IMG/VR virus record: IMGVR_UViG_2734482568_000006
DNA from: a virus
Lineage: Duplodnaviria > Heunggongvirae > Uroviricota > Caudoviricetes
Strand: one strand, 5' to 3'
Length of the DNA stretch: 47,553 nucleotides
Shown here: positions 1 through 47,553 of the stretch, piece after piece
Layout of the letters: the number at the start of each line of letters is the position of its first letter
How positions within the stretch are numbered: position 1 is the stretch's first letter
Translations under genes and position numbers: made by a program
The notes under the pieces: generated by a model
Told to the model about the DNA's origin: nothing
The model's database searches: none
What the model saw: only the letters and a program-made list of their open reading frames with translations

Positions 1-476
1 GGTTATCGCTCGCCACGGGAATATCTGCGGCAGCGGGCTTGTAATGGGTTAAGTGATAACAGATGTCTGGAAATATAGGGGCAAATCCAATATTCGCAAA
101 AACTGGTCGCAGAAAAGTCCTGTTTTCAGCTTGGAAACCCGGTAATCAGAATAATGGATAGGGGAACAAAAATCTCTGTATAGAACGCTCCATTGAGGGA
201 GAGAAAACGTGTCATTTTGACCCGTTCGGTATTCAGAACACACAAAACCGATCGCGGGTCGCTTTCGTGCATAGTTATGCAACGCGCTAAAAACGATTCT
301 GACGCATTTTTTATGTTTACCCTGTTTTTTCTTGTCTTTTTGAGTTTTTTGCGTCAGAGAGCGTCTGAGAGGGCACGTACAACGGGAGTTATGGTAAATG
401 GATCGGGTTTTCGGGAAGGTTCGACAGGATTTGCCGTTGGGTGTAGTGTAAGCGACTGAAAAACAAACGCCCCTGA

Positions 477-1175
477 AATCATGTCCAGATCCGGCAGAAC
501 CAGCCTCATGCGCAGTTCTGGCTGGTTTTTGACGTTGATCGCGAGGGGGCAGCGATTGACTGGAGCGACCGGAACGCTCCCGCGCCGAACATCACCGTAA
601 AAAATCCTGTGAACGGTCATGCTCACCTGCTCTACGCGCTCAATATCGCCGTGAGAACCGCGCCGGACAGCTCGGTTAAGGCGCTGAAATACGCCGCTGC
701 GATTGAACGTTCGCTGTGTGAGAAACTTTGTGCTGATGTGAACTACAGCGGACTGATTTGTAAAAATCCGTTCCACCTGGAATGGCAGGTGATGGAGTGG
801 CGAGAGGAAGCCTATACCCTCGATGAACTGGCTGATTATCTCGATTTGAGCGCCTCAGCGCGCCGTAGCATCGATAAACATTACGGGATGGGGCGAAACT
901 GCCACCTGTTCGAAATGACGCGCAAATGGGCTTACAGGGCGATTCGTCAGGGCTGGCCCGAATTCTCACAGTGGCTTGATGCCGTGATTCAGCGTGTCGA
1001 AATGTACAACTCATCGCTTCCCGTTCCGCTTTCACCGCCTGAATGTCGGGCTATTGGCAAGAGCATTGCGAAATACACGCACAGGAACTTCACGCCGGAA
1101 ACTTTCGCACAGTATGTGGCTGATACGCACACATTAACGTACGTTTTCGTTCCATTGGCCCTCCCCCCCCGATAA
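477..1175 (+). pseudogene. Replication-initiator-like gene fragment (plasmid Replicase / PriCT-1-like C-terminal part), 5-prime disrupted
   Basis: Translation contains FDVDREGAAIDW, NGHAHLLY and GRNCHLFEMTRKWAYRAI motifs typical of plasmid/phage replicase-primase proteins. The frame is closed by a stop at 474-476 and all three frames have stops between 449 and 476; the first canonical start in frame is GTG at 609, downstream of the FDVD motif. Confidence 0.4.
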
Positions 1176-1413
1176 CGACCCAGGTAGCGCGCCGTATTCC
1201 CCCCGCCGGCCGTTTTCTTCGACATGTACATCAGGCGCGGAACTCATCGGGGCGCGGGAATGAAATCCCATTCAGACTCCGGATAGATTCAAGCAAGCCC
1301 ACTTATCGTCAAAATCGGTGTTGCAAAAACGGGAGTGACCATAGATCCGTTTTCCAAGCGGACCCCATAATATCGGCTGGTAAACATCACTCGCTAGTGC
1401 ATTCTTTTTGTTG

Positions 1414-1432
1414 GTAATGATAATCATTTACA
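1414..1432. promoter_or_regulatory. Fur-box-like operator upstream of the ChaN-like gene
   Basis: Sequence gtaatgataatcatttaca closely matches the Fur consensus GATAATGATAATCATTATC and lies about 75 bp upstream of the start at 1508. Confidence 0.5.
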
Positions 1433-1507
1433 TTCATTCTTTGATGTTTTATCATAATTAATGTTTTGTCAATAAATATATGGAAACATATTGTTTCAGA
1501 TGGGAAT

Positions 1508-2383
1508 ATGAGAAAGTTCATCCTTATTTCTATGATAACGTTAGCTAGTGTTAGTCTGGGAGCCTGCAGACAGAATGTCACCATAAAGCAGGATGCGCCA
1601 GGGCAGAAAGCTTTCCTGACTGACGGGCAGATTTACGATTTGCACAGTGGCAAAATTATTTCTAGCAGCGAGCTTTTGGCGGATCTTGCTACCGCTCGAC
1701 ATCTTATTATTGGTGAAAAACACGATAATGCCGAGCATCATCAGATTGAGCTTTGGCTTATTCAAAATTTGCTCATCCAGCGACCACAGGGGAGTGTGTT
1801 GCTTGAGATGTTGACGTCAGAGCAACAGCCCCGAGTTAACCAAGTTAAATGTTGGCTGAAAGATAATCCTGTGGTTCGAGATAGCCGTGTTCAGGAACTA
1901 CTTAACTGGCAAAAAGGGTGGTCCTGGGAGATGTATGGCGACATCGTCATGCAGCTATTACGTGGGCCTTACCCGCTGCTCAATGCCAACATTGGCCGGG
2001 AGCAGATGTTGGCACTGTACAAAAAAAACGAATTTCCTAAAGGAAAAAAATCCACTGCACCTGTGGTACAAGAAGCTCTGCGTGAAACCATCATATCTAT
2101 GCATGAAGGCAACCTTGAAAGCCAGCAACTGACGTCAATGCTCTCTATTCAGCAGCAGCGGGATCGCTACATGGCCCGCCAGCTTCTGAGTGCCCCGGTA
2201 CCGTCGTTGTTGATTGCAGGTGGTTATCACGCGTCAAAAAGCATGGGCGTACCGTTACACATGGAAGATCTTGCCACCGGCACCCATCCAGTGGTGTTGA
2301 TGCTTGCAGAAAAAGGAATGAACATCACAGTAGATCATGCTGACTACGTGTGGTTTGTAGCGCCAGATACAACAAAAAGGTAA
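1508..2383 (+). CDS. ChaN-like (haem-binding uptake, Tiki/ChaN family) lipoprotein
   Basis: Internal start MRKFILISMITLASVSLGAC gives a lipoprotein signal with lipobox; GEKHDNAEHH motif is typical of the ChaN/Cofac_haem_bdg family. Start chosen inside the 1466..2383 ORF. Confidence 0.6.
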   Translation: MRKFILISMITLASVSLGACRQNVTIKQDAPGQKAFLTDGQIYDLHSGKIISSSELLADLATARHLIIGEKHDNAEHHQIELWLIQNLLIQRPQGSVLLEMLTSEQQPRVNQVKCWLKDNPVVRDSRVQELLNWQKGWSWEMYGDIVMQLLRGPYPLLNANIGREQMLALYKKNEFPKGKKSTAPVVQEALRETIISMHEGNLESQQLTSMLSIQQQRDRYMARQLLSAPVPSLLIAGGYHASKSMGVPLHMEDLATGTHPVVLMLAEKGMNITVDHADYVWFVAPDTTKR

Positions 2384-2390
2384 ACCATGG

Positions 2391-3167
2391 ATGATGAATA
2401 TTCTCCACTTCTCACAGTCGGTAAAATGGAGCAGCTGGTTTATCTGTTCTCTACTGCTTCATGGACTGATTTTCCTTGCGTTTATCTGGCGTTTTTCCGA
2501 AGTTCAGCCCGCTATGTCTCCTGCACCGGCGATCATGCTGCAATGGGCAGAAATTATAGAGGCTCCTTCTTCTCCACTTTCGCTTCCGGTGGGAATCGCT
2601 CAACAGGAGTCCGCAGTGACAGAAGAAAAGCAACAAACTGAGGACAGACAACAACGTCCTGTCACTGAAGACAGTGATGCAACCATTGAAATAACTAGGA
2701 AGAAAAAGTCATCCGATGGAGAAAAGAAAAAGACACGTCCACCTCGTAAGATAAAGGCTCAAACCAGCGACAGCAACCCCACAGCCGTTTCCAGTAATGC
2801 TGCACCTCAGGCTCTGGTCGAATCGTCCCGTATTGCTGCGCCTTTTAACAGTGACTCAACAAAGCGAGATAATTCTGAGGCATCTTGGGAAAGCAGAGTA
2901 AAAGGCCACCTAAACCGTTATAAACGTTACCCTGGCGATGCCAGAAAACGTGCACGAACCGGCACAGCCGTCGTGACTTTTACCGTAAACACGGAAGGCA
3001 CTATTGTCAGTAGTTTCTTGGAAATCTCTTCAGGAACCCTTTCTCTTGACCGCGAAGCTATTGCTGTTTTAGAACGCGCTCAACCACTTCCCAAACCACC
3101 GCCTGAAATATTGGAGGGAGGATTATTTAAAGTAAAAATGCCGATTACCTTTAAGTTGAAGGAGTAA
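2391..3167 (+). CDS. TonB-family energy transducer (paralog)
   Basis: N-terminal TM segment with Ser/His (SLLLHG), charged Lys/Pro-rich linker, and a C-terminal TonB_C-like domain (GTAVVTFTVNTEGTIVS ... LPKPPPE). Confidence 0.7.
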   Translation: MMNILHFSQSVKWSSWFICSLLLHGLIFLAFIWRFSEVQPAMSPAPAIMLQWAEIIEAPSSPLSLPVGIAQQESAVTEEKQQTEDRQQRPVTEDSDATIEITRKKKSSDGEKKKTRPPRKIKAQTSDSNPTAVSSNAAPQALVESSRIAAPFNSDSTKRDNSEASWESRVKGHLNRYKRYPGDARKRARTGTAVVTFTVNTEGTIVSSFLEISSGTLSLDREAIAVLERAQPLPKPPPEILEGGLFKVKMPITFKLKE

Positions 3168-3335
3168 AGGGATAATTGGCCGTTCAAGTTCATTTAACTG
3201 AAATTTAATTTTCATTTTTATGCTGAACATTTTATCAAACTTTTCCACTGTCGAAAAAATCAAAAAGACAGTAGAACATAATTAATAAACAAATAGTTAT
3301 ACTTATCTTTATTAATATTATACCCAAGGAAATTT

Positions 3336-5597
3336 ATGAACGTTATAAAACTGGCTATCGGCTCAGGCATATTATTGCTCAGCTGCGGTGCTTACTCACA
3401 ATCCATCAGTGAAAAAACTAATTCCGACAAAAAAGGAGCGGCAGAATTCAGTCCGCTCAGCGTTTCTGTCGGGAAGACGACCAGTGAGCAGGAAGCTCTC
3501 GAGAAAACAGGCGCGACCAGTTCCCGGACAACGGACAAAAACCTGCAATCACTTGACGCAACAGTGCGTAGTATGCCTGGTACTTATACTCAAATAGATC
3601 CTGGTCAGGGAGCAATCAGTGTGAATATTCGAGGCATGAGCGGATTTGGTCGTGTAAACACTATGGTCGATGGTATTACCCAGAGTTTTTACGGAACCTC
3701 TACCTCCGGAACAACGACGCATGGTTCAACTAACAATATGGCTGGCGTACTTATAGATCCTAACTTACTGGTAGCAGTTGATGTTACACGCGGTGACAGC
3801 AGTGGCTCTGAAGGGATCAACGCCCTTGCCGGTAGTGCAAATATGCGTACTATTGGCGTTGACGATGTAATATTTAACGGTAATACATATGGCCTTCGTT
3901 CACGTTTCTCTGTCGGTAGTAATGGGCTGGGACGCAGCGGAATGATCGCCCTTGGTGGAAAAAGCGACGCTTTTACGGATACGGGAAGCATTGGCGTTAT
4001 GGCTGCTGTGAGCGGCAGTTCTGTGTACTCTAATTTCTCAAATGGTTCTGGAATTAACAGCAAAGAGTTTGGTTATGATAAATATATGAAGCAGAACCCC
4101 AAATCCCAACTGTATAAAATGGATATCAGACCAGACGAATTTAACAGCTTCGAACTTTCCGCTCGAACCTATGAAAATAAATTTACACGTCGTGATATAA
4201 CCAGTGACGACTATTACATTAAATATCATTACACCCCTTTTTCTGAATTAATTGACTTTAACGTAACGGCCAGTACCAGTCGCGGTAATCAAAAGTATCG
4301 TGATGGCTCGCTGTATACTTTCTACAAAACCTCAGCGCAAAATCGTTCTGACGCGCTGGATATCAACAATACCAGCCGGTTCACTGTCGCGGACAATGAC
4401 CTGGAGTTTATGCTGGGCAGCAAACTGATGCGTACCCGCTATGACCGGACCATTCACTCAGCGGCGGGCGACCCGAAAGCGAATCAGGAATCGATCGAGA
4501 ACAATCCGTTCGCACCCTCCGGCCAGCAGGATATTTCAGCGCTGTATACCGGGCTGAAGGTTACGCGCGGCATCTGGGAGGCAGATTTCAATCTCAACTA
4601 CACACGTAACAGGATCACAGGGTACAAGCCCGCCTGCGATTCACGCGTTATCTGCGTGCCACAGGGTAGCTACGATATTGACGATAAAGAGGGTGGCTTC
4701 AACCCTTCAGTTCAGCTTTCTGCTCAGGTAACACCATGGCTTCAGCCGTTCATTGGCTACAGCAAATCCATGCGCGCCCCGAACATCCAGGAGATGTTCT
4801 TCTCTAATTCAGGAGGCGCATCCATGAACCCATTCCTGAAGCCTGAACGTGCAGAAACCTGGCAGGCGGGTTTTAACATTGATACCAGAGATTTACTGGT
4901 CGAACAGGATGCCCTGCGCTTTAAGGCTCTGGCGTACCGCAGCAGGATCCAGAACTACATCTACAGCGAGTCTTATCTGGTTTGTTCTGGAGGTCGTAAA
5001 TGCAGTATGCCTGAGGTGATTGGCAATGACTGGGAGGGCATTAGCGATGAATACAGCGACAATATGTACATCTACGTTAACTCGGCAAGCGACGTTATCG
5101 CAAAGGGCTTCGAACTGGAGATGGATTATGATGCAGGTTTTGCTTTTGGCCGACTCTCTTTCAGCCAGCAGCAAACAGACCAGCCAACCTCCATCGCCAG
5201 CACCTACTTTGGCGCAGGGGATATGACCGAACTGCCCAGAAAATACATGACGCTGGATACTGGTGTTCGCTTCTTCGATAACGCGTTGACCCTGGGCACT
5301 ATCATAAAATACACAGGCAAGGCTCGTCGCCTGTCGCCTGATTTTGAGCAGGACGAACATACCGGCGCAATAATCAAACAGGATTTGCCGCAGATCCCAA
5401 CGATTATCGATCTCTATGGTACTTACGAGTACAACCGCAACCTAACACTGAAACTTTCGGTACAAAACCTGATGAACAGAGATTATTCGGAGGCGCTGAA
5501 TAAGCTCAACATGATGCCAGGTCTTGGTGACGAGACCCACCCAGCCAATTCCGCGCGTGGCAGAACATGGATATTTGGCGGGGACATTCGTTTCTGA
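3336..5597 (+). CDS. TonB-dependent outer-membrane receptor
   Basis: 753 aa with signal peptide, plug-like N-terminal region, long beta-barrel-like body and terminal aromatic residue (..GGDIRF); adjacent to the TonB paralog and ChaN-like gene. Confidence 0.85.
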   Translation: MNVIKLAIGSGILLLSCGAYSQSISEKTNSDKKGAAEFSPLSVSVGKTTSEQEALEKTGATSSRTTDKNLQSLDATVRSMPGTYTQIDPGQGAISVNIRGMSGFGRVNTMVDGITQSFYGTSTSGTTTHGSTNNMAGVLIDPNLLVAVDVTRGDSSGSEGINALAGSANMRTIGVDDVIFNGNTYGLRSRFSVGSNGLGRSGMIALGGKSDAFTDTGSIGVMAAVSGSSVYSNFSNGSGINSKEFGYDKYMKQNPKSQLYKMDIRPDEFNSFELSARTYENKFTRRDITSDDYYIKYHYTPFSELIDFNVTASTSRGNQKYRDGSLYTFYKTSAQNRSDALDINNTSRFTVADNDLEFMLGSKLMRTRYDRTIHSAAGDPKANQESIENNPFAPSGQQDISALYTGLKVTRGIWEADFNLNYTRNRITGYKPACDSRVICVPQGSYDIDDKEGGFNPSVQLSAQVTPWLQPFIGYSKSMRAPNIQEMFFSNSGGASMNPFLKPERAETWQAGFNIDTRDLLVEQDALRFKALAYRSRIQNYIYSESYLVCSGGRKCSMPEVIGNDWEGISDEYSDNMYIYVNSASDVIAKGFELEMDYDAGFAFGRLSFSQQQTDQPTSIASTYFGAGDMTELPRKYMTLDTGVRFFDNALTLGTIIKYTGKARRLSPDFEQDEHTGAIIKQDLPQIPTIIDLYGTYEYNRNLTLKLSVQNLMNRDYSEALNKLNMMPGLGDETHPANSARGRTWIFGGDIRF

Positions 5598-5665
5598 TGA
5601 CAATTTCCGCTAGGTTCAGACAATACGTTTTCTCTCTTATGTCAATTTTATTGCAGGAACGAAAA

Positions 5666-6841
5666 ATGAATATTTTCACTTTATCCAAAGCACCGCTATA
5701 CCTGTTAATTTCACTATTTTTACCCACGATGGCCATGGCTATCGATCCACCTGAACGCGAACTTTCGCGATTTGCCCTGAAAACGAATTACCTTCAGTCC
5801 CCTGATGAAGGCGTCTATGAACTGGCGTTTGATAATGCCAGTAAAAAGGTGTTTGCAGCAGTCACCGATCGTGTAAATCGTGAAGCCAATAAAGGCTATC
5901 TGTATTCGTTTAATTCAGATTCGCTGAAAGTCGAAAATAAATACACGATGCCATACCGGGCATTTTCGCTGGCGATAAATCAGGATAAACATCAGCTCTA
6001 TATCGGACACACCCAGTCAGCGTCCCTGCGTATCAGTATGTTTGACACCCCAACCGGCAAACTGGTAAGAACCAGCGACAGGTTAAGTTTTAAAGCGGCA
6101 AACGCTGCAGATTCGCGTTTTGAGCATTTTCGCCATATGGTTTACAGCCAGGATTCCGATACCCTGTTTGTGAGTTATAGCAATATGCTGAAAACGGCCG
6201 AGGGCATGAAGCCTCTGCATAAGCTGTTAATGCTCGACGGGACGACGCTTGCCTTAAAAGGCGAGGTTAAGGATGCTTACAAAGGTACAGCGTATGGTCT
6301 GACGATGGATGAAAAAACACAGAAAATCTACGTTGGCGGAAGAGATTACATCAACGAAATTGATGCGAAAAATCAGACGCTGCTGCGTACCATCCCGTTG
6401 AAAGATCCGAGACCACAAATCACAAGTGTGCAGAATCTGGCGGTGGACTCCGCTTCTGACCGTGCCTTTGTGGTGGTATTCGACCATGACGATCGTTCCG
6501 GTACAAAAGATGGACTCTATATTTTTGACTTACGCGACGGTAAACAGCTTGGCTATGTGCACACAGGAGCCGGAGCTAACGCGGTGAAATACAATCCGAA
6601 ATATAACGAACTGTATGTCACCAACTTCACTAGCGGCACCATCAGCGTAGTGGATGCCACCAAATACAGCATCACCCGTGAATTTAACATGCCGGTCTAC
6701 CCAAACCAGATGGTGTTGTCGGACGATATGGATACCCTTTACATTGGCATCAAAGAAGGCTTTAACCGCGATTGGGATCCTGATGTGTTTGTGGAAGGAG
6801 CTAAAGAACGTATTCTGAGCATTGATTTGAAAAAGTCGTGA
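5666..6841 (+). CDS. YVTN-family beta-propeller protein (YncE-like), secreted
   Basis: Internal start MNIFTLSKAPLYLLISLFLPTMAMA gives a signal peptide; repeats such as LYVTNFTSGTISVVDA match the YVTN beta-propeller repeat. YncE-like proteins are commonly encoded next to TonB-dependent receptors. Confidence 0.6.
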   Translation: MNIFTLSKAPLYLLISLFLPTMAMAIDPPERELSRFALKTNYLQSPDEGVYELAFDNASKKVFAAVTDRVNREANKGYLYSFNSDSLKVENKYTMPYRAFSLAINQDKHQLYIGHTQSASLRISMFDTPTGKLVRTSDRLSFKAANAADSRFEHFRHMVYSQDSDTLFVSYSNMLKTAEGMKPLHKLLMLDGTTLALKGEVKDAYKGTAYGLTMDEKTQKIYVGGRDYINEIDAKNQTLLRTIPLKDPRPQITSVQNLAVDSASDRAFVVVFDHDDRSGTKDGLYIFDLRDGKQLGYVHTGAGANAVKYNPKYNELYVTNFTSGTISVVDATKYSITREFNMPVYPNQMVLSDDMDTLYIGIKEGFNRDWDPDVFVEGAKERILSIDLKKS

Positions 6842-7115
6842 TCGGGGGGAAAAAACATGGGATAAAAACTCCGTTATTCCACTAAACTGGCCGGACTAGG
6901 AAAAGCAAACATCTCTGTCCTGCCGGTACGCCTGTTACGCCGCTCCATGAGGCTGAGGAATCTCCAGAAAACGAGACAGGCACAGCATTGTACGATCAAC
7001 TGATTTGTGCCAATAATTAAATGAAATCACAGCTATGCCTGTTCATGGGGTTCTAGGCCGGAACCCCAGATTTTTCCGATTGTTTGTTTTCTAACTGATT
7101 ATTCAGTAGTTTTAG

Positions 7116-7152
7116 AGGGCTGACGCTCAGTGGAACGAAAACTCACGTTAAG
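7116..7152 (+). repeat. Tn3-type terminal inverted repeat copy (solo)
   Basis: agggctgacgctcagtggaacgaaaactcacgttaag matches the 38-bp Tn3 IR (GGGGTCTGACGCTCAGTGGAACGAAAACTCACGTTAAG) except at the outer few bases. Confidence 0.7.
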
Positions 7153-7181
7153 AGGTTTTGACTATGATAAAAGTCAAAGTA

Positions 7182-7219
7182 GGGGTGAGTTTGGATATGG
7201 AAATTATTGTACTATAAGG
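7182..7219 (+). repeat. Degenerate Tn3-family IR copy
   Basis: ggggtgagtttggatatggaaattattgtactataagg is about 34/38 identical to the IR at 7334-7372 and in the same orientation. Confidence 0.55.
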
Positions 7220-7333
7220 AGAGCATGAAAACCCCTGGGGCAGTCACTGAATGAGGGACCAGCAGCGGTAAAATAACCAGCATAATTTCTGCATGGTCGA
7301 TTTTTATACCGTGACAGGCTGTTTTTTATACTT

Positions 7334-7372
7334 GGGGTCAGTTTGGATATCGAAAATTATTGTACGTTAAGG
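7334..7372 (+). repeat. Tn3-family terminal inverted repeat abutting the tnpA 3-prime end
   Basis: ggggtcagtttggatatcgaaaattattgtacgttaagg has the GGGG...ACGTTAAG ends typical of Tn3-family IRs; the tnpA fragment stop lies within it, as in Tn3. Confidence 0.7.
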
Positions 7373-7828
7373 TTGTTTTTTGACCTTGTCGATCTTAACT
7401 GATCTCAAACGACGAAACTTACCTGAAGTCGGTATCCGGCTGTTTTTCCAGATATAATCGCCTGTCAGATTGATATGTTCCCAACCTAATGGTGATAAAT
7501 GCGATAATAGTTGAGCATTTATTTTCATGCCCTTACGCTTCAGAGCATCAACCGCTCTTTCCATGTAAACTGTGTTCCATAAGGAAATAGCCGCCGTCAA
7601 TAAAGTCAATCCACTGGCGCGATAACTTTGATTTTCCGGTTTCCGATCTCTAATCTCCCCCAATCGATGCATGAATACAGCACGGGCCAGAGCATTACGG
7701 GCTTCTCCTTTGTTCAGCCCGGCCTGGACACGTCGCCGCAATGCCGGATCCCGAAACCAGTCCAGCATAAACAGTGTTCGTTCTATACGGCCAATCTCTC
7801 TCAGAGCTTTAGCCAACCCATTTTGTTT
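7367..7828 (-). pseudogene. tnpA: Tn3-family transposase, C-terminal fragment (5-prime part removed by the IS66 insertion)
   Basis: Translation [30 protein letters not shown]...[18 protein letters not shown] matches the conserved C-terminus of Tn3-family TnpA; the ORF runs into the IS66 end at 7829. Confidence 0.8.
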
Positions 7829-8330
7829 GTAAGCGTGCAGCAAGAACCGTATTGACGGGAATGTGTTATTCAGTCGGCAGTGCTACGCGCCAGGGGAGCA
7901 GTTCGCCGACCCGGTTTATCGGCCAGTCGGCTATGACGTCAAGGACATAGCGGAGGTAGCTTTCTGGCTCCACTCCGTTCAGTTTGCACGTCCCGATCAG
8001 GCTGTACAGCAGCGCTCCCCGCTCTCCTCCATGATCCGAACCGAAGAACAGGTAGTTTTTGCGGCCCAGACTGACCATCCGCAACGCATTTTCAGCGATG
8101 TTATTGTCCGCCTCAGCCCAGCCATCATCTGCATAGTACGTCAGCGCCGGCCACTGGTTCAGGGCATATGCGAACGCTTTCGCCAGTTCTGAGTGTCGCG
8201 ACAGGGTTTTCATCTTTTCACGCAGCCAGCTTTCCAGGGATTTCAGCAGCGGTTTCGTTTTCAACTGACGTTCGGCAAGGCGCTGTTTCAGCAGGAAGAT
8301 GTCGTCAGAAGAGATGTCGTTCATAAGCCC
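7829..8330 (-). mobile_element. IS66-family element, distal fragment (terminal IR plus 3-prime part of tnpC)
   Basis: Terminus begins GTAAGCG (7829-7835), recalled as the IS66-family end motif, followed inward by the tnpC 3-prime end. The partner part (tnpA, tnpB) is at 47035-47553 on the far side of the prophage. Confidence 0.7.
7866..8324 (-). pseudogene. tnpC: IS66-family transposase TnpC, C-terminal fragment (about 150 aa of about 520)
   Basis: DDGWAEADNNIAENALRMVSLGRKNYLFFGSDHGGERGALLYSLIGTCKLNGVEPESYLRYVLDVIADWPINRVGELLPW matches the conserved IS66 TnpC C-terminus; the upstream frame is closed by a stop at about 8380. Confidence 0.8.
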
Positions 8331-8431
8331 GTATTTTACCGGGCTTATTCTGTGACAACCAGGATAAAGAGATTTACAGCATGGTCAGGGAGGTCAGCAG
8401 CCGCTTAGGCTGTCTATAGCGCGGCGATTTT

Positions 8432-8497
8432 TTTGATACCGATTTGCATTTCATTTGATACCGCTGAAAAACGCCGATACGCAACTTATTTGATACT
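8432..8497 (+). repeat. Prophage end (Mu attR-equivalent) with three closely spaced TTTGATAC(C/T) repeats
   Basis: tttgataccg at 8432-8441 and 8454-8463, tttgatact at 8489-8497; inverted copies occur at the other end (46875-47030). Confidence 0.5.
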
Positions 8498-8542
8498 AAA
8501 TCGGCGCTTTTCTTTTGAGTTTTAGAATGAGTTTTTAAGCGT

Positions 8543-9280
8543 TCATTCACTCTCTTTCAAACCAGTTTTAACTGTTTGTGGTTTTGGGTAAGGCTGGACT
8601 TTGAATAGCTTTGTGTTAAGGCGTTTTCTGGCTCTCTTGTCCAGAAACCGGATGTAACGAAACTGACGGAATTTATGAACACTGGCTCTGTCGATATTAG
8701 CCCGCAGATGTTCACCTCGCTGTCCTCCTCGTTTGATTGCATTCTTGCAAATCTCGTGATACCACTCGCCATCAAGTTCATAGAATGTTGTTTCATGACT
8801 GCCTACATAATCAAAATTGCTTGCCTGGTACACGACACCAAGACAGCCACAACGCTCATCTGCAAACGACTGAACCCACTGCACCTGCGGATAAAGTTGT
8901 CTGATTAGTTTGAGCGCGTAACTGATTGCCCTTGATTCGGAGTTTCTCGGCATACAGTCATGCAGCCATAACCGGTTAAGCTCCATATATTCGCGGTTCT
9001 GCGTGCCAGTTACGACGCGTGCACCATTGTTTGGATTAAGGGCATAACCCCATTGCATTACGCCAACCAGCTCCCGTTCTGAAAATATGCCCAGATGAAG
9101 GTAGGAATTATTTACGAAACGATGGCTGTAATGTTTATTGACGACGACCAGCCGGGCCAGCCAGCAACTTATTGTCTCAACCCGTAACTCACGGGAGCCA
9201 TAACCGACGATATTGTCGTTATAGTGAATAAGTTCAGGCGTGCTGATGATACGGGATGTAACTTGCTTTCTGTTCCCCAC
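8543..9280 (-). CDS. mom: Mom-like DNA modification protein (start uncertain, probably GTG at 9280)
   Basis: Position at the prophage end directly downstream of and overlapping a Com-like zinc-finger gene, as in Mu; size about 245 aa from the first in-frame GTG after the com region. The ORF track gives a longer 310-aa frame from 9475. Confidence 0.55.
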
Positions 9281-9434
9281 GACAGGATTTCCTTGTGTAT
9301 GTGGGGTGCTCTGTGGCGCTCTGAGATGTGATTTGATTGAGGGTTTTACAGCGCGGACATTTAACTTCCAGATAACTGAAGCTGGCTCGTGCCAGTAGCT
9401 TGTTACAATGTCGGCACCGTATGTTTCGATACAT
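9234..9434 (-). CDS. com: Com-like zinc-finger translational activator of mom
   Basis: [32 protein letters not shown] resembles Mu Com (..IRCKNCNKLLFKA..IEIRCPRCK..). AGGAGG lies 10 nt upstream of the ATG at 9434, and the 3-prime end overlaps the mom frame. Confidence 0.7.
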
Positions 9435-9570
9435 GGCCGCATAACCTCCTGCTTTGTTGTTGATATCTTTATCACTCAATCGATCGACAAAAACGATCGA
9501 TTTGATTTATTTAATTGATACAACAAATAACACGAAATGTCATTAGCGAAAATTTATGAGTTTGATCACT
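9435..9570 (-). promoter_or_regulatory. Candidate mom-operon promoter region with clustered GATC (Dam) sites
   Basis: GATC at 9482-9485, 9495-9498 (within cgatcgacaaaaacgatcg) and 9564-9567, upstream of com. Mu Pmom is controlled by Dam methylation of upstream GATC sites. Confidence 0.4.
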
Positions 9571-9690
9571 AATTTTAAACGGTGCTGTAACGCATAAGTG
9601 CTGAATGATTGTACATTTGAATACCGCAAAGCAAACAAATCAACTAATTTATAGAAGTCAATTGGTTAATTGCCAGCGTAAGAGGCTGCT

Positions 9691-18083: not shown

Positions 18084-19197
18084 AGCTGATCCCCTGTTTT
18101 TTCATCTGCTGGCGAATAAAGGCATCAACATCGTCACCGGAACCACCCCGGCCCTTACTGTCCGGCTCTGCCGGAACGATAAAGCCGTCACGCGGTGCCA
18201 GTACCAGCCGGGTGACTTCCCCGTTATGTTCATCAAGTAAAAACTCCACCTGACAGACCAGCAGTTCAGTCTGTTCTATACCGAAACGCAGGGCTGAAAC
18301 ACCGGTCAGCAGATTGACATCCCATAACCGGCCATCATCCCGGAACCAGCCACGCACGGTGGCAGAAAACCGTTCTGAACGGGCAATCGCACGGCGCATT
18401 TCACGCAGGGCACGCTGCCGTGCACCGGTGGTGTCTGTCTGTTGATCGGCGAGGATGATTTTCGACCGGTAGCGGCCGATCTGCTCATCACTGATGACGC
18501 CCACAGGTGCTGCCAGACGGGCGGCGGATTCGCTGTCTCCCCGTTTGCCACCACCGCGCCCGTGTCCCCGGACACGGTATTCGCTGTATCGTCCTCGCCA
18601 GTCCGTGTTGTAATCGGCATCAAGCAGGTTATCTCCCAGCACCAGTCTGTCCGTCTGCTGGCTTCCTGCCTGGGTGAACACCAGATCGCCGTCAGCATTA
18701 CTGGTCACCAGCACCCCGCGATGCCGGGCAGCACGGGTCAGCGCATCCGCCACGGTTTCTGAGTTTTCCAGCGTAAAAGAGCTGAAGGGGCGTGCAGCCG
18801 TGTCGTCGTTAACCTGCCAGCGCACGGCTATCCCGAAGGGCGCACATAAATCTGCGGCAATCTGTGCCAGCGTCCGGTTGCGCCACTGGCTGCCGGGATG
18901 GATGGCGGCACAGTCCACCAGGTCGCCGGTTTTATCCCGACCGCTGATGCTGATCTGATGACGGGTTGCACTGATCCGCTGACTGACCTGATCCAGCCAG
19001 CCACTGATGACCGTCTGCCCGTTAATTCTGAGCGTCAGGGACTGACCGGTTCGCAGGGCTGAGGGGATGCGCTCACCGGGCAGCATCAGCCCCAGTTCAA
19101 ACGACCCGGCCAGATGCTCCAGCGAGCGACGGACGCTGACCGTCAGCCAGCCGGAAAAAATACTGCCACCGATATACAGTTCAATCCTGCTGCTCAC
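18073..19197 (-). CDS. Baseplate hub / tail protein (Mu gp44, gene P position)
   Basis: 374 aa, synteny immediately after the gp43-position gene. Confidence 0.6.
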   Translation of the reverse strand: MSSRIELYIGGSIFSGWLTVSVRRSLEHLAGSFELGLMLPGERIPSALRTGQSLTLRINGQTVISGWLDQVSQRISATRHQISISGRDKTGDLVDCAAIHPGSQWRNRTLAQIAADLCAPFGIAVRWQVNDDTAARPFSSFTLENSETVADALTRAARHRGVLVTSNADGDLVFTQAGSQQTDRLVLGDNLLDADYNTDWRGRYSEYRVRGHGRGGGKRGDSESAARLAAPVGVISDEQIGRYRSKIILADQQTDTTGARQRALREMRRAIARSERFSATVRGWFRDDGRLWDVNLLTGVSALRFGIEQTELLVCQVEFLLDEHNGEVTRLVLAPRDGFIVPAEPDSKGRGGSGDDVDAFIRQQMKKQGISFDE

Positions 19198-20539
19198 TGA
19201 TCACCTCCACGCTGCGGCCACCCGGAACAAAAACCGGATCGGGGATATTGTTTCTGCGGACAAAATACTGCCAGCGACTGCTGTTGCCGGTGGCACGGTA
19301 CAGCGTGACCAGTGCCGGTTCGGTGGTGCGAACCATGACCTGAAAAGCACCGGGAAGATGCACGCTCCGTGTGGTTAAATCTTCTGTCAGCGCAAGCCCT
19401 GCATCACGTAATGCAAGGGCAGTCCCGGTATAGCCCTGTGCGGACAGATCCAGCACCTGTTGTTCCATGGCATCGCTCAAATCCCGGTTGATACGCTGCA
19501 CATCAGCAGAACTTTCCAGCCAGGCCAGTCCGCCCGAACGGTCAGTATCCTGAACGTGCGTCGTATTCTGCCGGATGACCTGATCCAGCAGTTTTCCGAG
19601 CGTCTGTGCCTGCGACACCAGGGTTGCACTCTGCATCACGCTCCGCAGCAGACGGATATTTTTCTGTGCCGCAGGCGTCAGGCCAATCAGGCGCTGTGGA
19701 TCATCCTGTTCGCTGAGGGTGTAACGCAGGGAGGAAAGTGTGCGGTACAGCTGCGGCATGGCCTGCTCTGCCATGCTGTCACGGTTTGTGGTCAGGCTGC
19801 CGGACGGCGTTCCGGCTTTTCCGGTCAGAGACAGGGAAGGATCGCCGGGCAGCCCGGTCAGCACGGCAAACATTCCGGCCAGCGATTCAGCCATGCGACG
19901 GGGCGCATTAATCAGGGCGGCGGCATTGCCTTTCAGGGCAGTAAAACTGGCCGTAAAGGCACTGATATCCTGCACAATCCCCATCCCCGAAACGGCATTC
20001 TCCAGTGCATCAATCTTATCGCTGATGGTGTCGGTCATGGCCTGTACATCATGCAGACCGTCTGAAATCACCGTCCAGCCGTCTGAAAGCGTGTTAAACA
20101 GCTGATTCATTGCTGAGCCGCTTTTCTGCTCCAGCGCAGCTGCCGTATCTTCTGCCACCGCAGGGGCGGTATCGTCACTGGCGGGGATCACGTTGATCGT
20201 GAACTCAACCGTTCCCTGCTCGCTGGCGTTATAACGGCTTTCAAAGCTGTTTATCAGCACGTTTAACGTGCCGTAATCCGGGTGCATCAGTTCACCGGCA
20301 CCGGGTGCACGCAGCGCATCACGCAGGCGGCTTCGCTGTGTCTGAAGATCGTCTCCGGTCACCAGAACCGTGAATGTGAACTCCGGGAGTTTTGGCCCCA
20401 GATCATCCGCACCGCCGCTTTCACGCAGTGGGTATTCACGGCGCACAATGTTACGTCCGCCCCGTTCCCGCTGCTCCTGATAAACCAGGAACGGTACGCC
20501 ACGAAAGGAGCCACGCCCCGGCGTGTCAGTAGAGGCCAT
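19181..20539 (-). CDS. Tail protein at the Mu gp43 (gene N, DNA circularisation) position
   Basis: 452 aa directly downstream of the tape measure gene. Confidence 0.6.
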   Translation of the reverse strand: MASTDTPGRGSFRGVPFLVYQEQRERGGRNIVRREYPLRESGGADDLGPKLPEFTFTVLVTGDDLQTQRSRLRDALRAPGAGELMHPDYGTLNVLINSFESRYNASEQGTVEFTINVIPASDDTAPAVAEDTAAALEQKSGSAMNQLFNTLSDGWTVISDGLHDVQAMTDTISDKIDALENAVSGMGIVQDISAFTASFTALKGNAAALINAPRRMAESLAGMFAVLTGLPGDPSLSLTGKAGTPSGSLTTNRDSMAEQAMPQLYRTLSSLRYTLSEQDDPQRLIGLTPAAQKNIRLLRSVMQSATLVSQAQTLGKLLDQVIRQNTTHVQDTDRSGGLAWLESSADVQRINRDLSDAMEQQVLDLSAQGYTGTALALRDAGLALTEDLTTRSVHLPGAFQVMVRTTEPALVTLYRATGNSSRWQYFVRRNNIPDPVFVPGGRSVEVISEQQD

Positions 20540-22583
20540 AGTTCCCTCCGTTCCAGACGTTCACATCCAGGCCATGCTGTGCGGTATCATCCACATCAAT
20601 ACTGCGCGCCCGCCAGCCTTCAGGGGCAACAAGCTCCACCCGTGCGGCGGTTTTCGCGGTGGCCTGTCCGCCGTTTTCGTCACTGCCGCCACGCAGTTTC
20701 TGCCAGGCCTGCGTCAGCCAGCCCCCCAGATAATCACCGAGATAGCTGCCCACCGTGGAACCAATGGCAACCCCGACCGGACCGGCAGCCGCCCCCAGCG
20801 CGCCACCGGCGATACTTCCGGCAAGGGAACCCACGGCACCGGCTTTATCGGCTGCACTGGCGCTGCTGTCCAGCAGTACAGGAGCCGCCATGGCACCGGC
20901 CCACAGGGCACCACCACCCAGCCGACCGGCACCACGGAACAGCCCGGCAAAACGCCCCAGCCCCATGCGGTTTCCGGCCGCCGTTAGCAGACCACCGGCA
21001 CGGCTCATCATACGACCGAAGAAGCCCTGTTTACCGGCACTCTCCGCCAGTTGCTCACCGGCAGTCACGACGGTCGTGACACCCCGTCCACGTCCGGGGC
21101 CGCGTTTTTTACGGCCGCGCACGGTTTTGCCGTCACCGCTGACCACCACATCCCCGCCACCTGAGGCCAGGCCACCCGCAGGCCAATTGGTGACCAGCAC
21201 GGGCTGAACGGCAGCCGGATTTACCCCGGTAAGGAAATTCAGGAACCGGCCAGCGCGTCCGGGCTGCGTTCCCGGTACAGTGGTCTGCGGTTTGCGGAAG
21301 GGCGACGTCAGCACGGAGGTCATCGCCATGCCATAGCGTAAGGGGGTTGCGCCGAGACGTAATGCCCCCGTCCCCGCAAACCTGAGCACCTTCAGCGCAC
21401 GGGAGGCGAGATACATATACATCAGGTACTTTGCGGCGGTCTGCGCACCCTGACCAATGCGATCCAGCGCATCGCCATAACCGGCGTCGCGCAGTGCCTG
21501 AAGCGTTTCCCTGACTTTCTGAATGACCCGGTAAAAGCCGGTCGCAGCGTCTCTGGCATACTCAAATCCCTGATTCAGGGCTGAGGCCGTCTGTGTGGCC
21601 AGCTTATCCTGTAAGCCGCTTTTCTGTGCCGCATCAGCATAATCCAGAAAGCCTTTCAGGCTCTTTTTCAGGCTGTCAAACGGTCCCTTTGCCATCACCT
21701 CGCGGGCAAATCCGTCCCAGACATCGCCCATCATGGACGTCATTCCCGTCCAGGAATTCATGGCGTTTTTCTGGGCACCTTTTGCCTGTTCGGCCATCAC
21801 CTGAAATAACAGGCGAATGCTGTCCGGTCCCAGTTTTCCTTTCTCGCCTTTCTCACGGATGATCTTCTGGTTTACACCCAGCTTATCGGCCAGCAACTGG
21901 TAAACGTTAATCCCGTATCCGGTCAGAATATTGGCGTCCGCTGCCTGGATACTCTGGCGGGCAAACATCTGTTTGAGTTGCAGGGACGCACCCTGTGCAT
22001 CTGACAGTGACCAGCCGTGATAGCCGCCCTGATCCTGAAGCATGGTAATAAAGCGACGGGCTTCCCTGTCACTCATACCGAACCCGCGACTGGAGGCGTA
22101 TTCCTGCATAACCCCCGCCAGCCCCCAGGTGGTGTCTTTGGCGTTCTGTACCGCCCAGGCTTTCACTGCTTCCGTTTTTGCCGTATCGCCATGATTAATG
22201 GCGTTGAGACGCAGAATATAGTTCTCCATCTCTGCGGCCGGGCGGATAAAGGCTTTATTAAACCCGTAGACCGCAGCCCCTCCCGCCAGCATCCCGTAAA
22301 GGTTGCTTATCCGCCCGATGGTGCCGGTAATGCTGCCCTGAAGGCGGTCAAAATCTGACGTCACCGTGCGGATACTGCCACGAACACCGGCAAGCGTTCG
22401 CTGCATACGGGAGCCGACAAGTTCTGTCTCCTGACCGGCACGACGTGCTGCATTTCCAAGACCACCCAGCCCCGTCCTGCCGGAACGGGAGAATGCCCCC
22501 AGCTCCTGTGACCACTGGCGGGATTTGGCAGAAATATTGCCGAGTAAATCGACAATCAGGGAGGCTTTCAGGTTTTTTGCCAT
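20526..22583 (-). CDS. Tail tape measure protein
   Basis: 685 aa, Gly/Ala-rich with helical N-terminal part; position between tube/chaperone and baseplate genes. Confidence 0.8.
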   Translation of the reverse strand: MAKNLKASLIVDLLGNISAKSRQWSQELGAFSRSGRTGLGGLGNAARRAGQETELVGSRMQRTLAGVRGSIRTVTSDFDRLQGSITGTIGRISNLYGMLAGGAAVYGFNKAFIRPAAEMENYILRLNAINHGDTAKTEAVKAWAVQNAKDTTWGLAGVMQEYASSRGFGMSDREARRFITMLQDQGGYHGWSLSDAQGASLQLKQMFARQSIQAADANILTGYGINVYQLLADKLGVNQKIIREKGEKGKLGPDSIRLLFQVMAEQAKGAQKNAMNSWTGMTSMMGDVWDGFAREVMAKGPFDSLKKSLKGFLDYADAAQKSGLQDKLATQTASALNQGFEYARDAATGFYRVIQKVRETLQALRDAGYGDALDRIGQGAQTAAKYLMYMYLASRALKVLRFAGTGALRLGATPLRYGMAMTSVLTSPFRKPQTTVPGTQPGRAGRFLNFLTGVNPAAVQPVLVTNWPAGGLASGGGDVVVSGDGKTVRGRKKRGPGRGRGVTTVVTAGEQLAESAGKQGFFGRMMSRAGGLLTAAGNRMGLGRFAGLFRGAGRLGGGALWAGAMAAPVLLDSSASAADKAGAVGSLAGSIAGGALGAAAGPVGVAIGSTVGSYLGDYLGGWLTQAWQKLRGGSDENGGQATAKTAARVELVAPEGWRARSIDVDDTAQHGLDVNVWNGGNYGLY

Positions 22584-22710
22584 GGGTTACTGCTTCGTTC
22601 TGAGAATTTTTTCGGTCTGTCGGCAGTGCCGGTAAAGCTGCGATAAGGGGAGGTTAAGCGCCCACTCCGGGCCGCTTTTTGTCACCATCCCCAGCACAAT
22701 TGCGGCTTCT

Positions 22711-23187
22711 TCAATCTGATCCCGGCACTGCATCTGGTCGCCCCCGTTCAGCGACCAGCTTTCCGGCCATCGCGGAATCAAGCAGGCTTACTGCCGCCAT
22801 CAGTCGGGAGAGATCGCGCTCGCTGAGCTGTCCTATCTGACGCGGAGACAATGGCCCCTCAATCTGGCCGACAGCGGCAATCTGACGGCGCAGCAGCGCA
22901 ATGCCGCGCAGTGCCGGTGAGGCCACAAGAACCGGACCGTTTCGGGTTTCCATAAGACGCTCGGCCTCGCTCTCCGCATCAATGCTGTCTTTTGCCGTCA
23001 GTTCGCGGAAGGTGACGCGGTATTCACGGGATTCCCCGAACGGCAGACCGTCGAGCAGATCCACATAGCCGTTCGCCAGTTGTTCAGCCAGCCCGGCGGT
23101 GCGGGGATCGCCGTCTTCAAGTGCATCCCGGATAGCCTCCATCACGGCCTCGTCAGAAACCGCCGTTTTTTTCTTACGTGTGCTCAT
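22711..23187 (-). CDS. Tail assembly chaperone candidate (Mu gp41 position)
   Basis: 158 aa acidic protein between tail tube and tape measure genes. Confidence 0.45.
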   Translation of the reverse strand: MSTRKKKTAVSDEAVMEAIRDALEDGDPRTAGLAEQLANGYVDLLDGLPFGESREYRVTFRELTAKDSIDAESEAERLMETRNGPVLVASPALRGIALLRRQIAAVGQIEGPLSPRQIGQLSERDLSRLMAAVSLLDSAMAGKLVAERGRPDAVPGSD

Positions 23188-23201
23188 TACATTTTTCCTG
23201 A

Positions 23202-23567
23202 TTACTGGACACGGGTACTGGTGGCGCTGGCGAACTTCGCGGAGATATCACCACCACCGTCAAGCGAGGCCGGTTCACTGCTCCAGGCCTTCGTCATCAT
23301 GTGGACTTCACCGGTATCGGCCACGAACTCAATCGTGACCGCAGTCCAGGTGTTGATTTCATCGGCAGCCGGTGAACCTTCTCCGCCCGCCGGGAATTTA
23401 CAGTCCAGCGTCGCCTCACGGGGTTTCTCGCGATAGCCGTAAACTTTCGCGCCTTTCACCACTTCACGCTCAAAGCCGGACGGGGAGAACGTGGCCCCCT
23501 CAAGGGTGTCGTACTCCTGCCCGTTCACACGGATGGTGGCCGTGCCCTGATACTGTTTTCCGCTCAT
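23202..23567 (-). CDS. Tail tube protein (Mu M-like)
   Basis: 121 aa directly downstream of the sheath gene. Confidence 0.7.
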   Translation of the reverse strand: MSGKQYQGTATIRVNGQEYDTLEGATFSPSGFEREVVKGAKVYGYREKPREATLDCKFPAGGEGSPAADEINTWTAVTIEFVADTGEVHMMTKAWSSEPASLDGGGDISAKFASATSTRVQ

Positions 23568-23575
23568 GCCTTACC

Positions 23576-25078
23576 TCACAAAATGAAACGGATCTGCGCG
23601 GCCATGAAGCGGAACTGGTTAACCAGATCCGGTGTACACATCACATCCAGACGGTTACGGTCTTTTGTGTTGCGCTCCACGAGCAGATTCTTTTTAAAGG
23701 TGTCCAGATTTTCGACCAGTCCCAGATCCACCCATTCTTCCCCCAGCGAAATTAACTGAAGTTTCATGATCTCCGGTGTCACGATATTCTGACCGGCACG
23801 AACGGGCGTCCCGTCATCAGCCAGTTTATGGCGCGGAAAACGCTGCGTGATAAAGGTGCGCAGGGAATAACGCAGATATGACAGGGTGTAGATGGTTTCC
23901 ACATCCAGATAGCTGGGATCGATTTCGCCGTATGCATTCTGACGGTACATCGTCACCTGACGTTCAATCTGCACCACATCCGCGGCCGCGACGGTCACCG
24001 TGGACATGCCGGTATAAAGCAGGCTGTTTCGCTCTTCCCGCGTCAGACGATCCGGTGCTTCAGGTGCCATACGGGCAGGCAGCGCCAGTGTCTGTAATGG
24101 TCGGGCCGGATCCGTTGACAGGGAGGGCGCACAGACCGCACAAATGGAGGCAGCCCAGACATAATCCGGCTCTGGTGCTTTAGGAATAGAAGTGCAGGTA
24201 AACAGGAAGTCATTACGGGATTCACCAAAACTGGTTGCCGTACCGAAGGTGCCGGTATGCGCCATCCAGACCATACCGTCCGACATTTTTACCGGTCCCC
24301 AGCGTTTCAGCAGTTCATCCGCCAGAATTTTGAGATTTGCCGCATCCTTATAGGGCATGACGATGTAGTTGTACTGACGATTCCCCATCCCTGAGACGCT
24401 ACGGGTGATATCGGGGTTTGTTGCCTTCTGTGTTGGCGCGACGAGCTCCAGCGTAAGACCGGCCGGTGTAGTTTCACCGTCATAATAGTTCACCCGTAAA
24501 TCATGAGCTGAGCATTCACCGATAAAGCGGGCGTTAACCCCCATGCTGCCTTTAAGTCCTTCAGCATTATCACCACTGACTTCAGCTGCGATAGCAGTGA
24601 ATGGCGCATCAGTGTCAGCGTTAATGACCTTAGCCAGCTCTTCCACAAGCTCTTTACCTTTTTTCCCCTTACTGACGGGCAGGAGGTAACGGCGACCGCC
24701 GATGTAAACACTTAACACCCCGTCTGCCAATGCTGTTCCAATGATATTCATCACGCATGCCCTGGACTGACCTGTTCCAGCCCCCTGTGCAATGGCATAT
24801 AACTCTGTGTCAGGGTTAATGGCGATAAATTCCTCTACCATCAGTGCAATCATGGAACCTCGCCCCCAGAGTTCTCTTGCTTGTGAAGCTCGGGTAATAC
24901 GTACTGGTACATCAAGCTGACCGCGCCCCTGAATGGTAGTGTCTTTCATTGCAGCCTGACCAAACAACAGTACCGCCTGACGCTGTGGTGGAGTGCCGGT
25001 CACGGCCATTGAATTATTGATTTCAATCTGTACCAGCGGAATGCGATTGTTATCGCCGATATAATCAAAGTTAATCAT
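23576..25078 (-). CDS. Contractile tail sheath protein (Mu L-like)
   Basis: 500 aa, synteny and size. Confidence 0.85.
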   Translation of the reverse strand: MINFDYIGDNNRIPLVQIEINNSMAVTGTPPQRQAVLLFGQAAMKDTTIQGRGQLDVPVRITRASQARELWGRGSMIALMVEEFIAINPDTELYAIAQGAGTGQSRACVMNIIGTALADGVLSVYIGGRRYLLPVSKGKKGKELVEELAKVINADTDAPFTAIAAEVSGDNAEGLKGSMGVNARFIGECSAHDLRVNYYDGETTPAGLTLELVAPTQKATNPDITRSVSGMGNRQYNYIVMPYKDAANLKILADELLKRWGPVKMSDGMVWMAHTGTFGTATSFGESRNDFLFTCTSIPKAPEPDYVWAASICAVCAPSLSTDPARPLQTLALPARMAPEAPDRLTREERNSLLYTGMSTVTVAAADVVQIERQVTMYRQNAYGEIDPSYLDVETIYTLSYLRYSLRTFITQRFPRHKLADDGTPVRAGQNIVTPEIMKLQLISLGEEWVDLGLVENLDTFKKNLLVERNTKDRNRLDVMCTPDLVNQFRFMAAQIRFIL

Positions 25079-25356
25079 CAGGACGTCCCCTTATCTGATG
25101 CTGCGGTTTTTTCAGCCACCGCCGCAGTTTTTTCTGCTACCGCTCCCGCTGGTTTTGCCGCCGCGCCGGTATTAGCAGTTGTGGCAGCCGGGGCAGGCTC
25201 CGCCGTTTTATCCACCACAATGACGTCGCCATCATTAAGACGGCGGCACCAGAACGGAGTGAAGGGTTTCTCTTCCCCGTCCTGAGAGAGCGGAGTCATC
25301 GTGTCGGGATCGCGGATCAGGCATCCCGGCGCAGGTTTAATAAAAATGGTTGTCAT
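25078..25356 (-). CDS. Hypothetical structural protein (Mu gp38 position)
   Basis: 92 aa with Ala/Thr-rich tail; translationally coupled within the structural block. Confidence 0.45.
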   Translation of the reverse strand: MTTIFIKPAPGCLIRDPDTMTPLSQDGEEKPFTPFWCRRLNDGDVIVVDKTAEPAPAATTANTGAAAKPAGAVAEKTAAVAEKTAASDKGTS

Positions 25357-25359
25357 CTG

Positions 25360-25923
25360 TTATTCCTCTGACAGTCCGGCGTTTTCACCGGCGGCAGTTG
25401 CACCAGGCAGACGGATGTGTGCCTTAAATTCCGGCGTGCCTTCCGGTTCGGTAAAGGTTTCGTAATGGCGCAGGAAATCATCCAGCGAGCTGATATCCGT
25501 CAGCGGGTCGATCATTTCCTCGCATGAGAAATACAGGGCGTACATCACGGCACCGCTGCCTGCCTGCGTTTCGGTGTAACCGTTGACCGCCTTTTCAAAG
25601 TAAAGCGGTGAGGTTTTTTCTGCTCTGAAGCCGTCCAGCACGGTAATCAGGCGGGCCACAATCTGATAAAGCCCGGGACGGCTGACCTCACGGCCATTGA
25701 GCATGTCGCCGATGACGTAGAACACCCAGTGACTGACCAGACGCCCACGGGTACGCCCTTCACCGGCACCCAGCCAGGCAACATAGATAGCCGGGGCGTT
25801 AATCAGCATGGTGCGCAGTACGCTGTCGCTCCAGTCGCCGGGATGTGTGTCAACAGACACCAGTTCATTCCCGAAATACTCACGGATACGGGCGATGTAC
25901 GCCTGCTCGGTTTCCGTAATCAT
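25360..25923 (-). CDS. Head-tail connector/completion protein candidate (Mu gp37 position)
   Basis: Synteny only. Confidence 0.5.
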   Translation of the reverse strand: MITETEQAYIARIREYFGNELVSVDTHPGDWSDSVLRTMLINAPAIYVAWLGAGEGRTRGRLVSHWVFYVIGDMLNGREVSRPGLYQIVARLITVLDGFRAEKTSPLYFEKAVNGYTETQAGSGAVMYALYFSCEEMIDPLTDISSLDDFLRHYETFTEPEGTPEFKAHIRLPGATAAGENAGLSEE

Positions 25924-26339
25924 ATAAAGCCCTTCTGGTTGCGCCCGAACACCGCCGCATCAGACTGCACCTGCGGTAAATCCCCGGATTCAGGGGCCGC
26001 ACCGTCTGTATCCACGCCGACCGGCACGTTACCGTTCATGACATCTTTCAGCCAGGCCAGCGCCTCACGGTAACGGTCACGCGCCTGATCGGATGCCCGC
26101 TGATCGCACAGGTAATAAAAGGCAATCGTGCAGCAATGCTGAACAAGGACCGCCGGAACCACCGCCAGCGGCAGCGTGTAACGGGAAGACAGATAGCTGT
26201 CGATAAGGGCAGACGCGTCCGTCAGTGCCCGGTTCAGCTTGCGCGTGTCCGGTTCATCCGAACGGGGCACGGCCAGTAATGGCCTGAGCAAATCCTCGCG
26301 GTAACGTGCCCGCATATCGGTTTCGGTGGCGTAATTCAT
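25920..26339 (-). CDS. Head-tail joining protein candidate (Mu gp36 position)
   Basis: Synteny only. Confidence 0.5.
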   Translation of the reverse strand: MNYATETDMRARYREDLLRPLLAVPRSDEPDTRKLNRALTDASALIDSYLSSRYTLPLAVVPAVLVQHCCTIAFYYLCDQRASDQARDRYREALAWLKDVMNGNVPVGVDTDGAAPESGDLPQVQSDAAVFGRNQKGFI

Positions 26340-26695
26340 GCGCGCGCCTTTTTCGCCTGTCTGGCGTTATTGCCGGTCTTTTTCCGGGGAGCATCCTGTA
26401 CGGTTTCGGCTTCGGCTAAATCTGCACCGGTCTCTGCATGAACCACACCCGCCACGGCTCCCGCATCATCACCAGGCGTCTGTAGTATTCGTACAGTGAG
26501 GCATGGCTCCGCTTCCAGTCGGGCAAGCTGCTCCGGGGTGACGTCAACCTGCTGGCGTCCCCGCATGAACAGGAACCCCGCACGACGAAAATGCGTACGA
26601 CTGCAACGCACTTCTGCCAGTACCGTGACAGGACTGTCACCACTGACCTGAAGGCCTGAATCATCTGTTGCTGCCACAGTGTGATGTTCATTCAT
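26336..26695 (-). CDS. Hypothetical head protein (Mu gp35 position)
   Basis: Synteny only. Confidence 0.45.
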   Translation of the reverse strand: MNEHHTVAATDDSGLQVSGDSPVTVLAEVRCSRTHFRRAGFLFMRGRQQVDVTPEQLARLEAEPCLTVRILQTPGDDAGAVAGVVHAETGADLAEAETVQDAPRKKTGNNARQAKKARA

Positions 26696-26738
26696 ATTTG
26701 CCCTCCGCAGGGGCCGGGCCGTAAGCCCGGCTCACCGT

Positions 26739-27686
26739 TTACAGATAATCCGCGACAACCAGCTCCAGCTTGCCCTTCATCTCGTTAGAGACTGTGGCGT
26801 TACCGTCTGCGAACAGCTCGCGCTCCAGCAGCTGCACCGCCTGTTTTTCCAGCGAGGTGGGGACAACAATATGGGTGGGTTTGATGCCGAGTTTGCGGCC
26901 ACCGTCAGCCTTAAAGTCACGCATGGCTGACCAGCCGTGCCACAGCGCATCCAGCGTCAGCGGTGACTGCATCATGTAGGCCATCTGCCAGAAGCCGTAG
27001 CCCACATTGCGACGGGCGGAAGCACCGAACACAAACTCGTTATCAGTAAACGCACGGCCTTCATCGACTTTTGTCTGGGCAACCAGTTCGGCTTTGCGGC
27101 GATCCTGATAAATCAGCGGTTTTACCGCGCGGGAGCAGTCAAGCAGATACCAGGCCGGGCCGCTGTAATCCGCCTGTGCACCGACAGAGCCGGTTTTTGC
27201 CACAAACATATTGCTGACCATCTGTGCATCACCGGAGCCATCCACTTTGGGGTAAACAGGGTGTTCGGTATCAAAGAAGTTCTGGCCGTCATAGCAGGCC
27301 GCATTCAGACCATCACGCAGTGCAGCAAAGACCAGTTCATCCGGTTGTGCCGCAGCGGCACGACCCATTTCCTGGAATAACGGGGAGTAGATGCCGAGAT
27401 TGTCGTCTTCAAAGTCATCGCGGCTAATGGCAACGGTGCCTTCAAAGGTTTTGTTCACGATGGCGTAGCCATAGGCTTTCATCTTCTCGATGACGCGGGA
27501 GCCGATCCACTCACGGAACTGCGGGAACTGCCCCAGCCAGCCGTAGGTGTTGGATTTCGAGGTGGACGGCACGGTCATCGCAATTTTCTGGTACTGCGAC
27601 GGAGCCATGGACATCCCGGCCTGAAAATCAGAACGGTAGCCCGTCATCAGGGCGGTGATCATCGCCGGTGTAATCGGGGTAGGCAT
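26739..27686 (-). CDS. Major capsid protein (Mu T-like)
   Basis: 315 aa directly downstream of the protease/scaffold gene. Confidence 0.8.
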   Translation of the reverse strand: MPTPITPAMITALMTGYRSDFQAGMSMAPSQYQKIAMTVPSTSKSNTYGWLGQFPQFREWIGSRVIEKMKAYGYAIVNKTFEGTVAISRDDFEDDNLGIYSPLFQEMGRAAAAQPDELVFAALRDGLNAACYDGQNFFDTEHPVYPKVDGSGDAQMVSNMFVAKTGSVGAQADYSGPAWYLLDCSRAVKPLIYQDRRKAELVAQTKVDEGRAFTDNEFVFGASARRNVGYGFWQMAYMMQSPLTLDALWHGWSAMRDFKADGGRKLGIKPTHIVVPTSLEKQAVQLLERELFADGNATVSNEMKGKLELVVADYL

Positions 27687-28819
27687 TATTGCATTTCCTC
27701 TTTCATTTTCAGGAACTCGGCTTCGGTTTTACCCAACAGACGTGCGGCGGCGATATCTTCAGCCGACAGCACAGCGGTGGCGGTCTTTTTATCCGGCACG
27801 GTTACGGTGTCGGTCTGAAGAGTGGTCAGAGCCGCAACCGGCTGGCGGGCGTCAAGCTGTGCAGAAAGTGCCGCGACGCCAATCTGTTGTCCGAGTCCTT
27901 CCATGTATCCGCGTTCGCTTTTGAAAATGCGTCCTTCGGACTCGGCCTTATCCAGCAACTGCTCCAGCGTGGTGCTGCCGTGTTGTGCCGACAGCGCGGC
28001 ATATTCGGTACGCAGGGCGTTATACGTCTCAACGGGCACATATTTCGTCAGATCAATAGTGCCGCCAGTTGGTGTGCCTTTTGCGGTTTCCAGTTCTGCC
28101 GACAGGCTGGCAACCTGCGTTTTCAGGGTGTCGTGCGCATCCGCACGGGTTTTGATCCCGGTAAGGGCAGACAGCGCCGCCGTGCCCAGTTCCGGTGTAA
28201 ATTCGTCACCGTCAGCCACGGTCAGACCGAGCGCCGTCAGCAACTGGCGTAATTGCTCATTCATGGGGGATTGCTCCTGAGAAGGGGAAACGACATAGAG
28301 ATCATCAGCACTGAGTGCCGCGACAGGGTTCATACCCGTAATACCCGGATCATTCGTCAGGGAAGCCATGCGCAACAGGTAGGGTTCCCCGGTGTCAGCG
28401 AAATAATGCATATATGCAGACAGATAGGCATATTCACGGTCATCAATATGTTTTTGTGCCTGTGGTGTCCATTCAGGTTTAATGAAAATCCCCTGACCCT
28501 CACGCCATTCGATGTTTTCCGGCTTAACCCATCCTGCAGCAATAGCCTTGAATCCGTTTTTCTGCGCATTCACGGAGTGATGGTCATAATCAATCAGTAA
28601 CGGCTGATGCAGGGCGGAAAGCCCGGCTTTCATCCGGTTACAGGCGGATTCGTTAATCAGCCAGCCTTCAGTCGGTTTTTCCGGGCGACCGTCACGGGCC
28701 TTTACCCGACCGGCTGGCAGTAACTGACACCATCCGTCGCCGGATGCAGTCAGCGAAGCTGAAAGCACGGCTAAACCGGAGGGGCGATTTGCGTCTTTTG
28801 GGTGATTTTCTGTCTTCAT
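27686..28819 (-). CDS. Head maturation protease / scaffold protein (Mu I-like)
   Basis: 377 aa with coiled-coil-rich C-terminal half; position upstream of the major capsid gene. Confidence 0.75.
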   Translation of the reverse strand: MKTENHPKDANRPSGLAVLSASLTASGDGWCQLLPAGRVKARDGRPEKPTEGWLINESACNRMKAGLSALHQPLLIDYDHHSVNAQKNGFKAIAAGWVKPENIEWREGQGIFIKPEWTPQAQKHIDDREYAYLSAYMHYFADTGEPYLLRMASLTNDPGITGMNPVAALSADDLYVVSPSQEQSPMNEQLRQLLTALGLTVADGDEFTPELGTAALSALTGIKTRADAHDTLKTQVASLSAELETAKGTPTGGTIDLTKYVPVETYNALRTEYAALSAQHGSTTLEQLLDKAESEGRIFKSERGYMEGLGQQIGVAALSAQLDARQPVAALTTLQTDTVTVPDKKTATAVLSAEDIAAARLLGKTEAEFLKMKEEMQ

Positions 28820-28996
28820 ACCGGCAGCATAAGCCGGGTATTTTTGGGGCTGGTTTTGCGGGACTTCAGAAAGTGCTGACAGGGGGGGAATGAGAAAGGC
28901 GCTTCACGCAGATTTTAAAGCCCGTTAAATACAGGTTAGAAAATCACGACACGCGCCTGAAGGGGGTAAGGTAATACGTTTGCATACCTTAAACCA

Positions 28997-29470
28997 TTAC
29001 GGCGTTTCTGTGGCCTTTTTAAAGCGTTTTCTGATTTCGTCCATGATCTCCTGTTCTGCCACCTGATCAAAGCCCATATACGGACGTGCGCCAATGGCCG
29101 CCGGTCCCGGTGGCATACCAGGCAGGCCACCCCACTGATGAATGGCTGCATAAGGTTCATTTGATCCAATCAGCGCCCAGGTATCGCCATAATCCGTGGT
29201 CAGGCGGCGGGCCAGATCGCCGTTCAGCGTCAGGATTTTGCCGGGCGTGTATCCCTTACGGGTACGCCACTCACGGTAAGGATCTGACCAGTCATGCCAG
29301 CGTTCACCATCCGGCTCTTTTTCCTGCTCAAACGCCATTTCTGACGATGACAGAAGACTCGCCGCCACACTGCGGGCCAGGTCTTTTCCGCCGCCCACAA
29401 ACTGAAGCCGGGCAAACACTCGCTGGAGACGCGTAACGTCAACAACGACAGCTGCATCAATGGATGACAT
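28997..29470 (-). CDS. Virion morphogenesis protein (Mu G-like)
   Basis: 157 aa between the F-like and I-like genes. Confidence 0.7.
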   Translation of the reverse strand: MSSIDAAVVVDVTRLQRVFARLQFVGGGKDLARSVAASLLSSSEMAFEQEKEPDGERWHDWSDPYREWRTRKGYTPGKILTLNGDLARRLTTDYGDTWALIGSNEPYAAIHQWGGLPGMPPGPAAIGARPYMGFDQVAEQEIMDEIRKRFKKATETP

Positions 29471-29509
29471 ATTGCCTCCGCATAAAGGATGAATATAAAA
29501 TAAACAGGC

Positions 29510-29589
29510 GGTCAGTGTACGCTTAACTGGTAAAGTCGGTGCCTGCCTCCGGGTGGATCATGTATGCGGGTTCGACCCCCGCCACTGAC
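29510..29589 (+). ncRNA. tRNA-like structured element (T-arm plus 7-bp acceptor-type stem; not a canonical cloverleaf by eye)
   Basis: gtcagtg at 29510-29516 pairs with cactgac at 29582-29588; gcggg-ttcgacc-cccgc at 29565-29581 forms a T-arm-like hairpin with a TTCGA loop. It is antisense to the phage late genes, in the F-G intergenic gap. Confidence 0.3.
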
Positions 29590-29591
29590 CG

Positions 29592-30923
29592 TTAATCAAT
29601 TTGTCCTTCCAGCACCTCAAGCATTCCGCCCCGGATATCCGATTTCAGCTTATCCATATTGATAACCCGGTAAGCATTCACAATCACATCCAGTTTGTCG
29701 GGCTGACGTTTCAGACTGTACGGTGCATTAACGGCAATCTGCACACTGCCATCCTGATTTTCCACGATATACATCAGATTGTTGTGCCGTTTGTCCCACA
29801 GTACCGCTTTTGGCCTTGCCAGCATTGCCGGTAAGCGCCCGAAGTCCTCCGGCGTCAGAGCGATGCCGTCATTCTGATGTTTCACACTGTCCGCATGGAG
29901 CACATTTTTACCGCTCATCGCCAGCAGGCGGGCCGGTGGCGTTCCCGTCCGGCTTTCCACTGCCTGCGCAATGCTTTCAGTCATAAAGCCCAGCGTGCGG
30001 ATATCGTTACCACCTCGCCGGGTCTGCATGATGTTTTTTGCCCAGATGCGGAACGCCAGCTGCCGCTCCGGGCTGTTGTTCATCTCCTGAACCACCATTT
30101 CCCGTAACGCCGGGCTTTTCACCTCGATCAGTTTGCGGATCAGCGCCTGGTCTGTGCCGAACGCTGCCGAGCCGGGGTTATATGACCAGCCCACATCCGG
30201 TGTCATGGTTCTGGCGCCATCTGAATATGTGGTCACCGGCATTTCTCTGACTTCTCCGGTCTGTTTATCCACGCCAGCCTCAACATTGCGGGTGGAGAGA
30301 TGATCCTCACCGGATGAAACGGATAACCCCATTGCATCCAGACGGGCCTGAGACAATGGCCGCACACGGCAGCGGCAGTTCCAGCCATTGGGCGGGTAGT
30401 GTGTTTTCCAGAACGGATCGTCATAGCGGAATACCAGACCGTTAAGGGCGGAATGCGACGGGCGGGTACGGCTGTCCATGACCGCCACATACTGCCAGAA
30501 CGGATGCGTGTCCGTGTTGTTCATCATCTGCGTGTAACGCCCGGCATTGTAAGCCACACGGGTGTTCACGTTGTAAATCAGCGCCAGACGACGGGGACTG
30601 CCCTGCTGCACTTCTTCCGCGTTACCGTCGCTGTCCACCACAATCTGCTTTCCCCACCATCCCAGCTTTTGCAGGCGTGGCGTCAGTGTGCGGATAAATT
30701 CTTTCTGTGAAATCCCCTCATCAATGGCCCGCTGCACTTCGGCCTGTAATGTGGTTACCACATCCAGCCGTGCCGTTTTTGCTGCCGTGAATGAGCGGGC
30801 ATGAACATCCGCGTCTGTTTCGAACCAGTTCCAGCTGATATGCGCCCCTTTGGCGCGGAAGTATGCCACCGTCTCTTTTGAGGGAAGCGTGGCGGCATAA
30901 CCTAAATCAATCCCCTGAGCCAT
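29592..30923 (-). CDS. Head morphogenesis protein (Mu F-like)
   Basis: 443 aa directly downstream of the portal gene. Confidence 0.8.
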   Translation of the reverse strand: MAQGIDLGYAATLPSKETVAYFRAKGAHISWNWFETDADVHARSFTAAKTARLDVVTTLQAEVQRAIDEGISQKEFIRTLTPRLQKLGWWGKQIVVDSDGNAEEVQQGSPRRLALIYNVNTRVAYNAGRYTQMMNNTDTHPFWQYVAVMDSRTRPSHSALNGLVFRYDDPFWKTHYPPNGWNCRCRVRPLSQARLDAMGLSVSSGEDHLSTRNVEAGVDKQTGEVREMPVTTYSDGARTMTPDVGWSYNPGSAAFGTDQALIRKLIEVKSPALREMVVQEMNNSPERQLAFRIWAKNIMQTRRGGNDIRTLGFMTESIAQAVESRTGTPPARLLAMSGKNVLHADSVKHQNDGIALTPEDFGRLPAMLARPKAVLWDKRHNNLMYIVENQDGSVQIAVNAPYSLKRQPDKLDVIVNAYRVINMDKLKSDIRGGMLEVLEGQID

Positions 30924-32496
30924 CCAGCATCCCCTTCATTTCCGCAGCAAACATGGCATCACTGAGCAGCGTCATCAGGCGGGAATCATCCATTTCACGG
31001 TAAAGGGCAGGCAGGTCTGCCAGTGCCTCCGCCAGCCCCCGCGTTCTGATGACATCAATGACCGGCTCCAGCACCGGATCGATGGCCTCCTGTAAGCGGC
31101 GGGCAGGCACCGCGTCCCCCATGTCGTCCAGTTCATCACGCGGCGTGTTTTTCGCTTCCGGCAGTCGGGCTGAAAGCGCCGTCTGTTCTGTCTTTTCCTG
31201 TTTTTCCGGTAGCGTTTCCCTGTCAGGCATGGCCGGTTCATTACTGCTCTGACGGACACGGAATATGGCTTCACCGGGCGTGGGCTGTGGAATACCGGTC
31301 TGATCCCGTACCCAGGGATCAGGAATATCCATCCCCGCACTGAGTTGCATCACCGCACTGGCTATTTTGGTGATATCCCCCGGTTCTTTGGTCTGGAAAC
31401 AGATACGCGGCAGGCGACGGATATCAATGGCGTGGGCGGTGTTCAGGGCATACAGCGGATACACCAGATCGCGGTTCAGGGTTGCAGCCAGCTGGCGTAA
31501 ATCAGAATCCCTGATTTCCCGGCGCACCTCGTTATGCACCTCACCCAGCGAGCGCGCGCCTTTGTCTCCGGCTTCTGTGGTCAGCGTGCCGCCGAGTATT
31601 GCTTTGGAGATGGAACGCTCACCCCACGAAATCATGGTTTCAAACGGATCGGCCTGACCGTTCGCTGCCGCCTGAAACTCCAGCGACATCCCGGCCGGGA
31701 TGATCCCGCCTGTACGTCGCCCGATATCCATCACCGCCCGCATCAGGGCACTTTTCTGCTCCGGTGTTGCCCCGGACGGGTATTTCCCGACCTTCATTGG
31801 CAGGCCGTACACCTCCAGAAATTCCGCCAGATCGCGCACGGAATAGTTTTTGAAAATGAACGGCCAGATAAGCGTTCTGACAAGCCCCGTCGCACCACCG
31901 TAGCCGGTGCGTGAACGCGACTGATGCACTATCCAGCCAAAGGGCTGAAACGCCACCCCGGCATGGCTGCCGTCACGCAGCCGCAGTTCGCTCAAATCAT
32001 CCGGGTTAAGGCAGAAATGCCCGCTGTCACGCCAGCGGATGGCGCGGATGATGTGCATTTTACCGAGCATCCCGTGCTCAATTTCCATGCAGGAATAGCC
32101 CTTCAGGATGGCATCCGTGGCGTCAAACAGCATGGCATCAAACCAGTCTGCGGAATGCAGATATTCGTCGAGCATTTCCGCGTCCTTTTTCTCATTCGCG
32201 CTGGCGTTCGGTGGCGGCTCAATACTCCATGGCACCCCCTGAATGGCAAGACGTCGCTTGCCCAGCTCCGCAAAAAGGTGGGTGTCCTTTTCTTCAATAT
32301 CAGCGGCCAGATCGGACTGGGCAATCAGATCGCCACGTTCAGCCCCGCGAAGGCACTGCGCCGCCCGGTTCGGGGTGATACCCGAAGCCGGATGTTCAAT
32401 ATAACGGCTGGCAATCTGCGGAATATCCAGCGCGGCACTCTGCATCTCCGGGTCAAAGGAGAAAGGTTTTCCGTCAGTATCAATGATGCGTCCCAC
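30907..32496 (-). CDS. Portal protein (Mu gp29/H-like)
   Basis: 529 aa directly downstream of the terminase large subunit gene. Confidence 0.8.
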   Translation of the reverse strand: MGRIIDTDGKPFSFDPEMQSAALDIPQIASRYIEHPASGITPNRAAQCLRGAERGDLIAQSDLAADIEEKDTHLFAELGKRRLAIQGVPWSIEPPPNASANEKKDAEMLDEYLHSADWFDAMLFDATDAILKGYSCMEIEHGMLGKMHIIRAIRWRDSGHFCLNPDDLSELRLRDGSHAGVAFQPFGWIVHQSRSRTGYGGATGLVRTLIWPFIFKNYSVRDLAEFLEVYGLPMKVGKYPSGATPEQKSALMRAVMDIGRRTGGIIPAGMSLEFQAAANGQADPFETMISWGERSISKAILGGTLTTEAGDKGARSLGEVHNEVRREIRDSDLRQLAATLNRDLVYPLYALNTAHAIDIRRLPRICFQTKEPGDITKIASAVMQLSAGMDIPDPWVRDQTGIPQPTPGEAIFRVRQSSNEPAMPDRETLPEKQEKTEQTALSARLPEAKNTPRDELDDMGDAVPARRLQEAIDPVLEPVIDVIRTRGLAEALADLPALYREMDDSRLMTLLSDAMFAAEMKGMLDGSGD

Positions 32497-34163
32497 TACC
32501 AGCCCCCCCGATCAAATTCATGATATGCCTCATCGTCATCACGATAACCGCCCTCCATTGCCCGCGACCGCTCCTGTAGCGCCTGACAGGCTGATTCATC
32601 CAGGATGAAGCCCTCCATGTATGACGCCCGGTTTGCCATACAGAGCGCCACGGCAAAATCACCATGGCGGCGGGCGTTCGCAGCCGTTGCGTTCTGGTCC
32701 TTCGTGCGCCCCTTGTCGATTTGCGGGATACCATTCACTACCTTCACATGGCGCAAATCATCAAGCGTGGTCTGATGGCGGGCGACGAGGATATTCTGAT
32801 CTTCAAACTCGGCTTTCAGTTTTGGCATCCACTCGCCGTACCACTTCGGCGACAACATCACGCAGTCGATGATGTCCGGGCCAAAGGCCAGCAGTGCGGC
32901 CTCTGCCAGATAGCCGCCGTTACCGGTGGCGTCGAACGCCGCACCGACCAGCGCCGGAACGCGGGTCAGGATGTACATCATCACCTGTTCCTGCTGGGCA
33001 TACGGCAGGTTGCGCAGCTCCACGCGAAACACCTCGCGCTTTGCCAGGGATTCGGTGATTTCCAGCAGCACAAAGCAGGACAGGTCACCGGTGCGGGCAA
33101 AGTCTTCCCCGAAGCTGAAGCGGGAACGGGGATTTAATTTCTCTAAAAGCGGTTTTAAATGTTCTTCACACCAGGTTAAAACTTCCGATTCACGCAGCCA
33201 TGCGGCACGGCTGATGAAGTTGTCCGGGGCTTCAAACGTCAGAATCGGGATGTCGCGGATCATCGCCATTTCAATAAGCGCGTGGGGGATATAGGCACCG
33301 CCGGATTTTTTCGGGATACAGCCGTATTCCTCGTCGGCATCCTCACGGGTCGGGGCGTTTTTGTAGAGATCATCACGCCATTTCTGCTCGCTTTCCGGTG
33401 ACCATTCCTGATCGGTGACGTAACAGATACGACGGTACAGCCCGTCCGCAATGGCATCATCCAGGGTTATGCGGTGGACGCTGTAATCCTTGCGCCCCTC
33501 GCGGGCTTCCTGAATGTACTGATTAAACAGATTATCGACGCCGTTATGCGTGGAGATAATACGCACGCGCGCGCCCCACATAGTGAGCGCCATTGCCGCC
33601 TTGAGAAGCTCATCCAGTGACTCGTGGAACGCGGCTTCATCAATCACCACATCCCCCTGAAGGCCGCGCAGGTTTGACGGACGGGAAGACAATGCCTGAA
33701 TTTTGAATCCACTGTTCGGAAAGCGGATCATGTAGGTCAAAATTTCTTCTTTTTTATCCCGATCCCAGAATGTCTGCTCATACACATCAGCATCTGCCAG
33801 CTGGTTAAAGGCACGGGAGAACAGCGCGCAGGCAGAAATATATTCCAGCGCCATCTCCTGCTTTGATCCCACATAAAACACATTGCGGCCACCACGACGC
33901 TTCGGTTTTGCAGCAGTAATGACGTTACGCCCGGCTTCCGCCCAGGTAAGACCGGTGCGGCGGGATTTCTCCGCGATGCAGACCTGACTTTCATCTGCAA
34001 ACCAGCGGGCCTGATAATCCAGAAACACCGGCATATCACCGGGCAAATCAAGGCTGTCCGGCACATCCACGCCCAGCAGGGCTTTTTCACCTGACAGATC
34101 AATTTTGCGGGGAGGCGTCATTTGCATCAGTGAAGGCGACGTTTCTCTGGCTTTGTTCATCAT
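32496..34163 (-). CDS. Terminase large subunit (Mu gp28-like)
   Basis: 555 aa with ATPase-like N-terminal and nuclease-like C-terminal halves; upstream of portal. Confidence 0.85.
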   Translation of the reverse strand: MMNKARETSPSLMQMTPPRKIDLSGEKALLGVDVPDSLDLPGDMPVFLDYQARWFADESQVCIAEKSRRTGLTWAEAGRNVITAAKPKRRGGRNVFYVGSKQEMALEYISACALFSRAFNQLADADVYEQTFWDRDKKEEILTYMIRFPNSGFKIQALSSRPSNLRGLQGDVVIDEAAFHESLDELLKAAMALTMWGARVRIISTHNGVDNLFNQYIQEAREGRKDYSVHRITLDDAIADGLYRRICYVTDQEWSPESEQKWRDDLYKNAPTREDADEEYGCIPKKSGGAYIPHALIEMAMIRDIPILTFEAPDNFISRAAWLRESEVLTWCEEHLKPLLEKLNPRSRFSFGEDFARTGDLSCFVLLEITESLAKREVFRVELRNLPYAQQEQVMMYILTRVPALVGAAFDATGNGGYLAEAALLAFGPDIIDCVMLSPKWYGEWMPKLKAEFEDQNILVARHQTTLDDLRHVKVVNGIPQIDKGRTKDQNATAANARRHGDFAVALCMANRASYMEGFILDESACQALQERSRAMEGGYRDDDEAYHEFDRGGW

Positions 34164-34408
34164 GCTTTACCTGTCAGAATGCTTTTGATTCGGGACTCAA
34201 GCTCTTCAGTCATCACGTCCACGCCGCTCAACTCATCAGTGGCAGCCTCTGCCAGCAGCGAATGCAGTTGTTCCAGGGATATTTCCCCGGCAATGCTGAG
34301 TTCAGTCAACTCACGACATACCTTTATGGTTTCAGGAGGTAACTGTGTTGCAAGACTGAATGCTTTCTGATGGGCACTGCTCATCAGTGAGCGGTTATCT
34401 GTTGCCAT
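34160..34408 (-). CDS. Small protein (82 aa) sharing the C-terminal tail of the upstream gp27-like protein
   Basis: C-terminus ATDELSGVDVMTEELESRIKSILTGKA parallels VTDELRGVDGMSEQIEFRIRQMLLGKA at the end of 34419-35000; its stop overlaps the terminase large subunit start (ATGA). Confidence 0.45.
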   Translation of the reverse strand: MATDNRSLMSSAHQKAFSLATQLPPETIKVCRELTELSIAGEISLEQLHSLLAEAATDELSGVDVMTEELESRIKSILTGKA

Positions 34409-34418
34409 GATTCACCTC

Positions 34419-35000
34419 CTACGCCTTACCCAGCAGCATCTGCCTGATACGGAATTCGATCTGCTCGCTCATGCCATCCACGCCGCGCAACTCATCGGTG
34501 ACCGCATTCGCCATCTCTTCAGCAAATGCGGCCCGGATTTCTTTTTCACGCTTAATGCTGCGCTCGGCGGCACTTTCTGCACGCTGTGCCGACAGGAGGA
34601 TGTCCTTAATAAGGCGCATATCCACATCGCTGTCGCTGTTCAGGGATTCGGTGGCGGCACGCAGACGGCGGTACATCAGGGCACGGGACATCTCCAGAAT
34701 CAGTGCCGTGGTTTCACCGGTCGGCTTATCCCCCAGTTCGGCCATCATGGCTTTTGTCTGCTCGCGTAAATCACGCAGATTACGGGCAATCAGCTCATTA
34801 CGGGAGGCTTCCCGGCTGATGGCCGCCGGTGAGAGCTGCTGCTCTTCCGGCAGACCTGCTTCACGGATCAGACGGTTGATTTCCTCGCGGATCTGGACCT
34901 GCGTCAGACGTTTTTCACGCAGCATTTCCAGCAGCGGCTTACGGATGCTGTCGGGGAGCAAATCCACCTTGCGTACACGGCCACGCGCTGGCTTATCCAT
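34419..35000 (-). CDS. Terminase small-subunit candidate (Mu gp27 position)
   Basis: 193 aa, helical, basic N-terminus; position immediately upstream of the terminase large subunit region. Confidence 0.5.
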   Translation of the reverse strand: MDKPARGRVRKVDLLPDSIRKPLLEMLREKRLTQVQIREEINRLIREAGLPEEQQLSPAAISREASRNELIARNLRDLREQTKAMMAELGDKPTGETTALILEMSRALMYRRLRAATESLNSDSDVDMRLIKDILLSAQRAESAAERSIKREKEIRAAFAEEMANAVTDELRGVDGMSEQIEFRIRQMLLGKA

Positions 35001-35002
35001 CG

Positions 35003-35293
35003 TTACCCCCTTGCGCGTGGTTTCTTCACACCCGGAACGGTGGCGCGGCCTTCCGCCACATCCTGACCCCGGCCGGTCAGTTCAGCGATGAAATAACCGT
35101 TAACAAGCGTGCGCTTACGCACCAGTCCCTGCTCGGCAAGCCAGGCAATGTGGGTATGAACGGTGTCGCGGGACACGCGGTGACCGTAATCATCCAGGCA
35201 GTCCTGAAGCACGGATTCGCCCAGTTCGCCGTTGTAATCCGCCAGCGACCGCAGAATGACAAGACGCTGATCTTCAGTAATGAAATCACTCAT
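35003..35293 (-). CDS. Hypothetical protein, possible winged-helix DNA-binding (Mu gp26 position)
   Basis: 96 aa, basic C-terminus; coupled to the downstream gp27-like gene. Confidence 0.4.
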   Translation of the reverse strand: MSDFITEDQRLVILRSLADYNGELGESVLQDCLDDYGHRVSRDTVHTHIAWLAEQGLVRKRTLVNGYFIAELTGRGQDVAEGRATVPGVKKPRARG

Positions 35294-35597
35294 TGTGTTT
35301 TTTCCTTACAGCCTGCTCCAGCAGCAGTTCGTTCTGATGGGAGACGGATTTCAGGGTGGCATTGGTGGCCTTAAGCTCACCGCGCAGGGTGGTGATTTCG
35401 ATATTGAGTCTGTTCACCTCCTGCTGCGTGGGCAGGCCGGAAATCCGGCTCTCCACCCGCTCAACCCGGTCGGAGAGTTTTTCAAAGGCCTCGCGGGGGA
35501 CAAAGGTTTTGCGCATCAGCGCCATGAAGATCCCCCCGGCTGTGGCCGTTGCCGACAGGATCGGCACGACATAATCTTTAACGATGCTGACCCACAT
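35286..35597 (-). CDS. Membrane protein at the Mu gp25 position (releasin/holin-like lysis protein candidate)
   Basis: N-terminal TM segment (VVPILSATATAGGIFMALM) then coiled coil; lies within the lysis cassette. Confidence 0.45.
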   Translation of the reverse strand: MWVSIVKDYVVPILSATATAGGIFMALMRKTFVPREAFEKLSDRVERVESRISGLPTQQEVNRLNIEITTLRGELKATNATLKSVSHQNELLLEQAVRKKHNE

Positions 35598-35805
35598 GAC
35601 CGGCCTCCATGATGTTCTGGCAGTTCACACAACGGATGGCATCCGGCACGGCAACCAGACGGGCAGCCGGAATGTCACCCCCGCAGTCCGCGCATACACG
35701 CCTGCCCGGTGTCTCCGCCACCCGGCGCTTACGTGTCAGCCGGTCACAAAGGGCGCGTTCTGTTGCACGCTCCATGACTGCCTGAGCACAATCTGAATCA
35801 TCCAT
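35578..35805 (-). CDS. TraR/DksA-family C4 zinc-finger protein
   Basis: CADCGGDIPAARLVAVPDAIRCVNCQ matches the TraR/DksA zinc-finger signature; start placed at MDDSDCAQ. Confidence 0.65.
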   Translation of the reverse strand: MDDSDCAQAVMERATERALCDRLTRKRRVAETPGRRVCADCGGDIPAARLVAVPDAIRCVNCQNIMEAGHVGQHR

Positions 35806-35815
35806 ACCTTTTTCC

Positions 35816-36187
35816 TTACTTCGTCTTTCCTGCCGGAACAGCAGTCGTTCCGGCCATATCAGTAAATTCATGCTGTCGCTGTGTCTCCAGACGGCGGATG
35901 CTGGCCTTGTCCACGTTGCAGTTTTTAATCACCGCCAGCAGTTGCAGGTTGTAAGTGACCGATGCACCAAACGTGAACGGCTGCGGCGCGGGAGGGACCA
36001 GGCAGTCAGCCAGCCATTCAGCGGGGATCGGCACCGGCTTCACCGGCACGTATTTCACAGACGGCCCGCCGCACCCGGTCAGCCACATCATCAGGCACAG
36101 GCACAGCGGCAGCAGGCACCGTTGCCAGTGACCGGCGGACAATGCTCTGCTGTTCCTCGCTGTGCTGCATGTTCTGCTGTTTTTCAT
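35816..36187 (-). CDS. Outer-membrane spanin (o-spanin) lipoprotein candidate, overlapping the i-spanin gene
   Basis: Lipobox LTGC followed by Pro-rich sequence (VKPVPIPAEW); gene overlaps the 3-prime part of the i-spanin frame. Start uncertain. Confidence 0.45.
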   Translation of the reverse strand: MKNSRTCSTARNSRALSAGHWQRCLLPLCLCLMMWLTGCGGPSVKYVPVKPVPIPAEWLADCLVPPAPQPFTFGASVTYNLQLLAVIKNCNVDKASIRRLETQRQHEFTDMAGTTAVPAGKTK

Positions 36188-36368
36188 TCGTGGCCGCCTT
36201 GCTGATTTGTGAAATGAGTTGCAGGGTGCGTTGCTGGTTTGCCAGCACCAGACGGGCTTCGTCCCGTTCACGCACAAGCACATGATTATTGTCCTCAAGG
36301 CGCTGCGTCTTCTGGTGCATTCCCCATACCACGGCAGCCAGCACGCTCATCACCCCCAGCGCCGCCAT
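36018..36368 (-). CDS. Inner-membrane spanin (i-spanin) candidate
   Basis: Hydrophobic N-terminus (MAALGVMSVLAAVVWG) followed by coiled-coil region, directly downstream of the endolysin. Start uncertain; the long ORF-track frame overlaps the endolysin. Confidence 0.45.
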   Translation of the reverse strand: MAALGVMSVLAAVVWGMHQKTQRLEDNNHVLVRERDEARLVLANQQRTLQLISQISKAATNEKQQNMQHSEEQQSIVRRSLATVPAAAVPVPDDVADRVRRAVCEIRAGEAGADPR

Positions 36369-36480
36369 ACAGCCTCCGGCAATCAGGGCCGGTAAGGGAT
36401 TGTTCACCGCAGACACAGCACACCCCGCAGCAGCACAACGGCACACAGCAGCGCAATCATGAGCGGTCGCCAGAAGCGGT

Positions 36481-36981
36481 TCAGACTTTCGGCAAATCGT
36501 AACGACATAACCATTCATCCGCCGAACGGCGGGCCTCAAGACCGGGGAGTTTTACCCCCTTTGAATAAATCCAGCGGATATACTGCTTACAGGACGCGGG
36601 CATCTGCCCGGCATTGATAAGGCGCAGGAGCGTGGAGTTGCGAAAGTTCGTTTCACCGGCCCAGAAAATCCAGGAGGCCAGCGCCACCGTCTGACCACGG
36701 GTAAGCGGCACCTGAACATGACGATCGATAGCCGCAAAGGCCCATTTCATGTCCTTTTCCAGCAGCTCCAGACACTCTTCATCAGTTTTTGTCATCCCCG
36801 GTTTCACATCCGGGCCGGTATGGCCGTAACAGATGGTGGGGGTGCCGGTGGGATCAATGTACGTGGTGTTTTCTTTCCCTTCCCAGTAGCCGGTGTAGTG
36901 CGTGGCAATGGTGAACGTCCCGGCTCCGGCCAGAACAAGGGCAATCAGCTTTTTACGCAGGGGTGCGGGGAGTTTTGGCAT
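36481..36981 (-). CDS. SAR endolysin (phage lysozyme with N-terminal signal-anchor-release domain)
   Basis: N-terminal weakly hydrophobic segment (LIALVLAGAGTFTIATHY) followed by lysozyme-like core (EGKENTTYIDPTGTPTICYGHTG). Confidence 0.8.
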   Translation of the reverse strand: MPKLPAPLRKKLIALVLAGAGTFTIATHYTGYWEGKENTTYIDPTGTPTICYGHTGPDVKPGMTKTDEECLELLEKDMKWAFAAIDRHVQVPLTRGQTVALASWIFWAGETNFRNSTLLRLINAGQMPASCKQYIRWIYSKGVKLPGLEARRSADEWLCRYDLPKV

Positions 36982-37052
36982 TGTTACGCTGTCTCATGGT
37001 GTTCTCTGAGTCAGCGTAACCGTGAGGAAAAGGGGGCAGGATTTGCGGAATA

Positions 37053-37475
37053 TCAGAAAAGCCGTGGCTGCGTGCGTTCCTGATGCAGGCGACGCTGGTT
37101 GCGGATAACGGAGTAAATCTGCGTCTCTGACATCTGGTAGTGGCGGCGCAGGGTTTCAATTTTTTCGCCCTGGCTCCAGCGGGAAAAAATTTCATTATTG
37201 CGCAGTTCGGTGAAAAGGGATTCACCGACCGGGAGATAATAACCACGCCCGCCCATGTACCCGGCCTGTGCGGCTGCAACCTTACGGGCAAGCATTCCCG
37301 CCTGAGCAGGTTCAATCCCCTGACGGTGCAGTTCAGCACTGATCACATCAACCAGGTCCCGCAGCGTGCCGGGCCAGTTCTTTTTCAGCTCATCATCAGG
37401 AATATCATCCAGACGGTCAATCAGCGCGTGCAGCTGTTCGCTGTCACCAAACATGCTCATCTGTGTTTCAGCCAT
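37053..37475 (-). CDS. Mor/C-family transcriptional activator (C-like by position and length)
   Basis: C-terminal half GGRGYYLPVGESLFTELRNNEIFSRW...YQMSETQIYSVIRNQRR resembles the Mu Mor/C DNA-binding region; 140 aa; preceded by an intrinsic terminator. Confidence 0.7.
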   Translation of the reverse strand: MAETQMSMFGDSEQLHALIDRLDDIPDDELKKNWPGTLRDLVDVISAELHRQGIEPAQAGMLARKVAAAQAGYMGGRGYYLPVGESLFTELRNNEIFSRWSQGEKIETLRRHYQMSETQIYSVIRNQRRLHQERTQPRLF

Positions 37476-37504
37476 ACCCGCCTCCGGTCATCATTACACA
37501 GGGC

Positions 37505-37541
37505 AAGTTTAAAATAAAAATCCCGCGCTGTGGCGGGATTT
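37505..37541 (-). terminator. Rho-independent terminator between the gemA-like and Mor/C-like genes
   Basis: Minus-strand RNA forms aaatcccgc/gcgggattt stem (9 bp) followed by a U-rich run (ttattttaaactt). Confidence 0.5.
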
Positions 37542-37545
37542 GGGG

Positions 37546-38058
37546 TTAACGGGGGAATGATTTTTCATACAGCCTGCAAACACGCTCATAACTCATCACT
37601 GCACGTTCCGACATATCCAGGGCTGCCAGCATTTTGCGGCGGTGCCAGCGTTTGAGACGCTCCAGCACATCAGAGGCCAGCGCGGGTTGTTGCTCCAGCC
37701 ACTGCCAGTTAGCCACACCTTCGCCGTCGTTCTGCGCGGCCGTCTGCGATTTCACCCAGCGGTTAAGGGCCGTTTCCCCGCCATCAGAGATAAATCCCTG
37801 CCGGTGCATCACTTTCCAGATGGCGCGAATTTTGGCGGTCACCGTACCCGGTTTTAAGGCCCGGTTAACCGGCTTCTGACGCACTTTAAAACCGCGTTTT
37901 TTGAAAACATCCAGCACGCGGGATAACTCACCGGGTGACATATCACGGCAACTGGATTTGCCGGTGGCTGCCAGCAGCGCGGATGTATAGGTATCATGGT
38001 CAAGCTGTAGATCGCGTTTTGCGACATGTATTAAGGTAATCAGGGAAGCGCGATTCAT
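37546..38058 (-). CDS. gemA: GemA-like protein (Mu gp16 / DUF1018 family)
   Basis: LITLIHVAKRDLQLDHDTYTSALLAATGKSSCRDMSPGELSRVLDVFKKRGF matches the conserved N-terminal signature of Mu gp16-like proteins. Confidence 0.6.
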   Translation of the reverse strand: MNRASLITLIHVAKRDLQLDHDTYTSALLAATGKSSCRDMSPGELSRVLDVFKKRGFKVRQKPVNRALKPGTVTAKIRAIWKVMHRQGFISDGGETALNRWVKSQTAAQNDGEGVANWQWLEQQPALASDVLERLKRWHRRKMLAALDMSERAVMSYERVCRLYEKSFPR

Positions 38059-38070
38059 TATCGTGGCTCC

Positions 38071-38100
38071 ATAAAAAATGGGCGGTGTTACCGCACCGCC
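38071..38100 (-). terminator. Rho-independent terminator upstream of gemA
   Basis: Minus-strand RNA ggcggtg-cggtaa-caccgcc hairpin followed by cattttttat. Confidence 0.5.
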
Positions 38101-38128
38101 ATGTCAATTAACATAAAAGGAAAAATCT

Positions 38129-38368
38129 ATGTCAGATATAAAAAATGCACTTGATGTTGCCGCATTCACAATGGCTGGAAATCTTATGGTAACCCTGTTC
38201 GATAAGGGGCTGATTTCCCGTGAGGAGGCAATACATATTATCAATCTCGCTCAAAAAAACTCTACCCCGGAAAATGCAGAAGATATCCAGGATGGCTCAT
38301 ATATTAATACCGACTGGCATTTCGACAATCTCCGGGCCTGTATGGGGATTACCGCTGAAAAAGATTAA
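38129..38368 (+). CDS. Hypothetical protein (79 aa) on the strand opposite to the phage early genes
   Basis: ATG with aaaagg RBS; 3-prime end overlaps the convergent minus-strand gene by 20 bp. Confidence 0.45.
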   Translation: MSDIKNALDVAAFTMAGNLMVTLFDKGLISREEAIHIINLAQKNSTPENAEDIQDGSYINTDWHFDNLRACMGITAEKD

Positions 38369-38636
38369 AAATTTTTGCATAATGTTCAGATGTAAGAATT
38401 GCTGAACCATCAACACCGAGCCTACGGCGAACGTATTCCTCGCGGGCTATTTTATTATCCAGAGATACAGCATCCTTAATCAGGTTAATCTCCCGCTCCA
38501 TTATCAAAAGGGCTTCTCTGGCTGCAAGATTTTCTTTTATCGCATATTCGATAATGTCCCGCATACGTTCAAGCATGCCGATTTTAGCCAGTTCTTCGTC
38601 GATAGATTTAGGCGCAAATTTGATTTCTTTTTCCAT
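38349..38636 (-). CDS. Hypothetical helical protein (about 95 aa)
   Basis: Start placed at MEKEIKF, immediately after the stop of the upstream cysteine-rich ORF. Confidence 0.45.
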   Translation of the reverse strand: MEKEIKFAPKSIDEELAKIGMLERMRDIIEYAIKENLAAREALLIMEREINLIKDAVSLDNKIAREEYVRRRLGVDGSAILTSEHYAKIFNLFQR

Positions 38637-38637
38637 A

Positions 38638-38781
38638 TTATTCATCCTCACAATTTATACATGCAGTGTCGTCGCCCATATCGCAGTGGTTACATTTTAT
38701 CTCACCACAATGTGGGCACTCTTTCAGATACTCCGGGTCCTCATTTCCACAGGTGGGACATTCAACAATTTGCTCATCCAT
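38638..38781 (-). CDS. Cysteine-rich zinc-ribbon-like small protein (47 aa), absent from the ORF track
   Basis: MDEQIVECPTCGNEDPEYLKECPHCGEIKCNHCDMGDDTACINCEDE with four CxxC pairs; start overlaps the upstream gene end (ATGGATGA) and the stop abuts the next start. Confidence 0.4.
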   Translation of the reverse strand: MDEQIVECPTCGNEDPEYLKECPHCGEIKCNHCDMGDDTACINCEDE

Positions 38782-39106
38782 TATGTATCCCCTGTAATTC
38801 CGGCAAGGCCGAAAGATGGCACCAGTGCGTCACCTGTCCGTCCTCATCTTCAAGGCAGGCTCCGGTTTCTTCATCAATAAAAAAGCCTTCATACCCCATA
38901 TGGCCGATGCGCAGTTCCTGTTGGTCACCATACTGAACAATCAGCACGACAGCCTCCATATCAGGCGGAAATGCGTCATCCAGTGAATGCCAGGGATAAC
39001 CGCGCAAATCCCCGAAATAAACGCCGGTCAGCGTTCCGCCACAGAGCGGCATTCCGGCGGCACACACAAGAGGTTCATCTGATTCAACAAATAAGGTCGT
39101 TATCAT
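38774..39106 (-). CDS. Hypothetical protein (110 aa)
   Basis: Translationally coupled within the early accessory operon; no recognised domain. Confidence 0.45.
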   Translation of the reverse strand: MITTLFVESDEPLVCAAGMPLCGGTLTGVYFGDLRGYPWHSLDDAFPPDMEAVVLIVQYGDQQELRIGHMGYEGFFIDEETGACLEDEDGQVTHWCHLSALPELQGIHNG

Positions 39107-39654
39107 GGCGTTAACTCCCGTAATACAGCGTCCTCGGCAGTCCGGCGACGGTAATAAACTGCGTGAGCAGAATGTTCAGATATTCCAAACTTTTCGCCAA
39201 TTTCCCGGAATGACAGACGGCGTGGGTAATCGGAATCACGCAGCTCACGTATAAGACGTACATCATCATCAGATATGCGCGTGCCGGGGCGTAACTCTCC
39301 GCACTTTGTTAATCCAGCACCAATCATTCCTGCCCGACATCTGACAGAATCTTTATTACGTCCGAGATATTCTCCCATTTGCTGGCAGGTCATTGTTCTG
39401 GCATTTTTTCGAATAAACTTATCTTCATCAGGTGTAAATCTTGGGTGTTTATATTTCAGTAACTCCGGGTATGAACTGCGCAATACACCAGTCCGGTTAT
39501 ATACAGCCCAGACAGTTCTTTTTATTCTGGCAGCAATATCCTTAACCGGGGTGGATGAATAAAGCGCAATCAGCAGCGCATCTTCTTCAGGTGTCCACGG
39601 ACGGACATGAGCGGGGGCGCGACCTTTTAGTCCCATGGGTTGTAATTTCATCAT
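39103..39654 (-). CDS. Putative DNA-binding regulator with Mor/C-like C-terminal helix-turn-helix
   Basis: C-terminus DDVRLIRELRDSDYPRRLSFREIGEKFGISEHSAHAVYYRRR resembles the Mor/C-type HTH; N-terminal WTPEEDALLIALY motif. Confidence 0.45.
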   Translation of the reverse strand: MMKLQPMGLKGRAPAHVRPWTPEEDALLIALYSSTPVKDIAARIKRTVWAVYNRTGVLRSSYPELLKYKHPRFTPDEDKFIRKNARTMTCQQMGEYLGRNKDSVRCRAGMIGAGLTKCGELRPGTRISDDDVRLIRELRDSDYPRRLSFREIGEKFGISEHSAHAVYYRRRTAEDAVLRELTP

Positions 39655-39657
39655 GCA

Positions 39658-40173
39658 TCACCCCCTGACTCGCTTTTCAGCAGCATAAAACTCATCAGAC
39701 AGTATTTCGGTCATTTTCTGTTTTGCGGGTTTTACGCCGCACTGAAGGTAAATCACATCGTCAACGCAGAACCACTTCACAGGGCCAAACAGGATTGCCG
39801 AGAAATCAATACCCAACCAGAACAACAGCGCATCGGTTCTGGCATACGTGACGGGCGAATATTCACGCCACAGACTGTTCAGTTCATCAGAGGCAACACG
39901 CAGGGTTTTAGGGATACGTGATGTGCGCGGTGTGCAGCTCCAGCCATTCGACGCAGTCGGTTTTCGCCATAAGTCGCGATGAAAAGGATATTTGTCCTCC
40001 GTAAAACGCAGTCCCTTAAAGTAAAATCCACTGATACCGGATACAAATACCGACCGGCACGCAACATTCAGCACGGCCTCAAGGCGTTTTGCCTCATCCT
40101 TAACTTTCTGGCAGTCCTGCTGGTATTTTTGCCACGCAGCCAGCGCGGAAGGGTTTGATGTTTTAAAGAACAT
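39658..40173 (-). CDS. Hypothetical protein (171 aa)
   Basis: Coupled to flanking genes; no recognised domain. Confidence 0.45.
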   Translation of the reverse strand: MFFKTSNPSALAAWQKYQQDCQKVKDEAKRLEAVLNVACRSVFVSGISGFYFKGLRFTEDKYPFHRDLWRKPTASNGWSCTPRTSRIPKTLRVASDELNSLWREYSPVTYARTDALLFWLGIDFSAILFGPVKWFCVDDVIYLQCGVKPAKQKMTEILSDEFYAAEKRVRG

Positions 40174-40706
40174 TACGCCACCTCCGCAGATATCCCGGCA
40201 GGCGCTGCTGTCCGGTCAACAATCAGGTAGCGCAGAACATGTTCAGTGATATTCCAGCCGCTTAAACCGCAGATAATGACGCCCAGGCGTATGTCGATAT
40301 ACGCCATCACAAACTGGGGCACGCCTTCTTTCATGGCCTGCTCATCAACTTCAGCCACCACATAAACGGTTTCACAGGTCAGAACGCCCTGAGCAAATTC
40401 CCACGCCATCGACGGAATATCATGCCCCTCAATCCATGGCAGGGATTTTCTGAAGCCGCACCACTGAACATCATCAGCCGCAGATTCCTGGCTGCATTTG
40501 CGACGAACCGGCTGCACCGGGCGGGGACGCGGAATATCATAAAAACCGTTACATTCCGTCAGCACGCCTGCATCAACCGCATCACGCAGAAAATAAACCA
40601 TGGAGGATGGCGGCATATTCATTTTTTCAGCCAGTACACCGCAGGTCAGGCGGCCATAAATACACAGCCAGTTTTTAACCCCTTCAAGCACTTTTGCATC
40701 AATCAT
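40173..40706 (-). CDS. Hypothetical protein (177 aa), possible N-terminal winged helix
   Basis: First gene after gam; weak HTH-like N-terminus. Confidence 0.45.
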   Translation of the reverse strand: MIDAKVLEGVKNWLCIYGRLTCGVLAEKMNMPPSSMVYFLRDAVDAGVLTECNGFYDIPRPRPVQPVRRKCSQESAADDVQWCGFRKSLPWIEGHDIPSMAWEFAQGVLTCETVYVVAEVDEQAMKEGVPQFVMAYIDIRLGVIICGLSGWNITEHVLRYLIVDRTAAPAGISAEVA

Positions 40707-40851
40707 GATTTATTTCCCCACCACATTATTAATGACGATATAAACGTATTTCATATTTCTTAACCCTTATTTTCTGTTTTCAGGCGCAAGCAGTCCCCTG
40801 ACGCGAGCGCCATAATTAAAATGAAGTGATATTTAATTGATTAATGCGGTG

Positions 40852-41382
40852 TTATTTATTCAGTCCGGCGTCCTGTTCAAAAGGCTCGACATAAAAACTT
40901 TCAGCGCCTTTATTCACCTTGATACCGGCAATGCCTTTCACAGCATCCGGCTCCGCCAGGACGGCTTCCTTGTTCACTTCCTCTTTCGTGCGGATGAAAC
41001 GCTCAAGCCCCATACGGCGCAGCATTTCAATCACACCTTCCACATCACGGCTGACGCTGCATGATGGCGTTCCCAGCCGCCATGACACCGTTCCGGTGGT
41101 CAGATTGGCTGTTTTGGTTTTGCCGCCGTTCGTCAGCTCATCACGGTTGGTTTTGCACCAGTCCTGAATCCCTTTAAAAAGCACTTTGATTTGCTTTTTA
41201 AGATTTTCAATCTGCGGCGTATAACGGGCGGTGATTTCTGCCACTTCGTCATTCATCGCCGTTTCCAGGCGCAGCGCCTCTCGCTGAATATCTCCCAGGG
41301 TGCGGATATCACGGCTGACTTCTTCCCGGGTCTGCGGTGCCGCCTCGGCTGCGGCCTTTAATTTTGTAACGCGTTTAGCCAT
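40852..41382 (-). CDS. gam: Gam host-nuclease inhibitor (Mu Gam / Ku-like DNA end-binding protein)
   Basis: IRTLGDIQREALRLETAMNDEVAEIT...ELTNGGKTKTANLTTGTVSWR...FIRTKEEVNKEA closely parallels Mu Gam. Confidence 0.85.
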   Translation of the reverse strand: MAKRVTKLKAAAEAAPQTREEVSRDIRTLGDIQREALRLETAMNDEVAEITARYTPQIENLKKQIKVLFKGIQDWCKTNRDELTNGGKTKTANLTTGTVSWRLGTPSCSVSRDVEGVIEMLRRMGLERFIRTKEEVNKEAVLAEPDAVKGIAGIKVNKGAESFYVEPFEQDAGLNK

Positions 41383-41393
41383 TTTGTTTTTCC

Positions 41394-41687
41394 TTATTGC
41401 AGTGTGCCTGATGCTTTATGCACGCGGTGGCGTTTAATGATGGCATCCGCTCCAAAAGACTGTGCAGATGCCTGAAATTCCGCTGAGAGAAACTGAATAA
41501 TTGCAGGACTGTGATACTGGAGAATACTTGCATAAACGTCACAGAGTGACGTCGGCCTGTTATCCGTATCACGTTCTGTTTTCACATCCACTCCAATCTT
41601 TTCATGCACTTCAACACAGTCATTGCCTGCCAACTTTTCGTCATGCGAAACATGATTAAATTCAAAAATAACGCGTACTTTGCTCAT
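41394..41687 (-). CDS. Hypothetical small protein, paralog 1 (about 97 aa)
   Basis: Starts MSKVRVIFEFNHV, paralleling the adjacent gene N-terminus MSKVVRIIFEYKEDV. Confidence 0.45.
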   Translation of the reverse strand: MSKVRVIFEFNHVSHDEKLAGNDCVEVHEKIGVDVKTERDTDNRPTSLCDVYASILQYHSPAIIQFLSAEFQASAQSFGADAIIKRHRVHKASGTLQ

Positions 41688-41691
41688 GGAA

Positions 41692-41964
41692 TTACCCCTG
41701 TTGATTAAATTCATTACCGTTAATAACCCCGGAAGCCATGCCTCTGTCTTTCATGAATGCACTGGCTTTCATTGCCACAAACTCTGCGAAGTTTCTGCTT
41801 TCTGCCAGCATAACCACCCCAAAAATCATGGCGGGTCCATTATCTTTCTTCTTTATTCCGGTTGAACGTATATCCAGACTTACCCCTCTGTGCGTGCTGC
41901 CATCAGAGTTTTTGCAGATAACATCTTCCTTGTATTCGAAAATAATGCGTACGACTTTACTCAT
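41692..41964 (-). CDS. Hypothetical small protein, paralog 2 (90 aa)
   Basis: Shares N-terminal motif with 41394-41687; tandem arrangement. Confidence 0.45.
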   Translation of the reverse strand: MSKVVRIIFEYKEDVICKNSDGSTHRGVSLDIRSTGIKKKDNGPAMIFGVVMLAESRNFAEFVAMKASAFMKDRGMASGVINGNEFNQQG

Positions 41965-42242
41965 CCTCTGGTCCTCGTTCTGTTTGGATAACTGACCCGG
42001 CGTCTAACCTCACGGCAGAACCGAATCATGGCATTAAAGGCTTCTTCCTCCGTCACCGCTTCCGGTATCCCCGGAACCAGTAACTGCTCCTGTTCATCAC
42101 GTCCATGACGCGCCATAACCTCAATCACATGCCGTACCGTGGCAGGCTTTCCGGCAACTATCGGCAATGCACCTTCCGGCAGGACGTAACCAAACTCAAT
42201 AAGACCACTCGACCACGCCCATGCAATGAGATTTTTTTTCAC
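41961..42242 (-). CDS. Hypothetical early protein (93 aa)
   Basis: Position in the semi-essential early region; coupled starts and stops. Confidence 0.4.
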   Translation of the reverse strand: MKKNLIAWAWSSGLIEFGYVLPEGALPIVAGKPATVRHVIEVMARHGRDEQEQLLVPGIPEAVTEEEAFNAMIRFCREVRRRVSYPNRTRTRG

Positions 42243-42243
42243 C

Positions 42244-42510
42244 TCACACCTCCCAGTAAACCGTGCAGCCGCTGATGCGGGTGGCCTTCACACGGCGGCG
42301 CAGGCCGTTGGTCTGTATGGTGATTTCAATTTCACCGGTTCCCTGCACGTTGCCTACCGGCGGCGTGGTTTTCAGTGCAAAACGTTGCGGATAGCGCTTA
42401 CTGCGTTCCAGTACCGCACCGGCAAGTTCGGTCAGACGGCGCGCGCTGTTCAGGGAGTCGAATAAATTCATTTTGTTACCGCAGGATTGCATATTCATAT
42501 AACACCTCAT
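42244..42510 (-). CDS. Hypothetical early protein (88 aa)
   Basis: Position only. Confidence 0.4.
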   Translation of the reverse strand: MRCYMNMQSCGNKMNLFDSLNSARRLTELAGAVLERSKRYPQRFALKTTPPVGNVQGTGEIEITIQTNGLRRRVKATRISGCTVYWEV

Positions 42511-42738
42511 TTAGCTGACTTGTTTCGCACCAACAGAACGGCATATTCCGCTGTAAACTTCTGTCGCACCTTCGCGATCAAGTCCGGCAGATATCACCAT
42601 TCGTGTGCGGTCATTAAATTCAAAAAGTAAATCGCCACATTCTTTATTTTCGGCCAGTGAAATCACCTTCACGTTATCGAAATTAACCAGGTAAAAGCGT
42701 CCGTAAATATCAGGAATATTAAATACCGCCATAATCAC
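42511..42738 (-). CDS. Hypothetical early protein (75 aa), at the position of Mu kil
   Basis: Immediately downstream of B, coupled (overlapping stop/start). Confidence 0.4.
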   Translation of the reverse strand: MIMAVFNIPDIYGRFYLVNFDNVKVISLAENKECGDLLFEFNDRTRMVISAGLDREGATEVYSGICRSVGAKQVS

Positions 42739-43676
42739 ACCTGTGAGAGTAATTCAGGGTTGGTATAAACCTCTTTAAAGGCCGCATTAATATGTTTTTC
42801 TGTCAGCGCCGCGCCTTCACCGCTGGCGGTGAGCCACGCCTGGTTAAGCGTATGTGTCAGAACGCGTAACGCTCCCGGCTTTTCAGCGATAGCCTGCATG
42901 ACGGCCAGCTCGGCCTCACCACTGATCCCCCACGCCATGGCAATGGCCAGCACATCCGCCTTTTTGGCCTTGCGAAGTTGTTTTGTACGGGCAAGACGGC
43001 TGAACAGGCGCGATAAATCATCAAAGGCGCGGCGTCCACCTTTAAACAATCCGCGCGGGTTACCAATAAGCACCATCCCGATCCCCGTGGCGTCCTGAAT
43101 TGCCCGGAGTTGCTCCAGACCGTCAATACCAAGATGATCCGCCTCATCCACAATCACCAGTCCACGCGTTCCCATCAGGCGACGGCGGATGGCGCGGGAT
43201 AATGCCCCTTTGTTCGCGCGGGTGTAATCAATCCCCAGCGCATCGGCCAGCTCCAGCAGACACTCCGTGACGCTGGAGTGCGCGGGTGACAGGGTGATCA
43301 TCCAGGTGTTTGGTTGCTCCTGGCAGTAATTACGGGCAGTGGCCGTTTTACCCACACCCGGTACGCCCACAATAACGTTAATACAGCCCATCAGGCGAAC
43401 CGCCTGAAACAGTGCGCGCAGCTCCTGGACTGTCTGAGTTTCCACAAACTGCGGCGGTTCCGGCAGTGCGCTTTGTTTATTCCAGTTCTCATACCAGGAG
43501 CGCAGGGAAGCAGCCACAGCAGCGTTATCGCCTTTATATTTTCCCTTACGGAAAGCCGATAATGTGCCGTCGGAAATTCCCGCCTCTCTGGCGATGGCAT
43601 ACTGCGTCAGTACGCCGCCATCAATAAGTTCATCAATGGTCTTGATTACATCGTTAATATCGGTCATATTATTCAC
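42735..43676 (-). CDS. B: Transposition ATPase B (MuB-like AAA+ target-DNA activator)
   Basis: ALPEPPQFVETQTV ... GVPGVGKT ... WMITLSP ... LSRAIRRRL ... VIVDEADHLG parallels Mu B throughout. Confidence 0.85.
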   Translation of the reverse strand: MNNMTDINDVIKTIDELIDGGVLTQYAIAREAGISDGTLSAFRKGKYKGDNAAVAASLRSWYENWNKQSALPEPPQFVETQTVQELRALFQAVRLMGCINVIVGVPGVGKTATARNYCQEQPNTWMITLSPAHSSVTECLLELADALGIDYTRANKGALSRAIRRRLMGTRGLVIVDEADHLGIDGLEQLRAIQDATGIGMVLIGNPRGLFKGGRRAFDDLSRLFSRLARTKQLRKAKKADVLAIAMAWGISGEAELAVMQAIAEKPGALRVLTHTLNQAWLTASGEGAALTEKHINAAFKEVYTNPELLSQV

Positions 43677-43749
43677 CTCGCTTGAGACAGCATTCTCCGA
43701 GACTGAAACCTCAAATAACCTGAGTCACCCCTCGGGTTATTTTTTTATT

Positions 43750-45837
43750 TCAGGCCAGCGGATCACTTTCTTTTAATTTCGCTTCGAGCAGTTGCAATCC
43801 CCGCTGGAAATTACGCTCGTATTCTTCATCAGGTTCATCGTCAGCGACCGGTTGCTGAACGGTCACCGTATTACCCACAGGGCGGTATATGTTTTCCAGC
43901 CAGGGCTCCTGCGGCTTGTGCTCCAGCACGTTGACAACCTCATCCTCGGCATCACGGATTTTTTCCTCTGCGCGTTTACGCATGCCTTTAAGGCGCTGCT
44001 GCTGTTTGTAGTATTCCGCGCTGACAGGGAAGGCTTCGCGTTTATTGCCGTCCCATACCGCCTCGCAAATCACGCTGCCATCCGGGCGGCGCACGGTAAT
44101 TCGTTCGGCATCATGAATGTCATAGCTGATAAGTACCTTACGGCCATGCTCGTCACGCAGCTCGGGCGCGTAGTAAATATTATTCAGCCAGCGTATTTCA
44201 CAGCGTCTTACAGGGCGCTCCACCATCGGCCGGAACATATCCCGCAGTTCAACATCGGACAGCCATTCAATTTCCGTGTCCTCTTCCGCCAGGCGTTTTT
44301 TTCTGAACTCCGCCGGGCTGTAATGTTTACCGTTCGGCTTCATGGGTAATTCATCGTGCGGCCGGTTGTTGTACCACTCAACACCGTCACGAATGGCATC
44401 AATCAGTTCAGACCAGGACGGTAAATCACGCATCGCTGACTGCTGCCGGGCGTTCAGCCGTTTGCCCTGTTGCAGGGCACTGAATGCCGAGCGTAAATCG
44501 CGGTTGGTTTTACGTAACGTCTCGCGATCTGCTCCTTTCCCGAAATAGGTGCGGTATTTACGGGCTATGCGCATCGGTAATGTGCGGTTAAGCCGTTCGA
44601 TAATGCCCCGTCCCTGCGGATTACCGGCAATCCCTGTCGGGTGATTAATCCCCAGTCGTGGCAGTATCCCCACAATCTCCTTATCCAGGACGTCGGCGGT
44701 TTCCCCGGAGCCATTATCCGAGTAATACAGAAACGGTTTGCCATGATGGCGAATACCGTGCTGTATGGCACCGGCTACGGCGAAAACATTTTCAGCCAGG
44801 TCAAGGCTCCAGCCCACCACAAAGCGCGTGCCACCGTCGATAACAAAGGTCACTTCCGGTGCGAATGGCCGCCCGTGAACCGGGTGCGCGCATTTCAGCT
44901 TCATGCCGTGACCGTCACCAATCCAGACATAATTCACCGGCATTCTGGACCAGTCGCGGCGCGTGAATCCCTCAAGCTGACGGTATTCACTGCCAGTTAC
45001 CCGGCCTTTTTGTTTCACCACTTCCGGCAGTTTCTTCATTGCGCGGCGAATGGTGTCATAAGAGGGCATGATATCGAGCATATAAGGCTCATCAGCGTGC
45101 CGGTGCTGCCATTCAGCAACAAAATCCTCGTAAGCCTCGGTCATTGGTCGGCCGTTTGACTGGCGATACTGCGCCAGAAATTCGGGCAGCCAGTTAATAT
45201 CTTCGGCTTTTATTTCCTGGCGTTTACCCGGTGCCAGTAAAAGCAGGCGTTCAGCGGCGTTCTGTGCCTTGTTAAAGGCCGCAATCCAGCGTTTCAGCGT
45301 GATTTCACTCAACGCGCGGCTGTTTCCCTTTTTGGCGTTCGCCGTCTCAACCATTGCCACAATGCGCTCGTCCAGTTGTGATCGTGCCAGGCTGTTAACG
45401 AGGAACCGGATAGCTTTAGCGCAGCTGAAACCGGGTTGTTGCGTGAATTTCAGCACCTCACTGACGATCGCAATGCGTGCGTCTGCCACCTGGCGCTGGT
45501 TTTCAGTCAGGGCATTGAGGCGTTCGACCATCAGTTGTGGTGATCCGCGATATGCCTCCACCGCATCAACCACGGCAGACGAGCGTCTGGCCTTTGTCAC
45601 CACCGGAGCCGGTGATTCATCGGCTTTTTGCGTCATCAGTTGCAGGGCATAACGTTCGCGTAATGCCTGCTGTGTCACTTCAGGTAAACAGTCAATGCTG
45701 TATTCAAAACCTTTAGCGCCTTTCTTGCGGCGTCTGCTGGTTTCGCTGGTTGCATACTTCCTGATTGAATAGCGAACGCCTTGCTCCGTTCCCGGCATCC
45801 CCGGTAATCCAACCAGTTCTTTAACTGAAGCAAACAT
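43750..45837 (-). CDS. A: DDE transposase A (MuA-like)
   Basis: 695 aa between ner and B with MuA-like architecture (N-terminal winged-helix end/enhancer-binding region, central catalytic core). Confidence 0.9.
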   Translation of the reverse strand: MFASVKELVGLPGMPGTEQGVRYSIRKYATSETSRRRKKGAKGFEYSIDCLPEVTQQALRERYALQLMTQKADESPAPVVTKARRSSAVVDAVEAYRGSPQLMVERLNALTENQRQVADARIAIVSEVLKFTQQPGFSCAKAIRFLVNSLARSQLDERIVAMVETANAKKGNSRALSEITLKRWIAAFNKAQNAAERLLLLAPGKRQEIKAEDINWLPEFLAQYRQSNGRPMTEAYEDFVAEWQHRHADEPYMLDIMPSYDTIRRAMKKLPEVVKQKGRVTGSEYRQLEGFTRRDWSRMPVNYVWIGDGHGMKLKCAHPVHGRPFAPEVTFVIDGGTRFVVGWSLDLAENVFAVAGAIQHGIRHHGKPFLYYSDNGSGETADVLDKEIVGILPRLGINHPTGIAGNPQGRGIIERLNRTLPMRIARKYRTYFGKGADRETLRKTNRDLRSAFSALQQGKRLNARQQSAMRDLPSWSELIDAIRDGVEWYNNRPHDELPMKPNGKHYSPAEFRKKRLAEEDTEIEWLSDVELRDMFRPMVERPVRRCEIRWLNNIYYAPELRDEHGRKVLISYDIHDAERITVRRPDGSVICEAVWDGNKREAFPVSAEYYKQQQRLKGMRKRAEEKIRDAEDEVVNVLEHKPQEPWLENIYRPVGNTVTVQQPVADDEPDEEYERNFQRGLQLLEAKLKESDPLA

Positions 45838-45839
45838 AA

Positions 45840-46070
45840 TTACGCGACCTTACGAATGTAGCGGCTGGGCCAAATCTCCTCGGGCGGCACCCCCAGGCAT
45901 TCCGCGATAATCCCCTCATACTTGGGAACATGGCGGTATACCGCGTTGTACAGATTGTTCTGACCCACGCCAGCTTTACGGGCCAGCGCCCTCATGCTTC
46001 CTTCTCTGGCTCTGACTTCCCCCAAAATTCTTTGAGGATGCCAATCAGGCTTAACTTCATTTCTCGCCAT
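45840..46070 (-). CDS. ner: Ner-like DNA-binding early regulator
   Basis: MARNEVKPDWHPQRILGEV ... EEIWPSRY parallels Mu Ner (..DWH.., ..EVIWPSRY..). Confidence 0.85.
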   Translation of the reverse strand: MARNEVKPDWHPQRILGEVRAREGSMRALARKAGVGQNNLYNAVYRHVPKYEGIIAECLGVPPEEIWPSRYIRKVA

Positions 46071-46255
46071 GATTCATCTATCCTAAAAAGTTACGAAATT
46101 TGATAACTAAACTTAGTTATCAAGTTTGATATAAGTATTGATCCACTTCTGCTTCATGTAAAGCAAAAAAAACATCTTTCTTTTGTCTATTGTGGATCAA
46201 TGGTTGCTGACAACACTAAAAGTTAATAATTTCAAATTGATAGGAAGAAAAGAAA
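46071..46255. promoter_or_regulatory. Divergent early promoter/operator region between repressor and ner
   Basis: Perfect 24-bp palindrome ttgataactaaacttagttatcaa (46090-46113) and 10-bp inverted repeats attgatccac / gtggatcaat (46128-46137, 46183-46192), both containing GATC. Confidence 0.5.
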
Positions 46256-46801
46256 ATGAACAAGCAAACAACAACATCTCTTTCTTTTCCTGGTGGTAGA
46301 AAAGAAAGCATTGCTGAGCGTCTGAAAAGGCTGATTGGCTCCCGCAGCGTCAGAGCTGCAGCAAGAGATTGGGGGCTTTCATTTTCAACACTAAACAATT
46401 ATCTGTCTCGTGGCACTGAGCCATCCTTAAGTGTCGCCCTTCAGATTGCGTCTATCGAAGGAGTAAGTGTTGAGTGGCTATGTGGATTCAGTGATGCATC
46501 ACAAGTGAATCGGTGTGAGATCAAGGAAAATCAAGATGAAAGCAAGAAGATAATTATGACGATTATCAGCGCACTTGATGAAAAAGACTTAGAGCAGCTA
46601 TCGAAAAATTTGGTTCTGAATGGAGCCAAGTACTTAGCTCGGTTGTTAGAGCCTGAAAATCAAGATCTAATCCGCTTAGAAGGAAGGAAAAGAATAGCTG
46701 CATTACAGCTTGAAGGTATGTCTGACGAACGCGTCAGAGAGATTTTGGAAGAAACTGAGAGAAGTCGCAAATCTAACGCGGTAGAACCAAAAGCGGGTTA
46801 A
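46256..46801 (+). CDS. Prophage repressor (HTH, at the position of Mu c)
   Basis: Divergent from ner; LSFSTLNNYLSRGTEPSLSVALQIASIEGVSVEWL looks like an XRE/CI-type helix-turn-helix. Confidence 0.6.
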   Translation: MNKQTTTSLSFPGGRKESIAERLKRLIGSRSVRAAARDWGLSFSTLNNYLSRGTEPSLSVALQIASIEGVSVEWLCGFSDASQVNRCEIKENQDESKKIIMTIISALDEKDLEQLSKNLVLNGAKYLARLLEPENQDLIRLEGRKRIAALQLEGMSDERVREILEETERSRKSNAVEPKAG

Positions 46802-46874
46802 TAGCATTAGCCCGCATTTTGCACTATATCGAGTATTTCGCATTGTTTGGAACGCCTTAAAAGACTAAAACCAC

Positions 46875-47030
46875 AGTATCAAATGAGTTGCCGATTTTAT
46901 AATAAATGACTAATTATTGCACAATCGGTATCAAATAGACCTTATCCGCACATCTAGCCATCACCTGTTTTATTTCAGTATCTTACAGGTGATTTCACCT
47001 CCTTTCACTAAACCCCTTGTCGGTATCAAA
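46875..47030 (-). repeat. Prophage end (Mu attL-equivalent) with three spaced copies of the terminal motif
   Basis: cggtatcaaa at 47021-47030 and 46926-46935, cagtatcaaa at 46875-46884: offsets of roughly 0, 95 and 146 bp from the end, like the spacing of Mu L1/L2/L3. Confidence 0.5.
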
Positions 47031-47034
47031 TGAT

Positions 47035-47358
47035 TCACCTGGTTATATGTCGCCAGTCGATACCTTCCAGCAGCATCGCCAGCTGCGCCTGTGTAAGGAA
47101 CACTTTGCCATCACGGGCTGACGGCCAGGCGAAGCGCCCACGCTCCAGCCGTTTGGTCAGGAGGCACAGTCCGTCACTGGTGGACCACAGCAGTTTAACC
47201 TGACTGCCGCTGCGGCCCCGGAAAATGAAAACATGGCCGGACATGGGATCGTCTTTCAGCGCCGTCTGTACTTTCGCAGCCAGGCCGTTGAAGCCATTTC
47301 TCATATCGGTGATACCGGCAACCAGCCAAATTTTGATCCCGGAAGGTAACGGGATCAT
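47035..47358 (-). CDS. tnpB: IS66-family accessory protein TnpB (orf2)
   Basis: MIPLPSGIKIWLVAGITDMRNGFNGLAAKVQ...GHVFIFRGRSGSQVKLLWSTSDGLCLLTKRLERGRF is the typical IS66 Orf2 sequence; its start overlaps the upstream orf1 stop (ATGA). Confidence 0.85.
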   Translation of the reverse strand: MIPLPSGIKIWLVAGITDMRNGFNGLAAKVQTALKDDPMSGHVFIFRGRSGSQVKLLWSTSDGLCLLTKRLERGRFAWPSARDGKVFLTQAQLAMLLEGIDWRHITR

Positions 47359-47553
47359 CGCTTCAGTTCCTGTATCAGCAGAGTCAGGAGCTTTTCGCTG
47401 ACATTGCCATTGAAGCGGAGCGTCCCGTGCCGGAACGTTACCTCACAGCTGATACTGAGGGTTTTCGGGTCCTCTGCGAGCGATTCTGGCTGTTCGGCAG
47501 CTGCATCGAGAGTCACAGGAAGTAGCTGGGGGCTCTCTGAAGAAGGTAATAGC
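47355..47553 (-). CDS. tnpA: IS66-family TnpA (orf1), 3-prime part; the gene continues beyond the window edge
   Basis: Frame ends ..HGTLRFNGNVSEKLLTLLIQELKR with the stop overlapping the tnpB start; no start codon within the window. Confidence 0.55.
   Translation of the reverse strand, partial: LLPSSESPQLLPVTLDAAAEQPESLAEDPKTLSISCEVTFRHGTLRFNGNVSEKLLTLLIQELKR

Follow-up and report, generated by a model that had tools for sequence, protein, structure and literature searches.

A small, acidic eight-cysteine protein of the gp13 type encoded in the early operon of a Mu-like Escherichia coli prophage

The early region of phage Mu contains a small gene, annotated as Mup13 ("gp13; previously called E14"; NP_050617.1, UniProt GP13_BPMU), which is not new, as it has appeared in listings as Mu ORF E14/gp13 ever since the left end of Mu was sequenced and is also included in PHROG 5584. 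A search of the accessible literature for Mu gp13, E14, Mup13, the sequence motif and the PHROG identifier returned no functional study of, and no experiment on, gp13 or any homologue. Several better described systems provide points of comparison. Mu itself has a zinc finger protein, Com, which is a translational activator, while Ocr, ArdA, T7 gp5.9 and Lar/Ral are phage proteins, small and acidic, that inhibit DNA enzymes of the host; these inhibitors resemble the product of the gene described here in being non-essential early phage proteins of small size and strong acidity. At the level of the cysteine motifs, the closest knuckles are those of C4 zinc ribbons and rubredoxin-type proteins, such as the RadA/Sms finger and the Pfam families Zn_Ribbon_1, DZR and Zn_ribbon_LapB, and the closest ligand spacing is that of the AN1 fingers (e.g., Cuz1, 5ij4, and ZFAND5), binuclear treble-clef domains that have two cross-braced metal sites (PMC5035049).

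The gene that is the subject of this report was found in a stretch of viral DNA of 47,553 nucleotides (the window), which contains a complete Mu-like prophage (∼8.5–46.9 kb) lying within the E. coli diguanylate cyclase gene dgcE/yegE. The 851 bases around the gene are 100% identical to the chromosome of E. coli strain HH35. The minus strand of the prophage carries, in order, repressor/ner-like genes, the transposase A and B genes, several small genes, Gam (40852–41382), gp11-like, gp12-like, SANT/Myb-like and DUF551-like genes, the gene in question, and then gp14-like, GemA, Mor and lysozyme genes. It thus occupies the Mu-type early (semi-essential) position between gam and gemA, directly before gene 14, and the placement in an early operon that had been proposed by the first-pass annotation is borne out, the ORF being a genuine small gene of the early operon of a Mu-like prophage. 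Relative to Mu, two extra genes are present between gp12 and gp13 (38774–39654, minus strand), one encoding a SANT/Myb-like, D5-like regulator (183 aa, phrog_323) and the other, immediately upstream of the gene (38774–39106, minus), a 110-aa phrog_6925 protein with weak similarity to DUF551 that is absent from Mu at this position. No terminator-like site was found on the minus strand from ∼43.0 kb, where there is a weak match inside the B gene, to 38.1 kb, and the gene therefore fits being in the early transcript. Two GC-rich hairpins followed by T-runs (38100–38081 and 37541–37518, minus) bracket the GemA gene, a short way downstream of the gp14/gp15 region, and may represent the end of the early transcript or attenuation points.

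Some other features of the prophage were recorded in passing. The split host gene is annotated by PGAP as fragments at 5876–8425 and 47047–47553, flanking about 8549–46800; one flank carries a diguanylate cyclase truncated at its N-terminus, and the other a MASE1-domain fragment truncated at its C-terminus. Within the early operon, a single gene runs on the opposite strand, a PGAP plus-strand gene (38129–38368, 79 aa) that is convergent with the gp14-like gene and shares 20 nt with the 3′ end of the latter; it lies where Mu has its antisense gene gp15. Among the head genes of the HH35 prophage, which is identical, PGAP annotates a "tRNA-OTHER" (29511–29590 of the window, plus strand), a location at which ARAGORN found no tRNA.

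The gene occupies positions 38638–38781 on the minus strand (read 38781→38638), as given by both the ORF list and the sequence, and its 47 codons, followed by TAA, encode MDEQIVECPTCGNEDPEYLKECPHCGEIKCNHCDMGDDTACINCEDE. The first-pass annotation had placed an ORF at exactly these coordinates, with no strand stated, and had described four CxxC pairs, all of which are present. On the minus strand these are C8-PT-C11 (38749–38760), C22-PH-C25 (38707–38718), which lies in the turn of a predicted β-hairpin formed by residues 19–21 and 28–30, C30-NH-C33 (38683–38694), which is preceded by a lysine, K29, that is 98% conserved, and C41-IN-C44 (38650–38661), which is followed by the acidic tail E-D-E. 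Between the third and fourth pairs is an acidic loop, D34-M-G-D-D38 (38668–38682, minus), and the complete eight-cysteine core, residues 8–44 (38650–38760, minus), has the form CxxCG-x10-CPxC-x4-CxxC-DMGDDTA-CxxC. Such a concentration of motifs is exceptional in this DNA. Of the stop-to-stop segments in the six frames of the whole window, 912 reach 30 aa, and the ORF is the sole one of these with at least three CxxC motifs; when the window was shuffled block-wise 200 times, four CxxC motifs within 47 aa never arose (0/200), compared with 24/200 for three.

The tight packing of the ORF that had been reported before is seen at both of its ends. Its ATG (38781–38779) overlaps the TGA (38776–38774) of the upstream 110-aa gene, with an 8-nt overlap in ATGGATGA, and a Shine-Dalgarno-like AGGGGA (38788–38793, minus) precedes the ATG by 6 nt, within the 3′-terminal part of the upstream gene; a DNA alignment places AGGAG at the same position in a related locus (L012). 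At the other end, the TAA (38640–38638) is separated by one base from the ATG at 38636 that PGAP assigns as the start of the downstream gene (38349–38636, minus; Mu gp14-like, phrog_6075), giving the junction TAATATG. At both ends the ORF is translationally coupled to its neighbour, and this coupling and the Shine-Dalgarno-like site are further signs of a real gene.

The relationship of the ORF to Mu gp13 is close. In a tblastn search, residues 7–47 of the ORF aligned with residues 20–60 of the 60-aa Mu protein with 88% identity (Mu NC_000929, 7528–7650, 87.8% identity, E 7e-17), and matches were also obtained in D108, SfMu and Yersinia Mu-like phages (88%). The ORF also matched phrog_5584 (function unknown) with an E value of 3.1e-26 over profile positions 20–60 of 60. 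The two proteins have in common their eight-cysteine core and acidic end, and the two genes their place in the early operon and the TAAnATG junction that leads into gene 14; judged by this resemblance the ORF is the orthologue of Mu gene 13 (gp13, Mup13, formerly E14), an identity missed by the first-pass annotation. They differ at the N-terminus, which consists of six residues (MDEQIV) in the ORF compared with 19 in Mu gp13 (MENNxTSYSWLGKFTTVKQ, overlapping gene 12), and in the upstream neighbour, which here is the DUF551-like gene preceded by the SANT/Myb-like gene and in Mu is gp12. DNA homology to Mu starts at codons 7–8 (GAATGY CC) and continues past TAAnATG into gene 14. Since the homology begins at codon 7 and the upstream genes differ, the first few residues of the ORF represent a mosaic junction, and alignments of both DNA and protein define a lineage-specific N-terminus, MDEQIVE, that includes it (38761–38781, minus), the recombination junction itself being codons 1–6 of the gp13 homologue. 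The N-terminal 19 residues of the Mu type are absent from the ORF product, and because this segment varies across the family, it does not define the domain.

Whether the gene should be called unannotated, as had been stated, depends on the resource. The description is correct for the E. coli chromosomes of RefSeq, where PGAP leaves a gap at the ORF in both identical and 95%-identical chromosomes. It does not apply to Mu, where Mup13 is annotated, nor to the NCBI and UniRef protein collections, in which the exact 47-aa sequence has accessions under the name "Mu prophage protein" and occurs on at least 1000 contigs; given these accessions, the gene was already known, albeit uncharacterised. In a protein collection clustered at 90% identity, the 47-aa protein has been assigned to a cluster that is led by, and consists mostly of, its non-homologous 110-aa upstream neighbour, which is apparently a clustering artefact that hides the smaller protein from word-based searches.

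Conservation of the cysteines and of the reading frame, the point on which the first-pass annotation had proposed that its claim should stand or fall, was observed throughout, with all eight cysteines invariant in 120 homologues and a dN/dS ratio of ∼0.1, and the ORF is a real gene under purifying selection. At the DNA level, all eight cysteines are kept in 52 loci, comprising 49 viral contigs, Mu, Klebsiella phage Kpn BU9 and one Thauera genome, the last being the sole return of a scan of genome contigs that used narrow patterns. Across the 37-codon core in 26 distinct DNA sequences, pS was near saturation (0.7–1) while pN was 0.06–0.3, the median dN/dS was 0.11, and variable columns numbered 22 at the third codon position versus 11 and 12 at the other two. 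A profile search of 1.84 billion cluster representatives gave 121 matches at E ≤ 1e-3, and a second search gave 145, which were the source of the 120-sequence alignment. The pattern CxxC-x(9-31)-CxxC-x4-CxxC-x7-CxxC with the CDMGDD loop, which the ORF carries, was complete with respect to its eight cysteines in 78 of 129 proteins, mostly representatives of 50%-identity clusters, and among its carriers the spacing of the second half is fixed at 4 and 7 while the first loop is variable. One homologue (P0009) seems to be without the first CxxC; its odd N-terminus, when back-translated, suggests a frameshift and not a real loss.

In the alignment of 120 sequences, the invariant positions are C8, C11, C22, C25, C30, C33, G36, C41 and C44, and at least 90% conservation is found at G12, P23, K29, D34, M35, D37 and D38. 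The acidic loop DMGDD is the most conserved feature of the family other than the cysteines (D 98%, M 95%, G 100%, D 92%, D 97%), and the family signature can be written as CxxCG-x(9-31)-CPxC-x3-K-CxxC-D-M-G-D-D-[VT]-x-CxxC with a short acidic tail after it. For neither the ORF nor any of the 120 relatives was the curated cutoff of a Pfam or NCBIfam model reached, and NCBIfam gave no match; the only matches were generic and sub-threshold, to zinc-ribbon, rubredoxin-knuckle, IBR, Prok-RING_2 and Lar families. This is, then, a phage domain family that has no description in Pfam or NCBIfam.

What kind of fold the conserved core adopts was addressed by structure prediction and by comparison with known fingers. 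With the 120-sequence alignment, AlphaFold gave a model with a pLDDT of 85.3 that contains one β-hairpin (19–21/28–30) with the second knuckle in its turn; a model from a shallow alignment of 11 sequences (pLDDT 58) was set aside. The eight cysteines in their four CxxC knuckles most likely bind two metal ions (zinc, possibly iron), and this binding is presumed from the invariance of the eight cysteines in knuckle motifs together with the confident, compact predicted model. Ligation could be sequential, with two consecutive C4 sites, or, as is suggested by the spacing and by weak fold matches, cross-braced and binuclear, similar to that of AN1, RING or PHD domains. The sequential alternative would combine a RadA-like ribbon with a CxxC-x7-CxxC site. 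Foldseek searches of the PDB and BFVD with the model returned nothing at E ≤ 0.001, and the top matches, all non-significant, were to binuclear fingers of the FYVE, PHD, HIT and RING types. A sequence search of the PDB gave only non-significant matches to the first half of the protein, to the RadA N-terminal zinc finger (E 0.06) and to eL40, and the likeness to the single-zinc RadA ribbon, non-significant as it is, favours sequential over cross-braced ligation.

The description of the protein as zinc-ribbon-like that accompanied the ORF from the outset thus holds in part. The first half, CPxCG-x10-CPxCG, resembles C4 ribbons and rubredoxin knuckles in both knuckle sequence and spacing, with matches that are sub-threshold only. 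The protein as a whole has eight ligands, and their spacing and the weak fold matches equally suggest a two-metal, cross-braced domain like those of AN1, RING and PHD. The C4 ribbon families cover only residues 7–27, and the invariant second half, KCxxCDMGDDxxCxxC, is without counterpart in them. The gathering thresholds of the classical C4 ribbons were not reached, the best being Zn_ribbon_LapB with 16.8 bits against a cutoff of 25.7, with the others lower. The threshold of the Lar family (PF14354) was likewise not reached, either by the ORF (E 0.43, 11.3 bits versus a cutoff of 28.6) or by the best of the 120 members (E 0.0048). As to AN1, its ligand spacing, Cx2C-x10-CxC-x4-Cx2H-x5-HxC, was confirmed in AN1 sequences, and the spacing of the first six ligands is common to AN1 and the phage domain. 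The two differ in that AN1 fingers have Cys6His2 ligands (C-x2-C-x(9-12)-C-x(1-2)-C-x4-C-x2-H-x5-H-x-C) while all eight are cysteines in the phage domain, and in the last spacing, which is x7/x2 in the phage domain and x5/x1 in AN1. An hhalign comparison of the family alignment with three solved AN1 domains gave a probability of 0.9%, and zf-AN1 is missing from the 25 Pfam families with the most matches among the 120 members at E ≤ 1. Membership of the AN1 family was therefore rejected at the level of sequence, as the phage domain is all-cysteine, ends differently and has no profile similarity to AN1.

The most distinctive chemical property of the protein is its acidity. The ORF product has 14 Asp/Glu residues, two lysines and no arginine, with a net charge of −12.4, and among the 120 homologues 99% of the proteins, 97% of the cores and 97.5% of the tails are net acidic. 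Acidity that extends across the family argues against a nucleic-acid-binding finger and favours a basic protein surface as the partner; by itself it does not prove protein binding. Of the roles put forward in the first-pass annotation, a regulator or inhibitor of host proteins, this acidity makes a regulator that binds nucleic acid less likely and is compatible with a protein-binding factor. Our preferred reading, held with a little more than even confidence, is that this is a translated accessory early gene, the product of which would be a two-metal, eight-cysteine acidic domain that docks on a basic host or phage protein. A protein-binding module is most likely in view of the strongly negative charge, the lack of arginine and the net acidity of nearly all homologues. 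With a mass of ∼5.3 kDa, the product would consist almost wholly of one compact domain in which the metal sites would serve as scaffolding, and the working surface would most likely be formed by the acidic C-terminal tail and the near-invariant loop C-D-M-G-D-D-[V/T]-x-C, which is also acidic. Docking onto the basic surface of the host or phage protein would belong to the early stage of lytic growth, and the most probable mode of action is that of a small accessory factor that binds protein during early lytic development.

The genomic contexts of the family were compared for indications of what such a partner might be. All contexts examined belong to phages or prophages, and the gene lies within series of small genes that share its direction. 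The neighbours of the gp13-family gene vary in Mu-like early regions, and in one Mu-like prophage it sits between gp27 and terminase. In lambdoid accessory regions, where integrase is also found, it adjoins Rv2179c-like or RNase_T exonucleases and Ead/Ea22, in a 60-kb Klebsiella phage it lies directly upstream of genes for a DUF2800/PD-(D/E)XK nuclease and a Gp2.5-like annealing protein, and in phage-like contigs of 66–209 kb it is near genes for gyrase/topoisomerase IV, ligase or 5′-3′ exonuclease. A synteny census of 20 or more loci found no conserved neighbour of the gp13-family gene, and synteny gives no partner because the neighbours differ between loci.

The domain itself is modular. In most family members it is a stand-alone protein of 46–82 aa, and C-terminal fusions of it to at least six unrelated N-terminal regions were found. 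In four loci from E. coli Mu-like prophages (L016–L019; e.g., L016 3302–4126; proteins P0240 and P0247), gp12 is replaced by a phrog_2510-like gene fused in frame to the gp13 domain, the product being a 231-aa phrog_6418 protein. Two diverged versions keep this fusion, which is therefore not a sequencing error. The corresponding frame of 252/274 codons was considered as a gp12-gp13 fusion and rejected, since its N-terminal part is a different, phrog_2510-like protein, and because DNA and protein comparisons show that this part replaces gp12, the idea of a partnership between gp13 and gp12 was dropped. A recurrent architecture of ∼155 aa (P0021, P0038, P0067 and P0080) joins an N-terminal Phage_ProQ_C_like domain, with borderline Pfam scores of 26.6 and 19.7 bits versus a cutoff of 27, to a gp13-type domain.

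A bolder form of the protein-binding reading, possible but tentative, is that the gp13 domain would be a previously undescribed, phage-specific, binuclear, all-cysteine finger (KCxxCDMGDD[VT]xCxxC plus acidic tail) that would function as a portable "warhead" neutralising a basic host protein that is conserved, such as an enzyme that processes DNA ends or a nuclease-based factor of host defence. Mu-like, lambdoid, T7-replication-type and jumbo phages would all employ it, as a protein by itself or joined to N-terminal domains of various kinds. Were the protein a host-targeting or anti-defence factor of this kind, a function would be provided for a long-unexplained gene of the semi-essential early region of Mu and for its relatives in many other phages. 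As it stands, this is a well-conserved and already catalogued gene, and the uncurated family and the gap in RefSeq annotation are of modest value. What is added here is that PGAP consistently fails to call the gene in E. coli chromosomes that carry this prophage, that the family is sharply defined, with eight cysteines, strong acidity and ∼80 clusters at 50% identity that have the full pattern, all in phage contexts, and that the gp13 domain is modular.

The alternative that survives best is a narrower version of the protein-binding explanation and is also the most specific live hypothesis, although we regard it as unlikely. It holds that the protein would be a decoy or inhibitor of DNA-processing enzymes, whether these are exonucleases of the host, defence systems based on restriction or other nucleases, or the phage's own nucleases, by acting as a small acidic mimic of nucleic acid. 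The extreme acidity kept across the family is in its favour, as is the gene order in Mu-like phages, where the gene is 2–4 genes downstream of that for the nuclease inhibitor Gam. A nuclease gene is also directly downstream or within ∼1.2 kb in several non-Mu phages, encoding an Rv2179c-like 3′-5′ exonuclease in L047, L048 and L050 (4122–4754) and in L051 and L052 (2145–2753), an RNase_T-type exonuclease in L045 (2119–2826) and the DUF2800/PD-(D/E)XK nuclease in L004 (4154–5299), and DNA ligase or 5′-3′ exonuclease is nearby in L062 and L065. However, there is no nuclease or ligase association in L055, L058, L063, L064 and L066, and as genes for nucleases and ligases occur commonly in the early regions of phages, the association is anecdotal; the recurrence of nucleases nearby, along with the presence of Gam in Mu, is suggestive and inconsistent across loci. 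Weak matches to the Lar restriction-alleviation family were given by 38 of the 120 members, but these are sub-threshold and far below the curated cutoff, as is typical of generic similarity between cysteine knuckles. A domain of ∼40 residues is, moreover, small for a DNA mimic. The known DNA mimics are larger and not metal-stabilised, and the small acidic inhibitors, Lar/Ral included, have no significant similarity to the ORF product in sequence or fold, the analogy being one of possible mechanism only.

The fusions bring in a second alternative, which is distinctly unlikely, namely that the domain has no target of its own and is a detachable C-terminal module that would act jointly with the product of an adjacent gene, for example in the oligomerisation, stability or localisation of that product. 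In-frame C-terminal fusion to several unrelated proteins, including phrog_6418 and those with the Phage_ProQ_C_like domain, is in its favour, as is the translational coupling of the stand-alone gene to both neighbours. Set against this are the prevalence of the stand-alone form in the family and the variation between phages of both the upstream neighbour (gp12, gp11 or a DUF551-like gene) and the downstream one (gp14, f7, GemA or exonuclease). A third proposal, that of a zinc-finger regulator of transcription or translation that binds nucleic acid in a manner analogous to Mu Com, is very improbable. Many small Cys4 fingers do bind DNA or RNA, Com provides a precedent within Mu itself, and the gene sits among regulators (GemA, Mor and the SANT/Myb-like protein), but the balance of 14 acidic residues against two lysines and no arginine, for a charge of approximately −12, is contrary to such a role, as is the net acidity of 99% of the homologues in a family where aspartates are the most conserved residues other than the cysteines, and there was no match above threshold to any family of DNA- or RNA-binding fingers. 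Both the detachable-module and the regulator roles are less likely than a protein-binding factor or decoy. Last, a chance ORF, or one that is the shadow of a real gene in the overlapping plus-strand ORF (38554–38880, 108 aa), has a negligible probability and is already refuted by conservation, since, even though antisense frames across the region are often open and an antisense ORF was "putative" in a 1990s record of the Mu left end, the minus-strand frame is under purifying selection with variability at third positions, the eight cysteines are invariant down to ∼40% identity, and open antisense frames are expected opposite coding sequence rich in TGY, GAY and GAR, with stops appearing in more distant loci.

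The gp13 homologue is not the only small, cysteine-rich gene of this prophage. Two other small zinc-finger genes of this kind are found on the minus strand at 9240–9440 and 35578–35805, and they encode a Com-family regulator and a TraR/DksA-family protein, both of which, unlike the gp13 homologue, are annotated by PGAP.

Follow-up and report, generated by a model that had tools for sequence, protein, structure and literature searches.

A gam-proximal early gene block in a Mu-like Escherichia coli prophage: counterparts of Mu gp11 and gp12 and two additional genes

Introduction

What is encoded, and to what end, in the stretch that separates gam from gemA in a Mu-like prophage? The question is raised by a block of four open reading frames (ORFs) of 177, 171, 183 and 110 amino acids (aa), which occupies, according to the ORF list, the minus strand from 40706 to 38774 of a 47,553-nucleotide piece of phage DNA—the entire piece, as it was analysed, being referred to here as the window. 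[quoted passage not shown] A preliminary description had regarded the four genes as a translationally coupled early accessory operon downstream of gam, devoid of a confident family assignment except for possible helix-turn-helix (HTH) segments, and situated where host-modulating and anti-defence functions tend to reside. Its statement on the function still stands, in that none has been experimentally established for any of the four, the semi-essential genes of Mu having been called "largely uncharacterized" (PMC3820752).

Results and discussion

Identity of the prophage and position of the block

The window is identical (100%) to a Mu-like prophage of the E. coli strain 600029, and the lineage to which it belongs is carried by 232 of the 5426 complete E. 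coli genomes, i.e. by approximately 4%, with many STEC among the carriers. On the minus strand, the genes follow in the order transposase (with the Mu transposase C-terminal domain), AAA ATPase (MuB-like), small genes, gam, the block, gemA, Mor/C gene and lysozyme. With the transposition genes A/B, together with kil and gam, on one side of it and gemA/mor on the other, and on the early-transcript strand, the block has the position of the SEE region in Muvirus and belongs to the ordinary SEE region of a transposable E. coli prophage of the Mu type; the earlier assignment to the early region of such a prophage is borne out by both the gene order and the identity with strain 600029. The gene gam itself (40852..41382, minus strand), encoding the host-nuclease inhibitor of the Mu Gam family, was recognized by the Pfam family PF07352 Phage_Mu_Gam (E 5.5e-42), its product exhibiting 57% identity to Mu Gam, and its end at 40852 is found 145 nt upstream of the first gene of the block.

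Two of the four genes are the counterparts of Mu gp11 and gp12, the other two having no equivalent at that place in Mu. The packed run extends beyond 38774 with homologues of gp13 (47 aa) and gp14 (95 aa), the stretch from gam to gemA thus comprising six co-oriented genes—those for the gp11 and gp12 homologues, a triple-HTH protein, a mosaic protein and the gp13 and gp14 homologues. The order from gp11 to gp14 is the same as in Mu, with the two extra genes placed here between gp12 and gp13. Both of them are missing from Mu, D108 and SfMu and are therefore dispensable for the Mu life style, and both are kept in all 232 E. coli genomes of the lineage. Judging by their sequences, all four ORFs are real genes rather than chance ORFs: each is annotated by RefSeq in the 100%-identical genome, their PHROG E-values amount, respectively, to 4e-105, 1e-84, 5e-53 and 2e-51, and purifying selection acts on all the genes of the block (pairwise dN/dS against related prophages of 0.08–0.37 for the four and of 0.01–0.37 over the block). 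NCBIfam gave no usable matches. The gene identities are secure, the biochemical roles discussed below being inferred; the outcome is mainly a better annotation of a common E. coli Mu-like prophage, in which the Mu gp11–gp14 set is accompanied by two extra early genes.

Junctions and transcription signals

The dense packing of four genes directly downstream of gam, as previously described, agrees with the coordinates and with the junctions: the 177-aa and 171-aa genes overlap by 1 nt of stop and start (TAATG), a gap of 3 nt separates the 171-aa and 183-aa genes, the 183-aa and 110-aa genes share 4 nt (ATGA), the 110-aa gene overlaps that of the gp13 homologue by 8 nt, and the gp14 homologue starts 1 nt past the stop of the latter. 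Every start is preceded by its own Shine-Dalgarno sequence of the GGAG/GGGG type located inside the preceding gene, so that the packing does not by itself imply that a gene relies on translation of the one before it.

Concerning transcription, promoter-like and terminator-like matches in the region 36900–41500 are not more frequent than in the shuffled sequence, and zero structured RNA families were found by Rfam across the whole window. The first terminator-like hairpin on the strand, a GC hairpin followed by a T run (38100..38081, minus strand), is found past the gene of the gp14 homologue and before gemA; it is a candidate from a pattern scan, the count of such sites in the region not exceeding the shuffle expectation. 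The block is probably a segment of a long early transcription unit and not demonstrably a separate operon. From the idea of a four-gene operon, it is consequently the packing that holds, but neither the limits of the block—the genes of the gp13 and gp14 homologues following—nor its standing as a separate unit.

The counterparts of Mu gp11 and gp12

The 177-aa protein (40173..40706, minus strand) is an orthologue of Mu gp11 (Mup11, formerly E10–E12), with which it is collinear over the full length (68% identity over 177 aa), both genes being the first after gam. The family Gp11_C (PF25754) covers it with 139.2 bits (cut-off 27) along the full 78-position profile, and three parts can be discerned in the protein: a winged-helix-like segment (approximately aa 1–55), a variable disordered linker (56–86) and a C-terminal beta domain corresponding to Gp11_C (90–167). 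The linker differs from that of Mu gp11 within aa 62–80. The N-terminus is predicted to be a winged-helix domain, the matches of the predicted model to solved structures being generic winged helices only.

The 171-aa protein (39658..40173, minus strand), consisting of a single domain, is an orthologue of Mu gp12 (Mup12, formerly E13), as documented by 55% identity over 169 aa, a full-length match to phrog_2314 (E 1.2e-84), and a length class and a place after gp11 that are those of the Mu protein; even the 1-nt overlap between gp11 and gp12 is repeated in Mu, where both meet at 6954. In Mu, gp12 directly overlaps gp13, whereas two genes are inserted between them in the window. All the gp12 homologues found carry a precomputed match to PF26885 Phage_Mu_Gp12, this match having been scored for the homologues. 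The view that neither protein has a confident family is thus no longer tenable for gp11, owing to PF25754, and for gp12, owing to its 55% identity to the Mu protein, the 183-aa and 110-aa proteins being extra with regard to Mu. No fold match to any solved protein was found for the gp12 model, built from a shallow alignment. A word-indexed search had left gp12 as an enterobacterial orphan, but this was overturned by an exhaustive search, which revealed 180 clusters at 50% identity, including those from Pantoea, Citrobacter and metagenomic phages. One family member is located in a virulent-type phage contig among genes of nucleotide metabolism without gp11 as a neighbour, the partnership of gp11 and gp12 being therefore not obligatory.

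The gp12 family is probably distantly related to DUF5420 (PF17457)/phrog_2260, as suggested by an end-to-end profile–profile match (hhalign probability 71%) and by the motifs in common—the N-terminal YFK and the C-terminal I..SEF.A. In several relatives, an extra gene of the DUF5420/phrog_2260 type is positioned between gam and gp11, a slot from which it is absent in both Mu and the window; such proteins fill the slot in SfMu and STEC Mu-like prophages with a gene of 180–192 aa, the window having just a 14-codon remnant, MKYVYIVINNVVGK (40710..40754, minus strand). The start of this ORF resembles the MK.AYFKL N-termini, and the slot retains, in addition to it, the conserved upstream region and the ribosome-binding region of gp11. 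The ORF is probably what a deletion has left, as a scar, of a gene of the phrog_2260/DUF5420 type.

The two additional genes

The 183-aa protein (39103..39654, minus strand), assigned to phrog_323 with the label "transcriptional regulator" (E 5e-53), possesses three tandem repeats (approximately aa 14–62, 68–117 and 122–172), which are similar to each other and putatively HTH repeats of the Myb/SANT/homeodomain-like kind. All its Pfam matches are below the threshold—Myb_DNA-binding with 19.7 bits (cut-off 24.4), HTH_AsnC with 18.8 (27) and HTH_10 with 18.7 (23.1)—and the PDB offered a weak homeodomain match (E 0.036), the name in RefSeq being "SANT/Myb-like DNA-binding domain-containing protein". 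The HTH segments suspected originally are thus recovered as the predicted winged helix of the 177-aa N-terminus and the three repeats present here. The phrog_323 family is shared with Mu gp9 (E8, "transcriptional regulator, D5-like"), which aligns with the second and third repeats at 27–31% identity; it should be pointed out that Mu gp9 has two repeats in 99 aa and is encoded upstream of gam, whereas the protein with three repeats is encoded between gp12 and gp13. To our knowledge, neither of them has been experimentally characterized.

In E. coli, the 183-aa gene exists as two alleles on a background otherwise 91–98% identical. Since the divergent allele exhibits a dN/dS of 0.26–0.29 together with a raised dS (0.59–0.66), positive selection is ruled out and a replacement of the allele by recombination under purifying selection is indicated. 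A P2-like phage, too, has a homologue of the triple-HTH gene in its early operon.

The 110-aa protein (38774..39106, minus strand; phrog_6925, E 2e-51) is a mosaic of a conserved 37-aa N-terminal module and an exchangeable C-terminal domain. The proteins P0181 and P0182, encoded upstream of GemA in the equivalent region of Mu-like prophages, have the N-terminus in common with it and carry other C-terminal domains, P0182 being found directly after a 182-aa gene resembling the 183-aa one. The match to DUF551 (PF04448) reached 14.6 bits (cut-off 22), spanning the profile positions 2–67 of 68; the comparison with YfdS (DUF551) gave an hhalign probability of 7% and a BLASTP match confined to the ..vTHW..P.PE tail, the C-terminus therefore being, from its sequence, weakly DUF551-like. 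A common DUF551-like fold for the C-terminal domain of gp11 and the 110-aa protein was considered and rejected (hhalign probability 0.1%).

With regard to its design, the protein is reminiscent of Ea22 from lambda/Stx phages, in which a constant N-terminus is combined with portable C-terminal domains, one of them being DUF551. Ea22 is encoded by an early, non-essential gene (PMC10834534), as would be the 110-aa protein. The latter is, however, much smaller and bears no sequence similarity to the N-terminus or the coiled coil of Ea22, nor can the pro-lysogenic role of the latter be extended to it.

Of the quartet originally described as accessory, gp11 and gp12 are conserved Muvirus genes and not variable cargo, and only the 183-aa and 110-aa genes come in addition to the Mu set. 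Taken together, the four proteins do not reduce to core early proteins with a known housekeeping function.

Possible roles of the block

The best explanation, held with a probability of roughly 0.55, is that the block provides dispensable early factors of DNA transactions and host interaction within a semi-essential region of the Mu type. By analogy with Mu, induction would lead from the early promoter Pe to a long ner-A-B-...-gemA message including the block, the proteins of which would be translated in series and emerge jointly during the first minutes of the lytic cycle. The gp11 orthologue might bind DNA with the winged helix predicted at its N-terminus, and the 183-aa protein might do so with its three Myb/homeodomain-like repeats; a partnership of gp12 with gp11 is probable, because their genes are invariably neighbours in Muvirus and have an identical 1-nt overlap in Mu, and the 110-aa protein may act in an adaptor-like manner, its constant N-terminus carrying the exchangeable C-terminal domain. 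Their joint role would be that of dispensable early factors tuning host and phage DNA transactions towards transposition–replication, the block proteins being, on this view, neither enzymes nor structural components. The winged helix of gp11, the triple Myb-like HTH and the alleles of the 183-aa protein, the spread of the gp12 family with its probable link to DUF5420, and the interchangeable C-terminal domain of the 110-aa protein offer starting points for work on the semi-essential genes of transposable phages.

To speak of "DNA transactions" is to claim a broad role, one hard to tell from the rather unlikely alternative that the block, or at least its 183-aa and 110-aa genes, represents a counter-defence module made early against host systems. 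The early genes adjoin that of a host-nuclease inhibitor, gam, and the gam–gp11 slot is variable, being empty or occupied by DUF5420/phrog_2260 in relatives; gp11 and gp12 themselves are, however, conserved rather than variable, and their models match solved structures only as generic winged helices. The triple-HTH gene is followed in OkiPb01696 by extra genes of 61 aa and 75 aa, its family is mobile between Mu-like and P2-like phages, and the C-terminal domain of the neighbouring 110-aa protein can be exchanged, all of which would suit such a module, as would the two divergent alleles on their nearly uniform background; yet this divergence reflects recombinational replacement under purifying selection and not an arms-race diversification, and HTH repeat proteins are more typically regulators. 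The preliminary description had derived its anti-defence and host-modulation reading from position alone, and that reading was not substantiated by the searches: PADLOC yielded no match at E ≤ 0.1 for seven block proteins, the sequence and profile searches of PDB were negative or insignificant for all four proteins, and similarity to characterized anti-defence proteins with solved structures was not found, the 183-aa and 110-aa proteins having been compared by sequence only. Likewise, nothing relevant was found in the literature on the functions of Mu gp11/gp12, on anti-defence in Mu-like early regions or on DUF5420. Should one of the block genes prove to encode a counter-defence factor, this would be useful and unsurprising.

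Quite improbable, as a more specific proposal, is that the triple-HTH and mosaic genes constitute a portable early cassette of Mu-like phages, in which a DNA binder would position or regulate a polymorphic effector directed at a defence, nucleoid or replication target, with gp12/DUF5420 forming a widespread, hitherto unrecognized class of early host-interaction proteins.

Still more doubtful is a regulation of phage transcription by the DNA-binding proteins of the block, for example by the 183-aa protein replacing the missing Mor and activating the single Mor/C gene. Both the present lineage and the prophage L008 have one Mor/C gene (between gemA and lysozyme) along with the triple-HTH gene, whereas Mu and SfMu have mor—Mu also C—without the latter, but the correlation comes from a handful of loci in two lineages and may be due to phylogeny. 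A terminator-like hairpin located between gemA and the Mor/C gene and the "transcriptional regulator" label of phrog_323 speak for this role; candidate binding sites were not identified, and the family also has a member among the early-operon genes of a P2-like phage, which employs a different late-gene switch. The gp11 orthologue is excluded from this role, since Mu has both gp11 and Mor.

That the block benefits the lysogen—by superinfection exclusion, phage defence or stress tolerance—through low early transcription is extremely unlikely, despite the low-level Pe/Pe* transcription over semi-essential genes in uninduced Mu lysogens, for which a host benefit has been suggested (PMC3820752), and the link of the DUF551-containing prophage protein YfdS to peroxide tolerance (PMC10834534, PMC4776307), since the PADLOC defence models are unmatched by the block proteins, the genes are on the lytic strand, within the lytic operon that the repressor controls, and the DUF551 membership of the 110-aa protein is below the threshold.

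Elements flanking the four genes

Immediately after gam, a conserved non-coding element (40783..40851, minus strand) is found, consisting of an AT-rich box and a hairpin GGCGC..GCGCC (40811..40783) without a U tail. It is near-invariant in Mu, SfMu and the present lineage, the flanking proteins being just 57–68% identical, and all 10 of the 10 predicted pairs are retained, with zero covariation.

On the opposite side of the block, the gp13 homologue of 47 aa (38638..38781, minus strand), 88% identical to Mu gp13 (phrog_5584, E 3e-26), is zinc-ribbon-like with four CxxC pairs, the zinc-ribbon matches in Pfam remaining below the threshold; the RefSeq table shows no CDS there. The last gene of the block, encoding the gp14 homologue of 95 aa (38349..38636, minus strand; 49% identity to Mu gp14; phrog_6075, E 6e-44), starts in RefSeq with the ATG at 38636.

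Layout and extent of the block

The window contains a transposable prophage of Mu type, the early region of which is encoded on the minus strand, and the feature, the semi-essential early genes distal to gam, is an ordinary one of a Mu-like prophage common in E. coli. Four ORFs of 177 (40706..40173), 171 (40173..39658), 183 (39654..39103) and 110 aa (39106..38774) are located downstream of the gene for Gam (41382..40852; Pfam Phage_Mu_Gam, E 5.5e-42) and upstream of those for GemA (38058..37546), a Mor/C-family activator (37475..37053)—all on the minus strand—and lysozyme. The ORF list agrees exactly with the four genes of the preliminary description, and RefSeq annotates the same four CDS in the prophage of E. 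coli strain 600029, which is 100% identical to the region; prophages at least 90% identical are present in 232 of 5426 complete E. coli genomes.

The genes are joined by a 1-nt overlap (177/171; TAATG), a 3-nt gap (171/183) and an ATGA overlap (183/110), with a GGAG/GGGG-type Shine-Dalgarno sequence at each of the four starts. This packing extends past 38774, the end of the block as originally delimited: a 47-aa ORF homologous to Mu gp13 (38781..38638, minus strand) overlaps the 110-aa gene by 8 nt, and a 95-aa homologue of Mu gp14 (38636..38349, minus strand; 49% identity) starts 1 nt past its stop. The first terminator-like hairpin on the minus strand is found only at 38100..38081, just ahead of gemA, and promoter-like and terminator-like matches across 36900-41500 show no excess over shuffled sequence. 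In Mu, a single long early transcript from Pe, running from ner to C, spans the "semi-essential" genes, the functions of which are "largely uncharacterized" (PMC3820752; PMC4553209). Since the packing runs on, the signals are not in excess and the Mu transcript covers ner to C, the four genes are best regarded as a segment of a long early unit; the tight packing described earlier stands, and a separate operon is not demonstrable.

Orthologues of Mu gp11 and gp12

The absence of any confident family assignment, claimed previously for all four proteins, does not apply to the first two. The 177-aa protein is, by sequence comparison, the orthologue of Mu gp11 (68% identity over the full length; Pfam Gp11_C, 139 bits with a cut-off of 27; phrog_1949, E 4e-105), its homologues occurring only in Mu, D108, SfMu, Yersinia Mu-like phages and enterobacterial prophages. 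Their alignment exhibits 60 highly conserved N-terminal residues, a variable linker and a conserved C-terminal domain. Read together with an AlphaFold model whose quality is modest (pLDDT 62.9 for the whole chain and 78-90 for the C-terminal beta domain), the protein probably combines a winged-helix nucleic-acid-binding domain with a Muvirus-specific beta domain.

The 171-aa protein is likewise the orthologue of Mu gp12 (55% identity; phrog_2314, E 1e-84), PF26885 (Phage_Mu_Gp12) being precomputed on its homologues. A word-indexed search pictured gp12 as a narrow E. coli/Salmonella family; this was overturned by an exhaustive profile search, which yielded 180 representative clusters, all of them single-domain proteins of about 165-190 aa, with members also in Pantoea and Citrobacter. 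One member is encoded by a 50-kb virulent-type phage contig, surrounded by genes for a helicase, a DHH phosphoesterase, a nucleotide kinase, ribonucleotide reductase and PhoH, with no gp11-like neighbour beside it. A 101-sequence gp12 profile found no match in the local Pfam copy or the PDB. Profile comparison with DUF5420/phrog_2260 gave a probability of 71% (E 3.6e-5, 147 columns). With YFK near the N-terminus and I..SEF.A near the C-terminus as common motifs, the two families are likely to be distant paralogues.

Lineage-specific additions

The 183-aa and 110-aa genes are lineage-specific additions made of recognisable parts; Mu has no counterpart of the former at the corresponding position and lacks the latter, too. 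The 183-aa protein is built of three units that resemble one another (about aa 14-62, 68-117 and 122-172), with Myb, AsnC-type and HTH_10 matches, all sub-threshold, and a weak homeodomain match in the PDB. It belongs to phrog_323 ("transcriptional regulator, D5-like"; E 5e-53), as does Mu gp9, which has two repeats and 27-31% identity to it. A homologue of its gene is present in all 232 E. coli genomes with the prophage lineage, in two allele classes—that of the window in 31 records (at least 80% nucleotide identity) and the other in 202 (77-79%). The encoded proteins are only 71-72% identical, compared with 91-98% for the flanking genes, and dS amounts to 0.59-0.66 against 0.17-0.27 in the neighbouring genes, with dN/dS of 0.26-0.29. 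The raised dS together with this ratio indicates an old allele, acquired by recombination and retained under purifying selection; the same values rule out rapid adaptive change. Inspected by eye, the allele differences concentrate in the second half of each repeat, the expected place of a recognition helix. A P2-like Citrobacter phage has a full-length homologue (37% identity) in its early operon, adjoining an ead/Ea22-like gene; the 183-aa gene is portable among temperate phages.

The 110-aa protein (phrog_6925, E 2e-51) has a 37-residue N-terminus that is almost invariant across its homologues. Two of these from other Mu-like prophages, P0181 and P0182, both positioned in the corresponding part upstream of GemA, have the common N-terminus followed by unrelated C-terminal domains; P0182 directly follows a 182-aa gene resembling the 183-aa one, and the contig of P0181 stops just upstream. 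Many PHROG families, differing widely in length, also end in the C-terminal domain seen in P0181. The C-terminal domain of the 110-aa protein covers nearly the whole DUF551 profile at 14.6 bits (threshold 22), and comparing profiles with YfdS, a DUF551 protein, gave an unconvincing result (probability 7%). The same design has been described for lambda/Stx Ea22, in which portable C-terminal domains, including DUF551, are attached to an N-terminal part that stays constant (PMC10834534).

Variable slots and a conserved element

Two slots vary among the relatives. The gam|gp11 slot is empty in Mu and the window; in SfMu and STEC prophages a DUF5420 protein occupies it, and the related prophage of strain DETEC-S792 has a different phrog_2260 protein there. 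A 14-codon ORF (MKYVYIVINNVVGK; 40754..40710, minus strand), ending 3 nt ahead of the gp11 start codon, is probably what a deletion left of a phrog_2260/DUF5420 gene. The gp12|gp13 slot is empty in Mu, and contains the 183-aa and 110-aa genes in the window, with two small genes in addition in OkiPb01696. In the related prophage L008, a DUF3164 protein (2114-2752, Logan assembly) takes the Gam position, followed downstream by a phrog_2260 gene, gp11 and gp12.

Directly after gam, a non-coding element (40783-40851, minus strand) is near-invariant in Mu, SfMu and the window's lineage, the flanking proteins being just 57-68% identical. It comprises an AT-rich box (..TTTTAATTAT) and a hairpin GGCGC..GTCAGGGGAC..GCGCC, with no U tail, covariation or Rfam family match, and may serve for protein binding or as a signal at which RNA is processed or transcription pauses.

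Putative role

Nothing in the block is categorically new and the roles are putative; the modest new points are the probable gp11 winged helix, the breadth of the gp12 family with its probable DUF5420 link, the two triple-HTH alleles and, in the 110-aa gene, a mosaic design like that of Ea22. What the analysis shows directly is which genes these are, how they are packed and that they are conserved under purifying selection. The favoured reading, with a probability of roughly 0.55, is that of non-essential early DNA-binding or host-interaction factors tuning the lytic transposition-replication programme; within it, the gene identities are highly probable and the mechanism is tentative. By analogy with Mu, the genes would be co-transcribed from Pe right after induction and would be dispensable. 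The domain content suggests that gp11 and the triple-HTH protein may bind DNA, and that the 110-aa protein would be a constant module bearing an exchangeable domain. Within Muvirus, gp12 would be a likely partner of gp11, as the two are always adjacent, with the same 1-nt overlap in Mu; the partnership would not be obligatory, since gp12 relatives are found alone.

An anti-defence function, among those suggested originally, is unlikely: position and variability argue for it, but the block proteins match no PADLOC model and resemble no solved inhibitor in sequence, nor do the gp11 and gp12 models in fold. It is still less probable that a block protein acts in the phage's own transcription cascade: lineages with the triple-HTH protein have a single Mor/C gene, but the P2-like homologue weakens the idea. 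A benefit to the lysogen, conceivable solely via the basal level of early transcripts that has been reported in Mu, is very improbable.

Surrounding early region

The Mor/C-family gene (37053-37475, minus strand), with 40% identity to Mu C and 28% identity to Mor, is the sole one in the lineage and is flanked immediately by gemA and the lysozyme gene; a separate mor gene and the gp18-20 middle operon are absent from the window's lineage. Terminator-like hairpins occur at both sides of gemA (37518-37541 and 38081-38100, minus strand). The gp13 homologue (38638-38781, minus strand), zinc-ribbon-like with four CxxC pairs, is the region's most conserved protein (88% identity to Mu), yet goes unannotated by RefSeq in the identical genome. 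In the position of Mu gp15, a 79-aa gene (38129-38368; phrog_32893, E 1e-45) is encoded on the opposite, plus strand, sharing 20 nt with the 3' end of the gp14 homologue; in its updated annotation (AF083977), Mu has in that interval a same-strand ORF, Mu_54, and no gp15. Just upstream of gam (41394-41964, minus strand), small genes of 106 and 90 aa likewise represent divergent alleles, with 59-60% and 82% protein identity to STEC prophages, compared with 96-99% for gam. Finally, the G+C content of the early accessory region (38001-43000; 0.44-0.52) is lower than that of the late structural region (16001-37000; 0.53-0.62).

Follow-up and report, generated by a model that had tools for sequence, protein, structure and literature searches.

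The window analysed here, a 47,553-nucleotide stretch of viral DNA (IMG/VR record IMGVR_UViG_2734482568_000006), carries a Mu-like Escherichia coli prophage whose early operon lies on the minus strand. This operon contains, in order, transposase A, B, a 75-residue ORF, a Kil-like gene, o93, the two genes studied here (pA and pB), gam, and a Gp11-like gene (Table 1). Three small genes (the 75-residue ORF, the Kil-like gene and o93) lie between B and the pA/pB pair, and gam starts 11 nucleotides past the pB stop codon. The original prediction, made from the DNA alone, had described two adjacent genes of about 90-97 residues that share a nearly identical start motif and then diverge, and had placed them in the early region between B and gam. 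Both points are confirmed: the two ORFs are present on the minus strand, and the genes are adjacent, co-oriented and tightly packed. The longest program-called ORF for pB reaches an ATG at 41714; the conserved MSK start, with its AGGGG Shine-Dalgarno sequence, is at 41687. No promoter- or terminator-like sites were found on the minus strand from B to gam, and the regional counts of such sites are at chance level. pA and pB are real, translated-looking genes of the early operon.

Table 1 Features of the early operon around pA and pB, in order of transcription
Feature	Position	Strand	Basis
Transposase A	43750-45837	minus	
B, Mu B-type AAA ATPase, upstream edge of the small-gene cluster	42735-43676	minus	
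75-aa ORF, phrog_3375; context, not a family member	42511-42738	minus	
Kil-like gene, 84/88 aa, phrog_2679; context, not a family member	42244-42498/42510	minus	
o93, 93 aa, phrog_1518; stop overlaps pA start (ATGA)	41961-42242	minus	
pA, 90 aa, MSKVVRIIFEYKEDV..., PGAP WP_000049428.1, PHROG 4107	41692-41964	minus	
Shared 5' motif of pA, codons 1-11, MSKVVRIIFEY	41932-41964	minus	sequence
AGGGG, putative pB ribosome-binding site, within the last pA codons	41695-41699	minus	sequence
pA stop TAA, 4 nt ahead of pB ATG	41692-41694	minus	
pB, 97 aa, MSKVRVIFEFNHV..., PGAP WP_000049310.1, PHROG 2230	41394-41687	minus	
Shared 5' motif of pB, codons 1-10, MSKVRVIFEF	41658-41687	minus	sequence
gam, Mu Gam family	40852-41382	minus	PF07352 E=5.5e-42; 57% identity to Mu Gam

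Over 1 kb spanning the pair, the sequence matches an E. coli chromosome at 100% identity, and PGAP annotates both proteins there as hypothetical. Of 5426 complete E. coli genomes, 232 contain this stretch, among them many O157:H7 strains at ~94.6% identity. We infer the label Sp18-type for this prophage, because the Mu-like prophage of O157 Sakai is Sp18 (PMC2669165).

The two proteins were aligned directly, as the original prediction had proposed. By BLASTP they are 22% identical across 76 residues (E=6e-4), and the Smith-Waterman score is 50, compared with 23.9 ± 4.3 for 5000 shuffles (p=0.0002). Overall identity is about 16-22%, most of it carried by the N-terminal motif, and most of the direct signal lies within the first 11-13 residues. 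The 5' ends of the two genes match at ~25 of 30 nucleotides in a hand alignment that allows a one-codon gap. Without the first dozen residues, the comparison gives p ~0.04 for a local alignment and 0.003 for a collinear alignment. Family alignments resemble each other over 42 columns (hhalign, P=6.6e-6), and enriched families, with pB extended, do so over 62 columns (94.5%, P=7.8e-8). When each family HMM was run on the ~9,900 ORFs of 156 related loci, its best match outside its own family was always the other of the two, at E-values of 0.1-1. When the motif is trimmed, the direct hhalign comparison of pA and pB falls to noise (P=0.24). These sequence comparisons suggest that the direct likeness between pA and pB exceeds chance only just, and that beyond the motif the similarity is visible through intermediate relatives only.

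Mu carries small genes at the corresponding place, in the order B-kil-E5-E6-E7-E8-gam, and Mu E6 (gp7, 87 residues, MAKVIIEIKN...) is collinear in alignment with both pA and pB. PHROG profiles assign the two proteins to different families, both with no assigned function (phrog_4107 matches pA at E=1.7e-54 and phrog_2230 matches pB at E=1.8e-38), and Mu E6 matches the PHROG of pB over its full length at E=0.009. Direct hhalign comparisons of the E6 family with pA and pB are not significant (P=0.0045 and 0.059, respectively), so the link between the pair and E6 hangs on three bridging sequences. These came from ~100 more distant Mu-like loci, which were fetched from IMG/VR with Gam and then o93 as anchors and whose ORFs were searched locally. 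In four of these loci (L186/L187/L188/L192), pB orthologues lie immediately after o93 (phmmer 6e-8 to 3e-5). The bridging proteins are found in three others, L194, L200 and L214; the L200 protein, used as a single sequence, matches E6 at 3.6e-5, pA at 2.3e-3 and pB at 2.3e-2. Iterative searches from 4 seeds over 5.8k ORFs reached the same set, with E-values of 1e-4 to 1e-5 just before each family was included. The exception was a number of out-of-frame ORFs overlapping pB, which were drawn in by frameshifted pB entries.

Profile comparisons with hhalign connect all of these groups. The bridge trio matches E6 over 82 columns (95.9%, P=6.2e-9), pB over 70 columns (93.8%, P=1.7e-7) and pA over 68 columns (87.2%, P=3.9e-6). 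When E6 and the bridge proteins are combined, the extended pB family matches over 71 columns (94.9%, P=4.8e-8) and the pA family over 70 columns (90.4%, P=1.4e-6). Real scores of 35-48 stand against 10-11 ± 2 (maximum 21) for column-shuffled controls; for the comparisons among pA, extended pB and E6 plus bridge, real scores are 37-45 and the shuffled maximum is 17.9. The matches persist after the motif is trimmed: pB to the bridge at P=1.1e-5 (extended pB 7.3e-8), E6 to the bridge at P=4.6e-5, and pA to E6 plus bridge at P=3.8e-5 over 38 columns covering the helix, with a shuffled maximum of 16.5. Trimmed pA against the bridge trio alone gives P=9.7e-4. The persistence of these matches assigns both genes to a single superfamily, on robust evidence for pB and on moderate evidence for pA. 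Thus the possibility raised with the original prediction, that similarity ends after the first dozen residues, holds for pA compared directly with pB and fails for each protein compared with the superfamily.

We therefore regard pA, pB and Mu E6/gp7 as members of one small superfamily, tied together through intermediates; for pA, the sequence evidence for membership beyond the N-terminal motif is moderate. The family alignment displays an N-terminal signature, M[SA]K-V-[VI]-I-[FI]-E. Since the motif is conserved in single-copy genomes too, we take it as a family signature. Several other proteins with the same start motif fell below significance and are not counted as members, namely a 71-residue plus 76-residue pair in L128, an 83-residue protein in L205 and an 85-residue protein in L228.

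Both proteins are small and of a soluble type, with negative GRAVY values, no long hydrophobic stretch by eye, and no enzymatic domain recognized by Pfam, NCBIfam or PDB searches. pA is basic (pI 9.3, net charge +3), and pB is mildly acidic (pI 6.3, net charge -2 to -4), with a pI of 5.2 for its second allele type; the single-copy family members are acidic. AlphaFold2 models built from shallow single-family alignments are of low confidence (pLDDT 53 for pA and 56 for pB). In both models a long beta-hairpin (approximately residues 4-19 and 24-38) leads into a long helix, and fold searches with these low-confidence models returned no match. The remote homology and structure search that the original prediction called for therefore gave a divided answer: it found the Mu E6 superfamily, and searches of Pfam, NCBIfam, PADLOC and PDB sequences, with single proteins and with family and superfamily profiles, gave no match. 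For PADLOC, whose models cover defence and anti-defence systems, this holds for pA and pB at E<=10. Readings of the pair as ribbon-helix-helix or other DNA-binding proteins, or as a toxin-antitoxin system, were dropped, as no model matched.

The family is narrow. An HMM search with the combined pA, pB and E6 profile against 1.84 billion cluster representatives returned only 15 proteins: members of the three groups already recognised, some fragments, two additional pB-like clusters, and three long repeat-like proteins (for example P0097) that are false positives. Word-index protein searches returned almost only E. coli sequences, and tblastn with pA and pB on 50,697 phage records matched just two, both of them Stx-phage records with an inserted Mu-like region. 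A scan of genome contigs with the o93 alignment yielded two Brenneria loci and no others, and no family member lies in either. By exact-sequence look-up, pB-like sequences occur in Salmonella enterica and Citrobacter braakii, the L194 protein in Mangrovibacter, the L214 protein in Serratia, and the L200 protein in Citrobacter, Enterobacter and Kluyvera; all are labelled hypothetical. The pA subfamily is restricted to E. coli. Among the relatives elsewhere are the Salmonella enterica and Citrobacter pB-like proteins (P0098, L186/L187/L192; PHROG 2230). They are orthologues of pB at 28-36% identity, mostly 97 residues long like pB, and they occupy the same place directly after an o93 homologue. 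They differ from pB in being single-copy genes of hypothetical proteins, with no pA-type partner and with DUF3164 rather than Gam as the next gene.

In the single-copy lineages the family gene adjoins o93, standing before it in L194 and L200 and after it in the others, and in Mu it lies among E5-E8. The gene after the family member is Gam or DUF3164. In other genera, family members usually have o93 beside them.

Mu and all other lineages carry a single copy, and two copies are found in the E. coli Sp18-type lineage only. The original prediction had called the genes tandem paralogues. They are homologous, as members of one superfamily, but they are not the product of a recent or simple duplication. 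Identity between pA and pB is ~16%, and neither is closer to the other than to family proteins from other genera. Identities are 19% for pA and E6, 18-19% for pA and the E6 and bridge groups, and 22% for pB and E6, and pB has clear orthologues of 33% identity in single-copy prophages of Salmonella and Citrobacter. We rejected a recent tandem duplication because of these identities and the single-copy state of all other lineages. The pair most likely arose either by an ancient duplication, with loss elsewhere, or by recombination that united two subfamilies.

Within E. coli, across related prophages, B, Kil and Gam are 89-100% identical to the window, and pA is 79 to 100% identical. Identity of pB is bimodal, at either 92-100% or 57-60%, with a single outlier at 82%. 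The dN/dS values are 0.08-0.35 for pA, 0.26-0.74 for pB and 0.03-0.16 for B and Gam, and are below 1 in every comparison. No gene-wide dN/dS above 1 between alleles was found for pA or pB; both genes are under relaxed purifying selection. For the second pB allele, dS is 0.9-1.2 inside flanks with a dS of 0-0.2. Such a high dS within low-dS flanks suggests that an old allele was imported by recombination, rather than that pB diverged rapidly in place. The diversifying specificity proposed in the original prediction is not borne out by these values (dN/dS 0.08-0.74), and the deep split in pB reflects recombined old alleles.

These data also bear on whether one or both ORFs might be non-functional remnants or annotation noise. 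Neither protein contains a recognised domain, the family is confined to very few sequences (the 15 proteins among 1.84 billion representatives), and frameshifted and truncated copies exist. Against this, several allele pairs give dN/dS values below 1, conservation of the genes spans hundreds of genomes and several genera and includes their operon packing, and one family member has a measured phenotype (PMC12373910). We find this explanation barely credible.

Alleles of pA and pB assort independently; for example, L110 combines a pA of 96% identity with a pB of 58%. One natural variant (L039/L088) has lost pA, and there the sequence that elsewhere precedes pA runs into the pB coding sequence precisely at the shared 5' motif. 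The database protein P0022 fuses pA residues 1-49 in frame to pB residues 80-97, with the joint at a shared internal FG. The L039 deletion, the P0022 fusion and the alike 5' ends indicate that recombination between the copies occurs, and such recombination may keep their 5' ends and N-termini alike. Other genes of the cluster vary as well: many related E. coli prophages retain only a 22-codon 3' remnant of o93. One related prophage carries an E7-like gene. pA and pB are dispensable, as natural deletions show, variable in copy number, and exchanged as mosaic alleles.

Recombination of this kind could in principle explain the shared motif itself, if gene conversion or unequal crossing-over had spread it between unrelated neighbours and pA were not a true family member. 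The deletion at the motif and the pA::pB fusion document natural exchange between the genes, the 5' ends of pA and pB resemble each other more than they resemble those of other family members, and the direct similarity of the two proteins is gone once the motif is removed (P=0.24). This explanation conflicts with the match of motif-less pA to E6 plus bridge (P=3.8e-5) and with the retention of the motif in single-copy genomes, where conversion between copies is impossible. The same order of secondary structure in both AlphaFold models, though of low confidence, also counts against it. We consider such a spread of the motif very unlikely.

The two-copy arrangement raises another possibility, namely that basic pA and acidic pB form an obligate heterodimer that replaces a homodimer in single-copy relatives. 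The net charges are opposite (+3 versus -2 to -4), the two genes are tightly packed for translation, and pA and pB occur together in all but one of the 41 IMG/VR loci found with either query. The pair in L128 may represent a second basic/acidic tandem pair at the same position, but it is not significantly related (P=6e-4 and 5e-3). The independent recombination of alleles seen in L110 speaks against tight co-adaptation, and a natural prophage with pB alone makes an obligate heterodimer unlikely. On balance, we judge this arrangement quite improbable.

What pA and pB do can be approached through Mu E6, the sole family member with a demonstrated phenotype. The gene orf63 of Silas et al. (bioRxiv 10.1101/2023.04.06.535777; Nat Commun 2025;16:7828, PMC12373910), named gnarl2, is NP_050611.1 (NC_000929 4784..5047; PMC12373910), and these coordinates are those of Mu E6 (gp7, Mup07; PHROG 10252). 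Expression of gnarl2 in the wild E. coli strains ECOR1 and ECOR22 shifted the O-antigen bands of LPS downwards and improved T5 infection 10^5-6-fold, and transposon disruption of O-antigen genes had the same effect (PMC12373910). Affinity purification with mass spectrometry (AP-MS) of Gnarl2 gave no clear partner, and the effect was host-specific (PMC12373910). The authors consider Gnarl proteins too small for enzymatic activity and probably modulators of the host's O-antigen enzymes, and they propose that the phage benefits through superinfection exclusion or by avoiding re-adsorption to debris (PMC12373910). The preprint also lists gnarl2 among conditionally lethal accessory genes (bioRxiv 10.1101/2023.04.06.535777). 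The semi-essential early genes of Mu are described as having largely unknown functions (PMC3820752), and a search of the literature on the old Mu functions 'arm', 'cim' and 'lig' of this region returned nothing usable.

pA and pB resemble Gnarl2 in several respects. All are small proteins of the early operon of a Mu-type phage (87 residues for Gnarl2, 90 and 97 here), encoded between B and gam. They share the N-terminal strand motif M[SA]K-V-I-I-E/F, a collinear layout in which a hairpin is followed by a loop, a long helix and a G-[VI] tail, and the absence of an enzyme domain. The differences are also clear: identity is only 17-24% and is invisible to direct family comparison; there are two copies here and one in Mu; pA is basic, whereas E6 is acidic; and E6 is the third gene after B, whereas pA and pB are the fourth and fifth. 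Other small non-enzymatic disruptors of O-antigen, Gnarl1 and Gnarl3 of lytic phages and Iap of Pseudomonas phage D3, are functional analogues only (PMC12373910). They are described as distinct genes from other phage types with other targets, Gnarl3 working via GalU and Iap blocking the O-antigen polymerase (PMC12373910).

Based on these comparisons, we consider it somewhat probable that pA and pB are deeply diverged Gnarl2-family early accessory proteins of Enterobacterales Mu-type phages that act on O-antigen in a Gnarl2-like way. Under this reading, the two proteins would be made soon after induction or infection and would act stoichiometrically rather than enzymatically, like Gnarl2, by binding to a host protein that takes part in making or modifying LPS O-antigen. 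The altered cell surface would then prevent superinfection by kin phages and re-adsorption of progeny to debris. More speculatively, the basic and the acidic copy might serve different host targets or serotypes, or might act jointly as a heterodimer. We infer the action on O-antigen through host-protein binding from Gnarl2. A host-modifying role is plausible because the sole studied relative, Mu E6, alters host O-antigen and phage sensitivity; the transfer of this function to relatives of 20% identity is weak, since the effect of Gnarl2 is host-specific and AP-MS gave no clear partner. The host-directed role suggested in the original prediction is thus plausible by way of the O-antigen effect of Mu E6, although it is drawn from a relative of ~20% identity.

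The main rival to this reading is that pA and pB belong to the same family and have a different target. They would then be relatives of E6/Gnarl2 that bind other host or defence proteins, such as an intracellular defence component, a nucleoid or replication factor that aids transposition, or a division or stress protein, and the O-antigen phenotype would be specific to Mu E6 or indirect. The low identity to E6 (~20%) is consistent with this, as small phage binders often retarget, and so is the basic charge of pA in a family whose members are mostly acidic. The listing of Gnarl2 in the preprint as a conditionally lethal accessory gene points in the same direction. The neighbours gam and kil act on intracellular targets; they share with pA and pB the operon and the class of non-essential, early, host-directed genes, but pA and pB have no sequence similarity to Kil or Gam, whose targets are different and known. 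On the other side, searches yielded no positive evidence for an alternative target (no PADLOC, Pfam or PDB similarity), and the one phenotype demonstrated experimentally in this family involves O-antigen. A different target is possible, and we hold it to be less probable than Gnarl2-like action on O-antigen.

A bolder form of Gnarl2-like action is that pA and pB together serve EHEC-type Mu-like prophages as a two-component, non-enzymatic device for seroconversion. The two proteins would pair or act on separate targets of the O-antigen pathway, and their mosaic alleles would be matched to the O-serotypes of their hosts. We regard this as rather unlikely. If it were true, leakage of prophage early genes, or induction, would remodel O157 or other O-antigens and alter the susceptibility of the host to other phages.

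The family relationships merge PHROGs 2230, 4107 and 10252, together with several sets of proteins annotated as hypothetical in E. coli, Salmonella, Citrobacter, Enterobacter, Kluyvera, Serratia and Mangrovibacter, into one family. What is new here is the pair of unnamed genes and their unusual two-copy arrangement; the Gnarl2 family was already known and is barely characterised. If the function of Gnarl2 does not transfer, pA and pB would be ordinary fast-evolving accessory genes of a transposable prophage. The Gnarl2 link provides a testable function for two unnamed genes in about 4% of complete E. coli genomes, many O157:H7 strains included. Gnarl2, the only studied family member, has a striking and mechanistically unexplained effect on O-antigen, and pA, the two types of pB, and the single-copy relatives offer a natural series for finding the host target of Gnarl2 and the determinants of its specificity.

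Natural rearrangements between pA and pB, the adjacent 90- and 97-aa early genes before gam, are recorded in two forms. In the related locus L039/L088 (IMGVR_UViG_2654587996_000001), pA has been lost, and the deletion junction is the 5' motif common to pA and pB. The database protein P0022 is an in-frame fusion, pA(1-49)::pB(80-97), joined at an 'FG' common to both. There are also two deep allele types of pB (the window, L033-L041, L096-L098 and L110), which share 57-60% amino-acid identity with a dS of about 1, and the flanks around them are otherwise 98-99% identical; protein P0006 is a hybrid of the two types.

L128 is a distant Mu-like contig carrying a pair of small ORFs downstream of an o93 homologue (o93 being the gene upstream of pA) and upstream of gam. 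Both ORFs start with M[SA]K-V-I, but are no more than weakly related to the superfamily that joins pA, pB and Mu E6/Gnarl2 (hhalign P=6e-4 and 5e-3), which leaves them a possible second tandem pair at most. One hit of the exhaustive search, the 710-residue protein P0097, consists of 13 repeats with 'PASMFAVILLSGSRAD' and reached 81 bits with the family profile; it was judged to be a repeat-driven false positive that resembles 'PAMIFGVVMLAESRNF' of pA.

Coordinates of the features discussed
Feature	Location	Strand	Basis or remark
Truncated SgrR-family regulator gene	window about 47048-47553		L001 annotation
Kil-like gene and 75-aa ORF	window 42244-42738	(-)	similarity to Mu Kil; phrog_3375 for 75-aa ORF
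o93	window 41961-42242	(-)	phrog_1518, PHROG label 'host nuclease inhibitor'
pB	window 41394-41687	(-)	allele types
Deletion of pA	L039/L088 about 3597-3989		junction at shared motif
Two small ORFs (71 aa, net charge +4; 76 aa, net charge -6)	L128 3515-3960 (IMGVR_UViG_3300036772_000566)		same position as pA/pB
Mu E7-like gene, 139 aa	L110 2708-3127		Sp18-type prophage

The truncated SgrR-family gene adjoins the repressor end of the prophage, which is consistent with a Mu-type insertion into a host gene. Homologues of o93 adjoin family members and are conserved across several genera of Enterobacterales in their Mu-like prophages (L186-L239, around position 2501). Many E. coli prophages of the Sp18 type (L102, L110, L088) retain only a 22-codon 3' remnant of o93. 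The PHROG label of o93 looks unverified.

Downstream of the family gene, a DUF3164 protein takes the place of Gam in Salmonella, Citrobacter and Mangrovibacter prophages (L186, L187, L188, L194 and L200; Pfam E=6e-79 for L186 and 1.5e-85 for L200). In Mu, kil directly follows B, whereas in the window this slot holds the unrelated 75-aa ORF, and the Kil-like gene, which resembles Mu Kil in its C-terminal part (E=6e-5), comes second after B. In L110, the Mu E7-like gene is flanked by the 75-aa ORF and kil, which shows that cassettes are shuffled in the B-gam region.
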